Positions 1-64,000 of a DNA stretch of 64,000 nt are shown in pieces. Below the pieces are notes generated by a model. That model was not told the DNA's origin and did not search any database. It saw only the letters and a list, made by a program, of their open reading frames with translations. The number at the start of each line of letters is the position of its first letter. Positions within the stretch are counted from its first letter, which is position 1. The stretch is taken from the NCBI GenBank assembly GCA_951406725.2, contig OX597828.1:3410001-3474000 (forward strand), given 5' to 3'. The stretch comes from Octopus vulgaris (Eukaryota). Made by a program: the position numbers and the translations under genes.

Positions 1-169
1 TACATATATACATATATTGTTTATCTTGTTTCAGTCATTAGACAGCAGCCATGCCGAATTTAGTCGAACGCATCTGCCCCACCACATATTTTGTTTAAGC
101 TTGATACTTATTCTATCGGTTCTTTTGTCGAATTATAAATACATACATATACAAATCTGTTATTGATAT

Positions 170-1105
170 CATATGAAGCACGTATTGTGACACTGGAGCA
201 TCTCCTCCAGGGGAAATAGATAAGTAATTATCTTGCCCAGGTTTGTGACCATGAAATTAACAACATACTTATTATAGTTAATGAACTTGAAGAGCGGTAT
301 CAAATAAAAGCGGATAAAAAGCATCAGCAAAATCTATTTATCACAGTACCAGTTCAAGTAAACAAAACCATAGAAGGGATTGATTATGTCAAAGCTTGGT
401 AAAGTGTACCGATAAGTTTATGACATTCCATTTGGAAAGATGTTTCCATGCAATTCAAGAACGAGATCCACTAAGTACCAGCAAAAAGGTAGAAAATATT
501 GACAGACAGGAAATGAAGATACCAACCAAATTATTGTCAACTGTGAGAGGACATTTTCCATATATTATCTTCCCATGAGGCATGATGAGGTAACCAGGAC
601 AGGAAGGTGATAACGGAAAGGGAATACCTAAAGACGAAGTCAAATATATTGAGACCGATGGGTCAAGAGAATATTGGTGGAAATTGAAAATTAAAACAGT
701 CGCCAAGTCAAAACACAACCGACTATATATTGTGTGAATGACAAGGAAAAAGAGTTATGTTCTGTTGTGGAAGTCAGCTGCCCTCTGAACACGAATGTAG
801 TTACTAGATTACAAGAGAAAGAGGACATCAATGGACAATTGAAAGAGAGTTTGCAAATCCAGTACCCAAGATACACTGCAAGCTTCATAACTGCTATTAT
901 TGCAGCAAAAAGATACATACAAACCCATGTTGAGCAAAGATTAGCTGAACTTGGGTTCTTGGGGAGAGAGCGCAAATCCTACAAATAATCATGATATCAA
1001 TGACAATAGAAAAAAACAGCAAGACCTTCTTAAGTTTTAAAGAATAATGGACGAACCAAGATGCTTTCATTTATAACCTTACTATCAAGCAGCTGGGTGG
1101 TCAAA
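170..1105 (+). mobile_element. Decayed 3' fragment of an RLE-type non-LTR retrotransposon (R4/Dong/NeSL-like), restriction-like endonuclease domain
   Basis: Frameshifted translation gives EDIFHI..YYLPMRHDEV..EYWWKLKIKT..KHN.., then ORF 734-988 (ELCSVVEVSCPLNTNV..QEKEDINGQL..LQIQYPRY..LAELGF). This matches the RHD / PD..(D/E)xxxP..EK pattern of RLE domains; there are multiple stops. Confidence 0.75.
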
Positions 1106-1169
1106 ATTTATTCCAAATTAAAAGAGCACACCCCATTCACATATATGTATATATATATATACGAAAAGT

Positions 1170-1332
1170 GACAAGCTTCTTTCAATTTTCGTTTACCAAA
1201 TACACTCACAAGTTTTGGGTCGGCCTGAGGCAATAGTAGTAGATATTTTCCCACAATGCCATGCAGTGGGACTGAATGCGAAACACTACGCTTGCACAAG
1301 CAACTTCTTATCATACAGTCATACCTGCGCAT
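1170..1332 (-). mobile_element. SINE family A, degenerate 5' portion (tRNA-like head)
   Basis: Reverse complement is homologous to the 5' part of the full copy at 57428-57850 (gccatgcagtgggactgaa..acagtcatacctgcgc). Confidence 0.75.
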
Positions 1333-1720
1333 CTATATATATACATATGATTTTGTGTGCAGTTATGTCGTTGAATGTATATTGACGCAAAAGATACAGA
1401 CACATATACATACCTAGATACATACATATGCAAAAATGCACACCCACCAACATGCGCACACACATATATCCAAGCACGACAGACTTCTGCATAGTTTTCG
1501 ATTTTCAGATTCCACTCTTAAGGAAATTGGTTAACCTAAAGTTATAGTAAAAATCACATCACTATCCAAATCACTATTTCAAAGAGGCTTGAAATCGAAA
1601 CGAACAAATTGAGAAGCAACTTGTTTAACCATTTTCACGTTAAATAATGCAATGTTCTGTGTATGATAGAATACGTAGAATTTAGTGGAATGAAATGCAA
1701 AGCGGTATCGATACAATTGA

Positions 1721-2135
1721 GGCGGCGAGCTGGCAGAATCGTTAGCACGCCGGGCGAAATGCTTGGCGGTATTTCCTCTGCCGCTACGTTCTGAGTTCAA
1801 ATTCCGCCGAGGTCGACGTTGCCTTTTATCCTTTCGGGATCGATAAATTAAGTACCAGTTATGCACTGGAGTCGATATAATCGACTTAATCGCTTTGTCT
1901 GTCCTTGTTTGTCCCCTCTATGTTTAGCCCCTTATGGGTAGTAAAGAAATAGGTATTTCGTCTGCCGCTACGTTCTGAGTTCAAATTCCGCCGAGGTCGG
2001 CTTTGCCTTTCATCCTTTCGTGGTCGATAAATTAAGTACCAGTTATGCACTGGGGTCGATGTAATCGACTTAATCGCTTTGTCTGTCCTTGTTTGTCTCC
2101 TCTATGTTTAGCCCCTTGTGGGTAGTAAAGAAATA
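1721..2135 (+). mobile_element. SINE family B (tRNA-derived, Nin-domain-like): full copy plus partial tandem second copy, 14-bp TSD
   Basis: Head ggcggcgagctggcagaatcg, B-box gagttcaaattcc, central gcctttcatcctttcgnggtcgataaattaagtacc. TSD ggtatcgatacaat at 1704-1717 and 2136-2149. Confidence 0.9.
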
Positions 2136-3399
2136 GGTATCGATACAATCTGAACATTCCTTTACAATAGTAACTATTGTGAGATGTATTGTGGTGCTCA
2201 ATTGTTTCTACCAACACAGTCGCTCCATATTATTATTATTAAATAATGATAGCTACAAAATATAGGCTACATTTGTATATGATGAATTACATTGTATATG
2301 ACCATGCCTTTCTTGAGGGTATTAATGCAAAGATGTTCTGCATTGGTTGGAAACTGTTACAAGAGACTAAAGAATTTAACCACGTATATGAATTATTTAA
2401 ATAATTTAAATAATTATTATTCATCGTTGAAAATATTTTAGCTTTCTTAAGGGATAAGTGATTTAGGAAAACATGAATGGTAAAGATACCCATTTCTTTA
2501 TCAAATAAAGTATGAAAGTAACTCATGTACTAAAATGAAATACCCCAGCATCCGAGATCCATCCCAATTTTGAGCTTCTCATTCGTTAAAATGATCCTTT
2601 CCACTGCAAAAGATGTATGACACATGCTTTCATTGCCTTATACTCACCATGTTCAATTTTTATTCTTGTGTAAGAAATAACATTATATAGAAAGGTCCTC
2701 ATAAACTAGTACTTAATATACTGGTAGTAAATACAGGATTTTAAAGTTTCAGTGTTGAGAGTTTTAACAACAGTTAGAATATTTTTACAGTTTTATTTAG
2801 TCATCGATATTTCCTCGCTAATACTTGTAGAGATGTTGCACGGCAGGATTATTGTGGTAATAAAATTCACCAGTCAGTTTGCTTTGAAAATCTCTTGAGA
2901 TGAGTTTGAAGTGATCTTGCTTACAGAATCGGATTACATAATTTTTACTACGCTGTTCGATTTCTTAGGATTCGATGTTTAAATACGGACAAATATGCTT
3001 AGCCTTTCATCCCTCTGGCATAGATTAAATTAATGCGCTCTGTTCAGACTGATCCACTATTCCCCGTTCCATTATAAAATGACCTTATGTATTTTAATGG
3101 GAAGAAAATCATTAGAGAGAATGAAAACTTAGTTGTTCGTCACTCCCTCTTAACATTGTATGCCATTCATGAGAAGCTTTGTTTTATTTCTTTACATAAA
3201 ATATTTATAAGAAGTAATTCAGTAACATAGGTATGTCGAAGTGTTTACAATCAAATTACCTGGAATCTTATTATACTTCAGGAAAACAGTAATATGAAAG
3301 AATAAATGAGGGACGCATAGAGAAATGAAGTATTTTTGACCGCAAAATATCATATCACCCAAGTGAAAATATATGAAAATCTCTGTACATCTTTGATTT

Positions 3400-3577
3400 G
3401 TTTGAATCATTAGACTGCATTGAACAATTTTTACTGGAGTGAATCGACCTCAGTACTCTTCTTTATTAAAGCATGATACTTATTCCATTAGTTTCTTTTG
3501 CTGAACTGCTAACTTACGGCCACGTAAACACAACAACACCAGTTGTAAGCAGTAGTGGAGTCAAACATGGACACAAA

Positions 3578-3580
<3 letters not shown>
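3400..3580 (-). mobile_element. SINE family A, degenerate 3' portion
   Basis: Homologous to 53270-53470 and to the reverse complement of 57650-57850. Confidence 0.65.
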
Positions 3581-3657
<77 letters not shown>

Positions 3658-3672
3658 GATATACATACATAC

Positions 3673-4041
3673 ATACTAAGTATGTCTACCTCTGGAAATA
3701 ACTGTCAAAACTTATTTAAATCGCCAAAATACACTGATAATAACTACAGAAATCAACCGTCAGAAGATAAACGGACTAAAACAATCTTCCAGCATGCATT
3801 CAAGTATTTGCACTCACGTGGATCGGTTTCTGCACTGGCATTATAGCCTCAGCTTTCTCAGCACCTGTTACCATGAGAGAGACCCCCAACCCATCCTGTT
3901 GAAGTCTGCACTGCAACTTATTCATTTTGCACCGAAGCCATTATGCTAGGAGATTGTCTTAGCCTGTTTTCCTTCAGACGGTTGATTTCTGCAGTTATTA
4001 TCAGTATATTTTGGTGATCCAGCAAATAGACATACTTAGTA
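3673..4041. mobile_element. Fold-back element made of Helitron-associated sequence
   Basis: 3673-3940 matches 47661-47930 and 48137-48285. 3953-4019 is an inverted copy of about 3720-3790, and the termini tactaagtatgtcta / tagacatacttagta are inverted. Confidence 0.65.
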
Positions 4042-4216
4042 GGTCCTTTGATTAACTTTAATCCTTCATGTATTTAATGGTTTTGTGGGGTCTTGCAATC
4101 GCCTATATTGTTGATTCTGTTATTATCATTTTTAAATTGTTACACTAGATAATAACAGAGTCAATGGTGTTTCCTTATTTTTTTCCTGAATTACTTTTTC
4201 CTCGTGAATTATTTGC

Positions 4217-4219
4217 TAC

Positions 4220-4297
<78 letters not shown>

Positions 4298-4298
4298 T
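4217..4298. repeat. (TA)n/(TG)n microsatellite, representative of dozens of such tracts across the window
   Basis: Directly visible. Confidence 0.95.
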
Positions 4299-4699
4299 TA
4301 GTGAATTAAGGATTCAGATAATACCAGGTACTTAAAAAGATATGCACCAGGTAAGATTGGATAAGCCTGTGGTTCCGGCCTATGTTTGGTAAGTATTAAA
4401 TTGGATATTCCGGTTGTGTACGCAAAGAAAACCAACCCTATGATCAATTAGCACCTATGGACTGGTCCAAAGCACGCGTTACGTTGTTGGTATACACTAG
4501 GGTGCCCGATAAGTCGTAAATCTCTTTGGTGTAGTATAATCAAATGACTAACCGACGATGGATAATTGTCAGCTCTTTACAGCTGTTTCTTATGCATTTT
4601 TAATAGAAGAATGAGAACATTACTCCATTACAAAAAACCGTAATCATCAGATGATATCCCAAGAATACAGCAAGGACGTGACTGAAGTTTGTCGAGGCA

Positions 4700-5560
4700 A
4701 ACAATGAAATGGGAGAATGACCAACAAAGTTGGCCGTTGTGGGTATTTGTGGGTGGAGTCAGGTGAAGAAAATAGTTTTTGCAAGGGTGTATTATTATAT
4801 TTAAGGTCAGCAACCCTGATGAAATAGGAGTCTGCTAGACTGGTTCTTTGGTAGCCTAGAGTGGGGTGTAGGTGATATTTTATTATAATAGGCCTCGAGA
4901 AGTGGGTAGCTGGGAAAGGACCGAAGATAAATTAATTGTCGTGTTAAGCATGATTGATTTATCTGATAAAGCGGAAAGATGTAGGTTGCTGTTTTAGATA
5001 CGAATATATTATATGGGTTAGTGGAGATTGCTTGTAATATTAGGACATGTTTGCTTGGAGAGGAAAAACACCTGGTTGTAATAGTAGAGTACTACTTATC
5101 ATAACGGAGTTCAAAGAAAAAAGGGGTTATATAATAAACTATACCTAGTACGGATTTAGAGGAAATACCAGATCGGATATGAAAGAAAGCCAGCAGTAGG
5201 AAATAGTCTAAGGATGAACAATTTGGAATGTTATATAGGTGGCGTTGGTATTAATTAATTAACAAGCGCAACACAAACAACAGTATCTTGGTATAAAGAC
5301 TACTTAGTGGAATTGGAAAAGAATAGGCTAGGGTGTGCAGGCTGCTATTTCTAGGTAAGATGTTTTTGCAATCGTTATTGCAGAATACTGGGTATACCAC
5401 AAATAGAATGGTTAATTCCTTCAATACAGCATTTCATGCAAGCATAGTAACAGTGGTAGGACGTAATGATAAAGAAGAACAAGATTAGAAGGACTCAAAA
5501 CAATTCAGCAAATCAATCGACTCTTCGGCCAACAATAGAGGGAGTAAATTAGATTGGCCC
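4700..5560 (-). mobile_element. Highly decayed CR1/L2-like LINE, region C-terminal to RT
   Basis: Minus-strand fragments SKSVLGIVYYITPFFSLN and HPTLGYQRTSLADSYFIRVADL resemble post-RT motifs (AS..LG.L.R...F, RT...SF..R...WN). Many stops. Confidence 0.4.
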
Positions 5561-5967
5561 TACGTTATAGAAGTTGTTTAATACCCTTAAAATATTTAAA
5601 GGTGCGGGTAGCCTTATGTATACAGGAAAGATGAAGAACGAGTTCATTATTTATTAGACGTTCACTATTTGGTCACTTTAAAGTTTCAAACAGCTCCATG
5701 CCACAAAGCCTGCACCCGTATCTTTTGTTTGAGTACGGTTCAGTGAACCTAATAATGTCCCAACTCAAAACAAATTTAACACCGTCGTCCTTGAGCTCTC
5801 AAATCTTCGTGGCTAGAGAAATCCTGCTTGACTTATTTCTTAATTTAATCGAAAAATAGTGGTTACATAAGTGCTCCTTGAGATTTACGGAACAACCGAT
5901 ATAAGTATAAGTATTGGTCTCCGTTACAACATTACATTTGTAAACCACATTTACTGCTAGACATCAA

Positions 5968-6036
5968 TGTCAAAACTGACCGTTGGTTTCGCCCCTATGA
6001 AGCACTTACCAGTACAGGCGACTCGTCAGACACAAA
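5968..6036 (-). ncRNA. Type I hammerhead ribozyme-like motif
   Basis: Minus strand: CUGACGA, stem II gucgccugu/auaggggc, GAAA-CC-AAC-GG-UC (stem III plus GUC site). Stem I is weak. Confidence 0.6.
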
Positions 6037-6193
6037 TGGCCGAAGGCGGAGTCGTCTATACTGCTAAGCGCTTTATAGGTGCTAACCACTAAGCCATGCG
6101 CCTTCACATAATGCTGTACACTTCGGATATATACATATATATATATGTGTGTGTGTATGTGTGTGTGTATCTGTGTGTGTGCATGTGTGTGTA

Positions 6194-6194
<1 letters not shown>

Positions 6195-6280
<86 letters not shown>
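6195..6280. repeat. (TATC)n tetranucleotide microsatellite (others near 8690, 43100, 44590, 47460, 55775)
   Basis: Directly visible. Confidence 0.95.
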
Positions 6281-7973
6281 ATGTCTAAGAGTTTTAAAGA
6301 GTAGTTAAAATTCTTAATATTAAGTTTTTGAAAATAAAACCAGTGGATGAAAAGGTGACGGGTTCGAGCATCGGATAAGAGAAAGTGTTGGATGTAATGA
6401 ACTAGCGTGTTCATGTAACATACTTCATAGAGCTTGGTGATGCTGACCGTAGATATTCTAGCATTCCTCCACTCAAGATCAATGTTGGTTCAGTTGAGAT
6501 CTTCCGCTACCTTTTCAAAATCCTTCATGCTGCAGTTCCATGACTTCGCCGTATCCTTGGCAAGGTGACTGAACAGATTCCAAACAATCAAAGGACAACC
6601 CTTAACTATGCAGGGCAATGACATCACACCGAGTGGTATTTTCAAAATACCCGCATATATGAATCATTCATCTAATATTTTGTAAATTGATGTTTTTGGC
6701 TTATAGGTAAGCTTCTTTTCTTAGGATATCTATATAGAATTTGAGGTATATTGTGAAACTCTGTGAGCGATTACAATATTCTACTAGGAGGCAAGTTTTC
6801 GTTTTCTAAAACAGTTTTACTGAACAAATTCTATCACAATGTTTGTGATAAAATACTTCAGTTTGCTAGTGAAAATATACGTTCCACGTAAAAATGTTGT
6901 AAAGAATTGTTATACTTTTTGTTTGCAAGTCTTATTAATATTTTTATGCGTGTATTCCGAAGTTATATCAATGGAACAGAATTATATTAGTGGAAGTTTG
7001 TTTCCTGTGTTTATCTTACGTTGATACAGAATACTAAAGAAAAATTCTTGACTAGATGTGACAGTAAATGGCGTATCTACCTATGAAGTCTCTATTCACT
7101 ACACATCTACACTATAGACATACTAACTCCTACTAAAATTGTCATGAACTACAAACATTTACTTTACAACCTTACTGTTTACGTCTATCTAAATTCTAAA
7201 TATTATTATATCTTTTAGTTTTGGTCTAAACTTAAGCCGAGACGTGTCTGTTGGAGTGAAACTAACGTATTTACTTATTCCTAATTATATCGAAACTAAT
7301 ATTATCTTTAAGATGTCTAAAATGTAAACCTTTGGCAAAAAAAGTATGTATATATCGGTTAAGAAATATAAAACAAAAAACCAAAGACATTATGAAAGGA
7401 TAGCTTGGCATAAATAACAGTTAAAAATACATCACGCCAAGGATTCTCCTGAAAATTAAATCAGAAGCGTCGAAAACTAAATGAAAGCGAAAGAAAGAGC
7501 TGGATAACTAAATGTAAAAATAAAGAGAAAACTGGTAAAAATAAAAGAAAAAAAAAGAAAATATACAAATAAAGAAAAGAGAAGCATAAATGAGAAGAAA
7601 AAGAAAAATCCAATCTTATGAAAAGAAATAAAATACAATAACATTAAGCGAAGATGGAATGAAACGAAAAATGGGTAAAAATAGAAAAAATAAACCAAAT
7701 TAATAAATATATAAATAAAAGAAACAATAGGGAAAAAAAAAGCAAAGTGGAGCAATAAATAAGTAAAGCTAAAAAGAAAGGTATATATAGAATAAAACGA
7801 CAAGGGAGACAATTCTGTCAATGAAACGAAATCAAGTTTATGCTTTTAATTTTTTGTCAGCCATAAAGCTTGGCTAATCTATTTTGTACTGTTTTCTTGA
7901 GTTTGTAGCCATAAATTTCGCCATACAGCCAATCTGCTATACTATAGTTTTCCATAAAAACCAAGAGGTTGAA

Positions 7974-8030
<57 letters not shown>

Positions 8031-8127
8031 GCTCTCACTATATATATATATATATATATATATAGATATGTACATACTCATGTATAATATACCTATATAC
8101 ATATATATATGTACATACACACACACA

Positions 8128-8169
<42 letters not shown>

Positions 8170-8516
8170 TACATATATATATACATATATTTCCTTACAC
8201 ATCCTATACCCACACATACACACAAGCAAACATATATACACACATATATATATACATATATATACTTACATATCCTATACACATACACACACGCGCACAC
8301 TTACATCTACACTAGAATCTTCTTTTTCACATCATAATCGTATGGTCAAAATATATTGCAAACACTGATAAAGTCGATAAATTTTGGTATGAATATATTC
8401 TTTATCTAAGAAATCGATGAATATCCTTTTATCTAAGGAATCTAAGATATATACACACATAAATTTCCCTATTTCTTTACTGTACATTACATAAACCATG
8501 ACAGTATGGATTGTAA

Positions 8517-8594
<78 letters not shown>

Positions 8595-8686
8595 GCATAC
8601 ATATGTGTATGTGCGTGTGTGTATGCGTGCGCGTAAATGTATTATATATATGTATGTATAGTGTGTGTGTGTGTATATGAATTCTG

Positions 8687-8747
<61 letters not shown>

Positions 8748-9859
8748 TAAATGCATGTAATGTGTGTGTGCCTGCGTGTGTGCGCGCGCGTGTTGTGTGT
8801 ATGTGTGTGTGTGTGTGTAGAGTGTGTGCATGGGTCGATTGAACATCTCTGAAACTGAACAATAATGTGTATAGCGGCTTTCGAAACAGTCACCATTAAG
8901 TCTTTTGGTTCACGCTTACTGTTAAAACACTTCGACTTTGTAACGTACAATTCCTGAATAGTTCCAGTTCGGCATTTATTCCCGAAAGAGTTATAACATC
9001 TCCACAGAACGGGTTGTTATAGAAAATTGAGATGAGTGCTATAAAATTATAATGTCCAAAGTATTGTAATTATATGTTTATTATAATTGTGTTGGGGAAC
9101 ACGTAAATGACTTTTCAAGATAAAACATGTTTTATAAGCTAAAACTGTGGAGAATTACTGCTTTAAGCTATACTCTCATATCAATAAGGCAATCTTGGAC
9201 ATGTATATACACATACATAACTCTACATTTTAACGGTGTATACATGGAAACTCGCTCTTATGAAAATCAGTGGTATTTCAAATTCACGTTCTAGAAATCT
9301 TATTGTTCAGACCCAAATAATCCAGATTATAAACGTCATGATCGTATATCAGTTGAATCTTTTTTATATTTTTCAATCTAGTAAATAACATGCACATATA
9401 TTTGTATATATTGTTCAAACATATTCACACAATGACGTTCGCGTGCATGTCTATAAACACACACGTACACACACACATTTATTTAATCAAAAACAAAAAA
9501 ATTAAATAAAAAAGTAACAAAAGTCCTAGGGACGTTCAAAGTTAATATTAATAGGTTGACGCTCAAAACGAAATATAAAGTTAGACAGTAAAAGTGTAAC
9601 GTTTCGGGTGCACATTCTCCGTCGGGTACACAGAAAAATGTCTGGCGAAGTGGTGAAACATAGAAGGAAAAGGTATAAGAAAGCTGGGTAACTAACTAAC
9701 ATAGTAGATGTCTGGCTAAGCAGAAGTATGATACGGCTACATCGTGATAGTAGCAATAATGAGCGATATAGCTAATACGGTAACAACGCCAGAAAATGAA
9801 GTCAGAACTGCCATATATATAACTAAATGAAGAGAAAAATCATGAAGATAAAATCAAGA

Positions 9860-10790
9860 TGCCCATTGATGAATCTCTGTATGATTACAAGAAATATTAA
9901 ATCGAAGTATGTGCAAAGGGAAACAAAGCTATGCCAAGCTATACAAATTTTGTATATAAATGTACTGTACACAAAAAGGGTGAACCGAATGTTTACACTG
10001 GGATAATGGTTGATTCATTCAAGAATCGTTATCGCAACCATATCACCAGCTTCAAGAAAACCAACAAGAGACATTCAACGTCTTTGCCCGATTGTGTGTG
10101 GTGACTTAAGTAAGATAAAATTAAGTTCGGTCCATCGTAAGGTACACAAAGCCGACTCTACCCTTAGGAATCCTTGTGTCTTCTGTAGACCAAGGTCATT
10201 GTTAGAATTTCTGAAACACCCTTAAGATGCTTACATGCCTATAAATGCACTTTCCACTATACAGTGGGAACGAATTTGAGTAGGCATAATTCCTCTTAAG
10301 GTATAAATGAATTAAATTTAGGTCTAACTTCCCCATTTTTATAAACACCAAGTAGCTATTTAATTCGCTATGAGAACGTATCTGCATATGCTTACGTCTT
10401 CGTGGATGTCTGCATAAGCGAGCGTACATGTGGTTTACAACTTACGCGAGGGCGTTTATACATCCATAGCCGTTAATTGTTACATTAAATACTTATTTTT
10501 TCTGTATTCGTTTCCGTTTTGCATCTGTTTTTTTATTATTATTGATTGTAAATGATGCTATATTCTTTAATGTGCTGCTTTTCCCTACACGAACCGAGAA
10601 AAGACCTTGCAGAACTGTCGTTATTTTAACGAGTTATATCTAATTATCACCCGAAGAGACACATCTACACCGTCGAGTGGTCCTAAAGCAGTTGTTATGT
10701 ATTCCACCCGTGAGGCATCGATTCTAGTTGGGTCGAAACAATTCTGGTGATTAATAAATATTCTCGTATCTTCCGTCTTCCGCCTCTCCC
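9860..10790 (+). mobile_element. Penelope-like element 3' fragment: GIY-YIG endonuclease pseudogene plus 3' region with degenerate HHR
   Basis: 9946-10110 translates NFVYKCTVHKKGEPNVYTGIMVDSFKNRYRNHITSFKKTNKRHSTSLPDCVW*LK (Penelope/Poseidon-type GIY-YIG). HHR-like atcac-CCGAAGA-gac...gtc-GAAAC..gtgat at 10646-10751, followed by AATAAA. Confidence 0.8.
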
Positions 10791-10795
10791 ATTAA

Positions 10796-10840
<45 letters not shown>

Positions 10841-11944
10841 TATATATATATATAATATTTGTGCGTGCGTGTGTATGTGTGTGTGTTTGTACACTCACAC
10901 GCGAAAAAAGGGATATATATGTATAAATATACAGATATACATTATATATATATATATATATATATATAGATAGATAGATAGATAGATAGATATATAGATA
11001 GATAGACAGATATATAGATAAGCGTGTGTGTGTGTGAGTATGAGTGTGTACATGTGTTCATACACACAGGCAGACACACACATACACACACACACACACA
11101 GACATATATATACTTGCGTACGCGCCTTGATATAACTTTGTGTTCCCTTTGCTTATGATTCGCTTTTATATTTCTTGATGCTTTCCATCCATCTTTTCCT
11201 TCTTTCGCCACTCTTTAATGTTCTCGCAATGCTGTTGTATCTCATTAGTGAACTCTATCATCTCAGTTTTCTTTCCTTCGCTATTAGTAGGACTTTGTGG
11301 GAGGCAAGGCGATGCTGGATACTTGTGCGGACTATCTCATACGTGATGTTGTCCATGTACGATATACTTATGGGGTTTCTTCTCAATCCCAATACTCGTT
11401 TCGTTATCTTTATCTCAGCAAAGAGAGTCCACTTCTCACTTATGTATAGAAACTGTAATGTACCAGTGCATTCAGTTTGCTTTTGCTTTTTATGGTGATG
11501 ACCATATTCCTTCATATTGGTTTAGGTTTAGTTAGTGCAGTTATTGTCCGTGCGATTTTTACAAAGACTTTTGAAGTTGATTCATAAATAACTGCCTTTG
11601 GTTATTTGAACTGCTGCGCTCTCTCTAGTTTCTGTTCTTCTACAGAGATGGTGATTGCGACTGCACAGATGAAATTTGTTACAGGATTGGATTTTCGGGC
11701 ACTAATTTCCATTCAAATTATGCATTTTGAAGAATTCAAAAATACCGCACATACCCGACTAAATTGTTGATAACTTTCAGCCTTATAACTTAAGGTGTAA
11801 GGAGGATAACCCTTTTACCTATTTTACTTTTTAATTTTTACTTTTTCGTTTTTGTACCTTCTACATTTTCTATAAGCTCCTTCTCAACTTTTCGCGTTTC
11901 TTCTTTCATTCAAATTTTTAGCTCGTTATGATATGCAATTTCTT

Positions 11945-12000
11945 TGTGCCTGATGAATATCTTTGAGGCATTTCTCAACATATGAAACCATCAATACACA
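11945..12000 (+). ncRNA. Degenerate hammerhead motif, probably in a PLE terminal repeat remnant
   Basis: tgtgc-CTGATGA-atat..ttgag/ctcaa..atat-GAAAC; stem III is decayed. Confidence 0.55.
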
Positions 12001-12088
12001 TAAAAACATATATTGTGTCTATTAAGTAGTATTTATCTTTCACTAGATGGATTACTTATTTTGTTGGTCTTACCATCACGGAAAAGTA

Positions 12089-12146
<58 letters not shown>

Positions 12147-12149
<3 letters not shown>

Positions 12150-12683
12150 TGTAGGAAGAAATGGAGCTGAACGAAGATTTAACAAAATTCCTTTTTATTA
12201 TTTTCTACATATGTTTCGAAGGCTGCAAAGTCCCTAATTCGGATTGAATTAGGACAATCTCTTCTGCTTTCACCCAGTCTGGCGTCAACGCATATAGATA
12301 GTCAGTTTGTGCTATTTATTTCATGGGCTCCTCGTGAGCGTTTGTCGAAAAGCTTGCTATGCATTTTGTTGGAGAATTAAGTTCCTGGATTTTCCTGAAG
12401 AGAAGGCTGCAAAATGGACTCCTTATTCAATCCGAATTAGGGACTTTGCAGCCTTCGAAACATATGTAGAAAATAATAAAAAGGAATTTTGTTAAATCTT
12501 CGTTCAGCTCCATTTCTTCCTACCACTTGATATAGAAAACTTCAAATGTCCATGGCACTAAGGCACGGTTTTTATGCCCCATGGTCGTAACTTGAACCGT
12601 GCTTTTTTCTGTTGTGATTTTTGCTACCCAGGTATCGGTTATCATTTGAATTATCCGTAATAAGATAATTCAGTTATCTACTT

Positions 12684-12690
<7 letters not shown>
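12147..12690 (+). mobile_element. Non-autonomous HHR element with 5' inverted arm, flanked by (TA)n
   Basis: 12147-12254 is the near-exact reverse complement of 12420-12528. It shares gaaatggag(c/t)tgaacgaagatt with 58131-58635. Confidence 0.8.
12389..12474 (+). ncRNA. Intact type I minimal hammerhead ribozyme
   Basis: Stem I attttc/gaaaat, core CTGAAGA (12395-12401), 12-bp perfect stem II gaaggctgcaaa/tttgcagccttc, GAAA, palindromic stem III acatatgt, GUA cleavage triplet, AATAAA immediately after. Confidence 0.85.
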
Positions 12691-12752
<62 letters not shown>

Positions 12753-12754
<2 letters not shown>

Positions 12755-13095
12755 CAATTGCAGCGTGGAAGGTGTTTGTAAGCCATTTAAGAAACACACA
12801 AAAGCCGTTCGATTCACTTCAACATTTAAATTTAATTTGTCAAAATATTTTCGTCGCTAAAATCCGCGACCTGTTCACTGACAAAAATCCGATGCAGCAC
12901 GGATTTTTGTCAGTGAACAGGTCGCGGAGTTTAGCGACGAAGATATTTTGACAAATTAAACTTAAATGTTGAAGTGAATCGAACGACTTTAGTGTGTTTC
13001 TTAAATGGCTTACAAACACCTTCCACGCTGCAATTGTTTTCGTTTCAGCACACGATCTCAGATCAAATCACTTGCCATGCAAGTACATCTCCGTA
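12753..13095. mobile_element. Palindromic non-autonomous element with G3:C8 variant HHR in each arm
   Basis: Arms 12753-12891 and 12900-13038 are near-identical inverted copies. A second family member lies at 34574-34753. Flanked by (TA)n. Confidence 0.8.
12836..12885 (-). ncRNA. Hammerhead variant with core GUGAACA (G3/C8)
   Basis: Minus strand: uuuguca-GUGAACA-g-gucgc..gcgac-GAAA-AUAU-UU-ugacaaa, giving a 7-bp stem I, 5-bp stem II and palindromic AAUAUU stem III. Confidence 0.7.
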
Positions 13096-13111
13096 ATATA
13101 TATATATATAC

Positions 13112-13173
<62 letters not shown>

Positions 13174-13204
13174 TAAATTGATCGATAGATATATAAGTTT
13201 CAAA

Positions 13205-13365
13205 TGTATAGAAAACGAAAGACAAAGAGCAGGTGAGGGAAAAAGTAACAGGTGTATTAGCTTGACGCTCGGGAAAATTCAGAAGGTCTTTGACGTTTCG
13301 AGCGTACGCTCTTCAACGGAAAGGGATAAGAAGAAAAAAAGTGAAGAGAGAAAAATGTGGCAGGG
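13205..13365 (-). mobile_element. 3' terminal fragment of a Neptune-like PLE with HHR-like motif (U6 variant)
   Basis: Homologous to 42415-42560 and 51905-52082. Motif cttt-CCGTTGA-a-gagc/gctc-GAAACGTC-aaag at 13288-13323. Confidence 0.7.
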
Positions 13366-13382
13366 TTCATAGTTCCACATGA

Positions 13383-13441
<59 letters not shown>

Positions 13442-15581
13442 GACATGATAGATCGTTAGCCACTACACACATTTTCTCTCTCAATTCTGCGTTCCAGTAT
13501 GTTGAAATTATGTTTTACTCTTGCAATCACTAATCGTCTAATTTTAATTTAGAAATGGTGGAAGAAAGTTTTTCTTTTTTTATCACACACAGACACTCAA
13601 GCTTGCACACACACACACATACCAACGAACAATTATACAATTACCACTATAACAGGGTCACATGACAATATATGTCACGTGCATAGATTGAGTTACGACA
13701 ACTCAGTCCCACGACGATAGTTTTTCTATACCGAAACTTGACAAGCAGTTGTTCCTTTGATAACTCTGAAAGCACTTCTCAGCAAAGGCAACTTTAGCTG
13801 TTGCTACTGCTATTAGCGATACTTTACGTCAGTTGAACAGACTGGATCAAAGTGAAGTGAAGTGTCTCGATCGTCCAGTGTGGGACGATCTTGAGGTCGA
13901 ATATATGACCTCAAGATCACAAAACCAACACCCTAACAACAAGCCTATCATCTTCTTATAATATTTCATTCAACGAGACTGCTTTATTAATTTATTTGAC
14001 AGGTTTACATAAATTGCTTCTCGTTCATATTTTGGTACAAAACAAAGTTTAGGCTTTCCATTTATAAAAGAATGAATTTATGCTGAAAAGTTAATAAATA
14101 TTCATGAGGAGTATTATTGTTCCTATAAAAGTGCTTACTTGTGTGTCTGTGTATGTGTATTTGTGGAAGCTTACTATCAGTTCCTTAGCTTTAGAAACCT
14201 ACATTTGTTTGTCCATTTACGATTTCTGTTGCATCACTGAAACCTTTGATCATTACATATACACTGAGAGTTTGAAAAATTAGTGTCTCTTCCTGACACG
14301 TCAGGTTGATCACTGTGTATACTTTGTATGATCAATAAAGCCTATGGCAAGCAATCACAACAACTACAATTCCAGTAATGTTTTTCAACATCTCGTTGTA
14401 AGTGAATATGTTGGTAAGAAAAACGTAAGCGGTGCTGGAGTCCGTATGAAACATGTTTAGATTGAATAATTGAATAATTTGGGCGGATTAATGTCTTGAA
14501 TATTTGGACTGTTCCAGTAAATGAGTTGACAGAAACTGAAGAGTGGAACTGGGAATAATTGTGGTATCATTTCTTTTGTAGATTTCAAGTTCAAATCTTG
14601 ACAGCAGCCAACAGGTAAATACATGCTGCGGCGTATTTAATTGATTATGATATTTACCATGTAATTGTTTAAAATAAAAATTAATCAATATTCAGTGATA
14701 AACTTGATGGTTCAATGTCCTGATAATTGCAGTTCTTCAAAAATATTAAAAATAAAATTTAAAATAATGTTTCGTATGACTTTCTGAGCTACAGACTGAG
14801 TAAAAGAGAAAAGAAAGAAGAGGAATGTAGTGAGTTGGTGTGGTGGGAGCTGTTTTAGATTTAGCAGAGTAGAGGCCATGGCACTTGTATTATAGGTGGT
14901 AGTGTGAAGACTAGTTCAGCTCAAACAGAAATAAATTCTAATTTAATATCTAACTTATAATCTATAATCATTTCAAGTACAAACTTCTCTTATTAACCAA
15001 TCTAAAGATCTAAATTTGTAAGTTCACTTCAAAACTTAGATAAAAACGTCGACATCAAGAGCAAAAAATCTGCGAAATCACATTTTATGGGCTAATTTTC
15101 TTACTGAGTCCAACGACGTCTTCATATACGCGTGAATATAGAAACCACACATGTAAATAATCATAGAGATAAGTCAGAGACATGTAATTGAAATAATGTG
15201 TTAGTCTCGGAAACGTATATCTGTTTATGTATAATCTTGCTCACGGTGGAACGCATTCAAAGTAAGCAAAAGCTAAAGTTGACCAAAAACTAGATTGCTA
15301 TCTAGAAACTGCTCTGGAAAATATCGAAGAATATGACAACTTTTAGCTAAGACATTCTTGGAACAATGCCATCCGGATGATAAGGTGATACTGGGGCGCT
15401 GTGGAAAAAATGTGTCTTGCATATTAGTGTATAGCTAATTGGTTATCGATCCGAGAAAGGCTTCGGCGCTCATAATTATCAGTCGGAAATAACTTTCAAC
15501 AATATATATGCTCTCAAACACATACATTCTAATATTATCGTATACACATCCAAGGACATATACTCACACACACACACACAC

Positions 15582-15640
<59 letters not shown>

Positions 15641-15665
15641 TAAGTACATATATATACATACATAC

Positions 15666-15721
<56 letters not shown>

Positions 15722-16339
15722 GGTGTATACGTACGTATGTATATGAGTGTCTGTGCGTGAGTAATGTTATGTGCGTGTGTACACTTACAGACACACACAC
15801 ACATATAAAACTATTATTACGTTGCTGACTTGATGCACGGTGTGACTCTCGATATAATCTCAATATCCGCACAAATACGGTTATACTTACACAAAGCCGT
15901 CTGACTATATGTAAAGTATGTACGTATATGGATATAAGCATAATTTGAGAAAAGCATAGAGATAAACTTTCACGTACACGCACGCACAGACAAATGCATA
16001 CATACATACGTGTATATCTACATGTATATAGGTTTTTACATATGGGTTTTTGTGCATGAGTGTGTAAGTGTGTATATGTGTGTGTGTGCGTGTGCGTGTG
16101 TGTGTGTGTGTGTAAAGTATAAATATATAAAATAATTGAAAAATACAGCATTCAAACATAACCATTACTACGCGTGTCATGTCTGACGGTGTGTTCAACA
16201 AATTTTAGCTTGGGATAATGTTTTCCCATTTTTACTAAAAGACACACGCGCATACACATTCACACATACACACACATACATACATACACACGCTCTCACA
16301 CCTATATTTATATATATATACATACACACATATATATAA

Positions 16340-16377
<38 letters not shown>

Positions 16378-16423
16378 GTATATATATATATATACGATAT
16401 ATATATATGTATATATATATACG

Positions 16424-16518
<95 letters not shown>

Positions 16519-16852
16519 GCATACATATGTAGGCTGTAAATGTATACTCACACAGAAACGTCTGTATGTGTAAGCAAATACATATGGATATTAACGATAT
16601 CAGAATACGTGGTTATACGTATGTAAATGTGTGCACACTTTCATGCAATGAATAAGTGAAGGCCTTGTGTGTAAGCAAAGCAATGTAGTACACAGTGAGC
16701 GTTGATTTAGCACCAGTGAAAGATGGCTGCGGGGTATCATATATTGACAAAAAATGATGTTTAGATATATTTAGATTACATCTACGTGGGAAAAATATCT
16801 AACAGATGCTATGAATCGATCATTGTTAAATACATTCGCTCTTCAAGTGTCT

Positions 16853-16869
16853 TACTACTGCTGCTGCTG

Positions 16870-16923
<54 letters not shown>

Positions 16924-16963
16924 TTACTGCTGCTGCTGCTGCTGCTGCTATTACTACTACTAC
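16853..16963. repeat. (CTA/CTG)n trinucleotide repeat
   Basis: Directly visible; it explains the poly-L and poly-S ORFs. Confidence 0.95.
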
Positions 16964-17519
16964 AATTAGGACAACATGTATTGGTAGGGGTAATACTATC
17001 ATTGTTATATGAAATCAAAATGTCAAATTAATTCCAGTATTCTTCTTATAACCTCAAAGCGGGTCTCATTGCCATTCACGACCTATATAATTTTGATTTA
17101 CGTTTCAGCAGATATATTGGTGTGGTGACCAGACCGATACAAAAGGAGCTCTAGGATTTTGAAGGAATTTTCTCTTGCCACTTTGATAAAGTCGACCTTT
17201 GATAAAGTGTTAACCATCATTCTAAGTGTTATTCAGTCCAGTTATGGAAAGTACATTGGTACTCTATAGGGGATAAAGGTGCAAATAAACAAATGAAACA
17301 ACTTGATATTAAATATTAGATATTAAATATTAAAAATATTAGATAATAAAAAAAATATACATGCACCTATACAAGTGAATAGAAAGAAAGCAAAGACTGA
17401 AAATTTTCAGATGCTGAATATTCAAGTATAAATATTTATATATTTATATCTATATGTTAACAGATATGTATATATTAACAGAGTAAACTTACATAGAGTA
17501 CTAGAGGTGGAAGGTACGG

Positions 17520-18990
17520 TGTTACAGGTCTGATAGCTGTTTTAGGGTGCTCGGAATTACTCCGTGATGTAGGCAGAGGTAGTTCATAAAAATATGTAAC
17601 CAGTAGTAGAAAAATATAAACACCGGGTATATCTGGCCTGCATCTTTAGGGTGGGGGGGATATATATCTAGCAAGTAGTTTATATCTACTTGAGATCTAT
17701 ACACGAATTGTGTTTATTTAATAATAATTATTGAGATAGTTACTTAATAGTTTGAAACGAAGCTTACATTTCACATGTAGCTTCAATCTAACACCACCGC
17801 TGCATGCATTTCGCCGTGAGAATAATAAACAGCCAGTTAAGAGGTAAATAGTTTATATATTTTTTATTAGTACTAGGTTATGCATGTAGCAAATTCATCA
17901 AGTGTATATAGCTATTACCAAGGAATACAACCTAGGGAATATGATCAGCCTTAAACAGTGGCAAAACTGTAAAATTGGCGAATATTTGTTAGTTGCGATG
18001 CAGATTACAACTCCTTCTGTGGGTAAATCTTGCGGAATGGTGATCTCTAACAGGGTGATTCATCCCAGGTAATTAGAGGGTATTCGTTGTTGCTCCTGAT
18101 CTTAATATTAAAAAGGTGTCCACCTTATTAACATTATTTAAAGAGGCTATTACTAAAACAACTCTGTTTAAGAGAAAAATCTGTTTGTAGTGTTTTACTC
18201 GTGTATAGTTTGATGATTTTTGCTGTTTCAAACACTCCGCTGCAACTTTACTTTGAGGTGACTGCAAGAAACAAACAATATGCGTAGAGAGAGAATTTAA
18301 AAAAGTTGTGGAAAAGAAACACTCTGAATGAGTATTGATTGTGGGATCTGTGGCAGTGAATACAATATTAGTGGCAAGAGGAGGAGAGACGAGGAATTTC
18401 CAAAATATAAGTGTCACATGATCAGCGAGCTCCGGAGCTGCTGTCCTGTTGAAGGGAAGAAATGCAGACTAAGAGGGCAGAGATGGAGTATGTTTAGGGC
18501 AAATTCCATACCTGTCAAACGAGTTGCAATTTCTTTGGATGTAATATGCCCGTGTGCATGGCTGCTGCACTACATCACGTGAGGGAGTGGCACAACATCC
18601 TGGTTAACAGGTGAGCATCGTAGAATGTTGGTATTTGTTGGGGATTGATGTATTTTCTGACTCCGAAGAAGACGACTAGTGTCTGATGCTGTATTTTTAC
18701 GCAGGGAAAATCCTCATTGATAATGAAGCCTAGCATTTGCAGGGATTATAAGGGTCTTAAATGTATAATGTCCAGCAGCGCACATTGCAAAGGTGCGATC
18801 TGACAAAAAGCAGCGATCTAAGAGACGGAAGACTAATAGAGACCGTGGAAAGATAATTTTAATTGGATATTCTCGGACCAGACTCGGTCGAAAGCTTTGT
18901 GTCTCTGAGAGCAACAACATCATTTTCATCAAATTCGATTTAGCCCTCGGGTAGCAACAGTTACTTCCTATTTGCTCACCCATAGAAAGT
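17520..18990 (-). mobile_element. Decayed CR1/L2-like LINE: APE endonuclease to pre-RT region
   Basis: Colinear minus-strand remnants KSNL..LLLSETQ (APE N-term), VSPPLA..TDPT (PPLG.SDH-like) and LCLHHGVIPSTLKQ (G..P..WK-like). Confidence 0.5.
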
Positions 18991-20158
18991 ATGAAAAATT
19001 GCTGCTATTTCCTTCAAACAAGCAAATCGGTGGTATTGAGCAGAATATTTGCTAGAGCGACATTTCTACTTCACTAACTCGGTGCTGAATTGTAATGGAA
19101 AAAGATCAGTTTCAAAACATCGATGACCAGGTTACAAAAGCAGTTTGAAGGGGATAGTAGTCATTACCTTTGGTTTCTAGATAGAAGCAAATAGGAAATA
19201 ATACCTACTAACCAAAGACAATAAAAAATTGTTACACAGTTTAATATAAAAATATGTAGAATCATATAGAAAATTCAATTTCAAATGACGAATAAATATG
19301 TTTCGTATAATTTGAATACCCTCTTACACTGTGATTTAGATGGTGTTACAATTTCTTTTTTTCATTCGAAAACTTTTGTCTCATTTACTATTGTTATAGA
19401 TGCAAATAGAACTTGTCAAGGTTAAAATATTCAATAAATTTCTTTTTTCCTGTCTTTGCATTGTTGAGTAGATTCTACTTGCTTCCTGTTTCAAGCAAAA
19501 AGAGGACTTATCGTAGCAGCTGTACTTGTGATCGTTTAACCTTATCCTCTTAACTACTGCAACTATTAATATGTCTTTTAATAATGGTTTCAAGTAGTTT
19601 TCTCAAATTTAAAGTGATATAAACAATGGAATCAACACTTATTTAATTGACCTCGAGTGTTTGAAATGAAAAATCAAATCATTTAAGTTCAACACAAAAC
19701 AAGCAAATACCACATATTAAATTATTAATGGTGTCTCACTCGATTGCACCAATTAAAACTGGCTTCTAAATCTTTAATGATGATTTATTACTCGGGCAAA
19801 AGTGTGACATTCATGTAACTTCCAAGGACGCGACTAGTATTACAAGAGAAAATAGCTTTCTATTGAGTATCGAAAGCAAAGTCCTGACCCATATTAATGG
19901 AAGCATGCATATACAATATATTTAAGATTTGCTTATGTTTTTCTGTTCGAAGCCGGACAGAATGCTTAACGTCATTAGGTCCATCTTTATGTTTTGAGTT
20001 AAAACTCGGCTGAAGTCGACCTTTCCTTTCATATGTATGTGGTTGGTGAAATAAGTACCTGTTGAGTACTGTAGTCGTCATAATCAATTAGTCTTCTCCC
20101 GCCCCTAATTTCATACCTTATGCCGATAGTAGAAAGGATTATCAAAAAAAATGATTAA

Positions 20159-20760
20159 GGCGGCGGGCTAGCAGAATCCTTAGCACACCAAAAAGAAAGT
20201 TTAGCGGCATTTCTTCTGCTTTTACGTTGAGTTCAGATACCAGCCACCGAGGTTGACTTTGGCAATCCTCATTTCGGGGTCGATAAATTAAGTACCAGTT
20301 GGGCCTTGGGGCCGTTATAATCTACTAGTGCGCTGTTTTAAATCGCCGAACTTGTACCTATAGTAGAAAAGTTTATTATTATTACGCTCTGAGTTCAAAT
20401 GCTGTTAAGGTTGACTTTGCCTTTCATCCTTTCAAAGTCAATAAATTAAGTAGAAATTGAGCACTGGGGTCGATATAATCAACTTATCCCCTCCTCCAAA
20501 TTCTAGGACTTGAGTCTATAATAGGAAGGATTTATGTTTTCCTTTTATATGATAACCCCTAATTTCTAAACTTTGTAATTAGATAGTGAACTGCCACAAA
20601 TGTTGGCGGTATTTCTTCACGCTCTTTTCGTTCTGAGTTCATGTTGACTTTGCCTTTCATCCTTTCGGGATCGATAAAATAAGTACCAGTTGAGCACTGG
20701 ATCCTATTATATCGACTTACCCTTCCACTAAAATTGCCGGCCTTGTATCAAAATTTGAAA
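20159..20760 (+). mobile_element. Cluster of three degenerate SINE family B copies/fragments
   Basis: Repeated gagttca..gttgactttgcctttcatcctttc..gataaa.taagtacc motifs at about 20230, 20390 and 20635. Confidence 0.8.
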
Positions 20761-20994
20761 CCATTATAATTATGTTATTGTCATCAGAGCGGTGAATTGA
20801 GAGAACCAGCATCACATTGAAATATTTACTTTACAATATTTATACTTTTCATTCTGCATTCTGGGCACTTATAATTGTACATAACTACCACATATATATA
20901 ACTCTCCTGTCTCTCTATATGTAACTCTTCTGTGTGTGTCTCTCTCTCTGTATACATATATAAATGTGTGTGCGTGCCTTGTGTGCGTATGAGT

Positions 20995-21044
<50 letters not shown>

Positions 21045-21202
21045 ATTCAAATGTCTTTCTGAAATATTCAGCAGAGAATGATCCCTTCAGACGTTGGGAA
21101 ATGCGATACGCATCCTACTGACTGATAAGACACATGTGGACGACTCGAGTTGTCATGTTCAAATCTCTGGGAAAAGTTCAAATTCGGGACTATTATACTA
21201 AT

Positions 21203-21414
21203 CTTTTCTACTCTAGGCACAAGGCCTGAAATTTTGGGGGAAGGGGGACAGTCGATTAGATCGATCCCAGTATGCAACTGGTACTTAATTTATCGACCCC
21301 GAAAGGATTAAAGGCAAAGTTGACCACGGCGGAATTTGAACTCAGATCGTAAAGACAGACGAACTACCGCTAAGCATTTCGCCCGGCGTGCGAACCTTTC
21401 TGCCAGCTTGCCAC
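21203..21414 (-). mobile_element. SINE family B with imperfect ~20-bp TSD
   Basis: Reverse complement of the family B consensus. Flanks are ttcgggactattatactaat and ttcagggactataatactaat. Confidence 0.85.
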
Positions 21415-21472
21415 ATTCAGGGACTATAATACTAATACTACACGGATTGCATGATATTGCTCCTTCTTTTAT

Positions 21473-21522
<50 letters not shown>

Positions 21523-22640
21523 ATGAGAGAGAGAAAGAGATATTTAAACATACGATTTTCATAGCTTGGGTGACTTGACTCTCAGTGTGAATGTCATTTG
21601 GGCAGAGATAATCGTCCAAATATTTAATACAGAAACTCCTGTGTATGCGGGGAGAATATAGTAGAAATAATCGACTGTATCATCTTAGTTTTCCAATATA
21701 TATTTCGGAAATAAGTGAAGACATTTCTTTACAATTTGAACCAAATGCAAAAAATAATTCCTTACTGATGTCTATTGCTTTGGCTATCTCTTCAACTCAT
21801 CGAATACTTTCACTATAATTTTAAAAAATCGCGAACTCTACGGAATTATAAAATCTTCTATAAAGGCCAACATCGTTGCTGGATTTCAGTTACTGGTTTA
21901 GCTATTTTATTTCACGTGTACCACTAATAAGCACGGGAAACAAATGTTACCCTTTCTTCTTTTTCTCGAACCTTTGCGTCAAGTTATGATTTATGTAGTG
22001 AGTAAGAGAAAAGAAATGTTAAATATAAGGAAAGGAACATTAAAAACGAATAATCTGTGCATCTTCATTGATCTCTGATTTAGAATTTAAATTTCTAAGC
22101 CTACCATGATTTTTTTCCCTTACAATAACTAGTTGCAGGGCATACCACGTCTTTAGAAAGACAGCAGTTATCTGGTAACTAGTGAAAGAAAATCAGTTAT
22201 GCACTCTATAACAGAAACTACTTACCACTAGCATATAATTAAAAAGTATTCCTTTGTATAAGTTATGAAGGTGTTTCCTATTCAAACAGAGGAGATGGTC
22301 TCTGATTTTTGAAACAATGCAAAATAGTCTTCAGTACAGGTCAAGATGCATTATACACCATTTAGTATCTTTAACTATTTACTTTATTGTGTTGTCCCAT
22401 TATCGATCGGTGATGTAAGTGCGAAAATAGGCAATTGTTTCATGTGAGAGTACAATTGACCGGCAAAAATATCATTTCTTCCATTTCTTTTCCACTCATT
22501 ATACACACATATGCATACATTTATACATGTGTATATATATACATACACACACACACACACACACACTCACACAAACGCACACACACACACACACACATAC
22601 ACACACACACTCACACAAACGCACACACACACAGACACAG

Positions 22641-22685
<45 letters not shown>

Positions 22686-22789
22686 CGTAGCACACGTGTA
22701 CACATACATATATCACTATAGGTATATATGTATATCGTCTGTATTGATTAAAATGAAACGTGCATGTGTGTGTGCGCAAACACATTCAG

Positions 22790-22836
<47 letters not shown>

Positions 22837-22999
22837 CGTGTGTGTGTGTGTATGTGCGTGTGAGTGCATTCCATTCGGTGTATTTTTTGACAGTTCTGTT
22901 ATCACTATTTCTGATAATCATCACGAAATCATTAATTAACTAAACGGAAACTAGATTATTAAAAGAAAAAAAAATTAAACAGAAGATACTGTGAGGTCT

Positions 23000-23750
23000 T
23001 TATCAGCAGAGAGCAGAGCAATGATGAGATCGAAGTTTCAAATGTCAAACGTTGGTAATATTGCTGTCACTGATGATCTAATCGGTCAGTTGTTCGGCGA
23101 CAAATTAGCATGCTAGGATTTTCTTTAGTTGTCCGAACTTAATCTATTGTCTTTATCGTTAAGAGATATCTGGTGAGTTAGAAATAGATGCAAGCTGGTC
23201 AATAATTCGTTTAATTCTGTTCCATCGGCTTCCTATACAGTGAATTGCTGTGCTGCTATTATTTGAGCAATCTTTGATATTAATCAAGATTTTGCGAAAT
23301 AATAAATTTTGACTCTCTATAATAATATATTTTGCCGCTCATCAATTTATCTACCAGGAATTTATCAAGGAGATTATTTAGGACAGGTAAAAGTACCTTA
23401 CCTACTGAGAATGTAATATTGATAACTCTAAAATTTAGAGTCTAAATAGTAGCTGCTGTAAGCAGTCGATTCAAGAATTAGTATACTGGATAATCTACGA
23501 TTTCAGATCGATATGTCAATAAATATTTTCCCCATGAAACATCTTTGATAGGACTAAGTGATCCCCACATCATCGGCGCAGCTGTGACAGTATTTCTATC
23601 CTGTTCATCATCTGCCTCAGATAGAATAGATCAATTTAATCTGGTGCATATAGGTTTGTTAATATAGATATTGATTTTCTAGATAGGCTCAGGGCTCAAA
23701 GATTAAACGAGACCGAGAAGTGAGTGTGATGTACATCCATCTCTCATGAC
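23000..23750 (-). mobile_element. Decayed CR1/L2-like LINE RT core and C-terminal part
   Basis: Minus-strand remnants IYINK (IYIND-like), HSCADD (YADD-like) and IISDSNITNV*HLKLR in the expected order. Confidence 0.45.
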
Positions 23751-24309
23751 ATTTTAAATATAAGTTTTTGATTTGAGTAAACTGAGAATTAAAATCTGAA
23801 TCATGGATTTACAATGTTTTCCTTAGTATAAACTTACTGAGATTTATTGTTGTCAAAGAATTATTACAATATATTTATATAAATTATTTTAGTTAACTCT
23901 AGATATTAAACAAAAATCAGTATAGTTTACAGATTATAGTTGTTTGATATCTAACTTATGTAGAAGAGCACACATTTACAGGGAGAGAAAGAAGCTGGTG
24001 AGTCGCTCAAACATTTAAGATGTGGTGTATCAGAACAAGTTCAATTAATGAAATTTAATCTAGAAACGAAGTAGTATCGTCGACTTACGAGAGATTGCTG
24101 AGCACGGATTTTGTCTCTCCGTATTCTCTTGATTTGATCGTAAATGGTTGCAAATACCCATTGCAATCAACAGTTTCGATATATTTTATATGCTAGAAAA
24201 ATATAATGATTTACAGTGCGCCATTCTCTTAGCCAATATATGAGTATTTCAGAGTTGAATGTGTAGCGATACCGACAAATATAGTAACATAGTAGGAAGT
24301 TATGTACAG

Positions 24310-24366
<57 letters not shown>

Positions 24367-24370
<4 letters not shown>

Positions 24371-25386
24371 TGAATGGAGACAAGAAGTGGAACGAACCGA
24401 CAAATCGAAACGAACCTGACGCGGGGCGCTGTCAGACAATAATGTGATAATTAAAAATATATGCATACATACAAACATATATGTACGTACCTACATCTTC
24501 ATGTATATATACATGCATATATAAATAAATATACATAAGTACAGGACGCCACAACATATATATTTTTAATTATCACATTATTGTCTGACAGCGCCCCGCG
24601 TCAGGTTCGTTTCGATTTGTCGGTTCGTTCCACTTCTTGTCTCCATTCAATTTTTATATAAATATTTAAGACGCGCAATTCTCTCCCTTTGCTTTACCCT
24701 CCCCACTCTCGCTCCCTCTCACTCTTCCCTTTTTCTCTCTCTTAGCCGCGTGTCCCCCTACTCCTTCCTTCTTTCTCACTCCCAGCTTAAAAACTTTCTC
24801 TCTTTCGCACGCTGCCTCTGCTACTGAAAAGTCTTGCTTCCCTACGCTGCCACACGACATCTTTCCTCTAGCCAAAAAAAGGCCTTTTTCGTCTGTTTGG
24901 TTTTTCTCATTTGTCCTCTTGTTTTTTCCCGTATTGTATTCCCTTTTTATTTCTCGTCTTGTATTTTTTTGTCCATGTATTTTTATCTTGTATTTTATTG
25001 TGTAGTTTTATTGTTACATCCTGTTTGTGTTCTTACCCGTTTTACCCCGCTGCTTGGAATTTTATTTTAATTCTCTCGCAGGAAGGCCTAGTTAACGAGT
25101 GTCTTGTCTTGCCTTCGAAACACGCCTGAGTTAACTAGAGACAGCTGATGACGGTGGATTTTTCCTTGTGTAGCTTGTCCTGTACTTGTTTTCTTGTAAA
25201 AAATTTTTGGATTTTTCCTTGTGTAGCCTGTCCTGTACTTGTTAATTTTTTTGTTTTTCCCGTTTCTACGTCTTGTTGTGGCGTCCTGTACTTACGTATA
25301 TTTATTTATATATGCATGTATATATACATGTAGATGTAGGTACGTACATATATGTTTGTATGTATGCATATATTTTTAATTATCAC

Positions 25387-25390
<4 letters not shown>
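24367..25390. mobile_element. Non-coding element: 810-nt unit with terminal redundancy plus junction-spanning inverted piece, in (TA)n
   Basis: Direct repeat atatatttttaattatcacatta at 24558-24580 and 25368-25390. 24367-24556 is the reverse complement of 25274-25390 joined to 24581-24653. Related copy at 48955-49400 (-). Confidence 0.8.
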
Positions 25391-25437
<47 letters not shown>

Positions 25438-25595
25438 AATATTCTATTGAATGGTAGGTCATGTTCCTCTAGCTTTCAGCTGGTATTGCCTCCATTTAAA
25501 TCATAATTTGGAACTTAGCTCAATTAGAGCTAGCCCGTTTCTGAGCATTGTTAAGTTAAAAATCTCTACTTAACATTTTATAATATACATACATA

Positions 25596-25656
<61 letters not shown>

Positions 25657-25724
25657 TATTTATATATAAATATATATATATATATGTATCATATATAATA
25701 TATATATATATATCTATCTATCTA

Positions 25725-25760
<36 letters not shown>

Positions 25761-25819
25761 ACGTATATCAATTCGTTTTGCAAGATTCGTGATATGAAAT
25801 CGTGTGTTGAAACGTATAC

Positions 25820-26271
25820 TGCTGTATTTCGGGACGGTCATTTTTTTTCCAAATAAACACATGCACTATATATTTTTTCGTCACTCCTTTATTACTGTCC
25901 TGATTTTGTTATTTCAACTTATGTCCATTGTTCGGAAATCTTTAGTCACACATCTGTGACCTCTTCAGTATCACTTTTCGTTTTCGTGTGTCTTCTTGCT
26001 CCAATTACTCCATTCTGTTCTTCTAAGATGTGTATCCTTATGCGCACATAAAGATACACATCTTAGAAGAACATAATGGAGCAAGTGAAGCAAGAAGACA
26101 CACGAAAACGGTGTCGCTGAAGAGACCACACATGTGTGACGAAAGATTTCCGGACAATGAGCATGAGTTAAAATAAGAAAATAAGAACAGTAATAAACGA
26201 GTGAAGAAAAAATATATAGTGCGTGTGTTTATTTGGCAAAAAAAAAAATATGACCAACTCGAAATACAACA
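25820..26271. mobile_element. Older diverged palindromic element containing an HHR motif
   Basis: Inverted arms around ttatg-cgca-cataa (26038-26051). The + arm 26112-26156 has tgtcg-CTGAAGA-g..cacacatgtgtgac-GAAA-gat-TTC-cggaca. Confidence 0.75.
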
Positions 26272-26402
26272 TCGAAACGTAAGTCTATCTTTCTTTCCTT
26301 CCCCGCGCGTCTGCTAATACTTTGCACGTACCACGCCGTCGCGTCGTTGTTTTTTTTTTGTTGTGCTTTTCTTCGTTTTTTTTTCTTGTAAGGGAGATTA
26401 AC
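26272..26402 (+). mobile_element. Truncated PLE-type 3' tail starting at tcgaaacgt
   Basis: Similar layout to 61828-61932 (tcgaaacgt..ttcc..gcgc.t..taatact..gttgttttttt..gattaa) followed by (TA)n. Confidence 0.45.
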
Positions 26403-28768
26403 TATATATATATATATTTATACGCACGAAATTGCCTCACTGGCTGATAACTGATGAGTAACTGAGAACTTTCTGTGTCTATTCTCTGTTCGTCTGTCCA
26501 TTTACTATACGTTTTTTTTTTTACCATAAATATATATATGCAAACAATATCACTAGCGCACACTTAATGTGTGTTATTAAACGCTCGTATCTGCATTAAT
26601 TCGTTTACGTAGGTCTTTTTCATGATGTATAATGTTAACATCCACAGTATTCTTCAAAGCTATGCGAAATGAAATCGTCCCAGAAGTGAACGTAAACAAT
26701 AGATATCAATAATTTGCAGTTTTTCCTCTTCATCGGTGTCGGGTAGTTATTAGTGTTTACCAATACACATACATGAAGCAAATGATATTGTTTATATTAT
26801 TTAGCTGCATCTAACACAAAATTTGAATATACATAAATACATACATATATATATAAATATATGCGTGTGTGTGTGTGTGTGTGTATACGTATATATGTTT
26901 ATTTAGTCATACATATTTGCACATACACGTACGCTCACACACGCACACCCCACAAACATACACATATGCACATATACATATATGGTAGACTTGCCGAACA
27001 TGCTCCTAATGAAGAGCAACCGATGTTGATCTTGACCTCCGGTAGAAAACAAAATTGACGCAAAAAATGGAAGCATCTTCGCATCCCCCACATATATTTA
27101 ATTATAATCTTTGTTTTATGTGGTGACTACCAAGGTTAATTAAAATAATTTAATTACCGTTTTATAATATATTTTATAAACTTAAAACACTAAGGTTAAT
27201 TAAACTGATTTAATTACCGTATATTTAAGAATCATTGTTTACGCGTGATAACTATTAAGACTAATTAACTGACCTAATTCCGTTTTATAGTATATTCTAT
27301 AACCATTGTTTACATGTCCGGCTGCTAAGAAACTACTATTCTCCGCGTCTGTTTTGTGTCGTTAATCTCCTCCATTGTGCCAGTATTCCTTCTGATGAAT
27401 AGGTTACTAATCATGTGTTATGTAACTTAAGTTGGATACCCGAATACTTAGAAACAAGGAGAATTTCGGCCTCTATAAAACACTTTTCCCTATCTGTGTA
27501 GCTTCCGCTCTATAATGAACTTATTTTCGTAAATTGGACTCTGTACTTATGAAGTTTCCATCGAGCTAACAGTCACCTCTCTTACACTTTAACAGTAACA
27601 AATTCCAGTTATTTGGTTAGAAGTCAGAGTTCACAATTCTATGTTCATATGAAATCTCTACAGCTCTACAAAATTCCCCAAATACCACTCACCTTTCAGC
27701 TATATTTTGCTCGGTTTATCCCCTATTACCGAACTTCCAAATATGCTTCAAACCATTTTTCTTTCCACTGATGCCCCAACGATTTTCTAGACGTCAACCT
27801 TTCTTCCTTTCTAATATAATCTGATCATTGACTGACTTTTGAAATCAATCCCTTTCACCTGATCCTCTTTATATCCGGCATGTTCTGTTAACTAATTCGT
27901 TGTAAGATAGAATTACGTTGATTGCCTTGACCGATTCCATCAACCACATTTCTCTACCAACGGACGCTTACAAACAGCTAACCCCGAGCGCTTCCCCTAT
28001 ATCTTTAGAAATGTTTCAGTGACGGTCAAACGCAGCTGACCTACCCATGTATATATTTAACAATACACACTGCTACACTCATATCTTACAACGCTCTTCT
28101 TTACTTTTCGCATACACGCGCCTACTTCATGCAGCCTAAAGAACCAGAAAAACTCTAATTATGATCCCTCGATTTGCTAGAATGAGCTACCAAATCTCTC
28201 TTAATCACACGATACATAATCCGAAAACGACAGCAGTGACTTTTATACGTCTTACATGGACTGCATTACTATTGAAGGAAGTCAGAGCATAGAAAAATGT
28301 GCACGACAACCAAGCATCTACGAATGTTAAAAAAGACAAAAAAAAGACAGCTAGCAACCTAAAACGCATCAACAAATGCTAAAACACCCTGTCTTTGATG
28401 ACTTTATATATTGATAAACGCAGAGAACAATATAGTAGAAAATACGCCAGTTGTTTTAATTCGGTTTCTCAATGCGAAGTTCAAACAAGATTAAAGAAAT
28501 GCTTGTACAGTGGTTGCAAACGAGGCAGCAAATATTTGGCTGATATTCCTACAAGATAACATGAATAGGGATAACAAATCCGCTACAATGAGAGCCAAAA
28601 CACCCACGAGTAACCCCCTATATTGGATAATGGGGTCCGGGATGTAGTGTCTCTGAGAAAAGACGGGTTGTTCACGGCTGGAACGCATTTAATCATTGAC
28701 TTTGCTCGATCAGAGCTGACCTAACCTTGCTGATTATTAATAATTTCTAACATGCTGAGGACGCAGCA

Positions 28769-28769
<1 letters not shown>

Positions 28770-28799
<30 letters not shown>

Positions 28800-28847
28800 C
28801 TTCTTCTTCTTCTTCTTCTTCTTCTTCTTCTTCTTCTTCTTCTTCTT

Positions 28848-28889
<42 letters not shown>

Positions 28890-28890
28890 A
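28770..28890. repeat. (CTT)n(CTA)n trinucleotide repeat
   Basis: Directly visible. Confidence 0.95.
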
Positions 28891-29620
28891 CCACTATGAC
28901 TACGACGACGGCGGCGGCAGCAGTTGCGGTTGCGGCTTTTGTTCTCCGAACAAGTCATGTACGTAACGCCGATCACTCGTACCCTATTCCTCTTTTAGTC
29001 ATCCGAGTCAACTATGTTCTACCGTTCTCTGTGCATGTTCAAAGGTAGAAATAGAAAAGATGATAATGTTTTGCGTCGCAGGTCTAATAAAGATTAACTA
29101 GGGGTCATAAAACATTAAGGATTCACGCCATGTTCCCCTAACAGGTGAATAAGAAAACTGTAGTCACATGCAGCCCCCGAAACTCTCTCTCTCTCTGCTT
29201 ACGTTTTCTACTTTCGTCAACTTATAGGTGGAATTGAATATCATCTATGCTAAACTTACCTGCTGCGGCTGCTGTCTTTTCTCCTCGGACCCAAAAATTA
29301 TAAAGACAACTGGCTCATTCATTTTCCTCTATTGCAGTTTCAAAGTCTCCTTCCATTGTATTTAATATATTCTTACTTGAAAGATGATTAAACGCGTAAG
29401 CACTAAATATTTGAATTCCAATCCATTTTTAATCTACAACATATTACACTTCATGCGCTTCATTTCATTGAATTTATACATACATACATACATACATACA
29501 TACATACATACATACATACATACATACACACATACACACATACATATATATATATATATACACATACATATATATGTATATATATGTATATATATATGTA
29601 TATATATATATATGTATATA

Positions 29621-29680
<60 letters not shown>

Positions 29681-29685
<5 letters not shown>

Positions 29686-30367
29686 ATATTTGAAGCGCAA
29701 AACCACTAGGTGGTCGGCCGTATGCTAGAAGTAGATCACCTACGATCAAACTACAAAGAAAGGAATGTTCTCTAGAGGAAAATTCAGCGGACACCAGAAC
29801 GAAATGCAGGCAAGACAGATGAAAATTAAATAAAAAACCAGAATTACTCACAGACCGGCGATTTCGCCTATTAACGAATGAATCACTTATGTAATCCATT
29901 GTCCATAGGCTCGTCATTGTGGTCGTTCCATAGGTAATGCAATTTGTAAAGCTAACCACCAGTATTCCGTATAAAATCAGACATGTACTTAGCGTCACCG
30001 ATTACATTGGTGTTAATTTCAAATGTCTTAGTTCTGGCGCGCTAAAATTCCGGAAACAGAATCCGCAGTAAATAATTTACTGCAGTTAATGCTGCCTGTT
30101 AGAGAACATATTTATTTTATCATTTAAATAATGAGGGAGATAAATTCAGTGTCCGCTGAATTTTCCTCTAGAGAACATTCCTTTCTTTGTAGTTTGATCG
30201 TAGGTGATCTACTTCTAGCATACGGCCGACCACCTAGTGGTTTTGCGCTTCAAATATACACATGTATTAGAATTTTCTCTGATTTTTCAGATTTTTGTAT
30301 GCTAGGCTACAGGTTTTAAATTGATATTAAATAAATTAATATTCAATTTATCTCCCTCATTATTTAA

Positions 30368-30369
<2 letters not shown>
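29681..30369. mobile_element. Non-coding HHR element, inverted plus circularly permuted (~550-nt unit), in TA/TG microsatellite
   Basis: 29681-29793 is inverted at 30149-30260 and 30122-30146 is inverted at 30345-30369. HHR-like motif on the minus strand at 29849-29921. Same family as 52263-52720. Confidence 0.8.
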
Positions 30370-30429
<60 letters not shown>

Positions 30430-31034
30430 GTTATTTATTTTTAATAGAACATTTTGTTTTATTAGTAGTAATGAAGAAAGAAAAAAGGGGAAAACATTAT
30501 CTTTTCTATTAACGTGAAGCTTTCATATTTGAATTATTTAAGAAGTTCTTATTATTCCATTGAAGAGTGATATCCACTTGACAGACTTATAAAAATGAAT
30601 TTAGCTTGAATCAGTGTTGTTGAACCAATTCATCTTAGGCTCTCTATAGGCTGCTAACTTAATGGTTTGAATACTGTTAAATTCAGTAATTAATGATATG
30701 TTAATGAATAACTAAATAAAATAAAAAAATAAATAAAAAAATGAAAAAAAAAAACAATGAAATTAAAATATGTATAAAAAAGAAAAAAATATAGAGAAAA
30801 AGAACATCAAAGAATATTCGATTGGAAACGGCGAGTTGTAATGATTGTTAATGGGATAGTACCATACCGTAATTTACATGTAACACCCACCGGTGTTTCT
30901 TTAATCATTAACTTTTCGTTTTAACAACAACATTAATAGTAACAACAAAAATAGTTTTAAAAAAGTCATAGAAAAAAATTACAGCACTCTTAGATCCACC
31001 CATCATCGTTAATCTATCCACCCAGTCCCCACAC

Positions 31035-31913
31035 ATGCACACAGCACCACTGCCTCGATTCATGCTCATCTTCACCATCACCACTACCACCACCCTTATA
31101 ACTACGAGCGTCATCACTGGCATCAATAGTGATAATAATAATAATAACAACAACAATAAAAAATTCTATCCTCACTGGCCCCTACCACTTGTATCGCCAC
31201 CTCCACCATCTTCCCCCGCTGCTCACCATGGACAACAGCAGACACCTTCCTATCTATCCCCAGCACCACACATTACAGATAATCTAATCTCCATTTATAG
31301 AGACATCACTATATCAACCAATATTATGCTACTCGAAGAGCTAAGCGCGCCACCGGCACCACGACCGCCACCGTCATCAGAGAGTAACACCAGCGCTAAT
31401 AGAACTAGTCTAAGTAGCACCAAGACGGTCATCTCTACTTCATTTCCACTCTTCCACCCCAATCCACCCCACTAGCATCCATCGCTACAGCCGCCATCAA
31501 TAATATTAGGCTACAATCACCTCTGTCACTGGCGTCAGCATTTGGACATTCAACATGGCTGAACCGATCCCCATCATCACTAACACCACCACTACGACAA
31601 CGACAACAACGAAACATAGCACCAACACCAACACCACCATCATCACCGCCACCACCACCACCACCACCACCAGAACCACCACCCCCAGAACCAACACCAA
31701 CACTATCATCATCACCACCACCACCAGAACCAATACCAACACCTTCATCACCACCACCACCACCACCACTACCACACCACCAGAACCACCACCACCACCA
31801 CCATCATCACCACCACCACCACCACCACCACCACCAGAACCAACACCAACATCATCATCACCACCACCATCACCACCACCACCATCATCACCACCACCAC
31901 CAGAACCACCACC

Positions 31914-31947
<34 letters not shown>

Positions 31948-32045
31948 TCTGTAGTAAGAGCAGCAGCATCGTCATTAGCGGTCAGCACAACAGAAGCAGC
32001 GGCTTCGTTATCAGCAGTCTCAACAACAGAAGCATCATCATGATC
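31035..32045. repeat. Compound (ACC/ATC/AAC)n low-complexity tract
   Basis: Directly visible; produces poly-P/T/G/V ORFs in several frames. Confidence 0.85.
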
Positions 32046-32349
32046 TTCAACACTTTTATCCTCTTAATCATTATTGTCATCTTTACCTGTAACATCAGCC
32101 TCAGCCAACCCCTTCCGCAACCCGCCATCGCACCCTAATCATAACGATAAAAACGATGATAATCAAAATTATTCCGAACAAAGTCAAAAGAAATATGTGG
32201 CAATGAAGAGATGAAATAAAAGGCTGGAATAGAAGAAGCGAGAGGGAAATTAATTTGGAAACGTCAAGTGTGGAGGTTGGACCGGAATATATTTAAATAG
32301 TAACGATAGTGCATTTCTTCTGTAACCTAAAGTATGGAAGCTGGGACGT

Positions 32350-32950
32350 ACTACTTACGTCATTAACGCTGATTTTCTAGGAACAGAATAGCGGTAATCA
32401 AAATTTGGCTGTCAATAGCTTCTAGTTTCAGTGTCACATCTGGTTGGCTGAGAGTTATCCATCGTGTTATTAGTATGATGATAGCACCACTGGAACTATG
32501 TCTAAGCCACTTCAATTTATTTCATCCACTTCACTTAATTTTAATCATGTAGGTCAGGCACTATTAAGTACTCTTATAAGTGTAGAGGTCATTGGAATAT
32601 TAATCAGTGTTAATTATCAATGTTGAGTTCGTTCCTGGCGTTGTATGGAAATGAAGGAAGTGTTGGAAGAGTCGTTATGAAAACAAACAGCACATCGGGG
32701 ACTAGGTAGATATATGAGGATTTCAATGGCCTTCTCTACGTAAGTGGCTACCATGAAGTATTTACCATAAAGCCGTAGGTACCCGCTGTTCTATAGAATG
32801 GAGAATCAATTCTGTGGCTGAAACTATTGAGTTCAATTTCTCTGATGAGCAACAGTCCAATCCAAGTAAAAGAATATTCGATCAGCTAATTCAACATAAA
32901 CTAGAAATGATTTCATGTCTAGTAATTTCTTGAGGTTTGGAATAAAGATT
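32350..32950 (-). mobile_element. Possible very old LINE APE endonuclease remnant
   Basis: Minus-strand GLLLIREIELN and KWLRHSSS loosely match APE motifs (LL.L.ET.L, H..WL..S). Confidence 0.3.
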
Positions 32951-34573
32951 AGATATCGCCCTATAAGAGATGACAATTACCGAGTTTAGTACATACACCG
33001 GTTGTAGAATGACTAGGAGTCATCGTTTATTCCCTGGTTGTTTTAATTTTTAATGAGTCTAAAGTGAACAAAGACAAAGTGGTCTTGATACAAAATAAAG
33101 ATAAAATATAAAATATAAAAACGTTCCTTTAAATTATGTATATTGAATAATAGACCACGAAACATGTTATGTGTTTGTCTTGTCTGCGCGGGATAATTGT
33201 AGCCTTATTTCTAGAAAAAGTACTTATCTTCTCGAAGAAACGAATGGGTTTAATGGGAATTATAATCAGTTAAATCTATAACACCAGTATTTTACTGTTA
33301 TTTACTTCTTCGATGACTAGTTGACGAACGAAAAACCCTGATAGTTATAGATTTTAACACAGAACAGTAAGGAACTACACTTGATACAATCAAACTTCTG
33401 GTCGTATTCTTATGTTTTTCGGCTGAGGCTATTATAATTTTATTTCTGATAGAAGAATGACGTCTGTTTTACAGAGGAATAAGTAATGGGATTCGGTGAT
33501 AATAACTAATTTGGCAAAGAATCACCTGTTCTAACCAATAATGACTTTTATCTACAACGATTCGGCACTTTCCGACAATGCGAAAGAGAGAGGTCTTGGC
33601 TAAGACTGATTTAAGTTGCTTTCATTTGTTTTCTCGTGGTGGCCATCGTTTATATGGTCTCTCATGGTGCCATCCTTGGTCAACGGTAAGGAAGGTCATT
33701 ACATCTAAGAGAGACCAATCGGTTGCAGTGATTGCCAAAAAACTCAGTAATTCTTGACTCAAAACCTTAGTGGAACCCTATTCAATTTGTAGATTTGACG
33801 GGTGGCTTATTGAATCCATCCGCTCCTCAGAGCAGGCATTGTTTTGGTTGTGTCTGGGTGCTCAAAAAATATGGAACGCAAATAACAATTTAATCTGGCA
33901 TTGAAATCAACCACCAAATATATACTTAGGTATGGATATTTAAAACAATTTATAATTTGTTTTGAATGTACAGCAGTCATGTGACGCGTATTGTATGCTT
34001 ATTAATATATAATGTATTGATATTTTGATTGCACAAATTCAGGTAGAATAAACAGATAGTGTCTCTCACAGTTGTTAATTTGTAATGGATCGTATTTTCT
34101 CATGGATTATAATTATCACTTGTAAGGATTCGTTCGGGATATTGTGAAGCCGTTTTGATTATAGAATCATTTTAAATTTTCGCTCAATATCATAAACGAT
34201 TTATGATTTTTTGAACTACTGACAATGTCATTATGCGATTAGAACTTCATAGAAATTGGGTGGCGGTTTTTGTTATTGAAATGGCAACGAAACTAAAATA
34301 ACACTTTAATAACATGAACTCCCGACCTGAATTCTGAACGAATAGCTGAATAATAGAACTGGAGCTTATTCATTTGCAATGTAGCTTCTATCACGTCTAT
34401 AAGGACATATATGCATATATAACTAAGTTGCCACAGGCACACACACAAAGGATTGCGTGGGCGCGCGGACACGCACGCACATACACTCATATGTATACTC
34501 TAAATAAATTTTACCAGTACAGACATGTACTTTAAGGTTCACATATACATATATATATATTTATATATATATA

Positions 34574-34753
34574 GGAGATGTACCTGCATAGCAAGTGATT
34601 TGATCTGAGATCGTGTGCTGAAACGAAAACAATTGCAGCGTGGAAGGTGTTTGTAAGCCATTTAAGAAACACACAAAAGCCATTCGATTCACTTCAACAT
34701 TTAACTTTAATTTGTCAAAATATTTTCGTCGCTTTAAGACCGCGACCTGTTCA
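34574..34753 (-). mobile_element. 5'-truncated copy of the 12753-13095 family
   Basis: Near-identical to the reverse complement of 12914-13092. Begins (minus strand) at tgaacaggtcgc. (TA)n on both sides. Confidence 0.85.
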
Positions 34754-34974
34754 TATATATGTATGTACACATACATACATATATACTCTCCTATATATAC
34801 GTACATACATATAAACACACACACTTAAAGTATGGTCATACACACGCGCAGATACACAAACACACACATATGTTTATAGTCCTCAAAGACACATCAAGCA
34901 TCTATTCTCAAAATAGTGACTATAAGCGAACTCAGTTTCCTTAAAGCTTAGAGGACATATAAATTATTTTCATA

Positions 34975-35162
34975 TTTTGATACGAGGCCAGCAATATCGG
35001 TTGAAATGTTACATCGATCTCAGCTGTTAGTTATTTTAACAACCGCAAAGGGATAAAAGGCAAAGTCGACCTCGGCGGAATCTGCACGTAAAACGTAATG
35101 TCGGACGAAGCACCGATAAGCATTTTGTTTGGCATGCTAACAATTCTGCCAGATCACCGTCT
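34975..35162 (-). mobile_element. SINE family B, degenerate
   Basis: aaaggcaaagtcgacctcggcggaat motif. Confidence 0.75.
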
Positions 35163-35359
35163 TAGGGGAACATGATTTAATACAAAATTCTGTCGACCAA
35201 CTGATTTAAAAGCAACTCGAAGCAAATACGCATCTTTTGTTTAAAATCATAAAATGCTTAATAAAACCTGATATTAGAAATGCATATCGTTTGGTGTATA
35301 TTTATTAATGTGAAAGGTATAGACGGCTTATTAACCTAATCTATATGTATCTCAAAGAA

Positions 35360-35785
35360 GGTGGCGAGCTGGCAGAAACGTTAGCACGCCGGGCGAAATG
35401 CGTAGCCGAATTTCGTCTGCCGTTGCGTTCTGAGTTAAAATTCCGCTGAGGTCGACTTTGCCTTTCAACCTTTCGGGGTCGATAAATTGGGTACTGAGGT
35501 TCGATCTAATCAACTGGACACCTCACAAATAATTTCAGGATTTGCGCCTAGAGTGGAAAAGGATATTTACCTTAATGCGGCGAGCTGGCAGAATCGTTAG
35601 CACGCTTGGCAAAATGCTCGGTAGCTTTTCGACAGTCTACACGTTCTGAGTTCTAATTCCGCCGAAGTCGACTTTGCCTTTAATCATTTTGGGGTCGATA
35701 AAATAAACACTAGTTGAATACAGGGATCGATGTAATTGACTTCCACTTTCTCCCAAAACTGCTGACCTTGTGCGAAAATGTGAAA
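35360..35785 (+). mobile_element. Two adjacent SINE family B copies
   Basis: Heads ggcgagctggcagaa at about 35363 and 35579. Confidence 0.85.
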
Positions 35786-36663
35786 TTAATATTTTTCTTA
35801 AAGCGATCTTTTCGTCTCGTCTGTAGCATAGCATATTGTAAAAAAATGACTTAACTGGGGAAGTGGTTCGAATAACGACTTCTGTATCATAAGTGACTCG
35901 TGAAAGTTGTATTCAACTGTCAGTTAGAATTCCTCAGAAGAACCTGCTTGGAAATCCTGAGAAAGAATTCAGACATATACCAGCAAGTCGAAATAAGCTT
36001 GTTTGTTGAAGTGGAATATGGTAGAGAATGCGATTGTTGGCAAGGACAGATATAACTAAATGTTGATCTATTCTTGAATGTCTGTGCAATATCCAATATT
36101 AATTTCAAATTTTGGTACCAGGTCAGCAATTTCGGAGGCAGATGTAAGTCATTTAGATCTAACTTAGTGTTGAACTGCTACTTATTTTATATTGACCCCG
36201 AAAGAATGAAAGCCAGAGTCGACCTCGACGAAAGTAAGACGGACAATATAAAAAAATCGGATGCTTCAGATTCTAAAAAAATAAATATCTATCTATCTAT
36301 ACACAAATATATTATCATGTAAAATGATATTTCAATATAAGAAATACCACTTTTAGAGAGGAAAGAAAACTTAGTCTATCACCTAAATGAAACATTATCT
36401 GTTGCTTGGCGAGCGTTATTTTATATCTGGATATTTCTTTGTAGCGAAGGATTGATTACATTCCATACATATAAATAGATAATGCATACATTGAAAGCCT
36501 ACATATCACAATAAACTTCTGTTTGAGGATAATGCATAAATTCATTCATGGATTGTAATTACTGAAAAGAAGAGTGAAAATATCGGAATATCCGTGTAAA
36601 ATAATTACAAATGGCGAATAACTGATAAAACATATCAATACTGATGGTATGAATGACTGACTA

Positions 36664-37160
36664 AATAATTAACGAATCAAAGATTATCAGTAGATAAAGA
36701 CAACTACTAAACCTGAAAAGACTCCCAACAAAGGCAAAATTCACATTGGCGAAAGAAATAGCGAACTTTAGAGACAATCGTTGTAGGACGTATAAAAAAA
36801 AGAAAACAAAAAAAAAACATGAACAAGAAACAACTAAAAGATTCAAGAATTGGAAAGAATTGAAGATGAATGTCAACATGAATTGCAAAACAAAAACTTG
36901 CATCTATTGCATCACAGGCTTTCAATGCAATGAGAATTTTCTTGGAGAAGCAGGAGCAAAATTAAACAGCCATCTGAGAATGAACAAACAGCAAATTAAG
37001 AATTTGTCTCTTAGAACTGTTCCATCTGGCGGACATCTAGGCAATTAGACAAATAAAAAATTCAAAATATTTCCCTTTTTTCAAAATAAAAGAAACAAAA
37101 TGTTCAACTACGAAAGGAAAAGCAGAATAGTTTATAAGAATTGTTAATCCAAAACTAAAC
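36664..37160 (+). mobile_element. Neptune-like PLE fragment: linker Zn-finger plus GIY-YIG pseudogene
   Basis: ISR*RQLLNLKRLPTKAKF..RDNRCRTY..MNCKTKTCIYCITGFQCNENFLGEAG..QQIKN..FKIFPFF..VNPKLN matches PLE linker and GIY-YIG; catalytic residues are decayed. Confidence 0.8.
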
Positions 37161-38154
37161 GAGAAACAGACAGCACTATTGTTGACAACAAGATCCTTTC
37201 AAAACCATTTTTTAAAAAATAATTAACACACACACACACACACACACACTCACACACACATACTCACACAGACTCACATATACAGAGACTCACACACACA
37301 CAAGAGGCGGTGACCTAGCATGGGCATAGTCTGAAATAAACGATAAAAGTTATATACAGATATCTGTGGCTGAGGATATACCTGAGTGTGTGTGAATAGG
37401 TGTGTATCTGTGTAAAACATTCATGTAAAACAATGTGCATCAGACAGCTTAGATACATTTAAGGTAATTAAATGACAATTATTAAAGACTTTGCTATGAA
37501 ATTCCAAACAGATGTTATTACACAACATTCTCATTCTTTGACTGTGGATTATTTAGTTCTAATTCGATAATTTCATCATTTATACTAATACAATGTTTCA
37601 ATTCACTGTCTGCATTACGTGTAGTAATGTTGTTACGAAAAGTTGCCTATTGTCCCTGGAGTCAATTACTTTATCATCTAGAGAACTAATACTTCGACTA
37701 GCTCTTATAACTGACGTTGTTATTTGTAGTACTGTTTTTATAACTTTCGTGCGTTATAAATATGATTGAAGTGATCCAGTTTAAAATGTGTTGCCCTCTA
37801 TGATGACAAATATCCAATTAGAATTAAATCGTCCGTAATATATTCAGCCCTAACCGATCTTAAACGCTTAATCCAGATTGGCCATTTTAATGTTAATGGT
37901 ATGAAATCTATGCATCACTGGAGCGTGTTCTACCTTAAATGGCAATAAATCATCCTCATCAATCAATGGGCTGATATGCATTTCTTTTGTACAGGGCGAG
38001 TAGGAAAAAATCCCCGGCAAGCTCGTGGACAAAGGAAAGCCATGACTTAGACTGCTCTGTGTTGCTAGCGACTGGAAGGATGAAGTAGACCATATGGCGC
38101 TAACGAAGCAATACTGCAATCTTATGCATTAGTCTGGCCTGACAAGAAGGCTCT

Positions 38155-38330
38155 GTGACAACCGATTTTGGTGTGTCTGCATCCCCGTAACTTAGCGTTT
38201 CGGCAGACAACCGATAGAATAAGTACCAGGCTTACAAAGAATAAGTCCAGTGTCGATTTCTTCGACTAAAAGGCGGTGCTCTAGAATGGCCACAGTCAAA
38301 GTGACTGAAAGAGTCAAAGTGTAAAAGTAT
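38155..38330 (+). mobile_element. SINE family A, 3' portion
   Basis: Matches 57665-57845. Confidence 0.85.
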
Positions 38331-38353
38331 ATACGTACGTATATACGCATATA

Positions 38354-38603
38354 CAGTAATCCCTCGCCATATCGCGGTTCACCTATCGCGGTACACCTAT
38401 CGCGGTACACCTATCGCGGTACACCTATCGCGGTTTATTATTTAAGCTTACGTCGATTCCTCCGTGGTGATGCTTTGCATTTATAAAAAATATATATAAA
38501 TTATAAAAATAAAAAAAGATATACAGTGCAGTACTGTTTCGCAGATTGTCACCTATGGCAGTGTGTTTTGGAAGTAACACCCGCGATAGTCGAGGGATTA
38601 TTG
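38354..38603. mobile_element. Tigger/pogo-like MITE with TA TSD
   Basis: TIRs cagtaatccctcg / cgagggattattg flanked by TA; internal tandem of cacctatcgcggta. Confidence 0.8.
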
Positions 38604-38717
38604 TACACATAGGCACACATAATTAGAAGTGGTGCATAGCTCAAAAATGAACACTCAACTATACTCAAACTAGATGACCCTATAATTTAACGACAATCAC
38701 GCAAAGGATGTCACATA

Positions 38718-38886
38718 ACTCCAGGTCCAGTGGAAGAACGATAGACTTGCGTCCGTGAAAAGTGCATATTTGTACCTAGGACGAACGTAGTCAAGATGGC
38801 GGAAGAAGGAAAATGAGCATTGCGCCCAAAGCTTTCGCGCATTTCACAATCATAAGTCTACCATACTTGAACTAAACCTGGAGTGT
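38718..38886. repeat. Degenerate ~50-bp inverted repeat, possible old MITE
   Basis: actccaggt..tagactt..gtgaaa versus tttcac..aagtcta..acctggagt. Confidence 0.4.
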
Positions 38887-39219
38887 TTTGTATGATCGAC
38901 ATTGGATTACACACATATATACACACTCACACATAGACACACACGCATGCACGCGTACACACATGCATGTTTACATGTGCATAGATATAGTTGACCTCTC
39001 AGTTATTCGTTTCGGACTGGTTTAGTGTAATATGCATAAAGACTATTGTATTTTGACTATTGTATTCTTTACAGACTAACCATAATCCAAATCATAGTTT
39101 TCTTTTTGAAGAAATAACTGCCATAAAAATGTATATCTCTAGTAAAATAGCACATTTTGCTGAGACAATCTATTTTGTAATGATAATATTATTTCAGATT
39201 CTTCACCAACTATATTTCC

Positions 39220-39260
<41 letters not shown>

Positions 39261-40308
39261 ACACACATACACACGCACACATTATTTATATTGTTAACAT
39301 GATTTGAATTTGTTTCTATTAAGTCTGGTATTTGTAATAATCAGTTATAATAGGTGACCTAAAACAGAGTGACAGTTCAATTGCAAGACTGTCATATATC
39401 GGTGTATTACTTCAACCGTAGCGAAACTTCGGTTCGAATCTCGAGTGCTTATGGGAGGGCAACACGTGTGTGAAGTGAACATTAGTAAATAGGAAACCTT
39501 TTTGTTTTGGTTTTTGGCATTTGTATATCTTTTCAAATATACGAACATTTTCCGTGTACCATTCTCCTCCTTCTCCTCTTCTTCCTCCACCTAGTTGTGC
39601 TATTTCATTTGAATCTAACATATATGCTAGGACAATTGAATTGACATTAAAAATTTGTCTTTTAGAAACACAAACTTCGGCTTGTCGAAATGTTTATGGT
39701 TTCCTCGTGATTTCAATGTAGACAAGGCAATGTAGCCAAGGAATGTAGAGAAGACAAGCCATCCAGGATTGGTAGATTCAAATCAAAGTTGTAGTTTGAA
39801 TTTCAAGGATAAATTGTGAGTAGTTTCTTGTTTGGTCGAGTATAAGTAACCTTTATGCAGGTACTTGTCTCATCCTGGTTCAACGAGTAAAAGCGCTGAG
39901 TTTAAAAGAATCTAACCCAAAATATTGCGATTTTTACAAATTATTTAAAAAAGATATTTTAGCATAGTAATATAATTATTACTAAACATATTACTTAATT
40001 AATGGCGCGATTTTCTGCGGACAGTATTTAGGATGAAATCGCTTGAATAAGGTTGGAGACATTTGTAGAATTCCCACAAGTGCCGAAAATGAAACACGAA
40101 TTTGAGCTTGCAACAACTGTTTTGTATGTTTCGCTTGCACGATTTGCGTAAAAAAACATAAAGATAAGAGTTTTCTTCAAAATCTTCATATGACATTTTG
40201 AAATATATTCAAAGAACAGATAAATTCAAGAGAGAACATTCTTAGATTACCAGCCGAATGATCGGAAGCAAGTAACTCGGAGTATTGGAATTAGGAGCCT
40301 TTCAGTTA

Positions 40309-41139
40309 CAGGGTGTTCGAGCTGAATTTGAATTTTTTTTCAAAAATCACTTTATACTTGGAGAAAAGTCAAAGGCGTTGGAGAGCATAAAGATCAAAGT
40401 TGTAGTTGAGAAAAAGTTAGCTGAGGTGGAGTATTGAATATTGAAAGGAATTACCCTGTATCATGATTTGCGCTGGTCATTAAAATGCCGACATCATGTC
40501 TGCTACTCAATGTTTTGCGAACGCAGTAAAAGCTGTAAGACGTGACATTGACAGTTGCGACAGATCCTACGAAGCTGTGAAAGTAGAGACACAGCAGGTG
40601 TTCTGACAGCGTCTGCACGCCTGTATTTATCCCTAATTCTTGAACGGGGCTTCAGGCTCTATGCAGATACCCATAGGAAGCTGCTGGAAACTAGGTCAAT
40701 CTCTGACTGGAGAGAGTTGCGTCTGTAAAGTTGCAAGAGTAGACTCCATTGTCATGCCTCCGTAGAGGATCACAAGTGGCTGTCGGAAAGTTTCTACGAT
40801 TTCACCAATACCAACTACTGGCCCCCTAATTCTCCCAATTGTAATCCCATAGATAATTACGAGTGAGAAGCAGTTGAGAAAGACCCCAACGGCTCTACCT
40901 GCAACACTAAGGCAGAGCTGGTGCCCAAGATCAAAGAGATGTTCAAAGATCTCAGAGAAGCATTGAGGAACGAATGCGCCAGGTTCATTCTGGAGCCGTC
41001 TTAAGACCGTGGTGGAAGCAGAAAATGGCTAATGAGGAAACTGCTGTTTCCCAGTCGACAATTTTTGACTTTTTAAAATACTTTTATTGCTTCTTTTTTT
41101 CCTTTTATGCAAACTCACATTCAGCCTCCGAAAACCCTG
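40309..41139 (+). mobile_element. Internally deleted Tc1/mariner superfamily (maT-like) transposon
   Basis: TIRs cagggtgttcgagctgaat / attcagcctccgaaaaccctg. Remnant WPPNSPNCNPIDNY..NTKAELVPKIKEMF..RLKTVVEAENG. Confidence 0.8.
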
Positions 41140-42170
41140 CATAGTGTATTGAAGAAGAATACACTACATCAATATATATACAAATTAGCGATTCGCTAAA
41201 TTATCCATTGATTTTCATGGCGAATACATATGTAGTGACAGAGAATTAAGTCCGGAATTAGCCGAATTATGGATGAGGCTACGGAATTAGCCGAAATTGA
41301 CCGATCAGTTTAAGGAATTCTCGACCGGTGATTTCGGGCGATTACAGTCTCTGTCAGTACATGTGTATACAATATATGCTTTAACTACAACATTGCAGCT
41401 TTTTAGTTCTTATTTCTAACAATGTGGGTGTTCTAACACCCTAGTCACATTTAGTGATAATTATAGTTTTCCTTTTTGGAGGTGAAACATTGCACATCGT
41501 TGTCTGTATTAATTTTATATGTGTGTATAAGTGTGTGTGTTTGTATACATAAATACAATTATATCTGTATTTGTGTGTGTGTGTGTGTGTGTGTATGTAT
41601 GAATGTGTGCGCGTGTGTATTTAAACATATCTAAGATGAAAAAGCCAAGTTATTGAAGAGAAACGAAACATCAGTGGTTACTGTGACATAATATTTGTTC
41701 AGAAGCATCAGAACGTAGTAAAGCAAAAATTAAATATAAAAGCATGAAGAGAAAATATAAACAGAACATTTAAGACTAACTCCATGGTCAATAAACAATA
41801 TAAGATCACTGATTCAAGGGTAGATTAAACTTAAAAGGAAATTAAGTTTATTAAAGGTATGAGCAATTTTGCTAATGGAAAGATAACGCATAGTTTATTG
41901 TATCAAACCTTTGAAACCTTTGTGTATTTCGTTAGAAGCATTGTAAATTACGAATGACCAACACTATAATTATTATATGGACAATTACTTTCACATGTAT
42001 CAAAAATAGCATGGTAAATATTCGCTATTTTATAATGGATATTTTTATATAGAGTTCAGTTCATAAGTACGCTCGTATTTGTATGTGTATGCATGTGTGT
42101 GTGTATCTGTGTATGTATGAATTTGTCTGAGTGTGTGTGAGCGCGCGCGTGTGTATGTGTGTGTATGTGG

Positions 42171-42237
<67 letters not shown>

Positions 42238-42414
42238 TGTTTTTATACGTGTGTGCGTAGGTTATCTGCTGTTAAGTAATGATCCGGAAAAATACACATT
42301 GTTATCGTAGCGTACAGCAGATTCTTTACGCTGGTATGATACTCTGGAATGTTCACGGCGTGCAACCACTTGATGTGACAAGTCAAACGAGCCTAATATT
42401 AGTGAGAATTCACA

Positions 42415-43085
42415 GAAAAAAAAGACGAAGTCGGGTGTGTAAACAACAAACAGATGTATCAGTTTAACGGTTGGGAAGTGAGGAAGTCTTTTACGTTTCG
42501 AGCCTACGCTCTTCGACAGAAAGGAACACAGAAATAAACAAGGAGAGAAAATAGAAAATTGTATAGTGGCTAGCGATCTATCATAGCGAATACCAGACAG
42601 AGGGGTCACACATGAGAGATACGAAGAAGGGGAGATAATAAAGTAGCGGTGATCCCAAAACGAAGGTGCGCGTGCATGTGTATGTGAGAGCGTGTATGTG
42701 CGTGTGCGTGCACATGGAAGGGGGCTGGTGACATTGACGTGTGTGTGTGTATATGAGTAGGTGTGCGGATGATGGTGTAGGTGCTGGGAAGTGGTCAGTG
42801 CTAGTGTGTGCAAGGTGGTGTGTGTGGTGTGGTATGGTGATGTGTGTTGTGACGGTGTGTGTTGTGGTGGTGTGTGGTGGTGTGTGGTGTGGTGGTGTGG
42901 TGGTGTGTGGTATGGTGATGTTGGAGTGTGGTATGGTGATGTACATCCCGTTTTACTGATGTACAGAGAAGGGCAGAGAGAGCAAGAGATGCAGGAGATG
43001 ACGCTGCTAGAAGTGCAGGGGAAGGAGTCAATGATATAATAGGGTCGATGATGGGTGCCTGTGAGGAGGGTGGTGTTGGAGAGGT
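42415..43085 (-). mobile_element. Neptune-like PLE fragment: GIY-YIG N-half, CA-rich UTR, terminal HHR-like motif
   Basis: Minus strand 43085-42945 reads YLSNTTLLTGTHHRPYYIIDSFPCTSSSVISCISCSLCPSLYISKTG. HHR-like cttt-CTGTCGA-a-gagc/gctc-GAAACGTA-aaag at 42488-42523. Confidence 0.8.
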
Positions 43086-43097
43086 AAACACATACTC

Positions 43098-43179
<82 letters not shown>

Positions 43180-43261
43180 GTATGTCTGTCTGTCTGCATG
43201 TCTCTGTGTGTATTTCCGTCTGTGTGTTTGTCTGTTTCTATAATATTTTATTGTGTACCGT

Positions 43262-43774
43262 TGCGTATAGGACTGCATAGGGTATAAACTCGTAAACTAC
43301 ATCTTGTGCTTATACAAAGAGTAGTGATCCGAGAGATGGTAATGGTGAAGCGGTTCACCATTTCCATCTCTTGGGCTTGTTGAATCTTCTCGTCAGTGGT
43401 AGAGGCTGACGGGCATCTGGCTCCCTCTTTGCGCGTCAAGCTTGTTCGGTCACTTTTAAACTTCTCGATTCACTCATACACACTTCTACGCGGTAGTGCA
43501 CTCTCCCCGTATTGTGCTAAAAGCCTCCGATGAATTTCAGCACCTTACACACCTTTCGACCGGAGAAATCGGATCACTGCTCTTTGTTCTTCTTTGGTGC
43601 ACATTACTATTGTAGCGGTCATGCGTTACACTGTAAAGCCAGAAAGAAAAATGGCGTGATCAGGCTCAAATTTCACTTACATTACCACAATAGTACCAAC
43701 TGGAAGAATGCATGCGCAGAAGGTAGTGTATAAAGATATGTTATGGAGAAAGTGCAGATAATTTTTGACCTCCC

Positions 43775-43778
<4 letters not shown>
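43262..43778 (-). mobile_element. Mariner 5' half (TIR plus HTH domain pseudogene)
   Basis: Terminus ta|tgaggggaggtcaaaaattat. Remnant CTKEEQRAVIRFL..AEIHRRLLAQYGESALPRRSVYE*IEKFK..RTSL. Confidence 0.85.
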
Positions 43779-43819
<41 letters not shown>

Positions 43820-43822
43820 TAT

Positions 43823-44472
43823 TGTTTATCGCCACTTTTATTTGGCTGTCCCCTAAGAGACAACGATACTGCTATTTAACCCCAAGAAGACATCTCATCC
43901 AGCTGGTTTATTCAGTGCGTTTCTCGCACTCGATATTTATTGGAAGCGAGAGATAATTCATGCCACCCTAGCACTGAGACCGCCAGAACACATAGTTTCA
44001 ATCTGTATTGGGTCTCCTCAGTGGTGGGTACACGTTCGCCAGGTTTGGCAGCAGTTCAACCTTACTTGCACTGTACCGAAAATGCAGGAAAGTAGTCCGT
44101 TAGAAAATAAATCTCTGTTCGCGATTGAAGTAGCATACGAATTAGACAGTACTGTTTATGGCCACTTTAATGTGGTTGTCTTCTAAGGGACGTGGAAACT
44201 GCCATTTAATCCCCTAAAGACGTCTCCACCAGCTAAGATTGAAACGACGTGGTCTGGTGGCCTCAGTGCTAGGGTGGCGGGAGTTATCTCTTGCTTGCAA
44301 CAAATACCGAGTCCGAGAAGCACGCTGAATAAACCAGCTGGTAGAAACGCCTTCCTGGGGTTAAACAACAGAATCGTCGTCTCTTGGAGGACAGCCATAT
44401 TGAAATGGCCATATACAATACTCTTTGATTCGTATACTATTTCTATCTCGAACAGAGATTTTCTAACGTACT
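43823..44472. mobile_element. Old 330-nt unit with terminal redundancy plus inverted permuted copy; degenerate HHR
   Basis: Direct repeat 43823-43861 / 44153-44191. 44235-44400 is inverted to 43840-44003 and 44378-44472 is inverted to 44095-44192. cca-CTGAGGA..GAAAC..TC-tgg on the minus strand at 43983-44024. Confidence 0.65.
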
Positions 44473-44584
44473 AGTTTCCTATACACACATACGCACGCAC
44501 ACACACACACACACACGCGCGCGCGCGCACACACACAGTTATGTATGTATGTATGTATGTATGTATGCATGTATGTATGTATGC

Positions 44585-44650
<66 letters not shown>

Positions 44651-45746
44651 ATCTATATCTATATATACATATATATATATATATATAATAACAGCATGCA
44701 AATAAGAAAAACAAACGAGGAAATTCTCATAGTATGCACACACGCACACACACATACGCACGTAAATATACAAACAAGCGCACTTGTTTAGCATAAAGAC
44801 ATGATAAATATTGTAAATACAAACAATCATTGTTATTTAATACATTGTGTTATCGACTAATGGATACATGTAAGCATAAATACATTGCTTATTGTAATTC
44901 AAGTTTGTAAGTAAATATAAAAAAAAGGAAGAATGCTTAGGAGATACATTGAATATCACTGCCGACAGTGTAACTTCATCCATAAAATCTATCTTTGTTG
45001 AGGATTTACCATCTTAAATAACCTATTACCTACATAGCTACCCTCTGAAAGTATTCTGTTTCGACGTCACTGTCAAAACAAGCAAAATATGCATGAACAT
45101 AAACTCCTAATAGTTCTAGATTCTTGTCTATTCCATTTAGCAACCGGCTTATGTCTAGGTAATTGAAACAAGCAGTTAGTTTCATCTTACGACATCTAAA
45201 CTGAGGTACTTTAAACTCTCGTGCCTTCCCATAGATATTGCTGCTTGTGTTTACGTAACAAAACACCAGAAAGACAGTCATCAGAAATTAGGTTTACAAT
45301 GGTGAGACAGGATCGACTGATCGCAGGTTTCATTCTGATACCGAGACTGTCCAAATTTCAAAAACACTCCATTGCAGATGGATTATTAATCTATCTCATT
45401 ATTCAATAACGATATGTGTTAAGAAAAAAATGTATATATAATAAATTGATCCTGTATAAATATGTAATATATATGTTAGTTAACGAACGTGCGTGTGAGT
45501 GGTTAACCGTTCTAGAAAGCATAGTAACCAAATTTTGTCTTTCCATCCTTTAGCCGAAATAAGGATAGACAGGAAGATGTGTTGTGTTGTGTTTTGTGTG
45601 TATGCGTGTTTGTATGTGCGTGTGTGTGTGTATGTGTGTGTATGTGACGTATTGGTTATAGATGGAACAACATATAGTATTACCCAATCAGAGCGTACAC
45701 ACACACCCCACGCACACAATTACGCGCGCGCTCACGCATATACATA

Positions 45747-46568
45747 CGAGGCATGATCAATAAGTATCCGGACGGGTGCTATAAAAACAAAACTACAAGT
45801 ACCAATTTGGCATTTAATCGCCTTCAAAATAATCCCCTTCAGAAGTTACACATCCAGTGCTGTTTCCTTTGATGGACGCATTCCTGGAACGCCTTGTCTG
45901 GGATAATCAGCAGTTTCCTCGACGTCCTGAAATTTTCTTCCTTTCAAGCGGGTTTCAGTTTTGGAAAGAGGAAAAGTCGCAGGGGGGCGAGATCTGGGGA
46001 ATACGGTGGCTGTCGGACCTGGGGAGATGCTGCACCTTGCCAAAAACTACTGCACAAGCTGCGCTGAATGGGCAGGTGCTTTGTCAGCTGTAAGCAGTTC
46101 TGGCGCAGATTTGGCAGACACGCGTCTCATACCTAAATCTTCAGTGATTGAATGGACTGAACTGAACTGTAACTAATCTCCACATCCTCTGATTACTCAC
46201 AGATGGTGATTCGACGATTTCTCCTCACAGATGCACGCACATCTGCGATGTTTTTCTCAGTTCCGACATTTTTTCGGCCCATACATTCCTCGGCATACAC
46301 TTCCTGCAATTTTTAGTAAGCCTCTGAGCAGGTATCGCCAAATATTTAGCAAAATTTGATGCATATTCATAGTCAATGCGACGATCATACGCTACACAAG
46401 CACTTCCAAGCACTGCTGTAAACAGTGGAAGTGAACTACAACGTTAAAACTTAGTGCGCATGTGCAGCAGAGTTCAAGGTCAGTCTGTGACAAGTAGTTT
46501 TACTCTACATGCTTTAGCTTCATTTTCGTTAGTATGGTAACAGTCAGGGTACTTATTCATCAAACGAC

Positions 46569-46569
<1 letters not shown>
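45747..46569 (-). mobile_element. Internally deleted mariner transposon
   Basis: Imperfect TIRs (tgatcaataagtatccggac / gtcagggtacttattcatca). Remnant PPYSPDLAP-CDFFLFPKLK..LKGRKFQDVEE. Confidence 0.85.
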
Positions 46570-46606
<37 letters not shown>

Positions 46607-46960
46607 TTTTATCCTTTTGAATGCTGTCAAACACTTTGCTGAAGTCCACGAAAGTCATGATGGCGGGTAGCTGCCTTGATTTAACTCCTATGATAGGCCT
46701 CAGGGCTAAGATCTTCCTGGTCTAAATCCATTTTGATTTGGTTTCGCATGGCTATCAGGCACCGGTTGAATCCAATTGAGGATCATGCGGTTGATAAATG
46801 TATGAGATATTGGACAACGCAACCCCTTTGTAGTTAGTTTCATTGCTGAGATTTCCTGACTTTGGAATTGATGTCAAGTCAATCCGGCACCACTGATCTG
46901 GATTTTTCTGGTTCTGCTAGAGCTTTTTCGAAAATCCAGTATTATTTCATCCGGATTGCA
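46607..46960 (-). mobile_element. RTE-clade LINE RT N-terminal fragment (inverted 5' piece)
   Basis: IPKSGNLSNETNYKGVAL..NRMILN..PNQNGF..ILALRPIIGVKSRQLPAIMTFVDFSKVFDSI. Confidence 0.8.
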
Positions 46961-47440
46961 CCTCTTGATAACTTCAAGGACTTAGGTGTTTAGGTGAGCA
47001 ATTCGGAAGCTGACATCAAGATCAGGAAGGCACAAGCTTGAACAAGCTGTCACAAATTAAAGGTCTGGAACTCCAAATTACCCAAGCTATTCAAAATCAA
47101 GCTGTTCGTTGCAGTTTTCGAATAAGTGATATTGTATGGCATGAAACATGGTCAGCGACAAAGAAATTTCAAACGGGCTAGATGGCTGCTACACAAGGAT
47201 GCTACGATTGCTCCGAAATGTGAAATGGCAGCAACATATGACAGACAAATGCCTTTATGGAGACCTGCCGAAAGTTAGCGAAATCAGGTAATGACGGCTG
47301 CCTCTACCGTGTCACTACATGCGCTATATCGACAACTTGACTGCAGGCATTGGTCTGGAATGCATTCAGAATCCCGAGGCAGTGGTGTTAGACCGAGCAG
47401 TGTGGCGGAGAGACTTTGTTGCTCCGACCCGGGTTAGAAC
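46961..47440 (+). mobile_element. RTE-clade LINE C-terminal fragment
   Basis: DNFKDLG..SEADIKIRKAQA..KVWNSKLP..ILYG.ETW..LDGCYTRMLR..VKWQQHMT..LYGDLPKVS. Confidence 0.85.
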
Positions 47441-47459
47441 ACGGCCATAAACAAAACAA

Positions 47460-47540
<81 letters not shown>

Positions 47541-47566
47541 CTCTTTTCTCTCTCTAGCTCTCTTCC

Positions 47567-47641
<75 letters not shown>

Positions 47642-47660
47642 TATAAAATTAATCAAAAGA

Positions 47661-48660
47661 CATACTAAGTATGTCTACGTATTGGAAATAACAGTCAAAA
47701 CACTTAATAAAATCGCCAAAATATACTGATAATAACTACGGAAATCAACAGTCCGAAGGCAAACGAGCTAAAACAATCTTTCAACATACATTCAAGTATT
47801 TGGACTCACGGGGACCATTTTCTGGACTTGCATAATAGCCTACCCTACCTCAGCACGCGTTACTATGATACAGAGCCCCAACCCGCCGTGTCGAAGTTTG
47901 CGCTACATCTCATTCGTTTTGCGCCGAAATCATGGCAGCCACCAGTGTGAAAATAATTTCAATACGGAGCAAATAATTCACGAGAAAGAAATAATTCAAG
48001 AAAAAATAATTTGCGAAGATACTATTAACTCTGTTATTTTCAAGTGTAATAATTAAAAAATGAATCAATAATATGGGCGATTGCAGGCCCCAAATAAAGA
48101 ATTAAATAGCTGAAGGATTAAAATTAATTAAAGGATATACTAAGTATGTCTACCTGCTGGACATAGCAGTCAAACCTCTTTTTAAATCGCCAAAATACAC
48201 TGATAATAACTACAGAAATCAACTGTCCGAAGGCAAACGAGCTAAGAAATCTTCCAGCATACATTCAAGTATTTGAACTCACGAAGCAACTTCTATGAAG
48301 CAGCTTTGAATTATGATCCAGCAGTTAATTATGCAGATGACACTAGAGTTTCCATTGCAGCAATGGCAACTGAGTGCATACATTGTAAAGAAAGAAAGTG
48401 GCCTGGAGAGACGCCTGCCCTGTGCAGCAGTTGTGGAAAGGTTATACTCCTTACAATCACCCAACCTCTAGAACCATTGAAGAAACTGTTGTCATCAACT
48501 GACCAAGATTCCAAGCACATCTAAAACAAAATTAAACAATGCATCGTTGCATCATTTGGAGCCACAAGAGATTTAACTGAGCCAGGATTCATACAAATTT
48601 TCAAGATCCAAGGTCAGGTTTATCATCGGATTAGCTCACTATTATGTATGTCAAATGAAT
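47661..48660 (+). mobile_element. Helitron fragments including Rep N-terminal pseudogene (48273-48645)
   Basis: ALNYDPAVNY..IAAMATECIHCKERKWPGETPALCSSCGKV..PLKKLL..SFGA..GFIQIFKIQGQVYHRISSLL is typical Helitron Rep. The upstream module is duplicated at 47661 and 48137. Confidence 0.85.
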
Positions 48661-48900
48661 CACCAAAATTGGCCTTTCATGGTTTATAATCTACCTGTTT
48701 TTGGTTTCGAAATCAGTTAAACAAAACATGTTTTTGAATTACGTGTATTTAATTTATATACATATATAAATTGAAAACTTTCTCTTAACATTTCACTTAA
48801 CATATATGTTCCATGTTGGCATGTGTTGGAGAGTCTTAATGTAGAAAGTTGGTATCTCAGCTACTATCAGTTGAAACCTGCGTAATCTAGACGGCGTTTA

Positions 48901-48954
<54 letters not shown>

Positions 48955-48955
<1 letters not shown>

Positions 48956-49008
48956 AATAATATATAAATATATGCGTATATACATACATATATGTACATA
49001 CCTACATA

Positions 49009-49066
<58 letters not shown>

Positions 49067-49400
49067 CATGCATATATGGCTACAGGACATAAGAAGAACA
49101 TGGACATAATGAGAAACGAGAACATAAAAAACTAAAGCATAGAAAACGAACTGTTTTCGAACAACGAAAAAACAAACAGAGAAACGAGACATGCAACGTA
49201 AAGAACATTCCCTTCATCAGCTGTTCCCTTTTTTTATCTACTCCGCGTTGCGAAGGTAAGGACAAGACGCGACTTCGTTAAAACAGTCTTCACGAGGGAA
49301 CGGTGAAGGGGAGAGGAGAAGAATAGGAAAAGGGTGGGAGAGAAAAATAGAATGGAAGAAGAACAAGAGAGAGAGGGATATATAGACAGAAAAGAGATAG
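48955..49400 (-). mobile_element. Diverged partial copy of the 24558-25390 family
   Basis: Minus strand shares ttaacga..gtcttgtc..ccttcg, acagctgatga, gtcctgta and atgtaggta.gtacatatatgt in order. Confidence 0.6.
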
Positions 49401-49792
49401 AATAAGAGTGCGCATCGTAACTATTAAGATAAAACTTACTTGGAAAAGGATGTGTGTGTGTGTGTGTATGTATATACACGTAGTACACGCATACATAACA
49501 GATTAGGATAAGTTCCTGTCTATATCGTTTGCTCCCGTTGTTGTTGTCGTTTGGACTCTTAAACACAACAAATAATCGTGGCACTTTATTGCATTATGTT
49601 GAATGGCTCAAAGTATCAACTGAGTACAAAAGAAATCAAAGCACTGTATTAGATGCACACTGGCTGGAGATAATCTATGTGGAGCTTTACGGTCAATTGA
49701 AACAATCGTGTATTTAAGTGTACACACATTATATACTATATATGTGAGTGTGGTTGTATGTATATGTAGATGTATGCATTCTCACTCATTCA

Positions 49793-49887
<95 letters not shown>

Positions 49888-49975
49888 ACTTATTTGGCGA
49901 AAAGAAGTGTATTTCCATGCAGGAAATAATATAGGAGAGTTGGTTGTTGGAGTCGAAAAAGCATCTCAGCCTTAA

Positions 49976-50497
49976 AACGTGTGATAGTTTTTTTTTAAAT
50001 ATTCTAACAGATTTATTAAAATACCAAAGCGTTTTTCATAATTTTTCGTTTTTCAATGGTAAATACAGATATCAACTGTTCTTATAAATTCCAATATTCA
50101 ATAAGTTTCAGAGATAGATAGCAATACAAGTTCAAATGTTCGATAAATTTCATAACAATCGTACTTGATTGAAAATTGTGTAACATTGAGTTATATTTAC
50201 AATTAGATACGATGATGGTTTTAAAAGATTAAGAAAAAAGAAAAGAAAGAAAAAGTTTTCTTTTCATAATTTCTGTTGTACTACACACAGGATTTTTTGC
50301 TAGAATTGTTATTACTTTGTATTCTAGTGAAACTCATTGAATATGGATGAACATTTGACCTTTTAAGCATTTTATACCTTGTACCTTCAATTTCTCCGAA
50401 ATGCTGTTTATTTACCGTTGAAAAACAAAACAAAAAAAATATCGAAGTCGGTTTCGTATCTGAAATCTGTTAGAAAATTTAAAAACTACCACGCGTC
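49976..50497. mobile_element. Non-autonomous TIR element flanked by TTAA (Kolobok/piggyBac-like, uncertain)
   Basis: About 95-bp imperfect inverted ends (aaatattctaacagattt / aaatctgttagaaaattt); TTAA at 49972-49975 and 50498-50501. Confidence 0.45.
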
Positions 50498-50520
50498 TTA
50501 AGACTCTGGTACTCTCCCAC

Positions 50521-50566
<46 letters not shown>

Positions 50567-50776
50567 CGTGTGTTTAGTTGGCTAAAATTCGTCTATTCAA
50601 AAGAAGTGACAATACAAAATACAAGTAGTATTTTATATTTAAGTGTACACACATTATATACTATATATGTGAGTGTGGTTGTATGTATGCATTCTCACTC
50701 ATTCACTCACATGCACACACACACACACACACTTATTTGGCGAAAAGAAGTGTATTTCTATGCAGGAAATAATATA

Positions 50777-51003
50777 TATTTCTTTACTACCCAGAAGGGG
50801 CTAAACACAGAGGAGACAAACAAGGACAGACAAGCGGATTAAGTCGATTACATCGACCCCAGTGTGTAACTGGTACTTAATTTATCGACCCCGGAAGGAT
50901 GAAAGGCAAAGTAGACCTCGGCGGAATTTGAACTCGGAACGTAACGGCAGACGAAATACGGCAACGCATTTCACCCGGCGTGCTAACGTTTCTGCCAGCT
51001 CGC
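50777..51003 (-). mobile_element. SINE family B, young copy with 15-bp TSD
   Basis: TSD gcaggaaataatata at 50762-50776 and 51002-51016. Confidence 0.92.
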
Positions 51004-51171
51004 AGGAAATAATATAGGAGAGTTGGTTGTTGGAGTCGAAAAAGCATCTCAGTCTTAAAACGTGTATGGCCGTGCGTTTATCAATCCTTATCAACAGCAA
51101 AATCTACATGAATTAATTTCGAAAGTTACCCCCAACTAGCTAAGTAGTTGTACGTAATGAATAATGTTCCA

Positions 51172-51345
51172 TATTTTGGCGCAAGGCCAGAAAATTCGGG
51201 AAAGGGGGCAAGTTGATTACATAGAACCAGTGTTCAACTGGTACTGATTTTATCGACCCCGAAGGGATGAAAGCAAGTTCGATCTCGGCGGGATTTGAAC
51301 TGTCGAAATTCCGCGAAGCCTAGTCTACTAACGATTCTGCTAACT
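51172..51345 (-). mobile_element. SINE family B, degenerate
   Basis: ctggtact.attttatcgaccccgaagggatgaaag motif. Confidence 0.75.
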
Positions 51346-51584
51346 TAAAGTCTTCTACGTAATGAATATTTCTATATCAGACAGAAAATAAGAGAAAGAA
51401 TTGAAAAATAGAAGTGTGGTTATTTGTTATTAACTGCTTTGGCTTTAAAAAATTATTATGAATAATACAACGTAGCTGAATTTTCCATGTATTCTATTCA
51501 TACGTACATACTACACACATATATGCGTACACACACACACACACACACGAAAACAAGTACACACACGAAAACAAACACGCACAC

Positions 51585-51812
51585 ATTTCTTTATTGCCCG
51601 CAGGGGGCTAAACATAGAGAGGACAAACAAGTGACAAAGGGATTAAGTCGATTACATCGACCACTGTGTGTAACTGGTACTTATTTAATCGACCTCGAGA
51701 GGATGAAACGCAAGGTCCGACCTCGGCGGAATTCGAATTCAGAACCTAACTACAGATGAAATAACGCTCAGCATTTCGCCCGGTGCGCTAACAATTCTGG
51801 CAGCTGGCCGCC
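51585..51812 (-). mobile_element. SINE family B
   Basis: Reverse complement of the family consensus over its full length. Confidence 0.85.
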
Positions 51813-51904
51813 CTACATACACATACATATTACTTATATATTGGTATGCGTACATATACATACTTGGATATGTGTGTATGTGTATATCGCTAACACCCAA
51901 TTTT

Positions 51905-52082
51905 TTTTTAATTCTCTTTCTACTTATTCTCTTTCTCTTTATTTCCTCGTGTTCCTTTCTGTTGAAGAGCGTAGGCTCGAAATGTAAAAGACTTTCTCAC
52001 CTTCCCGAGCGTCAAACTAATACACCTGTTTGTTGTTTATACACTTGTCTTTGTCTTTTGTTTTTATGTAAATTTCAACTAC
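51905..52082 (+). mobile_element. Neptune-like PLE 3' terminal fragment with U6 HHR-like motif
   Basis: cttt-CTGTTGA-a-gagc/gctc-GAAATGTA-aaag at 51955-51990; homologous to 42415-42560. Confidence 0.75.
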
Positions 52083-52153
52083 ATGTACACATATACAGAT
52101 ATATATATACACGTATACTAATATATCTATTCATATATAACTATGTACCCCAC

Positions 52154-52199
<46 letters not shown>

Positions 52200-52262
52200 T
52201 ACACATATATATATGCATATATATGTATATATCTATATATATATATTTATATATATTTGTAT

Positions 52263-52720
52263 ACAGAACTCAGACATTTGAAATTATCCCCAATGTAATC
52301 GGTAGAACTAAGCATGTGTCTAGTTTTATATGGACAACTAGTGTTTAGTTTTACAAATTATATTGAATTGGAACGATCGTACGGACGAGTCTACGGACGA
52401 AGGATTACGTAAGTAATTTATTCGGTAATAGACGAAACCGGTATACGATTAATTCTTGATTTTTATATAATTTTCATCTGTCTTGCCTGCCTATGTTCTG
52501 GTGTTCGCTGAAATTTCTCTGGAGAACATTCATTCTTTGTAGTTAGATCGTATGTGATCTTATTCTAGCGTATGGTTATCCACCTAGTGTTTTAGCCCTA
52601 AATATACACATGTATTGAATTTTTTTTCTGATTTTTCGGATTTTTTATATGCTAAGCTACTGGTTTTAAATTGATATTAATTAAATTAATATTCAATTTA
52701 TCTCCCTCATTATTTAAATA
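52263..52720 (+). mobile_element. HHR element of the 29681-30369 family, in (TA)n
   Basis: Colinear homology and the same 3' end atctccctcattatttaaat-(TA)n. HHR motif 52376-52449: atcgta-CGGACGA-gtcta/tagac-GAAACCGGTA-tacgat. Confidence 0.8.
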
Positions 52721-52734
52721 TATATATATACGTG

Positions 52735-53470
52735 TGTGAGTGTGTGTATTTGTCCCCAACATCACTTGACAACCGATGCTAGTGTGTTTCCGTCCCCGTA
52801 ACTTAGCGGTTAGGCAAAAGAGTGTGATAGAATAAGTACTACGCTTAGAAAGATTAAATCCTGTGGTCGATTTGCTAAAGGCAGTGCTCCAGCAAGGCCG
52901 CAGTCAAATGACTGAAACAACTAATAGAAAGAATATATATATATTTATATACGTCGATTTATATATATATATACATTTATATATGTGTATTGCCATGCTG
53001 GAGCACCGCTTTGAGTCGAACAGCGCGACTCCAAGACTTATTGTTTGTAAGCCTAGTACTTATTGTATCGGTTACTTTTGCCGAACCGCTAGATACGGGG
53101 ACGGAAACACACCTACATCTGTTGTCAAACGTTGGTAGGGGGTGGGTGGGGACAAACATAGACACACAAACATATACATATATATATATACGATGGGCTT
53201 CTTTCAGTTTCCGTCTACCAAATCCACTCAGAAGGCTTTGTTCGGCCCATCCACTTTTGCGCCTATTCTTTTATTCTTTTACTTATTTTAGTTATTTGAC
53301 TGCGGCCATGCTGGAGCAACGACTTAATTGTATAAATCGACCACAGGAACTTACTCTCTGTAAGCTTAGTAGTTATTCAATCGGTCTATTTGGCCGAACC
53401 CCTCAGATATAGGGAAGTAAACGCACCAACATCGGTTGTCAAGCGATATCGGGGGGACAAACGCACACAC
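52735..53470. mobile_element. Three SINE family A fragments (52735-52930 +, 52990-53250 -, 53270-53470 -)
   Basis: Homology to 57428-57850. Confidence 0.85.
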
Positions 53471-53481
53471 AGACACACACA

Positions 53482-53554
<73 letters not shown>

Positions 53555-53716
53555 CTTTGAAATGATGACAATTTTTAGAGGATAAATTATGATAAAATTC
53601 GATTCCTATTAATATTTTCATATATGATACTGTAGCACGGGATCTCTATTTCAAATTCTACTACACATACATGCGTTTCATAAAGAAATAAACATACATA
53701 TAAATAAATAAATAAA

Positions 53717-53778
<62 letters not shown>

Positions 53779-53806
53779 GCACATGTGTGTGAAATGTATA
53801 TGTATA

Positions 53807-53911
<105 letters not shown>

Positions 53912-53924
53912 GTATATATACATC

Positions 53925-53962
<38 letters not shown>

Positions 53963-54018
53963 TATATACATTAACGCAAACAGATATATGTACATATATT
54001 TATATAATCATATATACG

Positions 54019-54070
<52 letters not shown>

Positions 54071-54300
54071 GCGGCGAGCTGGCAGAAACATTAGCACGCC
54101 GGGCGAAATGCGTAGCCGTATTTTGTCTGCCGTTATGTTCTGAGTTCAAATTCCGCCGTCGTCGACTTTACATTTCATCCTTTCGGGGTCGATAAATTAA
54201 GTACCAGTTACGCACTGGGGTCGATGTAATCGACTTAATCCGTTTGTCTGTCCTTGTTTGTTCCCTCTGTGTTTAGCCCATTGTGGGCAGTAAAGAAATA
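54071..54300 (+). mobile_element. SINE family B, near full length
   Basis: Matches 1721-1950 closely. Confidence 0.92.
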
Positions 54301-55197
54301 TATATATATGTGTGTGTACAGTTACATGCCATATGTGTATGTATTGCAACACGCACATATGTGTCTACTCCTAAGTTCATATATCTGTGCGTGTGTGTAT
54401 GTGCATTTACATTTGGTTTCATACATACATGTGTGCGCGCGCGTGAGTAAAAGTTATTGAAGTTTGCATTCTGATAAGGATAAAAATGTTGCGTGTTAGT
54501 TGCTGCAAGTGAAGCTATCCGTATCCAACCAGGAACCCATCTACATACGATTGAACTTCTGAGCAAATCCCTTGACAGCGTTCGCATCAAAGATGTGAAG
54601 AAGGTTGCAACTACCTAAGGTAAATGTCAATCCCTCTATTATTTCAAAATAAATTACTAAAATACAAGTTAATAATGTTTCTTTTATGAAGCTTTTCAAA
54701 AAATTATTTTTCGATACTTCGTTATCGATCAATGTATGAAACGAACTCAAATACATCGATTTTCAACTTTCATCAGCACTTATGTTTGATTGTTGCTGTT
54801 GTTCCTTTTATCTGGGAAATCAAGTTGCTTAAAAGTATGATATTTAACGAACCTATGCGCCTTAATACGAGCGTGTGTGTATGTGTGTATATGTGTTTGT
54901 GTATGTGTGTGTGTGTGTGTGCATTGTTCACGTTTATGACAAAAATAAATGAGAAAGACGTTTTGTCTTTCGCGTTTATTTTCGTTTTTTGAATGCTTAT
55001 ATATATATATATACAAATGCGCGTGTGTGTGTGTGTGTCCGGGCGTGTGTGCATACACGCACGTATAGTTATGTATGTGTGTGTGTATATATATATATAT
55101 ATATACCTATGTTTATATATGTGTTGATATATATATATACGTGTGTGTATTTAGCTGTAATAGTATTTCTATATGTTTACTAAAATATTAATGTCTT

Positions 55198-55270
<73 letters not shown>

Positions 55271-55771
55271 CACTTTGAAAATAGCAATGTGTAAAATGTG
55301 CACGTACAGACATACACGCTTACATTTGCAGACACAAATTAAGATATACATACACAGGCAAAATTACAAGAGAAATATTAAATTGCAGTCGTTCTTCCTG
55401 TGCGACGGTCTGCGAGCAGAGATAACTATGAGAAGTAGCAGCTTCATCATATGTGAGGTAAACGAACGTAGATAAACACACATAGGCATGCGTATAAAAC
55501 CTCATATACACATGAATATATATATATATAACGTTCGTCATCCTGTTTTCTATTCGTTATTAATTCCACCTACACATTTATATCTTCTCCAGCTCCTCTT
55601 CTTTGTTACTTTACTTCACTATATTTCTTCTTCAGCAACACATTTCCCGTCCATACATTTCTTTGTCCATCGGGCCATTCATCCATTCATTCGTCGACCT
55701 ATTTCAAACATTTACGCACCTACCTGACCGTTCACTACTCTACCATGTCTATCCACCCAGCTACAGTATCA

Positions 55772-55867
<96 letters not shown>

Positions 55868-56049
55868 ATATCTATCTGCCCGCCTGCCTGCCTGTCTATC
55901 TCCTTACATAGACTATACCCCTGACTCATTATCTCACCCGTTCTATTTTCCGTGCCAATAATTCTTATTACATCTCACACATGAAATCCACTCTCTGATC
56001 CATCTCACGCCATTTCATTCCTTCACTAAAACAACTTCATTCTTCACTG

Positions 56050-56101
<52 letters not shown>

Positions 56102-56660
56102 ACTCCTTAATTTATCTTTTTATTTTGATTATTTAACTCAATATTCGTACTGAGTCCATTTCCTTGTGAGTCTACACCTTAATAAATATATGGCTCTTTC
56201 AGCGTTAACTAGCAACGAAAATAGCAACAACACAAATTTGAACAACTGACAGAGTAGCATCGAAATATAAGCCTTGTAACCAGCTGAAACATTAAAACAT
56301 GCAGTTATAAAGATAACGGAGAAGGGCGAAAGAATGCCATATTCCTTTGCATTTTTCCTTCTTTCATAATCGAGTATTGATTAGATTATTGAGCGATCGT
56401 GTTGTTTGATGATAATAAACTTTCTTCCTATTCTGACTGCATAATCCATATTGAATCATTTCCGAAAGCATTAGTGCTAAACGCAATAATAAAGATTTCG
56501 CGTATATTGTTGGACTACATACAAGCAATTCTTCCTGTACTGATGTGTGAGAAAAGTGATTCTGTAGCGGAGGTTTATCTAGAAGTGCATATCTTGCTTA
56601 CACCTAATGCACCAGTTTAATATACAAAAGCAATCTATACTAGGTGAAATTTGGTACTTT

Positions 56661-56707
<47 letters not shown>

Positions 56708-56748
56708 CAATAATAAATCTCTAGACGAGATATAAACAGTAACTGCTC

Positions 56749-57405
<657 letters not shown>

Positions 57406-57427
57406 TATATATATATATATATATATA

Positions 57428-57848
57428 GGCGCAGGAGTGGCTGTGTGGTAAGTAGCTTGTTTACCAACCACATGGTTCCGGGTTCAGTCCCACTGCGTGG
57501 CACCTTGGGCAAGTGTCTTCTACTATAGCCTTGGGCCGACCAAAGCCTTGTGAGTGGATTTGGTAGGTAGACGGAAACTGAAAAGAAGCCCGTCGTATAT
57601 ATGTATATATGTATATATGCGTGTGTGTGTTTGTGTGTCTGTGTTTGTCCCCCTAGCATTGCTTGACAACCGATGCTGGTGTGTTTATGTTCCCGTTACT
57701 TCGCGGTTCGGCAAAAGAGACCGATAGAATAAGTACTGGGCTTACAAAAAAAAGAATAAGTCCCGAGGTCGAGTTGCTCGATTAAAGGCGGTGTTCTAGC
57801 ATGGCCGCAGTCAAATGACTGAAACAAGTAAAAGAGCAAAAGAGTAAA

Positions 57849-57850
<2 letters not shown>
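57428..57850 (+). mobile_element. SINE family A, full-length tRNA-derived copy in (TA)n
   Basis: A-box-like tggctgtgtgg, B-box-like ggttcagtccc, ccttgggcaagtgtctt core, tail aagtaaaagag. Confidence 0.9.
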
Positions 57851-57917
<67 letters not shown>

Positions 57918-58130
57918 TAGATAAATAAATAAATATATATATATAAATAAATAAATAAATATATATATATATATATATATAATGTGAAATAGAAAGATGA
58001 ATAATCTTGTTGCAGATTAATCAAAAGTTTAACCGATACCTTGGTAGCAAAAATCACAGCAGAAGACAGCACGGTCGGAGGTACAACCATATGGTGTTGC
58101 AACCGTGCGTTGGTGCGGATAATTGAATTT

Positions 58131-58635
58131 TAATATTATTAGTGAATTGAAGAAATGGAGTTGAACGAAGATTGAACAGAAATCGTTTTATTTCATTCTA
58201 CACGTGTTTCGAAAGGCACAATTTACCAAATTCCGATTGAATAATGAGACCATATTGTGTCTTTTCTTCAGGAAGAAATAGAAATCCGTTGGAAAAAACA
58301 AAAACAGAACAGAGGCGGAGCAAAACAAATCGAACGAGGCTCCTAAGAGCCCATGGCCAAACTGTTTATCAATGTATGTTGAAAACATACATTGATAAAC
58401 AGTTTGCCCATGGGCTCTTAGGAGCCTCGTTCGATTTGTTTTGCTCCGCCTCTGTTCTGTTTTTGTTTTTTCCAACGGATTTCCTATTTCTTCCTGAAGA
58501 GAAAGACACAATATGGTCTCATTATTCAATCGGAATTTGGTAAATTGTGCCTTTCGAAACACGTGTAGAATGAAATAAAACGATTTCTGTTCAATCTTCG
58601 TTCAACTCCATTTCTTCAATTCACTAATAATATTA
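58131..58635. mobile_element. 505-bp near-perfect palindrome carrying an HHR in each arm
   Basis: Arms 58131-58380 and 58384-58635, 3-nt loop gaa, about 3 differences by eye. Confidence 0.9.
58486..58576 (+). ncRNA. Intact type I minimal hammerhead ribozyme
   Basis: Stem I atttcttc/gaa(t)gaaat, CTGAAGA, stem II gaaag.cacaat/attgtg.ctttc, GAAA, palindromic acacgtgt stem III, GUA site, then AATAAA. Confidence 0.85.
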
Positions 58636-58650
58636 TATATATATATATAT

Positions 58651-58905
58651 ATGCTGTATGTAGGTCAGACGGGACGCCGGTTGTCCGACCGTTTCACTGA
58701 ACACTTGAGGGACGTTCGCCTACACTCTTTTTCTCCCGTCGCACGCCACTTCCGCTCGGCCGGCCATTCCCGAGATGACATCTCAGTGTTTGGTCTCGCC
58801 CCCCACAATGGTCGCCCACTTTCCAGGCTCCACTTGGAGCAACGCTACATCTTCACCCTACAAACTACCACCCCACACGGACTTAACACAGCCCCCTCCT
58901 CTTGA
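58651..58905 (+). pseudogene. 5'-truncated GIY-YIG endonuclease C-half of a Neptune-like PLE (open frame to its natural stop)
   Basis: LYVGQTGRRLSDRFTEH..PVARHF..RLHLEQRYIFTLQTTTPHGLN contains YxG, R, H, E and N motifs; the ATG sits at the (TA)n junction. Confidence 0.9.
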
Positions 58906-61900
58906 GATCGTTTTTTTTTTTTTTTTTTTTTTTTTTCGAACACACCACCCACACACACCCACCCACCTACCTCCCACACGCCTGTTCACACACACACATA
59001 CGTAGACCCATCTACGTACATACATTCACACATTTAATCACACACACTTACAGACACACATGCACATACACACACACATACATACATACACACACGCATA
59101 CATACTTACACACACACACACACAGACATACATACACACATACACACACACATACATACGCACATACATACACACACACTCACACACACACACCGCACGT
59201 ACATACTTCACACACACACACATGCACACATACATGTAGGCACATACATACATACATACCCACACATGCACACCCGTATACTGAATGCACACACACATAC
59301 ACCTTTTTGCATCCAGGCAGCCCCCCTCTTTTCTGCTTTCCGGTTTTGGCTGATGGATCCTCGGTTCCCGCGTAGCGGGGCGTTCGAGGGCCTTTGCGCT
59401 CGCGCGCCTTGGCGCGCGCTGGGGGCTCGGTCGGCCCCCTTGGGCTTGCGTTGTACTGCTTGTGCGTTGTGTGCGTGAGCGCGCTTCGTGTGTGTGGGCT
59501 TGCTTCGGATGTGCGCATGCGTATGTTTGCATACATACCCACACACTCGCATGCATCCCTACCCACATACATACACGCACACCTACTCACACACACACAT
59601 ACACACACACACATACCCGCACACACACACATACATACATACACACACATACCCACTTCAGACATACACACACACAGACATACACCCATACACTCACACT
59701 CACACGCATACACACACACATACACACGCACACGTACACATACACACACACACATACACACACACACATACATACATACACACACATACCCACTTCAGAC
59801 ATACACACACACAGACATACACCCATACACTCACACTCACACGCATACACACACACATACACACGCACACGTACACATACACACACACACACACCTACAT
59901 ACATACATTACACTTGTATACACACACACTTACATTCATACACACACACACCTACACAGCCATACCCTCACTCAGACACACACATCTACCTACACACACA
60001 CACAAACACACACTGACACACACCCATACATACATACATCTACACACTCACGCCTACACACATACATACACACATACATAAACACACACACATACACATA
60101 AACACACATACGCACACACGCATATACTTATACACATGCACACACACACACATACATACATACACCCATATACATACACACACACATACCTACATACTCC
60201 TATACGCACATACATACACACATACATACACACATACACACTCACACAAACATACACACACACATACTTACACACACACTCACCTGCACGCGCACACACA
60301 TGCATGACAAACACCCATACACTCACACTCACATACGCACACACCAACATAAACACGCACACGCACACACACACCTACACTCCCACACACATACACACGC
60401 ACCTACATACACACACGCACGCATACACACGCATACACACATACATTACACACGTACACACACACCTACATACACATGCATACACACACACACACAAACA
60501 TGCAGGGACACACCCAGACATACATACATACACCTATATACACACGCCCACACACCTACATACACACACATACACACACGCCTACACACCTACACACACA
60601 CATGCATACACACACACATGTACGCACATACACACACATATACGCACATACATATATACCCACACACATACATACGCACATGCATGCACGCATGCACACG
60701 CGCACACCTACACGCATACACACACACACACGCACGTACACATACATACACACACGCATACATACACCCATACACATACATGCATCCTACACACACATAC
60801 ATACACACTCACACATACATACACACACACGCACTCACTCACACACCTGTATGTTCGCGCACACACATGCACATACACACACTTCCCCACACCCACACGT
60901 ACATACATACACACTCATACACATACACACACACACACACACACGGACATACATCTATGCACACACATATATACACACATACTCACATACATTCATCGGA
61001 CACACTGCCACCCAGACATACACACAGACACACTCACACATCCACACACACACATACGTACGCGCACACTCGCAGGCGCGCGCACACACGCGCTTGCGCC
61101 GGTTCGCGCACGCATGCGCGCCGCATGCACCTCGCCCTTGAACCCGACGAGACCTCCCGCCCGTTCCTGGGATGTCGCTTGTCGTTGGGTTTTCCCACGC
61201 CCGTCTCCGCGGGACCACTCTTCCATCTTCCCCTCCGCTGGAGTCCTTTTCCTTAAACCCCCCTTTTTCGTTACACACACGCGCACACATATACACACAT
61301 TGCTTAAACATATACATTACTCTTACACACATTCAATCTACTCGCCATTAATACTACCACGACACTGGACACACACACACACTACTACTCAACACACGCT
61401 GGCACGCTACATACGCCCCCACCCCTTCCCCTCCCTCCCTTCCTCCTTCCTCCCTTTTCTTACTACTGACCTTTGTCTGCTATGCTGCTGCTATGCTGAC
61501 CACCGTCTCGCCCTACCTCACACGCCTACACACAGACGCACACACTAACACATACATATATTTTTTGTTTTTTTATCTCGCCTCACACACACACATACAC
61601 ACACGCACACGCACACACTCACACATACACACACATCTGTTGCGTTACCAACCTTGTCTCCACTCTTTTGCCTTTAAAAACCCACTTTGCTCTTGTTATC
61701 GTAAACATCCGCCTTTCACCATGTGTAACTCCTAACACCAGTCGTTTTTTTCTCTATCTCCGTTGCCCGCTCTGGGATCTTTCTTTCCTCTCTCTTCCTT
61801 CTTTATGTTTCCGACGAAGAGCTCCGCTCGAAACGTCATACCTCCCTGCTTCCATTTCCTGAGCGCCTATTAATAATAATACTGTAATTGTTCCATTGTT

Positions 61901-61927
61901 GTTGTTTTTTTGTTTCCCGTTTGGATT

Positions 61928-61932
<5 letters not shown>
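58651..61932 (+). mobile_element. Probable single 5'-truncated Neptune-like PLE with ~3-kb CA-rich 3' region and terminal HHR-like motif
   Basis: GIY-YIG, then CA-rich tract, then CCGACGA-a-gagc/gctc-GAAACGTC at 61811-61837. (TA)n at both ends; same order as 42415-43085. Confidence 0.65.
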
Positions 61933-61964
<32 letters not shown>

Positions 61965-62374
61965 CATATATATATATATGTATATATTTGTAATTACTCA
62001 TTCCCAACACCACCCACGCAATCACATCACTCATCCATTCGTTTATCGATGGATCGATCGATTCATCCATCCATCCATCCATCCATATGTCTACCCAACC
62101 ATTTATACGGGCAGTAAGATAGGTGAGAAATCAGCGTAAAGGCATCTGATGTTGGTGAACGACTAGTACTTACGTCTCTATTGTGGTTTGGAAAGTATTA
62201 AAAATCAAATCTCCTGTTCCTTCCAGTAGTTCAGTTTTTTAATTTATCAGCTGTATATATAAAAAGTCACTCATAAAAGCAAAGGAGTATTTGATTTTGA
62301 AAGGTGAGAAAATGAATTCAAATGGTAGGAATAAATTAAAACTTCAAGTAAAAAACAATAATTTTTCTGAGAGA

Positions 62375-62590
62375 AGGCGACGAGGTCGCAGAAACCTTAG
62401 TACGCCGGGCGAAATGCTTAGCGGTATTTCGCCTGTCTTCGTGTTCTGAGTTCAAACTCCACCGAGGTTGACTTTGCTTTTCGTCCTTCCGGGGTCGATA
62501 AATTAAGCGCCACTTACGTACTGGGGTCAATCTAATCGACTGGCCTCCTCCCCCAGAATTTCGGGCCTTGTGCCCAGAGTAGAAAAGAAT
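62375..62590 (+). mobile_element. SINE family B
   Basis: Family consensus motifs. Confidence 0.85.
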
Positions 62591-62689
62591 ATTTCTTTCT
62601 ATGAGAGAAAGGACAATTAAAACAGGGGAACTATATTGTACATAGAGTATTATATGATTACACAAAGATGATATATAATTTTACCATTT

Positions 62690-63125
62690 AACTTTTTCTT
62701 CTTTCAGTCATTGGACTGTAGCCATGCTGGGGCACTGCCTTGAAGGTTTTAGTCAAAGATAGACACTTGTTTGTTATTTTTAAGCTTGGTACTTATATTT
62801 ATATCTTTCGCTGAACCGTTATATTACAGGAATGTAAACAAAGCAACAGCAGCTGCCTAGTGTTGAGGAGGGGGAACAAACCACACATAAATATATATGT
62901 CTCAAAGCATATAGCTCAAAAACACACGCATAACTATACATGCATAAATATTTATATTTATATTATTTACCGCGGGTTTCCACACAATTTCCGTTTACCT
63001 CACAAGGCCCTGGTTGGCCGAGACTTTAGTGGAAGATACTAGCTCTAGGTGCAGCACTTTGTACTGAACTCGAGACCATATGGTTGCAAAACGAGCTCTT
63101 CAACAACGCAACTATGCCTGCAACT
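62690..63125 (-). mobile_element. SINE family A, old near-full-length copy
   Basis: Colinear with the reverse complement of 57428-57850. Confidence 0.7.
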
Positions 63126-63420
63126 AAACTCTACAAGCACCATATTCATTTTGGGAAGTCAACTTAGACTTGATCCATAGATCATAGCTTCAGAAATGAA
63201 ATTTGGTAATGTTTGAAAATAGTTTCCCGAATGCAATAGTGATGTAGTTTCCGAATGGAAAACGTTCTCTCCCCTTAGAAGTACGACATGTTACCGACAT
63301 ATGATCGTAAATATTTTCAAAAAGTTACGTATAGACGGACAAGGTGTATATCTATATAATAAATATGCATACATAGAATACATACATAGAAACTTTCAAA
63401 TAGAACACTTGCATACCTGC

Positions 63421-63489
<69 letters not shown>

Positions 63490-63525
63490 CTAGCTTAAGG
63501 TGACTCGCTCTACGCGCGGGTAAGA
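63490..63525 (-). mobile_element. Helitron 3' terminus (element extends rightwards, extent unknown)
   Basis: Minus strand: hairpin acccgc-gcgtaga-gcgagt, 9 nt, then CTAG followed by T. Confidence 0.65.
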
Positions 63526-64000
63526 GTGTGGTTGTTACTTTCTGTTGCTTCCTTTCTGTTTTTTATCACCACATTCTCCCTCTTTTTTTCTCTCTCACTT
63601 TCCCACTCTCTTACTCTTCCTTTCTCTCTGAGTCTCCCTCGCTTTCTCTTACTCTCTATCTTTCTCTATCTATATCTCTCCCATTTATAAACAACAAAAG
63701 ATCTTGAGTAAGTTGAGAAAGAAAATATTTTGAAAGATCAATCATAAATATCAGGCAGTGACAACGGAAAGGTCTGCTTCAAGGCAGACAGCAAAACACT
63801 AACATTTAAAAGGGACTGACGAACTTGCGAGCTGAATAAAAAAAAAAATATTGGAAACCAAAGTTTGAAGGGATAGAATCTGAGGATAGTAGAGTCATCA
63901 TTTCTTAACGACGGACACCAACGTAGTGGCAGTTTAATGGCTGGCGTAAAATTTTGAACTTGATGTAAAAGAAAATTCCTAAACACCAAGTTTTGAAGTG

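Follow-up and report, generated by a model that had tools for sequence, protein, structure and literature searches.

A dispersed non-coding 810-nt repeat of Octopus vulgaris with the layout of Penelope-like elements and a rewired hammerhead predicted to cut

In the 64,000-nt stretch of Octopus vulgaris DNA analyzed here (the window, to which all coordinates below refer unless a locus is named), we identified an 810-nt non-coding repeat which, on balance, is probably a unit with the layout of a Penelope-like element (PLE), likely pasted by a helper into a TA microsatellite, carrying a rewired hammerhead that is predicted to cut and would likely permit copying from a circle. The unit (24558-25367) is contained in a main arm on the plus strand (24558-25390), which consists of one 810-nt unit and 23-24 nt more and ends at a short fixed 3' end, here called S. 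To its left lies an inverted, 5'-truncated arm (24367-24556, minus strand) that covers unit positions 717-810, continues to position ~96-103 of the next unit and ends at a long fixed 3' end, L. The two arms together lie between TA target tracts, (TA)28 at 24312-24367 and (TA)23.5 at 25389-25435. As a preliminary description of this DNA had claimed, the inverted arm reads across the end-to-start junction of the unit: in reverse complement, 24367-24556 gives a gap-free alignment with the unit end followed by the unit start, with two substitutions, both in the end part. The same description had the unit starting and ending with a common sequence of 23 nt, which we find as a direct repeat of 24 nt on the plus strand (24558-24581 and 25368-25391, spacing 810). 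It is the overlap of a partial tandem, and an LTR or a target-site duplication was rejected. The main arm runs 24 nt beyond the unit junction, and the next ~73 nt, the tail between S and L at the end of the inverted arm (24367-24439, minus strand), are carried by the inverted arm only, again in agreement with the earlier claim that the linear copy lacks this continuation. Inverted matches are found between 24439-24556 and 25274-25391 (118 nt, 98%) and between 24352-24462 and 24558-24668 (111 nt, 97%, in part TA). The plus strand of the main arm also shows a 36-nt internal duplication (25155-25243, spacing 53) and, just 5' of S, an AT-rich hairpin-like stretch (25300-25372), which is still recognizable in the oldest subfamilies and is a candidate protein-binding or reverse transcriptase start signal.

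The repeat is dispersed in the genome, in hundreds of copies. A search of 2.8 Gb in 227 contigs with 24580-25300 as query gave 1273 first-look candidates, 40 of which were scored, and two shorter queries brought further loci. The 90 loci obtained represent 59 distinct insertions with 79 arms, a sample biased to long, close copies. While the 5' starts of these arms are scattered, 38 of the 3' ends are at L, 31 at S and 10 elsewhere, so that 69 of 79 arms end at two points ~75 nt apart (unit positions ~21-24 for S and ~97-103 for L in the stricter alignment); TA repeats flank 60 of these 69 ends. Because most of the sampled arms end at S or L, the 23-nt terminal repeat of the preliminary description is explained as an arm of 1.03 units ending at S, and its junction-reading piece as an arm ending at L. 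Of the 38 arms that reach the tail end at L, 37 also begin before the unit junction. Head-to-head pairs make up 12 of the 59 insertions; ten of them combine one L with one S, none combines L with L or S with S, and two have one end that is unassignable. Arms clearly longer than one unit include those of 1011, 1103, 1109, 1134, 1209, and 1319 nt; where arms above 810 nt start at 726-752, the alignment has in part run on into TA, and these arms were not scored as longer than one unit. No long arrays were found among the 79 sampled arms, with a maximum of 1.6 units. The subfamily of the window copy has a divergence of 3.2%, and a longer, autonomous version of the 810-nt family was looked for and not found.

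These recurrent ends bear on the reading that the structure is a DNA-level event at this locus, such as fold-back repair, an extrachromosomal DNA circle or an assembly error. The flanks are simple repeats, and at the joint between the arms the public contigs of four runs carry 9-10 letters of the unit end before 24558, below the 31-letter threshold for bridging, with 24500-24542 skipped as a repeat. We nevertheless consider such an event highly improbable, since the two-armed geometry recurs with the identical two end points at 10 of the 12 two-armed loci, on different contigs, and is also seen in an autonomous PLE family of this genome (family A).

The layout of the window copy is the published PLE architecture in a non-autonomous form, and as such it is ordinary for PLEs. 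These elements are described as partial tandems with an inverted 5'-truncated copy and a tail of 30-40 bp (Craig et al. 2021, PMC8557442), and in vitro a PLE protein has been shown to cleave each of the two strands and to extend it, with two internal start sites on the RNA bounding the tail (Frangieh et al. 2024, PMC11167929). In the portions of these two papers that we draw on, PLEs, including the non-autonomous Chlamydomonas MRC1, have in common with the 810-nt repeat the 5' truncation, the partial tandems, the inverted 5'-truncated copy, a tail at one end, a (TA)n target (Hydra and Naiad) and two start points of reverse transcription. The repeat differs from these PLEs in having no ORF and a hammerhead that is not of type I, and its tail of ~73-79 nt is longer than the published 30-40 bp. 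The strict pairing of one L with one S was counted here for the 810-nt repeat and is a further point of difference.

An ORF with reverse transcriptase and GIY-YIG is absent from the unit, and none, including the ORFs of the autonomous families A, B, and D, runs into the hammerhead motif at any of 208 motif-bearing loci. Families A and B have two fixed ends each in this genome, and A also forms head-to-head pairs. The spacing of the ends is ~75-79 nt in the window subfamily and its sister subfamily, ~78 nt in A and ~118 nt in B. Family A has a short single ORF of 717 aa with RWK, DKT, a CxCX5C linker and, at its C-terminus, GIY-YIG, and is putatively assigned to the Hydra clade from these motifs in comparison with the published description. 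Pfam gave no name to this ORF, with a sub-threshold GIY-YIG match on its C-terminal part (E 0.005). Divergence is 1.6% in family A and 3.2% in the window subfamily, which we take as similar age, and one of the 59 insertions of the 810-nt repeat is joined 5'-to-5' with a truncated A copy without TA between them. Based on the tail spacing, the similar age and this one chimera, the young Hydra-type family A might be the likeliest helper of the 810-nt repeat. A nucleotide comparison of the unit with family A gave no convincing similarity; B and D were compared at the protein level only.

Several observations on these PLEs were made in passing. Family A (L122, 2390-4901) gave 22,631 first-look candidates and has a variant type I hammerhead with a CCGAAGA core and extra bases before GAAA. 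Family B (L243 and L352) has a linker rich in Asn, and the stem II of its canonical type I hammerhead is identical in sequence to the corresponding helix (d:b) in the 810-nt element. Family D (L350 and L351) is a very young Neptune-type PLE with a 775-aa frame and 0.1% divergence, found as head-to-tail tandems of 4.27 kb with 99.5-99.97% identity. At L109/L130, ~170 nt of intervening sequence link an arm of the sister subfamily to an inverted truncated family-A copy. Between a family-B copy and a sister-subfamily copy in one TA tract lies a third small element (L152, 1617-1830), which has two arms, a tail and a type I hammerhead. At L022, and for a sister subfamily at L251, the same LINE-like family is located at or near the 3' end of the element, which hints at targeted insertion; beside L022, the remainder of a family-A copy past the LINE was not found within 9.5 kb.

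Arms cross the unit junction without a seam for up to 1.6 units. Rare variants coincide between passes within an arm at 11 of 1842 positions and between paired arms at 6 of 1305 positions, ~11-14 times more often than between separate insertions (0.0004 per nt, 857 pairs). Both arms and both passes derive from one template lineage. A seamless multimeric or circular template is thereby supported, although this sharing fits a circle and a homogeneous tandem transcript alike. The preliminary description was thus right that a local inverted duplication cannot yield the layout and that the template was contiguous over the junction, as seen from the seamless arms and the shared rare variants. Its reading of the layout as the footprint of a circle or a tandem stands as regards a multimeric or circular template, but this footprint corresponds to the PLE layout already in print and does not single out the circle. 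As the 3' ends are fixed and not spread round a circle, the layout alone is no proof of one.

Alternatively, the sole templates of the same PLE-type element could have been linear transcripts that read through partial tandems and stayed uncut; the hammerhead would then be slow or protein-dependent and dispensable for insertion, and homology-guided template switches would remake the tandems. The cut site is contained in most copies, several of which contain two, and no arm of the window subfamily exceeds 1.6 units. The tandem at L015 joins two different subfamilies, which shows that template switching also occurs, and 4.27-kb tandems are formed by the autonomous family D. In vitro, according to the portions of Frangieh et al. 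(2024, PMC11167929) that we draw on, Anolis Poseidon uses unprocessed RNA and its hammerhead needs protein. We still regard copying from read-through alone as unlikely, in that lengths would only shrink in each generation without circles unless the switches are seamless, and 5' ends are enriched just past the predicted cut (see below); the rare variants shared between passes fit both models. A cut that would likely permit copying from a circle is part of the reading preferred below.

The preliminary description saw no canonical hammerhead in the unit, only a remnant of stem II with GAAAC at 25082-25121. The first part holds, as the fold that we propose is non-canonical: Rfam returned no ribozyme match in 24300-25500 at E<=10, only sub-threshold miRNA-like matches on the AT hairpin, and a canonical type I, II or III hammerhead or another Rfam RNA was rejected for lack of a match. 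The second part does not hold, as a complete, covarying, rearranged core is predicted at 25045-25156, and this rewired hammerhead is a candidate for the alternative ribozyme that the description had proposed to look for. All parts are on the plus strand. Strand c (25045-25049), whose predicted partner is the strand following CUGAUGA, is followed by hairpin Pa (25050-25081; base 25050-53 with 25078-81), an arm of a predicted four-way junction, and by strand d (25082-25087), the 5' strand of stem II with G10.1, which pairs with 25111-25116. A stem III extension (25088-25138; 25088-96 with 25130-38) encloses block S (25099-25108), with the stem III 5' strand, the GUC triplet and the stem I 5' strand, and block G (25111-25123), with the stem II 3' strand, GAAA and the stem III 3' strand. 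The linker between blocks S and G is 2 nt, and the predicted cut is located in block S between 25103 and 25104. Block C (25140-25156) contains the stem I 3' strand, CUGAUGA (25145-51) and strand a. Every core nucleotide of the hammerhead (CUGANGA, GAAA, NUH) is thus present, in the order c, Pa, d, stem III extension, S, G, C, a. The window copy has a U.G wobble at the first pair of stem I, which is C-G in most copies.

That 25045-25156 forms a rearranged hammerhead fold with covarying stems is well supported as a structural model. In the genome, a pattern of block G followed by block C gave 2226 matches and its reversed control 14, and the S-G-C pattern gave 1440 matches and its control none. 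A core-independent anchor, c-Pa-d, gave 3279 matches vs 113 for the control; among 30 anchor loci fetched, 29 were family members, of which 28 keep the block order and 19 match the two core words exactly (by eye). Covariation was assessed in an alignment of 38 related rows (A2), chosen by eye for intactness and many of them found by core patterns, so that the invariance of the core in it is partly by construction. In A2, 94.4% of cells are paired vs 39-49% in slid controls, and 14 of 28 pairs have changed on both sides across subfamilies, including three of four in stem I, one of five in stem II, two of four in stem III and one of five in helix c:a; with related and partly pattern-selected rows, these shuffle counts are not probabilities, and each subfamily change is one event. 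Helix c:a is the weakest (85% paired); its first pair carries an uncompensated change in three loci. The cleavage triplet obeys NUH in all 38 rows, with H17 being C in 20, U in 13 and A in 5 and never G, and N7 varies. The minimum-energy nested fold has -27.0 compared with -15.6 for the nested skeleton of the proposed model, in which the pseudoknot helices are left out. Two motifs per locus are found in L013, L015, L251, and L252.

The topology of stem II sets this fold apart from known hammerheads. The strand that precedes GAAA is not paired with strand a, directly after CUGAUGA, but has its stem II partner in the upstream strand d. In 21 readable loci with CGUUC as stem II 3' strand, d has the compensating C in 16, U in 2 and G in 3 (by eye); the three G cases resemble sporadic mutants of other subfamilies, and a corresponding change is absent from strand a. 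The canonical type SGC pairing, in which the stem II strand directly follows CUGANGA, was rejected because covariation with the strand on the GAAA side is seen for the upstream strand and not for the downstream one. With c, Pa, and d contiguous and strand a directly after A9, a four-way junction is predicted between A9 and G10.1. We also rejected a splicing event that brings CUGAUGA and stem II together: what looks like a 3' splice site at 25078-81 forms the base of a covarying hairpin (the equivalent in other subfamilies being GCGG, GCGU or GCAAU), and a spliced joint of CUGAUGA and stem II was not present in the contigs of four runs.

Each of the six hammerhead permutations in the part of Eckert et al. 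(2023, PMC10085705) that we draw on needs a stem II strand right after CUGANGA. The type SGC hammerhead, HRIMA-1, of the same source resembles the present fold in its S-G-C order, a 2-3-nt linker between stems I and II, two pseudoknots and a full core. In type SGC, however, CUGANGA is followed by the stem II partner, whereas here the partner is a fourth, upstream strand and a four-way junction is predicted between A9 and G10.1. The split stem II breaks the premise of the six permutations, and we have therefore not filed the fold as type SGC. Retrozymes, as far as described in the portions of Cervera and de la Pena (2020, PMC7229834) and Li, Clavereau and Pollet (2026, 10.64898/2026.07.22.740005) that we draw on, are likewise non-coding, seamless tandem units with a hammerhead in every unit, and PLE mobilization with a circular RNA intermediate has been proposed for them. 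They have type I hammerheads and mostly units of 150-450 nt (51-972 in the preprint), often as multimers, whereas the present repeat, known from its sequence alone, has an 810-nt unit, arms of at most 1.6 units and a core that is split and non-circularly permuted. We did not find the four-strand d-S-G-C topology in print, and a search by title and abstract, with most subscription journals outside its scope, gave no description of an animal retroelement whose hammerhead is permuted or has a split core.

The rewired hammerhead fold, as predicted from sequence, is common to the 810-nt repeat and the 3' ends of Naiad PLEs. In the portions of Craig et al. (2021, PMC8557442) that we draw on, Naiads are reported without a canonical hammerhead and no fold is proposed, and the 3' end of Naiad_Ovul is marked 'HHR_half_core' (File S1). 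The published 3' ends of Naiad_Obim and Naiad_Ovul have the d-S-G-C layout with a hairpin before d; they differ from the 810-nt repeat in stem II sequence, with G10.1-C11.1 kept, and the Naiads encode protein and differ in primary sequence, while the repeat is non-coding. A 19-nt motif of the Naiad tail gave 698 matches in this genome at up to one mismatch and none for the control. One of 30 such loci (L385) has a broken reverse transcriptase upstream on the same strand, with no endonuclease between it and the motif. The sampled Naiad tails are 9.6% diverged vs 3.2% for the window subfamily, and as the tails look older, the helper and the donor of the fold may differ.

The 5' ends of copies lend modest support to cutting in vivo, as judged from their positions in the genome. 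On the minus strand, 110 TA-flanked 5' ends lie 0-10 nt ahead of the stem II 3' strand, corresponding to ~+1 to +9 past the cut, compared with 44 in the next 20 nt upstream and 18 in an 11-nt downstream window with a narrower anchor; the excess over the upstream side is ~4.5-fold per nucleotide, the three windows using anchors of unequal reach (reversed controls 13, 36, and 0). Among 47 distinct loci listed, starts are at +1 in one, ~+2 in seven, +3/+4 in six, +6 to +9 in 32 and elsewhere in one (by eye). The excess is thus broad and without a spike, and at +6 to +9 a TA of the linker can mimic the flank. Two patterns for a sharp start at the cut gave five loci each, an unfair count as neither can match a TA flank directly before the cut. 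Most copies read through the predicted cut site; in the window subfamily, one of 79 arm starts (at 553) falls within 9 nt past the cut, in a sample biased to long copies, and of the 30 Naiad loci two start at the cut, 600 bp apart.

The lack of a sharp spike of 5' ends at the cut, the weak c:a helix and the missing stem II after CUGAUGA, which every published permutation needs according to the portion of Eckert et al. (2023, PMC10085705) cited above, would suit a fold that is real but non-catalytic, that is, a hammerhead-derived structure that binds protein or pauses reverse transcriptase. We judge this improbable: NUH is kept through three H bases, N7 varies freely whereas the remaining core positions are fixed, and Naiad retains G10.1-C11.1 despite a different stem II. 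Moreover, at the point where the 5' ends lie, copying of the stem II 3' strand is already complete, and presumably no helix is left to stall the enzyme.

A hammerhead that cuts is accordingly the reading we carry into a proposed mechanism. A partial-tandem copy would first be transcribed. The predicted action of the four-strand hammerhead (d, S, G, C) is to cleave this transcript after 25103, and two such cuts would free an 810-nt monomer that is possibly ligated into a circle. From the in vitro work of Frangieh et al. (2024, PMC11167929), in the portions that we draw on, and from the observed ends, we infer that a helper reverse transcriptase/GIY-YIG protein nicks both (TA)n strands and that cDNA starts at two internal sites of one RNA lineage, which are ~75 nt apart and serve one strand each. 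Two 5'-truncated products, one ending at S and one at L, would then be joined head to head, the joining itself being observed; one product ends at L, and that arm therefore reads over the unit junction. Copies of cut linear RNA would stop just past the cut, and uncut or circular RNA would give longer ones of up to 1.6 units. In its most specific form, to which we give somewhat less than an even chance, the proposal is that a seventh, four-strand hammerhead with a four-way junction between A9 and G10.1 is active as the overlooked ribozyme of Naiads and of thousands of non-coding repeats derived from them, and makes unit-length circles as templates for a PLE dimer, which would start from two fixed sites on both TA strands. 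If the fold cleaves, the published premise of a contiguous CUGANGA and stem II strand is broken, and an animal genome contains a non-circularly permuted hammerhead, which would explain why Naiads were scored as hammerhead-less; standard descriptors would miss such split hammerheads everywhere. A small, young, protein-free family with two fixed starts would also be a direct substrate for studying tandem and inverted PLE insertion and the question of the circular template.

Three other features were noted in the window. At 25841-26244 there is a fold-back element with 128-nt arms, 88% complementary and 148 nt apart, whose right arm (~26117-26150) resembles a type I hammerhead core (CUGAAGA ... 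GAAA). Short direct repeats of 32, 29, and 23 nt are located at 27129-27313, and 1768-2140 contains two tandem SINE-like units of 184 nt that are 94% alike.

What the first reader, a model, noticed from the sequence alone, without database searches (positions are those of the whole stretch)
29681..30369. Second junction-spanning element, with covarying hammerhead stems relative to 52263-52720
The minus-strand piece begins with the 25 nt that end the + piece (aatttatctccctcattatttaaat) and continues into new sequence, defining a ~550-nt permuted unit. Its HHR motif (caca-AUGACGA-gccuau/auaggc-GAAA-ucgccg-GUC-ugug) and the homolog at 52376 (aucgua-CGGACGA-gucua/uagac-GAAA-ccg-GUA-uacgau) differ in stems I and II while keeping pairing. 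Each has one different core mutation, so the consensus is CUGACGA. Both copies end at the same base before (TA)n, suggesting a fixed priming site.
Basis: partly seen in the sequence, partly recalled or inferred. Interest (0 to 1): 0.7.

Follow-up and report, generated by a model that had tools for sequence, protein, structure and literature searches.

The report
Hammerhead retrozyme with paired insertion ends
This is one copy of a 550-base, protein-free jumping repeat of a known kind that carries a predicted self-cutting RNA, and its two-armed insertions end at two different fixed points of the unit, one per arm, which likely records how a borrowed Penelope-type enzyme copies the RNA into both ends of a DNA break.

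Summary
29681-30369 is a two-armed insertion into a TA microsatellite: a minus arm (29681-30146) and a plus arm (30149-30369). It belongs to a family of 540-552-nt head-to-tail units, with a few hundred hammerhead-bearing copies (estimate) and a roughly 19-unit array.

Across 75 copies the hammerhead core is CUGAYGA (67 of 75). Three stem pairs change compensatorily between subfamilies, and helix III is a palindrome of varying sequence. Both window copies are core mutants, predicted inactive.

Ends are fixed at two sites about 105-110 nt apart, not one. All 24 two-armed insertions with both ends at a fixed site (of 49 two-armed) pair one of each. A 73%-identical sister family ends at the homologous places. 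A young Penelope-like element in this genome has the same target and a 38-nt tail, but shares no DNA similarity with the unit.

Verdict: a new member of the known metazoan non-LTR retrozymes. Cleavage, a circular RNA and the partner enzyme are not shown. This scan already noted the two-end footprint on other DNA, in this and other genomes.

The parts
29681..30146 (-). Minus arm: last 25 nt of one unit plus about 441 nt of the next; its 3' end is at fixed site P1
30149..30369 (+). Plus arm: 5'-truncated last ~220 nt of the unit; its 3' end is at fixed site P2
30147..30148 (.). Two bases between the 5' ends of the arms that match neither arm's template; likely untemplated (inference)
   Evidence: sequence
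29849..29921 (-). Type I hammerhead, subfamily A; core C3 is A (29917) and helix III has C15.2 as U; predicted cut after GUC at 29853
29681..29794 (-). Left arm of the perfect 114-nt inverted repeat
30149..30262 (+). Right arm of the perfect 114-nt inverted repeat
30122..30146 (-). 25-nt copy of the unit end (same as 30345-30369), read through into the next unit
30257..30369 (+). Segment between sites P1 and P2 (approximate start); equivalent of the Penelope 'tail' but about 105-110 nt; P1 lies in a small hairpin with a CACA loop, and an AU-rich hairpin precedes P2 (predicted folds)
29475..29680 (.). Left target microsatellite, (TACA)n/(TA)n/(TG)n
30371..30429 (.). Right target microsatellite, (TA)n
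52264..52720 (+). Second copy, subfamily B, single 5'-truncated arm ending at P2 between TA repeats
52376..52449 (+). Type I hammerhead, subfamily B; core U4 is G (52383); predicted cut after GUA at 52443

Best explanation
This is an inserted copy of a non-coding 550-nt hammerhead repeat (a non-LTR retrozyme) that is likely pasted into TA/CA microsatellites by the reverse transcriptase and GIY-YIG endonuclease of a Penelope-like element. Shown: the unit is head-to-tail, has no long ORF, carries a conserved hammerhead, sits in microsatellites and ends at two fixed sites, with one arm at each site in two-armed insertions. Inferred: tandem loci are transcribed, and neighbouring hammerheads pair through their palindromic helix III to cut out monomers that may be ligated to circles. 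The Penelope enzyme cuts both strands of a TA run and extends one DNA end from P1 and the other from P2, inside an RNA that is continuous across the cut site (a circle or an uncut multimer). The two cDNAs are then joined 5' to 5'. After insertion the copies decay neutrally; both window copies are predicted to be dead ribozymes.
For: Tandem unit and ~19-unit array with an inverted 5' copy. Longest ATG frame 22-55 aa in 5 of 5 longer-than-unit stretches checked. Core CUGAYGA in 67 of 75, whole core intact in 61 of 75, helix III ACCGCCGGU (28), ACCGGU (15) or ACCUAGGU (2), most others single changes of these; the sister family has ACAAUUGU. Compensatory pairs: G-C/A-U 39/23, C-G/U-A 33/25, C-G/U-A 40/28. 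Over the whole unit, common variants at paired columns keep pairing in 25 of 29 cases, rare changes in 80 of 351. Ends in 50 loci chosen by an internal pattern: 24 at P1, 12 at P2, 14 elsewhere, while the two windows cover about 6% of the unit. Two-armed inserts with both ends fixed: 12 of 12 and 12 of 12 pair P1 with P2, p = 1.2e-7. 74 of 85 fixed-end arms read through the cut site, and only 1 of 102 and 1 of 75 5' ends lie at it. A young Penelope-like family (781-aa frame, RVT_1 + GIY-YIG, copies mostly 98-99% identical) ends in (TA)n at two sites 38 nt apart. In vitro, a Penelope-type protein cuts and extends both strands and starts at two internal RNA sites in an AC-rich stem loop (PMC11167929).
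Against: No DNA similarity between the unit and any of 56 GIY-YIG loci examined (best nhmmer E 2.4 and 0.79), so the partner is not identified. No RNA evidence of cleavage or circles. Tandem overlaps within an insertion differ more (202 of 3425 sites, 5.9%) than inverted arms (99 of 2358, 4.2%; naive p = 0.005), whereas a single circular template predicts equality. On the count of covarying pairs the alignment does not beat shuffles (9 against 7.3, 82 of 500), and two stem I changes could be CpG decay (inference). P1 lies in a 14-nt purine-pyrimidine run, so microhomology to TA/CA could contribute to the fixed end. PMC11167929 found no difference in start site between the strands in vitro, and found the ribozyme dispensable for insertion.
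Confidence: 0.8

Rival explanations
1. The unit is the pseudo-LTR of an autonomous Penelope-like element, and all copies are its 5'-truncated stumps.
For: Partial tandems, inverted 5' copies and an optional tail are typical of Penelope-like insertions (PMC8557442). 24 of 57 Xenopus retrozyme families matched known elements, nearly all of them Penelope-like (10.64898/2026.07.22.740005).
Against: Read-through past the unit end returns to the unit start, up to ~19 times. Penelope protein matches lie in the flanks of only 3 of 124 loci, and all three are separate insertions beyond TA runs or other DNA. Descent from a lost or unsampled pLTR is not excluded.
Confidence: 0.08
2. Same element and enzyme, but the template is only an uncut linear multimer transcript; the ribozyme and circles play no part in mobilisation.
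For: Tandem overlaps are more diverged than inverted arms. No 5' ends pile up at the cut site. The ribozyme is dispensable for insertion in vitro (PMC11167929). The window copy's arms are identical although it has about 3% private changes elsewhere, so a mutated core may have been copied (inconclusive).
Against: The core and the palindromic helix III are kept through subfamily and family splits, which implies selection on the ribozyme in the propagating lineage. 8 rare variants are shared by tandem units of one insertion, against at most 0.9 expected (undersampled subfamilies could also give this). This rival is a variant within the best explanation, not exclusive of it.
Confidence: 0.35
3. 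The fixed ends are only places where the RNA happens to pair with a TA/CA primer (microhomology), used by any LINE-type enzyme through ordinary twin priming.
For: Both sites end in AAAT, and P1 is followed by alternating purine-pyrimidine bases.
Against: This does not explain why no P1+P1 or P2+P2 pair occurs (0 of 24). The sister family ends at the homologous places with a different local sequence that lacks AAAT. The arms overlap by up to about 350 nt, more than classic LINE twin priming gives (recalled).
Confidence: 0.1
4. A host-selected regulatory ribozyme, or a plain satellite spread by recombination.
For: One long array with a recent 4-unit duplication.
Against: The private mutation rate in the core (13 of 780) equals that of the rest of the unit (462 of 26717). 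Both window copies are core mutants. Copies are dispersed, 5'-truncated and have fixed 3' ends.
Confidence: 0.03

Closest known systems
Metazoan non-LTR retrozymes (Cervera and de la Pena 2020, PMC7229834; Li, Clavereau and Pollet 2026, 10.64898/2026.07.22.740005)
   Same: Non-coding, low-GC (33-36%) tandem unit with a type I hammerhead; monomers, dimers and a long array; well-paired predicted fold; coexists with Penelope-like elements.
   Different: The unit is longer than the 170-400 nt of the invertebrate examples, though within the 51-972 bp of the 2026 survey. Helix II is a long hairpin. Most copies are 5'-truncated one- or two-armed inserts. The parts of these papers that I read do not describe two complementary end sites.
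EN+ Penelope-like elements and their hammerheads (PMC4209133; PMC8557442)
   Same: Palindromic helix III suited to dimer cleavage, partial tandem, inverted 5'-truncated copy, tail at one end only, (TA)n target.
   Different: No ORF; the tail equivalent is about 105-110 nt, against 30-40 nt; no sequence similarity to the pLTRs sampled here.
Anole Poseidon element PAc in vitro (Frangieh et al. 2024, PMC11167929)
   Same: Two internal start sites, an AC-rich stem loop at a start site, both DNA strands extended, AT-rich target.
   Different: PAc showed no strand difference in start site, whereas here the two arms take different sites in 24 of 24 cases. The sites are further apart here.

Membership tests
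Metazoan non-LTR retrozyme | Short head-to-tail repeat unit, dimers to multimers | tested here: met
   540-552-nt units, ~19-unit array
Metazoan non-LTR retrozyme | Type I hammerhead in each unit | tested here: met
   Core intact in 61 of 75; core, stems and palindrome intact in 23 of 75; motif present through the array units. The two window copies themselves fail the core.
Metazoan non-LTR retrozyme | No protein coding, no LTRs | tested here: met
   Longest ATG frame 22-55 aa in 5 stretches; no RT-EN joined to the unit in 124 loci
Metazoan non-LTR retrozyme | Highly self-paired monomer | tested here: met
   3 of 13 array monomers folded as circles: z -4.8, -3.1, -1.5 against only 12 shuffles each; common variants keep pairs in 25 of 29 cases (the structure was derived from the same alignment)
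Metazoan non-LTR retrozyme | Self-cleavage of the RNA | not testable with these tools
   Needs in vitro transcription
Metazoan non-LTR retrozyme | Expressed as circular RNA | tested here: inconclusive
   Only contigs of runs guessed to be RNA were available
Autonomous EN+ Penelope-like element | ORF with RT and GIY-YIG endonuclease | tested here: not met
Autonomous EN+ Penelope-like element | Partial tandem, inverted 5' copy, tail at one end | tested here: met
   so it inserts like one without being one
Derivative of a known pLTR | Sequence homology to the pLTR of an autonomous element | tested here: not met
   No match in 56 GIY-YIG loci; only 150 of 6136 candidates were scored, so unsampled families remain

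The most novel reading that the evidence does not exclude
A dimeric Penelope enzyme holds one circular 550-nt ribozyme RNA and primes the two ends of a cut TA repeat at two different structure-defined start sites about 105-110 nt apart, one per DNA end. The Penelope 'tail at one end only' is then the footprint of an obligately asymmetric double priming, which non-coding RNA circles exploit.
Probability: 0.35. Interest if true: 0.68.

Novelty: new member of a known kind. Interest (0 to 1): 0.42.

Why it matters
How animal retrozymes are copied into DNA has been inferred mainly from co-occurrence with Penelope-like elements, and how those elements form tandem, inverted and tailed insertions is described as unresolved (PMC8557442). 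A family whose two-armed insertions take one of each of two fixed ends gives a rule that an in vitro Penelope assay can test directly: which strand starts where, and on one RNA or two. The family itself is one more retrozyme, and the window copies are predicted to be decayed.

Tried and rejected
- Rfam scan: only microsatellite-driven miRNA matches below their cut-offs among the 150 of 243 listed.
- Sequencing runs: no RNA holder listed. Contigs of four runs guessed to be RNA cover most of the laid part of one unit (30, 26, 29 and 16 of 30 bins), and depth is higher 3' of the hammerhead. Contig depth cannot rank parts, and 5'-truncated DNA copies would give the same pattern, so this is not used.
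- Search for the parent pLTR: none in 36 + 20 GIY-YIG loci. A protein search with a further Penelope family was not run.
- Array as a test of rolling-circle copying: units differ by about 9.6% on average, nearly star-like, with one recent 4-unit duplication; uninformative.
- Shared motif with other hammerhead families of this genome: no sequence match in 9 stretches (best E 1.7). The alignment fold failed and was redone.
- The loose microsatellite test was replaced by a stricter one.
- The automatic end classes for the sister family mis-scored several P1 ends because BLAST ran on into TA-rich sequence; I use only the printed junctions.
- The 25-nt overlap as a special junction: rejected, because 5' ends are scattered.

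Full report
Setting. The window lies at G000:C15:3410001-3474000 in a 2.8-Gb animal genome. Its size, about 30 large contigs and microsatellite load resemble an octopus; that is my inference from recalled knowledge, not a tool result.

Observation. The minus arm 29681-30146 begins with an exact copy of 30345-30369. The arms share a perfect 114-nt inverted repeat, and the copy at 52264-52720 is 80-86% identical and ends at the same base. Both hammerheads read as stated.

The family. A search with the minus arm scored 39 of 2653 first-look candidates and returned copies 86-95% identical over most of the query. Many run from the end of one unit into the start of the next, which fixes the unit at 548 nt here and 540-552 nt elsewhere. 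One locus on C2 is an array of about 19 units with an inverted 5'-truncated copy. A 22-nt helix II pattern matches 142 places, against 0 for the reversed control, and it hits 44 of 82 earlier non-array copies. That suggests a few hundred hammerhead-bearing copies, a rough lower estimate. The longest ATG frames in five longer-than-unit stretches are 22-55 aa. A sister family with a 534-nt unit aligns at 375 identities against 142 mismatches.

The ribozyme. From 103 hammerhead hits I kept 75: one per insertion, three from the array, four truncated ones dropped. The core is CUGACGA in 44 and CUGAUGA in 23. The whole core is intact in 61 of 75, and core, stems and palindrome together in 23 of 75. 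Three pairs change on both sides in many copies, two in stem I and one in stem II, with G-U intermediates in stem I. Cells with double changes exceed all 500 shuffles, but the number of covarying pairs does not (82 of 500), and the copies are related. The evidence is therefore a handful of events, two of which could be CpG decay (inference). Stronger is helix III, a palindrome in three forms here (ACCGCCGGU, ACCGGU, ACCUAGGU) and a fourth in the sister family (ACAAUUGU). That is the design for cleavage as a dimer described in PMC4209133. Helix II is a long hairpin capped by GUAA or AUAA. Over the whole unit, common variants keep pairing in 25 of 29 paired columns and rare changes in 80 of 351, while rare changes hit the core as often as the rest (1.7% each). 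The structure came from the same alignment, which biases the first figure. I read this as selection on the RNA in the propagating lineage and neutral decay after insertion. Both window copies carry a core change and are predicted inactive: C3 changes abolish cleavage in PMC11167929, and the effect of U4G is recalled.

The ends. There are two fixed 3' ends: P1 at unit 438-451 and P2 at about 551 (numbering of a 551-nt unit). I saw both; the test of how they pair was prompted by earlier notes of this scan. In 73 loci from the first searches the main arm ended at P2 in 41, P1 in 30 and elsewhere in 2, but two of the three queries bias this. In 50 new loci chosen only by the internal pattern the counts were 24 P1, 12 P2 and 14 elsewhere, with the two windows covering about 6% of the unit. 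Of 26 and 23 two-armed insertions, 12 and 12 had both ends at a fixed site, and all 24 paired P1 with P2 (p = 1.2e-7). Another 23 had one fixed end, and 2 had none. Fixed ends were followed by a microsatellite in 80 of 84 cases against 4 of 15 for other ends; in the second set the figures were 32 of 32 (P1), 13 of 21 (P2) and 9 of 20 (other). The window insertion is a P1+P2 case. The sister family ends at the homologous positions with different local sequence (junctions printed, alignment). In the predicted fold P1 lies in a small hairpin with a CACA loop, and P2 follows an AU-rich hairpin.

The template. 74 of 85 fixed-end arms read through the predicted cut site, and 5' ends do not pile up there (1 of 102; 1 of 75). 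A cut linear monomer is therefore not the template; a circle or an uncut multimer is. The data do not settle which. Eight rare variants are shared by tandem units of one insertion, against at most 0.9 expected. But tandem overlaps are more diverged (5.9%) than inverted arms (4.2%), which a single circle does not predict (L063, L033, L065 and L028 left out as complex or duplicated). The window's own arms show no difference in 139 nt, although the copy has 9 near-private changes in 312 single-copy positions.

The enzyme. The genome holds several Penelope-like families with a C-terminal GIY-YIG domain. One is young: a 781-aa frame with RVT_1 (just under Pfam's cut-off) and GIY-YIG, a cysteine linker of the Neptune/Nematis type described in PMC8557442, and a variant hammerhead-like motif. 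It ends in (TA)n at two sites 38 nt apart, and the one two-armed copy seen (L129) has the tail on one arm only. It shares no DNA similarity with the unit, nor do 20 further loci. It is a candidate partner by footprint only.

Literature seen. 10.64898/2026.07.22.740005: parts 1-3 of 5 (all main text; its supplements were closed and could list related families, though no mollusc was sampled). PMC4209133: parts 1-2 of 4. PMC11167929: parts 1-2 of 4. PMC7229834: passages and sections 14 and 17. PMC8557442: passages. Four searches listed no paper on a cephalopod retrozyme or on complementary arm ends; subscription journals and Repbase were not searched.

Verdict. A real, well-supported retrozyme family with Penelope-type insertions: a new member of a known kind. 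Its one notable property, the P1+P2 rule with sites about 105-110 nt apart, is tested here on two independent samples and makes a published in vitro system directly testable.

Noticed in passing
window 12147-12690: A two-armed insertion of a different hammerhead family (core at about 12395, helix III ACAUAUGU) between TA runs; one arm carries a long extension that the other lacks.
   Followed up: partly
window 57981-58634: A two-armed insertion of a related hammerhead family (helix III ACACGUGU) with 134-nt perfect inverted arms; one arm ends about 150 nt later than the other.
   Followed up: partly
L063:2400-2960 and L221-L245: Abundant sister retrozyme family, 534-nt unit, with a U-U mismatch at the base of helix II, a CCGAUGA core variant in some copies, and the same two end positions.
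   Followed up: partly
L125-L130 (e.g. G000:C5:1039501-1047500): Young Penelope-like family with many intact 781-aa frames, a hammerhead-like motif with UUGAUAA core and ACAUGU palindrome, a 38-nt tail, tandem TGACGT/ATTGG motifs in the 3' repeat, and more than 1 kb of A/C-rich sequence upstream of the RT frame.
   Followed up: partly
L092:2971 to L093:4230 (C2 array): Units 10-13 are repeated as 14-17 (three of the four pairs 0-0.5% apart) in an array otherwise about 10% diverged; a recent duplication or an assembly artefact.
   Followed up: partly
L237, L103, L149, L142, L146: Further distinct hammerhead families with palindromic helix III (ACAAUUGU, ACGAUCGU, ACAUAUGU, ACUCGAGU) next to the loci fetched.
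   Followed up: no
L055, L056: Penelope-like copies inserted in or near the same TA run as a retrozyme copy, showing shared target use.
   Followed up: yes
window 12753-13038 and 43820-44420: Other long inverted repeats (139 nt at 96%, 185 nt at 82%), likely different mobile elements.
   Followed up: no
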